In this document: piece after piece, positions 1 through 10,636 of the stretch
Layout: each line of letters begins with the position of its first letter
Numbering within the stretch: position 1 is the first letter of the stretch
Source: a virus
Taxonomy: Duplodnaviria > Heunggongvirae > Uroviricota > Caudoviricetes
Length of the DNA: 10,636 nt
Virus record (IMG/VR): IMGVR_UViG_2534682295_000015
Location: 1-10,636 of that record
Direction: 5' to 3' (one strand)
Notes under the pieces: model-generated
Told to the model about the DNA's origin: nothing
Database searches by the model: none
What the model saw: the letters and a program-made list of their open reading frames with translations, nothing else
Made by a program: the position numbers and the translations under genes

Positions 1-115
1 AAAGGCAGAGAAAGCAACTAAAGGAAGCTACATCGTAGGGCATACATCTGTTAACCAGCACGGCAATTTAACAGGAGTTTTTGTTTGCCAAAAATGGAAA
101 GGAGAACCCGGTGGC

Positions 116-868
116 GTGATTGCGGAATGTCATGTTAACTGCCTGATTGAATCAGATGATCAGGCTTATGCAAACGCTGAATTCATAGCAGAGGCTAACC
201 CGGCTACCGTGCTGGAACTGCTGGATGAACGGGAAAGAAACCAGCAATACATCAAACGCCGCGACCAGGAGAACGAGGAGATTGCGCTTACGGTTGGGAA
301 GCTGAGAGTTGAGCTGGGAGCAGCAGAGAACAACCTTATTGATAGTGAATGCCATGTTGCTGAACTGGAAGAAGCGCTACGCGATAAGCAGGCGTTACTT
401 GAAGCATCAGAGAAGCGCATAGCAGAACTGGAAGCCGAACTCGTAAGCCAAACTTACAAGTTGCCACACACGCAGTTTGAACAGATTGCTAACCTCTACG
501 AAATGCAATTTGATGACGGTCGCACTTGTGCCTTTCACACTGATGCGCAAAAGGCTGAGCAATGGCTTCAGGCGTGCGACGGAAACAGGGTTCAGGAATA
601 CGTTAAGCTGGAACGGTTGCAGAATGCGCTGTCTGGCAACTCTCCGGTAACTCCGGATGGTTGGATAAGTTGTAGTGAGCGAATGCCGGATACCAAAACA
701 GCCGTTCTTGTTGCCGTGGAGTTTGACAGGAAAGGTGACTGGCGAATGAAGTGGGCGACTTACATCCCGGGGCATCCTGACGCTAATGATGGGTGGATAA
801 TTCCTGGTGCGTCGTGGAAACCGTCACACTGGATGCCGCTACCAGAACCGCCGCAGGAGGTGAACTGA
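116..868 (+). CDS. Ead/Ea22-like prophage protein with C-terminal DUF551-like domain (possibly 5'-truncated by window edge)
   Basis: 250-codon ORF from GTG 116, with AAGGAG-like SD at about 99-104. The same frame is open back to position 2, so the true start may lie upstream of the window. N-terminal part carries the ...AEFIAEANPATVLELLDE... signature plus a coiled-coil-like E/L/A/K-rich stretch, as I recall for Ead/Ea22-like proteins. C-terminal ~70 aa (WISCSERMPDTKTAVLVAVEF...WMPLPEPP) fits the DUF551 pattern. Stop TGA 866-868 overlaps the next ATG. Confidence 0.6.
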   Translation: MIAECHVNCLIESDDQAYANAEFIAEANPATVLELLDERERNQQYIKRRDQENEEIALTVGKLRVELGAAENNLIDSECHVAELEEALRDKQALLEASEKRIAELEAELVSQTYKLPHTQFEQIANLYEMQFDDGRTCAFHTDAQKAEQWLQACDGNRVQEYVKLERLQNALSGNSPVTPDGWISCSERMPDTKTAVLVAVEFDRKGDWRMKWATYIPGHPDANDGWIIPGASWKPSHWMPLPEPPQEVN

Positions 869-1263
869 TGGAAAATGAAGGCGATAATATCATCACACTG
901 GTGCAGCCAAAGCGCGATGAAGAGAAGCTGCTGAACATTACAGTAACTGGCAGAAAAAACTACACACAACAGAGCTGTAAGCATCGGGCCATTGAGGTTC
1001 ATGAACAGGATCACGTTATCCTGTGCTTGCAGTGCGGATGTGTTGTGGACCCTTTTCAGTATGTTCTGCGGTGTGCGAACGATGGTGAGGCTGTGGTGAG
1101 AGAGATTAGACAGCTTCATAACAGACACGATCAGCTCCGAGAATCTGTTGCCAGCCTCGAGCGTGAAGAAAAGAACACCAAAGCACGGTTGCGGGCAGCA
1201 AGAACTGCAATACTGTATGCGGAAAATGACCTTAAAAATATTGAGCAGAAGGTGAATCAATGA
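868..1263 (+). CDS. Hypothetical phage protein, Cys-rich zinc-ribbon-like segment plus C-terminal coiled coil
   Basis: ATG 868 overlaps the upstream stop (ATGA) and is preceded by GGAGG at 856-860; the ORF-track start at 793 lies inside the upstream gene and is rejected. Product MENEGDNIITLVQPK... (131 aa) contains CKH-x14-CLQCGC and a charged helical tail. No family recognised. Confidence 0.55.
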   Translation: MENEGDNIITLVQPKRDEEKLLNITVTGRKNYTQQSCKHRAIEVHEQDHVILCLQCGCVVDPFQYVLRCANDGEAVVREIRQLHNRHDQLRESVASLEREEKNTKARLRAARTAILYAENDLKNIEQKVNQ

Positions 1264-1343
1264 CCTGGCCTGAAGCATTCGCAAATGTAGGAACAGTAAT
1301 GGCGGTGGTGCTGGTTGTGTATTCGATTTGTCGCTGGAGATAA
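1260..1343 (+). CDS. Possible small single-helix membrane peptide (27 aa), translationally coupled
   Basis: ATG 1260 overlaps the upstream TGA (ATGA). Product MTWPEAFANVGTVMAVVLVVYSICRWR has one hydrophobic helix. Very short, so coding status is uncertain. Confidence 0.3.
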   Translation: MTWPEAFANVGTVMAVVLVVYSICRWR

Positions 1344-1396
1344 AAACGGTTTGCGGGAAAAGGAGAGTTAAGTAGAATTGCTGCGGGTGCTTGAGG

Positions 1397-1432
1397 CTAT
1401 CTGCCTTGGGCATGAACACCAAAGGCAGATAG
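1397..1432. repeat. Imperfect inverted repeat (12-13 bp arms, ~10 nt spacer) at the left edge of the low-GC island
   Basis: CTATCTGCCTTGG (1397-1409) ... CCAAAGGCAGATAG (1419-1432) are near-perfect reverse complements (one extra T). No T-run follows on either strand, so it is not a canonical intrinsic terminator. Confidence 0.5.
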
Positions 1433-1633
1433 AGAAAAACCCACCCGACTATAAATCAAAGTGTATTACCCCCATTTGTTGGACGATGAAATGGGTTTAG
1501 TTAACTATGTCGGTATCGACATGACTAAAACAACCTTAAATTGCTCGATTAATAGACAAGTAGTTTTGAAAGATTAAATTTATGCGATCCGGTATTTTCA
1601 AGGGATAGCCTTTATGAGGTTATCTTATGGGGT

Positions 1634-1662
1634 TAAAACATCAAGAACAGTTGTGTTATAAT
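1634..1662 (+). promoter_or_regulatory. Candidate sigma70 promoter with extended -10 (TGTTATAAT) upstream of the C5-methyltransferase gene
   Basis: TGnTATAAT at 1654-1662, about 33 nt upstream of ATG 1695, with a weak -35-like TTAAAA around 1633-1638. Weak SD-like AAGAGA at 1676-1681. Sequence-based prediction only. Confidence 0.3.
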
Positions 1663-1694
1663 ACATAGAAACTAATAAGAGACGTTGCAACTAT

Positions 1695-2846
1695 ATGAAT
1701 GTAATAGATTTGTTTTCTGGCGTTGGAGGTCTAAGTCTTGGTGCTGCACGTGCTGGATTTGATGTTAAAATGGCAGTTGAAATTGATCAACATGCTATTA
1801 ATACTCACGCAATTAATTTTCCAAGAAGTTTGCACGTCCAAGAAGATGTTTCTTTACTAAATGCAGAAATAATTAAGGGTTTTTTTAAAAACGATATGCC
1901 CATAGATGGTATTATTGGCGGTCCTCCGTGCCAAGGATTTAGTTCAATAGGCAAGGGGAATCCTGATGATAGCAGGAATCAGCTTTACATGCATTTCTAC
2001 CGTTTAGTATCAGAATTACAGCCATTATTCTTTTTGGCAGAAAATGTTCCAGGTATTATGCAAGAGAAATATTCTGGCATTAGAAATAAAGCATTTAATT
2101 TGGTTAGCGGTGATTATGATATTCTTGATCCCATCAAGGTAAAAGCATCTGATTATGGTGCTCCAACTATTCGAACTAGATATTTTTTTATCGGTGTAAA
2201 AAAATCATTGAAGCTTGATATTTCAGATGAAGTATTTATGCCTAAAATGATTGATCCGGTTACTGTAAAAGATGCTTTGTATGGATTACCAGATATTATC
2301 GATGCCAATTGGCAATCAGACTCTGAGAGTTGGCGAACAATTAAAAAAGATCGAAAAGGGGGATTTTATGAAAAATTATGGGGGCAGATCCCTCGGAATG
2401 TTGGTGATACAGAATCGATCGCTAAGTTAAAAAATAATATCATATCTGGATGTACCGGAACATTACATAGCAAAATCGTCCAAGAGCGTTATGCTTCCTT
2501 ATCTTTTGGGGAAACTGATAAAATTTCAAGATCTACAAGATTAGATCCAAATGGTTTTTGCCCGACTTTAAGGGCGGGAACCGCTAGAGATAAAGGAAGC
2601 TTTCAAGCCGTCAGGCCGATCCACCCTTATCATCCAAGAGTGATTACACCAAGAGAAGCTGCTAGATTACAAGGCTTCCCTGATTGGTTTCGCTTTCATG
2701 TAACTAAATGGCATAGTTTCAGACAAATAGGAAATAGCGTGTCACCAATAGTTGCTGAATATATATTAAAGGGGCTGTACAATTTATTAAATAAAAGAGT
2801 ACAGCCCGAATATTTAAACCATAATTCTTTGGAAGTTAGGGTATAA
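1695..2846 (+). CDS. DNA (cytosine-5)-methyltransferase, Dcm-like
   Basis: 383-aa ORF with canonical C5-MTase motifs in canonical order: motif I DLFSGVGG (1707-1730), motif IV catalytic GGPPCQGFS (PCQ at 1926-1934), motif VI ENV (2040-2048), motif X-like RQIGNSVSP near the C-terminus. AT-rich codon usage matches the island. Confidence 0.9.
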   Translation: MNVIDLFSGVGGLSLGAARAGFDVKMAVEIDQHAINTHAINFPRSLHVQEDVSLLNAEIIKGFFKNDMPIDGIIGGPPCQGFSSIGKGNPDDSRNQLYMHFYRLVSELQPLFFLAENVPGIMQEKYSGIRNKAFNLVSGDYDILDPIKVKASDYGAPTIRTRYFFIGVKKSLKLDISDEVFMPKMIDPVTVKDALYGLPDIIDANWQSDSESWRTIKKDRKGGFYEKLWGQIPRNVGDTESIAKLKNNIISGCTGTLHSKIVQERYASLSFGETDKISRSTRLDPNGFCPTLRAGTARDKGSFQAVRPIHPYHPRVITPREAARLQGFPDWFRFHVTKWHSFRQIGNSVSPIVAEYILKGLYNLLNKRVQPEYLNHNSLEVRV

Positions 2847-3803
2847 CCTATAGTATTTATAATAGTTATCCCGTTCATTTTCGTTTAAAGAGAACTCTTC
2901 AGCGGCTGCCTGATATGCTTCTTTATCAGGCAGTTTACTATCTAAATTTATCTTTTCTTTAATTGTTAGTGTTGGTATTGCTATTTCTTGCACGTCTTCC
3001 CAATTTGTTGAATAAAATTGCCAGTTAGAAAGGTCGCATGCCTTAGATAACTCTATATATTCTTGTTCTGAGGAGAAAAAACCTGATATTGTCAACATGG
3101 TATGACTGCCATCATTATATTGATTTAAGGATAATGGGTAATACTGAATCTTATCCTTACGTCCTGAAAGACCACGTTCTATTGCTGATCTAAAAGCGTT
3201 TGTAATAATTCGTATTAAAAGAGCTTTAATCTTACGATCTGAAAGATCTGCATTTGATATCTGAAGATTAAAATCAAGATACTTTTTCCCAAGCAATGAT
3301 TTTAATGAATTAATAAAAGCTTCTTTAAAAATATCTAAACTTTCTCCAACTCTACGTTGGTAATAAGAACTAGGATTTATGGGGAAGGTGACCTTCAAAA
3401 TATCAAAAGAGCTTACTTTAGTACTTAGTAAGTGTATATCATCTAGATCCGTTTGTATTTTTTTCGGGGAGGCATAGTCTAACCATGTTATTGATGGTTT
3501 AGAAAAACTATAATCAAGAATAAAGTCATGAGCTGATATTAGCTTACAATCAATACAATTATAAGGCAAATTATATTTTTGTCTGATGTGAGTAGACTCT
3601 TGTTCTTCGAGAGAAATCATATCAGAAAGAGCGATACGATTATGCATGATTCTAAAATCTTCAAGCATCGGACCACCAAAACCTATATATGTATATTCTT
3701 GAATATTTAGTCTTTTGCTTAAGAGGTTTAGGCTTTCGAGAAAAATCTCTCTATCAATAGACTTATTATGCCTTAAGTGATAGGGAATGTATTGTCCAGA
3801 CAT
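2814..3803 (-). CDS. Hypothetical protein (~329 aa), downstream partner of the GHKL ATPase; function unknown
   Basis: Minus-strand ORF; ATG at 3803-3801 overlaps the upstream TGA (TGATG), with an in-frame GTG one codon further upstream (3806). GAGGTG SD-like sequence about 7 nt upstream. Product MSGQYIPYHLRHNKSIDREIFLESL...EYTYIGFGGPMLEDF... has no catalytic motif I can assign. Its 3' end overlaps the convergent MTase 3' end by 33 bp (2814-2846). Confidence 0.7.
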   Translation of the reverse strand: MSGQYIPYHLRHNKSIDREIFLESLNLLSKRLNIQEYTYIGFGGPMLEDFRIMHNRIALSDMISLEEQESTHIRQKYNLPYNCIDCKLISAHDFILDYSFSKPSITWLDYASPKKIQTDLDDIHLLSTKVSSFDILKVTFPINPSSYYQRRVGESLDIFKEAFINSLKSLLGKKYLDFNLQISNADLSDRKIKALLIRIITNAFRSAIERGLSGRKDKIQYYPLSLNQYNDGSHTMLTISGFFSSEQEYIELSKACDLSNWQFYSTNWEDVQEIAIPTLTIKEKINLDSKLPDKEAYQAAAEEFSLNENERDNYYKYYRLYPNFQRIMV

Positions 3804-5194
3804 CACTTCACCTCTTCAATCACCGTATCAAAGCATTGCATCCCCACATCAGAAGCGCTAGCATCTTCATGTCCAAAGAAATATTTAGATAAAATTTTAA
3901 CATCTTCTTTCTCTCTGGTGAAGATTATTCGTACAGTAGAGCTTTTTTTTACTGGGGTAGGCAGCTTAGGTGTATATCGCCACTCATTTTTGTTTCTATT
4001 AGGGTTGGACCAGTTATTTTTTTTATCTTCTGGAGTTGATTGTGGGGTAATTTCAAATAAAGATTGAGCTTCATGTGACTGAGCTGACTTAAGTAATTTT
4101 TTCCCTTCTTCAAGATGCTCACCTTTCCACTGATTGGTGAATCGAATAAAATGCATCATCCCTTCAATCATTTTATTTCGTACATCATTGTACAATGTAG
4201 AACTAAGATCGACACCTCGTTTCGTTGTTGTTATTGGTAATTTTTCTGGGTTTTTACTGGTAAAGCGAACAACCCCAGAAATTGCTATAAATTGGGTATG
4301 AAACCTTGGTACATTAGCAAAGCCCCAACCTGTGAGATGTGTCTTATCACAATATAGAACAACGCGGTCATTGCAAATGACAGTCCATCCAGCATCATCA
4401 GAACTCCTTTTTTCTAAAACATCATCATTGTCATCTTCTAAATTTTTATAGAAGCCAACAACTAAATCGATATCAACATCGTCTATTTTAGCTTTATATA
4501 TGTATGGTTCTATTTTAGAATGATCAGTTATGATGTTAATCGGATTATGTTCAACAACAACTCCATTTAATTCTATTTTAAATCCTTTTTGAATAATAAA
4601 TGACAATGAGTGTTTTATCTGTAAAAAGAGATCAGTAAGATATGTGCTCTCATTAAATTTTTGTGCCACATTAGAATGGAGTTTTTTTATCTCTATAGTT
4701 GTGCCTGTTGGATTTTTGTTATCATAGTCACTCTCGTGCATCGGTATTTTCCAACCATCACCATCGATCCAATCAGGTGTTATATCTACAGTGAATGCGC
4801 CATCGGGATTATTCGATTGTATTGAGCAATCTCTACCCATTTTAAAAATGGCTCTTTTCATACCAATACCATAGACGCCAACGGTGCCTTCATTTTCTTC
4901 TTCTTTTTGATGGGGTCGTCCCATTTTAAAAGCATATTCTCGGAAGCTTTTAGGGATACCTCCGCAATTGTCTTCTATAATAAAGACATCTTTATTAATC
5001 GTAAGTTTCGCATAAAATCCTTCATATGGTTTTGAAGTTTTTTTTGTGTCTTTTATTGTACGTAAAGCCCCATCGACGCAGTTATCAAGCAGATCAAGTA
5101 TGGCATCGTTTAAGTCGATATCTCGAGTTAGCATACTTACAAAAAATCTTTTACTAGGACTAAAGTCTGCTGTTGGAGTCGTGTTCTCAGTCAT
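3803..5194 (-). CDS. GHKL-superfamily (Bergerat-fold, MutL/MORC/Hsp90-like) ATPase, 463 aa
   Basis: N-terminal region carries the three ATP-binding motifs in canonical order: N-box-like DLLDNCVDGA (aa 34-43, nt 5066-5095), G1 box EDNCGGI (aa 74-80, nt 4955-4975), G2 box GVYGIGMK (aa 106-113, nt 4856-4879). The C-terminal ~300 aa are unassigned. ATG at 5194-5192. Confidence 0.8.
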   Translation of the reverse strand: MTENTTPTADFSPSKRFFVSMLTRDIDLNDAILDLLDNCVDGALRTIKDTKKTSKPYEGFYAKLTINKDVFIIEDNCGGIPKSFREYAFKMGRPHQKEEENEGTVGVYGIGMKRAIFKMGRDCSIQSNNPDGAFTVDITPDWIDGDGWKIPMHESDYDNKNPTGTTIEIKKLHSNVAQKFNESTYLTDLFLQIKHSLSFIIQKGFKIELNGVVVEHNPINIITDHSKIEPYIYKAKIDDVDIDLVVGFYKNLEDDNDDVLEKRSSDDAGWTVICNDRVVLYCDKTHLTGWGFANVPRFHTQFIAISGVVRFTSKNPEKLPITTTKRGVDLSSTLYNDVRNKMIEGMMHFIRFTNQWKGEHLEEGKKLLKSAQSHEAQSLFEITPQSTPEDKKNNWSNPNRNKNEWRYTPKLPTPVKKSSTVRIIFTREKEDVKILSKYFFGHEDASASDVGMQCFDTVIEEVK

Positions 5195-5246
5195 AATTTA
5201 CTCTCTATGTGTTTGGGAAAATAAATACCTTAAGTGCAAATTGTTG

Positions 5247-5274
5247 ATTTTAAACGCTTCGCATGCGAAGTCAA
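5247..5274 (-). promoter_or_regulatory. Candidate sigma70 promoter of the GHKL operon (TTGACT - 16 nt - TAAAAT on minus strand) with an embedded 14-bp palindrome
   Basis: Reverse complement of 5240-5280 reads ...cgTTGACTtcgcatgcgaagcgttTAAAATcaacaa... : -35 TTGACT (plus 5269-5274), 16-nt spacer, -10 TAAAAT (plus 5247-5252), about 50 nt upstream of ATG 5194. The perfect palindrome CTTCGCATGCGAAG (5257-5270) fills the spacer and overlaps the -35. Confidence 0.35.
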
Positions 5275-5368
5275 CGATGTTAAGAAAGAAAGTGCATGTG
5301 ATCTAACAGTATGTTTTTAAAAAAAGATTAGCTTTATGAGAATTCAGGACTGAATCCCGTGAGAGGAA

Positions 5369-5384
5369 AATAACATATGTTATT
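5369..5384. repeat. Perfect 16-bp palindrome AATAACATATGTTATT in the island's regulatory region
   Basis: Read directly: the sequence equals its own reverse complement. Followed by two TTGTTGCA direct repeats at 5383-5390 and 5410-5417. Confidence 0.6.
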
Positions 5385-5693
5385 GTTGCATTGCTGTGTT
5401 GTTTGGGATTTGTTGCACCATTCTGGCGTTGGTATATCTAGTTCGTTGTTCATTTTGTTAATTGTACAACAGGCAGACAACAGAGAGCTTTTAGCCTAGT
5501 TAGCTTACGAAATTAAACAACTAAGATTATCGGCGGGGAGTGGTCACCGCTACTCTTTGGCTAGGAGACTTCAACGCAACCGCACACAACCAGCTTCGGC
5601 GGGTTTTGTTTTTTCCTGGCATTCTGGTTTACAATTTGCGTGCTAGCTTGAACAACTGGCATCTGCTGCACTGCGCCATCGAGAGATTGAGAA

Positions 5694-6293
5694 ATGGCGC
5701 ATATACAACTGGTCAAACAAACTTCTTCTGGTTTACTTCTCCCGGCGACGCCGGAGAGTTGCGATTTTCTGCATCAAATCAAAATAGGTGAGTGGATACA
5801 CGCAGATTTTAAGCGTGTGCGTAACTACGCATTCCACAAGCGTTTTTTCAAACTCCTGCAACTGGGATTCGATTACTGGACTCCGGTCGGTGGGGCGATC
5901 ACGCCTCGCGAACGAGAACTGCTGTCTGGTTTCGTTGATTACCTGTGCGAATCAGTTGGTCGGGAACACACGCCAGCCCTGAGTGATGCCGCAGAGCAAT
6001 ACCTTAACACCGTTGCGACTCGTAGAACCCGGGATACGGCGTTGCTAAAGTCGTTTGAGGCTTTCCGCGAGTGGGTAACCATTCAGGCCGGATTTTACAC
6101 CGAGCATATTTATCCGGACGGTAGCCGTGGGCGTCGGGCAAAATCCATCGCTTTTGCGAATATGGACGAAGTCGAGTTTCAGCAGGTTTATAAATCTGTA
6201 CTGAATGTGCTGTGGAACTGGATTCTGTTCCGTAAATTCTCCTCTCAGGAGGAAGTTGAAAATGTGGCCGCACAACTACTGGAGTTTGCGTAA
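5694..6293 (+). CDS. Conserved lambdoid nin-region protein (199 aa), function unknown; resembles the DUF1367 family as I recall it
   Basis: ORF with ATG 5694, GC content and codon usage matching the phage backbone. Stop TAA 6291-6293 overlaps the next ATG (TAATG). Family assignment is from memory and unverified. Confidence 0.7.
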   Translation: MAHIQLVKQTSSGLLLPATPESCDFLHQIKIGEWIHADFKRVRNYAFHKRFFKLLQLGFDYWTPVGGAITPRERELLSGFVDYLCESVGREHTPALSDAAEQYLNTVATRRTRDTALLKSFEAFREWVTIQAGFYTEHIYPDGSRGRRAKSIAFANMDEVEFQQVYKSVLNVLWNWILFRKFSSQEEVENVAAQLLEFA

Positions 6294-6583
6294 TGGTGAA
6301 TTTACGTAAAGCGGCTAAAGGCCAGATATGCCAGATCAGAATCCCTGGCTACTGCAATCACAATCCCGAAACCTCTGTGCTGGCGCATTACAGGCTGGCG
6401 GGAACGTGCGGAACAGCGATAAAGCCACACGATATGCAGGCAGCGATTGCCTGTAACTCATGCCACGATTTAATCGACGGGAGAGTAAAAACCAGCGATT
6501 ACACCAAAGAAGAATTGCGCCTGATGCATGCAGAAGGTGTTTTTCGCACACAAGAGATCTGGAGAAAGGACGGTTATTTATGA
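6293..6583 (+). CDS. YbcO-like (DUF1364) putative zinc-binding nuclease of lambdoid phages
   Basis: 96-aa product with CQIRIPGYCNHNPETSVLAH...CNSCHDLIDG (CxxxxxxxC ... CxxCH), which resembles prophage YbcO-type proteins as I recall them. Coupled to both neighbours by overlapping stop/start codons. Confidence 0.6.
   Translation: MVNLRKAAKGQICQIRIPGYCNHNPETSVLAHYRLAGTCGTAIKPHDMQAAIACNSCHDLIDGRVKTSDYTKEELRLMHAEGVFRTQEIWRKDGYL

Positions 6584-10636: not shown

Follow-up and report, generated by a model that had tools for sequence, protein, structure and literature searches.

Convergent coding overlap and embedded terminator-like hairpins in a compact methylase, GHKL ATPase and PF20553 cassette of a lambdoid prophage

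The locus and its genes

The window, by which is meant the whole stretch of 10,636 nucleotides of tailed-phage (Caudoviricetes) DNA that was analysed, carries a gene for a C5 DNA cytosine methyltransferase that faces, tail to tail, a two-gene operon encoding a MORC-like GHKL ATPase and a protein of the Pfam family PF20553. The genes and their candidate promoters are placed as follows.

1633-1662, plus strand: candidate sigma-70 promoter for the methylase (TTAAAA and TATAAT 18 nt apart, the -10 extended by a TG; 10/12 in a consensus scan)
1695-2846, plus strand: C5 DNA cytosine methyltransferase, Dcm-type, 383 aa (Pfam PF00145, TIGR00675, PADLOC MTase_II, PGAP WP_001100703)
2814-3803, minus strand: PF20553 (Methyltransf_35, 'putative O-methyltransferase') protein, 329 aa, class I SAM-methyltransferase fold
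3803-5194, minus strand: MORC-like GHKL ATPase, 463 aa, with a GHKL plus S5-type module
5247-5274, minus strand: candidate sigma-70 promoter of the GHKL-PF20553 operon (TTGACT, 16-nt spacer, TAAAAT; 10/12 in a consensus scan)

The two facing genes have full-length matches to their families. The methylase matches PF00145 over residues 1-361 (E 2.6e-61; 208 bits against a cut-off of 22) and NCBIfam TIGR00675 with 156.9 bits (cut-off 100.65), and the PF20553 protein matches its profile with 300 bits (cut-off 27) over positions 1-308 of 309, and ends in a motif, YYRxYPxFxR, that is conserved in 18 homologues. In a fold search the PF20553 protein came closest to the RsmD and Trm1 N-methyltransferases of RNA, such that it is a predicted methyltransferase by fold and a putative O-methyltransferase by family name; its putative SAM site comprises a GFGG motif and D109. 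The 463-aa protein joins an N-terminal GHKL ATP-binding domain to a following S5-fold domain, which is the architecture of the MORC and paraMORC proteins, and in the fold search this module was most like those of MORC3, SMCHD1 and MORC2. The stop codon of the ATPase gene and the start codon of the PF20553 gene overlap by 1 nt, which suggests that translation of the two is coupled.

The sequence-only reading of this locus had paired a methyltransferase with an 'effector' operon of potentially toxic activity. The convergent methylase and the two-gene operon are indeed there, but the words effector and toxic are conjectural, as Pfam, NCBIfam, PADLOC and fold searches detected a nuclease domain in neither of the minus-strand proteins, whose unmatched C-terminal regions might nevertheless conceal one. 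A cognate restriction endonuclease beside the methylase, such as defines a type II restriction-modification system, was thus not detected by these searches. Nor does the operon fall within known anti-phage defence systems, PADLOC-DB 2.0 yielding zero family or model matches for either of its proteins; sequence searches of NCBIfam and PDB likewise gave no matches for the two, and Rfam gave zero families inside the cassette. Literature searches on PF20553/Methyltransf_35 and on the three RefSeq protein accessions returned nothing, and no experimental work on the methylase/GHKL/PF20553 cassette was found in the literature.

The three genes form an island of low GC content (0.29-0.41, versus about 0.50 in the flanks) within a lambdoid prophage, with genes of the replication module on one side and a DUF1367 gene on the other. 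At least 80% of this island (1400-5500) is present in 172 of 5,426 complete E. coli genomes, O157 and O111 strains among them, and a search of a phage collection at the DNA level found zero copies of the cassette. The GHKL family as a whole has more than 5,430 relatives. Both candidate promoters recur in related cassettes: the methylase promoter keeps a TGnTAnAAT-like element in the window and in loci L087 and L088, the -10 being a weaker variant in L089 and L019, and the operon promoter keeps a TTGACT or TTGACA box and a TA-rich -10-like hexamer in all five.

A 33-bp overlap of two coding 3' ends

The plus-strand open reading frame (1695-2846, 383 aa) and the minus-strand open reading frame (2814-3806, with an ATG at 3803 that gives 329 aa) have 33 bp in common, in exact antisense codon register.

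2814-2846, both strands: coding overlap of 33 bp, read on the minus strand as LYPNFQRIMV plus stop and on the plus strand as LNHNSLEVRV plus stop

The methylase stop codon, TAA at 2844-2846, is the complement of a TTA codon for Leu320 of the PF20553 protein, and reciprocally the PF20553 stop (2814-2816) is the complement of a TTA codon for Leu374 of the methylase. The 33-bp overlap of convergent 3' ends that had been read from the sequence is therefore real: it follows from the coordinates of the two frames, and the PGAP/RefSeq annotation of E. coli E2863 has the identical two genes (WP_001100703 for the methylase and WP_000016656) with the identical overlap. The concern that annotated homologues might expose it as an artefact of stop or start choice was not borne out, since stop codons are set by the frame and the overlap cannot stem from the choice of a start codon.

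Long annotated overlaps are often errors, and this general point is all that speaks for the reading in which a sequencing frameshift, a decayed pseudogene or a chance open reading frame has produced a 3' end that is not real. That reading is scarcely credible here, and can be regarded as refuted, given that both frames have full-length Pfam matches, that the identical cassette occurs in many complete genomes and was annotated in the same way by PGAP, that the same overlap recurs in ten diverged cassettes in different hosts and contexts, and that the positions of the stops are independent of any annotation choice.

In itself an overlap of this length is statistically unremarkable. For a stop to arise in this antisense frame the opposite codon must be TTA, CTA or TCA, and were the present methylase stop lost the next would lie 5-55 codons further on, so an open run of ten codons is to be expected by chance. 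What goes beyond chance is that the overlap is held at exactly 33 bp in ten cassettes, the window's clade, whose PF20553 proteins are 58-100% identical and which occupy different places in lambdoid prophages or islands.

The two proteins do not share the overlap on equal terms. On the minus strand LYPNFQRIMV closes the best-conserved C-terminal motif of PF20553 proteins, in which Y314, Y318 and P322 are invariant, F324 and R326 nearly so, and conservation extends to the last residue. On the plus strand the Pfam domain of the methylase ends at residue 361, and its last ten codons, which lie within the overlap, change non-conservatively among cassettes (LNHNSLEVRV, SYNDALEIRV, SDNYPLKVGV, LNHYPLEIRI, LNHDPLEIRI), these differences being due to synonymous changes in the partner gene. 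Extra constraint on the partner's synonymous sites was not detected in the overlap (synonymous diversity of 0.50 versus a gene mean of 0.555, P = 0.24, for ten codons and hence at low power). With a conserved partner motif, a variable methylase tail and no detectable synonymous constraint, the coding overlap looks mostly passive, as though the methylase frame had simply run onto the antisense of a conserved, stop-free stretch.

One observation sits less easily with complete neutrality. Leu320 is encoded by TTA or CTA in 9/9 cassettes, versus a background of 51%, and these are the only leucine codons whose complement is a stop; loss of that stop would lengthen the methylase by 5-55 codons. The codon use is suggestive of some selection on the position of the methylase stop, so that the overlap is perhaps not wholly neutral; the sequences are related, which makes this weak evidence rather than proof of selection.

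Gene order in related loci

The comparison drew on 86 loci with relatives of the PF20553 gene, together with five more for close homologues. The GHKL gene lies directly upstream of the PF20553 gene, on the same strand, wherever the DNA is present. The methylase is far less regular in its placement, which was counted in 75 non-redundant loci, 51 of which have the placement visible and 15 of which are contigs too short to tell.

Convergent and directly abutting the PF20553 3' end: 26/75
Upstream, same strand: 15/75
Downstream, same strand, with gaps of 89-203 bp: 7/75
Convergent, with a second GHKL gene between: 2/75
Divergent: 1/75
Absent within reach: 9/75

With the methylase co-directional with the operon in 22/51 informative loci, the convergent layout is evidently not required by the system. 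Where the two units do abut, the junction is uniformly tight: all 26 fall between -92 and +23 bp, and 20 of them are overlaps. The length of the overlap varies between clades, the figure of exactly 33 bp being that of the window's clade. A rough and poorly resolved neighbour-joining tree did not separate a single from a multiple origin of the convergent layout. It was considered whether a methylase whose junction does not overlap always stops 15-17 residues past motif X, but the tails range from 14 to 44 residues and the argument was dropped.

Hairpins embedded in the opposing coding sequences

The sequence-only reading had further held that the overlap leaves no room for an intergenic terminator. 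The amount of intergenic DNA is indeed zero, but terminators do not appear to be missing, for two conserved, strand-specific, terminator-like hairpins lie inside the partner coding sequences, one to either side of the overlap; unchecked head-on read-through is hence not implied, and transcription is probably not left unterminated.

2772-2807, minus strand: hairpin b, GGGCUGUAC, an 18-nt loop, GUACAGCCC, then CUUUAAUAU; 6 nt past the PF20553 stop, within methylase codons 360-371; proposed to serve the GHKL-PF20553 operon as terminator or 3'-end hairpin
2904-2935, plus strand: hairpin a, core CUGCCUGAUA, an 8-nt loop, UAUCAGGCAG (2906-2933), then UUUACUAUC; about 58 nt past the methylase stop, within PF20553 codons 290-300; proposed to serve the methylase transcript as terminator or 3'-end hairpin

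Hairpin b folds as RNA at -17.2 kcal/mol (z -5.0), and a strong hairpin is present at this position in 10/10 cassettes, each of different sequence. In the alignment 91.7% of cells are paired, compared with 23-49% in slid controls, and compensatory changes are seen at 9/12 pairs. The strand on which pairing is kept can be judged from the numbers of G·U pairs and A·C mismatches, which are 14 versus 1 on the operon strand. Hairpin a, at -18.7 kcal/mol (z -4.5), is likewise present in 10/10 cassettes, with 87% of cells paired (slid controls 26-54%) and compensatory changes at 5/14 pairs; it shows 22 G·U versus 3 A·C on the methylase strand overall, or 9 versus 3 for the core pairs alone, and is more stable on that strand in 8/10 cassettes. 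RNAalifold also predicts both, hairpin b independently. It should be borne in mind that the ten cassettes are related, and that the shuffle controls overstate significance for this reason. The strand biases, together with the stability of hairpin a by strand, indicate that each hairpin is preserved on the RNA whose gene ends directly upstream, the support being weaker for hairpin a. They also speak against a shared bidirectional terminator between the two stops, as there is no intergenic DNA to hold one and there are two separate hairpins of opposite strand bias (14:1 and 22:3).

Some of the compensations in hairpin a alter the sequence of the host protein, PF20553. In L090, for instance, the CAG of Gln298 is replaced by CTG, for Leu, facing a Pro292 codon that has changed as well.

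The hairpins also follow the gene order. Across the ten 33-bp cassettes the PF20553 codons that hold hairpin a average -18.1 kcal/mol (z -4.8), compared with z of about 0 in non-convergent gene orders and an average z of -1.0 in other convergent clades. The methylase segment that holds hairpin b stands at -20.4 kcal/mol (z -4.7) in these cassettes, and all other gene orders give z of about 0. L023, the closest of the relatives that have no abutting methylase, is instructive in this respect. Its PF20553 gene is followed by a second GHKL gene and a spacer of 217 bp; hairpin a is absent, the same PF20553 codons giving -4.3 kcal/mol, and the spacer contains a textbook terminator (TGTAACGGTCAG, loop TTAAAA, CTGACCGTTACA, then ATTTTT) with a 12-bp stem followed by AUUUUU. 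Their absence from other gene orders indicates that the hairpins occur where a convergent unit has no intergenic DNA in which to end. The codons homologous to those of hairpin a carry a hairpin in the -18 clade and in L015; otherwise the search for comparably clean hairpins in the other convergent clades gave mixed results, with nothing convincing outside these two, and the finding is not generalised.

As intrinsic terminators both hairpins have the stable stem-loop expected shortly past the stop on the transcribed strand. Their U-tracts are weak, at 3-5 U where present (UUUACUAUC after hairpin a and CUUUAAUAU after hairpin b, the latter tract being absent in L019 and L088), a shortness attributable to the limits set by the partner's codons. 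A consensus terminator scan of 1200-5800 called nothing at the junction, neither hairpin a nor hairpin b; the same scan also missed the clear terminator of L023, and for that reason is judged insensitive for such cases. Going by the scan's stated rules, hairpin a was probably missed because an extension of the stem uses up the T tail, and hairpin b because its 18-nt loop is over the limit.

Origin and possible roles of the junction

The explanation that we favour, and hold to be probable while conceding appreciable doubt, is that the overlap is an inherited by-product of tight packing, each unit having its own 3'-end hairpin inside the coding sequence of the other. The overlap is a real and inherited feature of a compact mobile three-gene cassette in which a C5 methylase faces a MORC-like GHKL ATPase and a PF20553 protein. 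The methylase frame passes through the proposed 3' hairpin of the operon, and then through the antisense of the partner's C-terminal motif, up to the first antisense stop, which is the complement of the Leu320 TTA or CTA codon, and the last ten residues of the methylase would be a passive read-out of partner codons. Convergent transcription would be driven from the candidate promoters at 1633-1662 (plus strand) and 5274-5247 (minus strand), with the methylase mRNA ending just past 2935 and that of the operon just past 2772. We infer that the hairpins form or protect these RNA 3' ends as weak intrinsic terminators, possibly aided by collisions between polymerases; they might alternatively act as 3'-end protectors, or as stem-loops that position such collisions. 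On either strand the predicted RNA 3' end lies beyond the overlap, which makes overlapping transcripts likely, and if the hairpins do mark the RNA 3' ends the two mRNAs would be complementary over about 170 nt (roughly 2770-2940).

One might instead suppose that the hairpins have nothing to do with 3' ends, and are sites of processing by RNase III or RNase E, structures with a translational-pause or regulatory role, RNA motifs bound by protein, or DNA inverted repeats that serve recombination or the mobility of the cassette. The U-tracts are after all weak, and missing in some cassettes, and on the methylase strand, where it comes right before the stop of that gene, hairpin b is a good folder too (-17.6 kcal/mol; mean z -3.3). 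Such roles nonetheless seem quite improbable, because the covariation keeps pairing and not sequence, which speaks against a sequence-specific protein or a recombination site, and because the excess of G·U over A·C puts each hairpin on the RNA of the gene ending just upstream. Each is found, moreover, only where a convergent gene needs a 3' end, and the relative that has an intergenic spacer, L023, has a canonical terminator instead.

A more serious alternative is that the overlap is a selected regulatory device, in which polymerase collision, or a 3' RNA duplex and its cleavage by RNase III, couples the expression of the two sides and sets the ratio of modification to a potentially harmful activity. 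Coupling of methylase and operon by antisense RNA or by polymerase collision is possible. In favour of such selection are the tightness of all 26 directly facing junctions (-92 to +23 bp, with 20 overlaps), compared with the 89-203 bp that precede co-directional downstream methylases, the positions of the hairpins beyond the overlap, with transcripts expected to be complementary over some 170 nt, and a Leu320 codon that is always TTA or CTA. There are precedents as well in the antisense control of EcoRI and Eco29kI and in bsrG/SR4 (PMC3874152), and in stem-loop-positioned collisions (bioRxiv 10.1101/2022.10.23.513370). Against this, the system works without the convergent layout, as is apparent from the loci in which the methylase is co-directional (22/51), separated by another gene (two) or not found nearby (nine). 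The length of the overlap is not conserved between clades, extra sequence constraint within it was not detected, and a dedicated hairpin for each strand suggests insulation rather than interference. Toxicity of the operon is conjectural, no nuclease domain having been found, and the tight junctions may all share one ancestral arrangement, the tree being poorly resolved. Selection for regulation is on this evidence an unlikely basis for the overlap, albeit one to be reckoned with.

A stronger form of the same idea would make the tail-to-tail abutment itself the selected design: terminators buried in the opposing genes would force the 3' ends to be complementary over about 170 nt, and the resulting duplex, or collisions, would act as a ratio controller or toggle between modification and the activity of the MORC-like and PF20553 proteins in a prophage-borne conflict system. 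The range of the 26 convergent junctions and the position of the hairpins outside the overlap are compatible with a design of this kind, which we consider unlikely.

Relation to known systems and significance

Several described systems resemble the cassette in part. Predicted restriction-modification systems have been described in which MORC and paraMORC GHKL ATPases are associated with DNA methylases (Iyer, Abhiman & Aravind 2008, PMC2292703), and here too a GHKL and S5-type protein is tied to a C5 methylase in most loci, on mobile DNA. Unlike those systems, the cassette is without a detected helicase, Vsr, HNH or restriction-fold nuclease, and its invariable partner is a PF20553 protein of Rossmann methyltransferase fold. 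Modules of Dcm with HATPase_c_3 (HEF_HK) plus Response_reg_2 (Bellieny-Rabelo et al. 2021, PMC8011034) similarly place a C5 methylase beside a paraMORC-like GHKL gene and a small conserved partner; they differ in having PF19191/PF19192 where the cassette has PF20553, and the GHKL protein of the cassette is without HEF_HK or a second HATPase_c domain.

As to the junction, convergent gene pairs of E. coli end at polymerase collisions positioned by stem-loops, or at bidirectional terminators (Wang, Watters, Ju & Liu 2022, bioRxiv 10.1101/2022.10.23.513370). The cassette has in common with these pairs its convergent genes, RNA stem-loops at the boundary and the expectation of 3'-overlapping transcripts. 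However, each of those pairs has one shared intergenic element, whereas the cassette has no intergenic DNA and two strand-specific hairpins, about 100 nt apart, inside the opposing coding sequences. Antisense control is known from EcoRI (Rna0) and Eco29kI, and from the 3'-overlapping type I toxin-antitoxin pair bsrG/SR4 (Mruk & Kobayashi 2014, PMC3874152). The likeness there is in the prediction of complementary RNAs, in the pairing of a protective with a potentially harmful function, and in a predicted 3' overlap of about 100-200 nt; the difference is that antisense RNAs and phenotypes were demonstrated in those cases, whereas both RNAs of the cassette would be full mRNAs, and their regulation and any harm from the operon are putative.

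The overlap alone matters little, since it is already present in the public RefSeq annotation, and convergent overlaps and intragenic terminators are of a known kind. What is new in detail is that covarying, strand-specific hairpins are embedded in the coding sequences, and that the tail-to-tail junctions of the cassette family are tight throughout. Terminator-like hairpins that are kept within coding sequence by compensatory changes, including amino-acid replacements in the host gene, point to how compact mobile cassettes can end transcription without intergenic DNA, and the predicted RNA 3' ends and the 170-nt antisense zone are directly testable. The module in which a MORC-like GHKL ATPase is joined by a PF20553 protein, and in most cases by a Dcm methylase, is moreover very widespread and uncharacterised, and should the cassette turn out to serve defence or addiction, its regulation would be of consequence.

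Placement of the cassette in prophage genomes

The three-gene cassette, in which the C5 cytosine methyltransferase faces the GHKL-PF20553 operon, lies in an island (window 1400-5500) with a GC content of 0.29-0.41, as against approximately 0.50 in its flanks. The positions at which its homologues are inserted in prophages differ from locus to locus, and the following placements were encountered:

Site 1: flanked on one side by a lambda P-family gene and on the other by DinI, RusA or DUF1367 genes
Site 2: between antiterminator Q and holin
Site 3: chromosomal, adjoining an ImuB/UmuC-type polymerase gene

The cassette behaves as a mobile unit. Downstream of it, the same prophage carries a second DNA methyltransferase ORF, unrelated to the cassette methylase and directly upstream of two tRNA genes, 3' of which two small RNA matches stand back to back:

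7707-8765, +: second ORF for a DNA methyltransferase, seen in translation only; length 352 aa, DPPY motif present
8806-8881, +: tRNA-Met (CAT), ARAGORN
8962-9038, +: tRNA-Arg (TCT), ARAGORN
9148-9356, +: sRNA STnc100, Rfam, 175 bits, above the gathering score
9358-9417, -: AgvB, an anti-GcvB sRNA, Rfam, 56.6 bits, cut-off 56

The DPPY motif is typical of N6/N4 amino-methyltransferases. In E. coli strain E2863, which has the same cassette, the PGAP annotation places tRNA-Ile and tRNA-Arg genes downstream of it; if the CAT-anticodon gene of the window is the same gene as this tRNA-Ile, it may encode a lysidine-modified Ile2-type tRNA.

Terminator scan and inverted repeats

A negative outcome of the consensus terminator scan is not equivalent to the absence of a terminator, as the scan missed clear stem-loops followed by T-runs at window 2900-2940 and at 5095-5135 of L023, a close relative with a 217-bp spacer after the PF20553 gene. 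To judge from the stated rules of the scan, these misses probably arose because the stem, extended with G-T pairs, takes in the leading T residues of the tail. In the clade with the -40 bp overlap between methylase and PF20553 gene (L006, L043 and L045), a 10-bp inverted repeat, GGTAACAGC...GCTGTTACC, is located approximately 20-70 nt past the PF20553 stop and pairs the codons of methylase motif X (IGNSV) with codons some 12 residues downstream; both arms are conserved, and the repeat consequently offers no covariation evidence.

Divergence and association of the partners

A second, longer GHKL protein (about 570-620 aa, HATPase_c_3) is paired with the methylase in several gene orders (L005, L007, L009, L023, L044, L047, L053 and L056; for example, L023 5208-7034), so that in some loci two different GHKL ATPases are found around one Dcm. 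Within the GHKL-PF20553 pair itself, the GHKL protein (3803-5194) is retained across phyla at 44-48% identity to the window's copy, whereas identity of the PF20553 partner (2814-3803) falls to 22-35%; judged by these protein comparisons, the evolutionary rates of the two partners are very unequal. L002, L003, L004, L037, L046, L051 and L060, the first three of them cyanobacterial, keep the GHKL-PF20553 pair with no C5 methylase within 3-6 kb, and the pair may act alone or with another methylase.

Follow-up and report, generated by a model that had tools for sequence, protein, structure and literature searches.

In animals and plants, the silencing of transposons and genes depends centrally on MORC ATPases, whose presumed ancestors are bacterial R-M-associated GHKL proteins. 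On the bacterial side, Iyer et al. 2008 (PMC2292703) assigned both MORC and paraMORC ATPases to R-M systems, and Anantharaman et al. 2013 (PMC3710099) interpreted paraMORC-Ymh(HEPN) fusions in R-M neighbourhoods as effectors resembling PrrC. Bellieny-Rabelo et al. 2021 (PMC8011034) reported a C5 methylase together with a HATPase_c_3 protein and a small partner, often with Vsr, and gave this layout a two-component-like reading. We found in the literature no biochemical study of a bacterial MORC relative and no published account of the combination presented here, a widespread, previously undescribed, nuclease-free cassette of three genes.

The window, namely the whole stretch of DNA analysed, comprises 10,636 nucleotides of an IMG/VR virus record (IMGVR_UViG_2534682295_000015). 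The three genes occupy a low-GC island (positions 1500-5400) with 32-37% GC as against about 50% in the flanks. Within a lambdoid E. coli prophage, this island constitutes a moron of the nin region; Ead/Ea22+DUF551 lie upstream, and the downstream flank holds DUF1367, YbcO and a Q-like antiterminator. Prophages of several E. coli strains, O157:H7 and O111 among them, carry members of the ATPase family. The ATPase gene (3803-5194, minus strand) and its partner gene (2814-3803, minus strand) form an operon on the strand opposing phage early transcription, with the Dcm-type methyltransferase gene (1695-2846, plus strand) beside them. A promoter-like site, TTGACT-16-TAAAAT (5247-5274, minus strand), precedes the ATPase start by about 50 nt as a consensus match only; promoter-like sites in the region are not above shuffle expectation in number, and the terminator scan likewise stays at chance level. 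Elsewhere in the window there is an N6_N4 methylase (7707-8765).

The ATPase ORF starts with ATG and encodes 463 aa, and the identical gene is held in RefSeq as WP_000138556.1 with the label 'ATP-binding protein'. The ORF is a real conserved gene and did not arise by chance: its homologues make up more than 5,430 clusters at 90% identity with a common length of about 465 aa, and at least 575 GTDB species genomes (a lower bound) contain relatives. Conservation is high, with an identity of about 45% across phyla, and the cassette is scattered sporadically over the phyla. The original prediction, made from this DNA alone, had called the product a GHKL ATPase, and this is borne out: the Pfam HATPase_c_3 profile aligns to residues 28-132 (E = 2.9e-9, 37.5 bits, cut-off 25), motifs II-IV are kept, and both the GHKL profile alignment and the Bergerat fold, by which the prediction proposed to be checked, are found. 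It had limited the ATP-binding match to the first ~120 aa, and the sequence profile gives ~130 aa. The remaining ~340 aa had been left unassigned; about 200 aa of them now belong to the rest of the Bergerat fold and to an S5 domain, while residues 333-463 do lack a homologue. Both peptides quoted then are present in the translation, DDAGWTVICNDRVVLYCDKTHLTGWGFANVPRFHTQFIAISGVVRF at residues 266-311 and KKNNWSNPNRNKNEWRYTPKLPTPVKKSS at residues 391-419, and the segment proposed as a possible transducer/S5-like or DNA-binding region (DDAGWT..., within the former) falls inside the S5-type transducer at residues 201-332.

Overall, we hold with high confidence that the protein is a MORC-like GHKL ATPase, built of a strap, a Bergerat fold, an S5 domain that carries the MORC motif and a lysine (K325) predicted to be placed like the gamma-phosphate-sensing lysine of the GyrB QTK loop, and a C-terminal domain of 130 aa. 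No effector domain is detected in it, and its gene forms an obligate pair with the gene of a co-evolving, by prediction translationally coupled Methyltransf_35 partner, usually beside Dcm. The assignment of the four parts is solid. The N-terminal strap (residues 1-27; 5114-5194, minus strand) reads PxKxFFVxMLTRDIxL and is near-invariant, with P13, K15, F17, F18, V19 and M21-I26 conserved in at least 95% of 81 members; its pLDDT in the AF2 model is low to moderate (63-74), the whole model having 82.4. GyrB and MutL swap an N-terminal arm between protomers upon ATP-driven dimerisation, and by analogy the strap may take part in a similar exchange. The Bergerat ATP-binding fold follows (residues 28-200; 4595-5113, minus strand). 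Motif II (D75-N-C-G78-G79) and motif III (G106-V-Y-G109-I-G111-M-K113) are invariant in 81/81 members, and in motif IV G164 is kept in 80 and T165 in 79 of the 81. The ATP lid (residues 92-107) has pLDDT below 50. ATP binding is expected from these motifs. In motif I (D34-x3-N38) N38 is invariant, while the N-4 position is Asp34 in 81/81 members, so that the catalytic Glu of MORC is replaced by Asp in the entire family; the sister Dcm-linked GHKLs likewise have Asp. The E42D mutant of GyrB retains reduced activity, and Asp in place of Glu could leave this ATPase with very weak activity.

The S5 domain-2-like transducer (residues 201-332; 4199-4594, minus strand) contains the MORC signature G269-WTVICND-R277-VV, and its invariants are TGWG, HxQF and the loop L319-P-x-T-T-T-K325-R-G. 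Among the 81 members, K325 and the ATP-motif residues stay unchanged in 79-81. The two-domain layout of GHKL and transducer with an N-terminal strap is that of MutL LN40 and the GyrB/ParE 43-kDa fragment, where the transducer lysine sits on a loop before a long helix (K307 in MutL, K337 of the QTK loop in GyrB); its equivalent here is K325. Unlike these proteins, the ATPase has no MutL C-terminal domain and no Toprim/GyrA partner, and Pfam gives no match to DNA_gyraseB, to the DNA_mis_repair transducer or to the MutL C-terminal dimerisation/endonuclease domain.

The likeness to MORC (MORC2/3/4, SMCHD1 and the prokaryotic MORCs of Iyer, Abhiman & Aravind 2008) lies in the common GHKL+S5 module, and a link to DNA methylation is also shared, for the ATPase through the neighbouring Dcm. 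A GHKL domain followed by an S5 transducer with a basic finger, which marks MORCs in Iyer et al. 2008, is present. The MORC S5 motif GhXhhpXXRhl has one regex match in the ATPase (G269-WTVICNDRVV) and matches 78/81 members, against 37 of 20,000 shuffled sequences (p ~0.002), this being a match of the pattern only and not an alignment to MORC sequences. Sequence identity to MORC is only about 15%, and the CW, coiled-coil and hinge domains of MORC are missing. In profile searches against PDB, the whole ATPase reaches MORC3/MORC4 marginally (E = 0.025-0.08) and over the GHKL part only (residues 70-134), while the S5-only profile finds no MORC there and only chance-level matches in PDB and Pfam. 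With the whole protein, phmmer returns nothing from PDB, and no Pfam S5 family, Morc6_S5 (PF17942) included, matches at E up to 1. A fold search of BFVD gives generic GHKL proteins only, for example topoisomerase II, Hsp90 and rIIA.

The family-specific C-terminal domain (residues 333-463; 3806-4198, minus strand) has no detectable homologue, and its own profile gives only chance-level matches against PDB and Pfam. It begins with a long helix, whose conserved face consists of Y335, M342, G345, F349, T353, W356 and K357, continues with a variable, mildly basic linker (358-408) and the motif P409-x-L-P-x-P414, and ends in a helical pair with G451-x2-C-F455. The original prediction took the tail as basic and suggestive of nucleic-acid binding. 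Such binding is possible but weakly indicated, because the tail is the least conserved stretch and has little net charge: residues 358-408 of the E. coli prophage protein have a net charge of 0, and the family-wide charge of residues 333-425 is mildly basic, about +8 summed over ~88 aa. Neither a nuclease nor any other effector domain is detected in the ATPase by Pfam, PADLOC or NCBIfam, and a Ymh/HEPN domain with the Rx4H motif is absent. Sister ATPases of ~580 aa have a C-terminal domain of 180 aa; that this is a divergent HEPN and that it is akin to residues 333-463 were both considered and rejected (hhalign probability 0.2% in either case).

Among described proteins the paraMORCs are close in setting, being bacterial GHKL+S5 proteins beside C5 DNA methylases and Vsr and, as the ATPase, sporadic and laterally mobile. 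However, the described ones lack the MORC S5 motif and are either fused to nuclease, TIR or HEPN domains or partnered by helicases and endonucleases, none of which occurs in the ATPase family. At locus L076 a Dcm-linked GHKL homologue with a fused Ymh HEPN (6210-7850; PF09509, E = 7e-34) adjoins the pair. Dcm-linked relatives of this kind have the N-terminal strap, a motif I with Asp and S5 motifs in common with the ATPase family. Prokaryotic MORC operons mostly include an SF2 helicase or nuclease, whereas the ATPase has its own C-terminal domain and a partner with a methyltransferase fold. The HEF_HK/Response_reg_2 relatives of paraMORC resemble the cassette in their three-gene layout, but their HEF_HK domain, second C-terminal HATPase_c and receiver-like partner are all absent from it.

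The partner (329 aa, WP_000016656.1) has a class-I SAM-methyltransferase fold and matches Pfam PF20553 (Methyltransf_35) with E = 2e-89; its name 'O-methyltransferase' comes from Pfam and NCBI only. The seven-strand Rossmann-like fold, the Gly-rich motif I, the acid at the end of beta2 and the motif IV residue at the end of beta4 are all recognised, and the acids of the canonical SAM site, E67 and D110, are invariant. Its closest folds are RNA N2-G/m5C methyltransferases and not O-methyltransferases in particular, with only the Rossmann core aligning to known methyltransferases, about 150-200 of 330 aa. The family contains 2,214 clusters, among which the 150 best are standalone proteins; their lengths span 178-381 aa, almost all being close to 330 aa. 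Pfam, PADLOC and NCBIfam detect no nuclease domain in the partner, as in the ATPase. The stop of the ATPase gene and the start of the partner gene share a single base, a GAGG resembling a Shine-Dalgarno site lies upstream, and on this arrangement we predict that the two are translationally coupled. The likely output of the ATPase is this predicted methyltransferase. The original prediction, in regarding the domain that couples ATP hydrolysis to an effector as the missing piece, overlooked the gene just downstream, whose methyltransferase-fold product is the likely output and which has Dcm beside it.

The Dcm-type C5 cytosine DNA methyltransferase (383 aa, WP_001100703.1) shows the PCQ and ENV motifs, matches Pfam DNA_methylase (E = 2.6e-61) and PADLOC MTase_II (E = 2e-98), and is nearly identical to PDB 3g7u (E = 1.3e-254). 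Its gene is convergent with that of the partner, which its 3' end overlaps by 33 nt. We then surveyed the cassette in 80 species loci from bacteria and one archaeon. The GHKL and partner genes are adjacent in 75 of the 80, and in 52 of these 75 they overlap by 4 nt when each ORF is read from the earliest start codon available. A Dcm gene is adjacent in about 67 of the 80 loci, in 49 of them upstream and co-directional and in 13 convergent as in the window. By distance criteria the pair lacks a neighbouring Dcm in 11 loci, although three of these lie at a contig end and three have Dcm just outside the criteria. GHKL and Dcm without the partner are found in 3 of the 80 loci, and in three cyanobacterial loci Dcm occupies the partner's usual position. 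On viral or prophage contigs all three genes are present in 66 of 72, including relatives at 30-36% identity. The pairwise-identity matrix of the GHKL protein correlates with that of the partner at r = 0.85 and with that of Dcm at r = 0.38, and the ATPase and its partner thus evidently co-evolve.

Recurrent neighbours in the survey are limited to Vsr (21-23 of 80 loci) and an HhH-GPD glycosylase (4 loci), which suggests that Dcm actively methylates the host genome. A hidden fourth gene for a nuclease or helicase was sought by clustering of flanking ORFs and by Pfam and PADLOC censuses, which gave only Vsr and a few HhH-GPD, and this candidate was rejected; among the 135 nearest neighbours there is no recurrent nuclease besides Vsr and no recurrent helicase. 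Defence genes are only modestly enriched among these 135, with three Type I REases, three mad3 and two HNH. A UvrD/CinA/MiaE set occurs in five or six cyanobacterial loci, most simply read as synteny of related genomes. PADLOC-DB 2.0.0 models match the ATPase and the partner with 0 families each at E up to 1, and only Dcm matches this database, through the generic MTase_II/DruM/DrmMII models; in the cassette protein search NCBIfam MzaB appears at E = 0.037, far under its cut-off.

Our tentative reading, held at a little under even confidence, is that these genes make up a nuclease-free, R-M-like or abortive defence cassette expressed by the prophage. Dcm would mark resident DNA with 5-methylcytosine as a self-marker, the ATPase and its partner would supply sensor and output, and the ATPase would work on DNA as an ATP-gated dimerising clamp or switch, like MORC, MutL and GyrB, with the family-wide change of Glu to Asp at the catalytic base giving a slow timer. 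S5 and the C-terminal domain would relay the nucleotide state to the partner, either an output enzyme for SAM-dependent nucleic-acid methylation or a subunit reading the modification state. Recognition of the unmodified state may run through the Dcm protein itself, as with Mod in Type III systems. In its presumed logic the cassette resembles BREX PglX and Type III Mod/Res, which combine a methyltransferase and an ATPase without a core nuclease, the methylase marking self; its proteins, however, have no homology to BREX, DISARM or Type III components (no PADLOC match), and the cognate restriction endonuclease of a Type II R-M system is lacking. The HEPN-fused GHKL homologue near the pair points to an offensive output. 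Against the defence reading stand the absence of a nuclease, of a PADLOC model for the pair and of any clustering of GHKL and partner by Dcm clade, the last being awkward for site-reading models. The loci with the pair but no adjacent Dcm, the three with GHKL and Dcm but no partner, the modest enrichment of defence genes nearby, the limitation of the partner's alignment to its Rossmann core and the possibly very weak ATPase activity due to Asp34 also speak against it. A pair tuned to its own Dcm was rejected, as GHKL and partner identities are equal within and between two Dcm clades; since Dcm clades are exchanged without a matching change of the pair, recognition is probably not hard-wired to one sequence. 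A bolder form of the idea, which we think rather doubtful, is that a bacterial MORC clamp senses DNA without the resident Dcm mark and, together with the partner, silences or chemically poisons this DNA, or else cellular RNA, by methylation and not cleavage, as a forerunner of eukaryotic MORC silencing.

Two methyltransferase-fold proteins without a nuclease could also serve modification alone, the partner being a second DNA methyltransferase loaded or driven by the ATPase, and the set methylating phage and host DNA, together with Dcm, to evade restriction or regulate genes, with nothing restricted. The intact SAM-site residues of the partner fit this idea, as do the three cyanobacterial loci with Dcm in its place and the frequency of orphan methylases in the lambdoid nin region, the one at 7707-8765 among them. 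We nevertheless consider it unlikely: orphan protective methylases normally need no ATPase, most of the 80 loci lie on chromosomal contigs with mostly non-phage nearest neighbours, large-genome environmental bacteria included, the operon runs against the phage early direction like morons expressed in lysogeny, and the HEPN-fused, Dcm-linked homologue argues for an offensive output.

The recurrence of Vsr, the only strongly recurrent neighbour, and of HhH-GPD in four loci would suit control of 5-methylcytosine damage, in which the ATPase is a MutL analogue that coordinates very-short-patch T:G repair with Vsr or a mismatch glycosylase and the partner is an accessory. Vsr, however, accompanies Dcm genes generally and is missing from about 70% of loci, the window included; 11 of the 80 have the pair without an adjacent Dcm, the invariant SAM-binding partner has no role in such repair, the MutL C-terminal and DNA_mis_repair domains find no Pfam match, and E. 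coli already has MutL and Vsr, all of which makes this account improbable. Still less probable is a signalling module that regulates Dcm or prophage genes, along the lines proposed for the HEF_HK/Response_reg_2 relatives of paraMORC; GHKL would be its switch, of kinase-like or nucleotide-sensing type, while the partner would methylate proteins as an O-methyltransferase of CheR-like logic. It agrees with the two-component-like reading of a similar Dcm-GHKL-small-partner layout (Bellieny-Rabelo et al. [quoted passage not shown]

The layout is a simple one of three genes without a nuclease, in a large and highly conserved family, and its presence in prophages of E. coli strains opens it to work in a standard model organism. 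If the defence reading is true, it would represent a new type of output in which a GHKL switch gates an effector with a methyltransferase fold, and would offer a direct experimental handle on the way in which MORC-type clamps read DNA methylation. If the cassette does not serve defence, it is still an unexplained and widespread partner of Dcm methylases.

The 463-aa ORF at 3803..5194 (- strand), originally predicted to encode a GHKL ATPase and called here the ATPase, is borne out by the ORF listing and by an identical RefSeq gene, 'ATP-binding protein' WP_000138556.1. It lies in a lambdoid (Rac/CP-933R-like) E. coli prophage, within an island of 32-37% GC at roughly 1500-5400, compared with about 50% in the flanks. 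The island carries three genes: the ATPase, a Pfam PF20553 'Methyltransf_35' protein (2814-3803, -; the partner) and a Dcm-type C5 methylase (1695-2846, +; Dcm). The operon context was missed in the original prediction. In TGATG, the A of the partner's ATG is also the last base of the ATPase stop codon, with GAGG 7 nt upstream. Phage genes surround the island: upstream lie Ead/Ea22+DUF551, and downstream DUF1367, YbcO and a Q-like antiterminator, then a second DNA methylase of the prophage (7707-8765, +; Pfam N6_N4_Mtase, E = 2.4e-43, DPPY motif) and two tRNA genes, tRNA-Met(CAT) at 8806-8881 and tRNA-Arg(TCT) at 8962-9038. From about 7134 onward, past the Q-like gene, the window departs from the reference locus L001, in which tRNAs (annotated Ile and Arg) come immediately after that gene. 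A 156-aa ORF (793-1263, +) and a 106-aa ORF (7236-7556, +), both lacking a Pfam match, sit in the prophage early and late-regulatory regions. The 4.1-kb island occurs in 172 of 5,426 complete E. coli genomes (at least 80% coverage), and is 100% identical among the matches listed, O157:H7 and O111 strains included.

The family of the ATPase is very large and its members vary little in length (about 465 aa in more than 5,430 clusters); identity across phyla is about 45%. The only stretch explained by Pfam is HATPase_c_3 (residues 28-132, E = 2.9e-9), in agreement with the predicted GHKL assignment. Among 81 members from different species, D34, D37, N38, D41, D75, C77, G78, G79, G106, G109, G111 and K113 are invariant, and G164 (80/81) and T165 (79/81) nearly so. 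Invariant too are K325 and R326 of an 'LPxTTTKRG' loop just before the long helix 333-355; by its position this loop would correspond to the QTK loop of GyrB and to K307 of MutL. In all 81 members motif I has Asp34 (codon 5093-5095) rather than Glu as catalytic base, while to our knowledge Glu is the general base in all characterised GHKL ATPases; the ATPase may therefore be unusually slow.

The peptides quoted in the prediction are both found in the translation, at residues 266-311 and 391-419. The former, the DDAGWT... segment, is the core beta-hairpin of an S5 domain, as had been suggested, and contains at G269 the ATPase's single, exact match to GhXhhpXXRhl, a MORC-specific signature according to Iyer et al. 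2008 (PMC2292703). The signature is carried by 78 of the 81 members, and 37 of 20,000 shuffles match it. With respect to MORC membership, the motif pattern is thus present, whereas significant profile similarity was not found. The structural comparison gives paired values of 19.0 and 272 for MORC3, 16.6 and 280 for SMCHD1, 16.1 and 299 for MORC2 and 13.9 and 259 for MutL, with first values of about 14 for the Hsp90 family and 12-13 for ParE/GyrB/topo II/topo VI-B. An identity as MutL was rejected. Structurally, the protein is a MORC/paraMORC-type GHKL-S5 ATPase and is predicted to work alike; we hold its assignment into strap (1-27), Bergerat fold (28-200), S5 transducer (201-332) and C-terminal domain (333-463) with high confidence.

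The long C-terminal region that had seemed unassigned is therefore largely ordinary, and only residues 333-463, without sequence relatives in Pfam and PDB, truly remain so. The model gives them an alpha/beta fold with confidence (pLDDT 72-94), and they are conserved on one face of helix 333-357 (Y335, M342, G345, F349, T353, W356, K357), in a PxLPxP motif (409-414) and in the last helices (G451, C454, F455). No conserved metal-binding or nuclease-like motif was found in this domain. The predicted nucleic-acid binding by a 'basic tail' proves a weak inference, as the tail lies within the least conserved stretch and the net charge over 358-408 is 0; it is +4 over 409-425, and the family-wide charge sum of 333-425 is about +8. 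Nucleic-acid contact by the tail is possible but not well indicated.

In the partner, E67 and D110, the canonical acids that end beta2 and beta4, are invariant across 73 diverse members; with a glycine-rich loop that is largely conserved too, this makes SAM binding likely. The same invariance is seen at Y9, R12, N14, K15, R19, R75, Y230, D232, E284 and Y315. The family numbers 2,214 representatives at 50% clustering; the best 150 of these stand alone, with lengths of 178-381 aa that in nearly every case lie around 330 aa. Its 'O-methyltransferase' label comes from Pfam and NCBI; we found no literature support for it.

The partner lies immediately 3' of the ATPase in 75 of 80 species loci, with a 4-nt ORF overlap in 52 of the 75 (each ORF taken from its first possible start codon). 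By strict distance criteria a Dcm is adjacent in 67 of the 80 loci (49 upstream co-directional, 13 downstream convergent as in the window), and lies slightly beyond them in 3 more. The convergent layout, seen also in most enterobacterial prophage loci, has in the window a 33-nt overlap of 3' ends (2814-2846) that could allow transcription of the methylase and of the pair to interfere. The complete set is present in 66 of 72 IMG/VR loci, among them relatives as distant as 30-36% identity. The pairwise-identity matrix of the ATPase correlates strongly with that of the partner (r = 0.85) and weakly with that of Dcm (r = 0.38), and two Dcm clades spread independently of the ATPase/partner tree. 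Judged by these sequence comparisons, ATPase and partner, translationally coupled and with intact nucleotide-site and SAM-site residues, are a co-evolving core and Dcm an exchangeable module. In cyanobacteria, three loci (L033, L044, L068; about 9450-10930) have a ~430-aa Dcm exactly in the partner's usual place, L083 and L086 have neither partner nor Dcm, and several (L008, L013, L016, L019, L034, L043, L056) have the pair without adjacent Dcm. L011 and L053 have two ATPase copies each. Over its residues 1-367 the cassette Dcm aligns almost without difference to PDB 3g7u, 'Cytosine-specific methyltransferase' (E = 1.3e-254), so a crystal structure already exists for one of the three proteins. 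3g7u is a structural-genomics deposit of a prophage CP-933R gene from E. coli O157:H7 EDL933; the target site of the enzyme appears to be unpublished.

Beyond these genes, only Vsr (21-23 loci) and HhH-GPD glycosylases (4 loci) recur in the neighbourhood; no recurrent nuclease or helicase was found. Vsr and these glycosylases repair the T:G mismatches that deamination of 5mC produces, so methylation of the resident genome by Dcm is probable. Overall, the cassette is tied to Dcm, with or without Vsr, lacks a nuclease, and is mobile and sporadic in distribution. In the flanks of L007-L086, three nearest-neighbour ORFs match PADLOC mad3 (MADS, methylation-associated defence system; best E = 5e-33), and three others Type I restriction R subunits.

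The ATPase has its strap, Asp-type motif I and S5 motifs in common with two sister groups of Dcm-linked GHKL-S5 proteins. One (L152-L157, about 5970-7750; L005:10672-12498) is a two-gene system without the Methyltransf_35 partner, made up of Dcm and a ~580-610-aa GHKL-S5 protein that ends in a low-complexity Pro/Ala/Lys-rich linker and a conserved 180-aa helical domain (LVHEAK, RxLFE, LNxAxHN) lacking a Pfam match; hhalign detected no relation to Ymh HEPN, and none to the ATPase C-terminal domain was detected, so both identities were rejected. In the other, a Ymh HEPN domain is fused to the GHKL-S5 protein (L076:6210-7850, PF09509 E = 7e-34); this is the paraMORC-Ymh architecture, which Anantharaman et al. 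2013 (PMC3710099) likened to PrrC and RloC, both anticodon nucleases. At L076:5039-10342 (Sideroxyarcus MAG), Dcm, this fusion and a GHKL-Methyltransf_35 pair stand in tandem, one locus stacking two different Dcm-linked GHKL systems. Given the differing C-terminal domains, the GHKL-S5 module appears to be a common switch joined to different outputs, the slot being filled in the ATPase family by a separate methyltransferase-fold protein.

How the cassette works can be proposed as follows. As GyrB, MutL and MORC do, the ATPase would dimerise on ATP through its strap and lid; the S5 lysine would sense the gamma-phosphate, and the C-terminal domain would dock the partner. Dcm would mark self DNA, unmodified DNA or interference with methylation would trigger the pair, and the partner would deliver a SAM-dependent output on a nucleic acid. 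We tentatively favour such R-M-like or abortive defence, short of calling it probable: its chief difficulties lie in the output chemistry, in the swapping of Dcm and in the absence of adjacent Dcm from 11 of the 80 loci by the distance criteria. A double-methylation module benefiting the phage is an unlikely reading; a MutL-like role in repairing 5mC damage, which the Vsr and glycosylase neighbours bring to mind, is improbable, and a signalling module slightly more so.

MORC/paraMORC-type GHKL-S5 ATPases were placed in R-M systems by Iyer et al. 2008 (PMC2292703). Unlike the described families, the ATPase lacks their helicase and nuclease partners, as well as their fused nuclease, TIR and HEPN domains. 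PADLOC models match neither ATPase nor partner, and we did not find the three-gene cassette described in the literature. It is thus a widespread, uncharacterised and nuclease-free cassette that is open to experiment in E. coli, and bears on how MORC ATPases arose and how they work.

Follow-up and report, generated by a model that had tools for sequence, protein, structure and literature searches.

A probable sigma-70 promoter of a mobile prophage cassette in Escherichia coli O157, and the most likely incidental palindrome in its spacer

Analysis of a prophage sequence (the window, meaning the whole stretch of 10,636 nucleotides that was analysed, positions 1 to 10,636 of IMG/VR record IMGVR_UViG_2534682295_000015) suggests that a site within it is probably the autonomous sigma-70 promoter of a prophage cassette, and that the palindrome which this site contains is an incidental state of a drifting spacer, most likely without a regulatory role. 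The promoter, at 5247-5274, would drive the gene of a GHKL ATPase and the translationally coupled gene of a PF20553 methyltransferase-fold protein, and the 14-bp palindrome would be no more than what a 16-nt spacer that is free to drift happens to read in the E. coli O157 allele.

The window belongs to a lambdoid prophage, with genes for Ead/Ea22-DUF551 and DUF1367 proteins, a Q-like antiterminator and, downstream of the latter, an N6/N4 methyltransferase. Its low-GC block is an island of three cassette genes (Table 1), a near-identical copy of which is present in 172 complete E. coli genomes, including that of O157:H7 EDL933, in which the island lies in a Rac-like prophage with flanks that differ from those of the window. 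Close relatives of the cassette are found nearly all in the nin regions of lambdoid prophages. Homology to these relatives by blastn reaches 5279, five bases beyond the -35 hexamer of the GHKL promoter on its upstream side, and at the other end stops at 1633-1694, at or just inside the promoter of the cassette's Dcm-type methyltransferase gene; thus, the cassette is bounded by its two promoters. The junction DNA beyond 5279 matches nothing in the relatives, in plasmids or in other E. coli prophages. A 13-nt repeat of the coding sequence of methyltransferase motif I prompted the idea that this DNA is a remnant of another Dcm gene, which was rejected, as tblastn returned noise only. The only match to a known RNA family (Rfam) in the island is a sub-threshold one at its left edge, to the sok antitoxin (1385-1509, plus strand; 50.2 bits against a gathering score of 59; E = 2e-9), which may mark a remnant of a hok/sok-type toxin-antitoxin system.

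Table 1. Coordinates of the cassette features, and 14-mers of relatives read at the alignment position of the palindrome of the window
Feature	Position	Strand	Remarks
Conserved mobile cassette	1633..5279		blastn end points versus relatives
Methyltransferase promoter TTAAAA-18-TATAAT, extended -10 TGTGTTATAAT	1633..1662	+	weak -35; no palindrome
Dcm-type C5-cytosine DNA methyltransferase gene	1695..2846	+	product essentially identical to PDB 3g7u
PF20553 'Methyltransf_35' protein gene	2814..3803	-	329 aa as annotated; class I Rossmann SAM-methyltransferase fold
GHKL ATPase gene, PF13589	3803..5194	-	463 aa; GHKL domain and S5-like transducer fold; first gene of the operon
Shine-Dalgarno-like AGAGAG	5201..5206	-	6 nt before ATG; GAG conserved among variants
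Predicted transcription start	5240..5242	-	inferred from promoter geometry, 5-7 nt downstream of -10
-10 hexamer TAAAAT	5247..5252	-	T1, A2, A5, T6 and the following CA (5246-5245) invariant
Perfect 14-bp palindrome CTTCGCATGCGAAG	5257..5270		private to the E. coli O157 cassette allele
-35 hexamer TTGACT	5269..5274	-	TTGAC invariant in nine variants
Junction DNA	5280-5570		private to the island; other lambdoid prophages match again only from about 5571
L166 14-mer CTTCGCATAAGAAG			5/7 dyad pairs; closest relative, GHKL 88% identical
L104 14-mer CATCCCTATCGAAG			4/7 dyad pairs
L083 14-mer CTTCACATTGCAAG			4/7 dyad pairs
L091 14-mer CTTCATCCTTCAAG			4/7 dyad pairs
L093 14-mer CTTAGCTGGTGAAG			4/7 dyad pairs
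L090 14-mer CAATCAATCAGAAG			2/7 dyad pairs
L085 14-mer CATACTTTTATCAA			1/7 dyad pairs
L086 14-mer CATGTATTTTGCAA			1/7 dyad pairs

The Dcm gene converges on the GHKL operon, its 3' end overlaps that of the PF20553 gene by 33 nt, and the start of the PF20553 gene in turn overlaps the stop codon of the GHKL gene by 1 nt. A structural model of the GHKL protein (pLDDT 82) has Foldseek matches to Hsp90/TRAP1, SMCHD1, Topo IV and MORC2. The methyltransferase aligns over its full length with PDB 3g7u as well as with its relatives, catalytic motif I (FSGVGG) starting at residue 7; only its N-terminal half resembles M.HaeIII or M.HhaI. Since the sequence blocks that flank its variable region are highly conserved among relatives, comparison of these sequences suggests that the methyltransferases of the relatives share one specificity. 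Neither Pfam, NCBIfam nor PADLOC detected a nuclease domain in the cassette, and PADLOC has no model for either protein of the operon. Literature searches with the WP accessions of the cassette proteins, PDB 3g7u and PF20553 returned nothing relevant and no experimental work.

The GHKL family comprises more than 5,400 homologues across many phyla, and the linkage of the three genes is conserved. A Dcm gene is present in 155 of 164 classified loci of the family, with three classified arrangements covering 149: the methyltransferase gene comes first in a single operon (Dcm>GHKL>PF20553) in 65 of the 164, and 74, including the enterobacterial prophage lineage, have the order GHKL>PF20553<Dcm, in which a convergent Dcm gene has its own promoter. 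The locus of Serratia marcescens (L088) carries a second, larger GHKL gene (608 aa) between the PF20553 and methyltransferase genes, as well as a (CACCCA)n tandem repeat of about nine units at approximately 3360-3410, 95-140 nt upstream of the GHKL gene, which could be a phase-variation tract.

On the minus strand, positions 5274-5247 read TTGACT-TCGCATGCGAAGCGTT-TAAAAT, which matches the sigma-70 consensus at 10 of 12 positions with a spacer of 16 nt, inside the 16-18 nt range of such promoters. From the GHKL start (5194) to the next gene, a consensus scan found no other promoter-like site on the minus strand; since that scan reported 19 promoter-like sites in the island where 16.7 would be expected, a match alone proves nothing. 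The footprint was obtained from relatives with GHKL proteins 75-88% identical to that of the window, drawn from assemblies and viral contigs. Alignment and a regular-expression search agree on TTGAC-N17-TAnnATCA as a motif without variation among nine independent variants of the cassette (the window, L166, L090, L082/L104, L083/84, L091/92, L093, L085 and L086). Spacing between the hexamers is constant in all nine and the distance to the ATG is similar, whereas the remaining upstream region averages 59% column identity; in other words, hexamers and spacing are kept while neighbouring bases drift, as is expected of a sigma-70 promoter. Because of this phylogenetic footprint the site is very probably a sigma-70 promoter, and the promoter prediction of an earlier note on this DNA, TTGACT-16-TAAAAT on the minus strand, holds up. 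A distance of 53 nt, within which there is a GAGAG ribosome-binding site, separates the promoter from the GHKL ATG, and the 5' untranslated region predicted from promoter geometry would be about 46-48 nt long. The promoter of the methyltransferase gene likewise has a core, TGn-TAnAAT (TGTGnTAnAAT), that is conserved in most relatives.

Several variants differ around the conserved promoter. In Enterobacter asburiae (L086) the GHKL homologue as annotated (488 aa) begins with an extension of 25 residues at its N-terminus, and the conserved promoter, there TTGACA-16-TATTAT, lies inside that extension (L086 3501-3590); thus, the annotated start is probably mis-called and the true start is probably the downstream ATG. 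Directly downstream of the -10 hexamer, L093 has an inverted repeat (TGGATTATGGATAATCCA, L093 3445-3470), and at the equivalent position L083 and L091 have another (ATTATGAATAA); the window has neither, and these repeats may represent an element of particular lineages at the transcription start.

The palindrome is real: a script and a reading of the letters both confirm what had been noted before, that CTTCGCATGCGAAG is its own reverse complement over 14 bp, and that it lies in the spacer and overlaps the -35 of the minus-strand promoter. It takes up 12 of the 16 bases in the spacer together with the final CT of the -35 hexamer, and such an overlap of spacer and -35 is a classical position for a repressor. 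When the whole 10.6-kb window is shuffled by a Markov model, 52% of the shuffles contain a perfect palindrome of at least 14 bp; for the 499-nt intergenic region the figure is 4%, and among random spacers and flanks around a fixed TTGACT-16-TAAAAT about 0.5% have one that overlaps the promoter. The last figure is a point against the incidental reading. The palindrome is therefore unusual for one given promoter, and not for a feature picked from a reading of the whole window, since 52% of window shuffles hold at least one. Indeed, the window holds three, at 5257-5270, 5369-5384 and 8399-8412. The second of these, which is longer (16 bp, AATAACATATGTTATT), lies in the same intergenic region, within the private DNA of 5280-5570, and the third (14 bp, CCACCAGCTGGTGG) lies inside the N6/N4 DNA methyltransferase gene (7707-8765); these two have no evident role.

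Within E. coli the palindrome is unchanged in ten IMG/VR copies with 100% identical GHKL proteins (L094-L103) and in EDL933 (L001; gene EDL933_RS11260), where it occupies 2157831-2157844 of NZ_CP008957.1 and the predicted transcription start corresponds to about 2157860 of that record. Every one of the 173 E. coli records that span this intergenic region completely shows an identity of at least 99% with the window over it. Because all 173 are so nearly identical, this conservation says nothing either way about the palindrome. Across the nine variants, no part of the promoter is less conserved than the 16-nt spacer, and the palindrome is perfect (seven of seven dyad pairs) only in the E. coli O157 allele, being absent from the eight other promoter variants (Table 1). 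The closest relative, L166, differs from the window by two adjacent base changes in one arm, which are uncompensated; compensatory changes in the dyad were found in none of the relatives' promoters. Overall, 55.6% of cells retain dyad pairing; shuffling of the columns gives 51.5 +/- 4.1%, and 103 of the 500 shuffles reach or exceed the observed value. In the seven relatives other than L166, the longest perfect palindrome that overlaps the promoter measures 2-8 bp. The outer CTT...AAG arms are kept in four closer lineages, and in the right arm the A never varies; shared ancestry explains this equally well. Palindromes as a trait of the wider family were rejected, as 137 distinct regions upstream of the operon have no enrichment of inverted repeats over shuffles: depending on the arrangement class, 0-10% of loci reach p <= 0.05, and by this same permissive test the palindrome of the window itself has p = 0.08.

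These comparisons bear on the proposal that CTTCGCATGCGAAG is an allele-specific operator, occupied by a dimeric DNA-binding protein from outside the cassette, either a transcription factor of the host or the repressor of a prophage, that blocks RNA polymerase at the GHKL promoter of O157. The length and perfection of the 14-bp dyad, its overlap with -35 and spacer, the rarity of that overlap for a given promoter (about 0.5%, as above) and the imperfect dyad (five of seven pairs) that L166 keeps all speak for it, and real operators are often imperfect and can be lineage-specific. Nevertheless, we consider an operator unlikely. The dyad of a repressor operator should be kept or compensated in orthologous promoters, and here it is missing, with no compensatory change, from all eight relatives that keep the promoter, with pairing that equals that of shuffles. 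A cognate regulator nearby or further copies of the site should also be found. The cassette has no regulator gene, as the earlier note had observed; the island holds three genes only, none of which encodes a regulator or helix-turn-helix protein, and five small open reading frames (5334-5480 and 5561-5716 on the minus strand; 5377-5499, 5540-5791 and 5046-5306 on the plus strand) were discarded as hidden regulators for want of a Pfam match at E <= 1. With three or fewer mismatches allowed, the palindrome does not recur in the window or in the 28-kb EDL933 prophage stretch (L001) that contains the island and the immunity region. A half-site regulon was likewise dismissed (three half-sites, within chance, with the full site occurring once), as was an operator in common with the methyltransferase promoter, where the conserved element is the extended -10 and there is no dyad. 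Because the island is found in at least two lambdoid prophage backgrounds with different flanks (those of the window and of EDL933), a specific phage repressor is unlikely to be the partner. Literature searches with the 12-mer and the 14-mer found no bacterial operator, the sole sequence match being that of eukaryotic NRF1. The earlier view of the palindrome as the operator of a dimeric repressor is thus not supported. Regarding the SOS response, 5240-5290 contains no LexA box (CTGT-N8-ACAG); L166 has a LexA-box-like sequence (TACTGTATAAATAAACAGTA, L166 2300-2330) upstream of a dinI gene that adjoins its cassette, about 220 nt from the GHKL -35, which has no counterpart in the window.

Two kinds of regulation known from restriction-modification systems offer partial parallels. 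In C-protein systems (C.PvuII, C.AhdI, C.Esp1396I), type II restriction-modification operons are controlled through C-boxes, which form a tandem pair. The cassette resembles them in being a methyltransferase-linked module with a palindromic element over the -35 of the promoter of its non-methyltransferase genes. Unlike them, it has no C gene and no small helix-turn-helix open reading frame, the GHKL gene following directly after the promoter where a C gene would come first in the operon, and its dyad is single rather than tandem and unconserved among relatives. Methyltransferases of the M.SsoII, M.EcoRII and M.MspI type are m5C enzymes that autoregulate their promoters by means of an N-terminal helix-turn-helix. 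Here too an m5C methyltransferase is linked to divergent or convergent partner genes and there is a palindrome in a promoter, but the cassette enzyme lacks an N-terminal extension, with motif I beginning at residue 7 as noted above, and its own promoter has no palindrome.

Another possibility is an epigenetic switch, in which the palindrome would hold the site recognised by the Dcm-type methyltransferase of the cassette itself (e.g. GCATGC or a longer sequence), and C5-methylation of spacer and -35 region would tune the GHKL promoter and tie expression of the effector to the state of methylation. This is attractive inasmuch as an m5C methyltransferase is paired with the operon in the cassette, the palindrome is GC-rich in AT-rich DNA and offers symmetric C-bearing sites, and modules resembling restriction-modification systems need modification to be expressed ahead of the effector. 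At the CfrBI promoter, methylation state is coupled to effector expression. We judge such a switch to be very unlikely, however: no C-containing palindrome is common to the relatives' promoters despite the suggested shared specificity of their methyltransferases, and PDB 3g7u, which matches the enzyme in sequence, gives no target site. In addition, the methyltransferase gene is the first of the same operon in 65 of the 164 classified loci, and so in those loci the problem of timing is solved without a switch. Taking the regulatory alternatives in their lineage-specific form, two substitutions in the O157 lineage may have completed a dyad that is the target either of the Dcm-type methyltransferase or of a dimeric regulator from host or prophage, making the GHKL promoter sensitive to methylation or to a repressor. 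We hold this to be decidedly improbable; if it were true, the effector pair formed by the GHKL and methyltransferase-fold proteins would be delayed or silenced until the genome has been modified.

A structural role for the palindrome, as a hairpin, cruciform or terminator that for example stops read-through of phage transcription on the plus strand, is almost certainly not the explanation. Although a stem of 5-6 bp with a 4-nt loop can form, the fold, as RNA or single-stranded DNA, is weak and no better than that of shuffles (-6.1 and -7.1 kcal/mol, with z-scores of 0.17 and -0.9), no U-run follows it on either strand, and a terminator scan does not list the site; on these grounds a terminator or RNA hairpin was rejected. 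The palindrome is also not conserved among relatives, and it lies upstream of the predicted minus-strand start, so that the operon's own mRNA would not contain it.

The reading that we prefer, an autonomous promoter with an incidental palindrome, would have the GHKL promoter active and unregulated at the level of an operator, with ordered expression arising from the architecture of the cassette instead. The Dcm gene would be transcribed from its own extended -10 promoter in the direction of early-right phage transcription, and the GHKL operon would be opposed to it. In all prophage copies, the O/P and Q genes do share the orientation of the Dcm gene, and the GHKL operon faces the other way. 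Owing to this orientation, read-through upon induction should raise expression of the methyltransferase and interfere with transcription of the GHKL operon by collision. A comparison can be made with the autonomous sigma-70 promoters that 'moron' or defence cassettes carry in lambdoid nin regions: here too a self-contained insert of low GC content brings promoters of its own into the interval from the replication genes to the Q antiterminator, the -35 and -10 hexamers are near consensus (10/12), and expression presumably takes place from the repressed prophage. The present case differs in that the operon is antisense to early phage transcription, and converges on and overlaps the gene of its partner methyltransferase.

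The paraMORC concept (Iyer, Abhiman and Aravind 2008, PMC2292703) concerns MORC-type GHKL ATPases whose genes are associated with those of restriction-modification systems. The PF13589 match and the fold matches place the cassette close to this concept: a GHKL ATPase with an S5-like domain is tightly linked to a cytosine DNA methyltransferase, sporadically across phyla and on mobile elements. Unlike paraMORC systems with an associated nuclease or SF2 helicase, the cassette has neither in recognisable form, and its third gene encodes a protein with a Rossmann SAM-methyltransferase fold (PF20553). The cassette looks like an uncharacterised methyltransferase-linked defence or epigenetic module.

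For practical purposes, the promoter is supported comparatively and can be used in the design of constructs, and annotation of the palindrome as an operator is not warranted. The spacers that occur naturally in L166 (TCGCATAAGAAGCGCT) and L082 (TCCCTATCGAAGCGCT) provide a concrete control with both hexamers intact and the dyad disrupted. The palindromic promoter as originally described matters little; the more interesting object is the cassette, a compact and widely distributed module carried by O157 prophages, with two candidate promoters and no recognisable nuclease.
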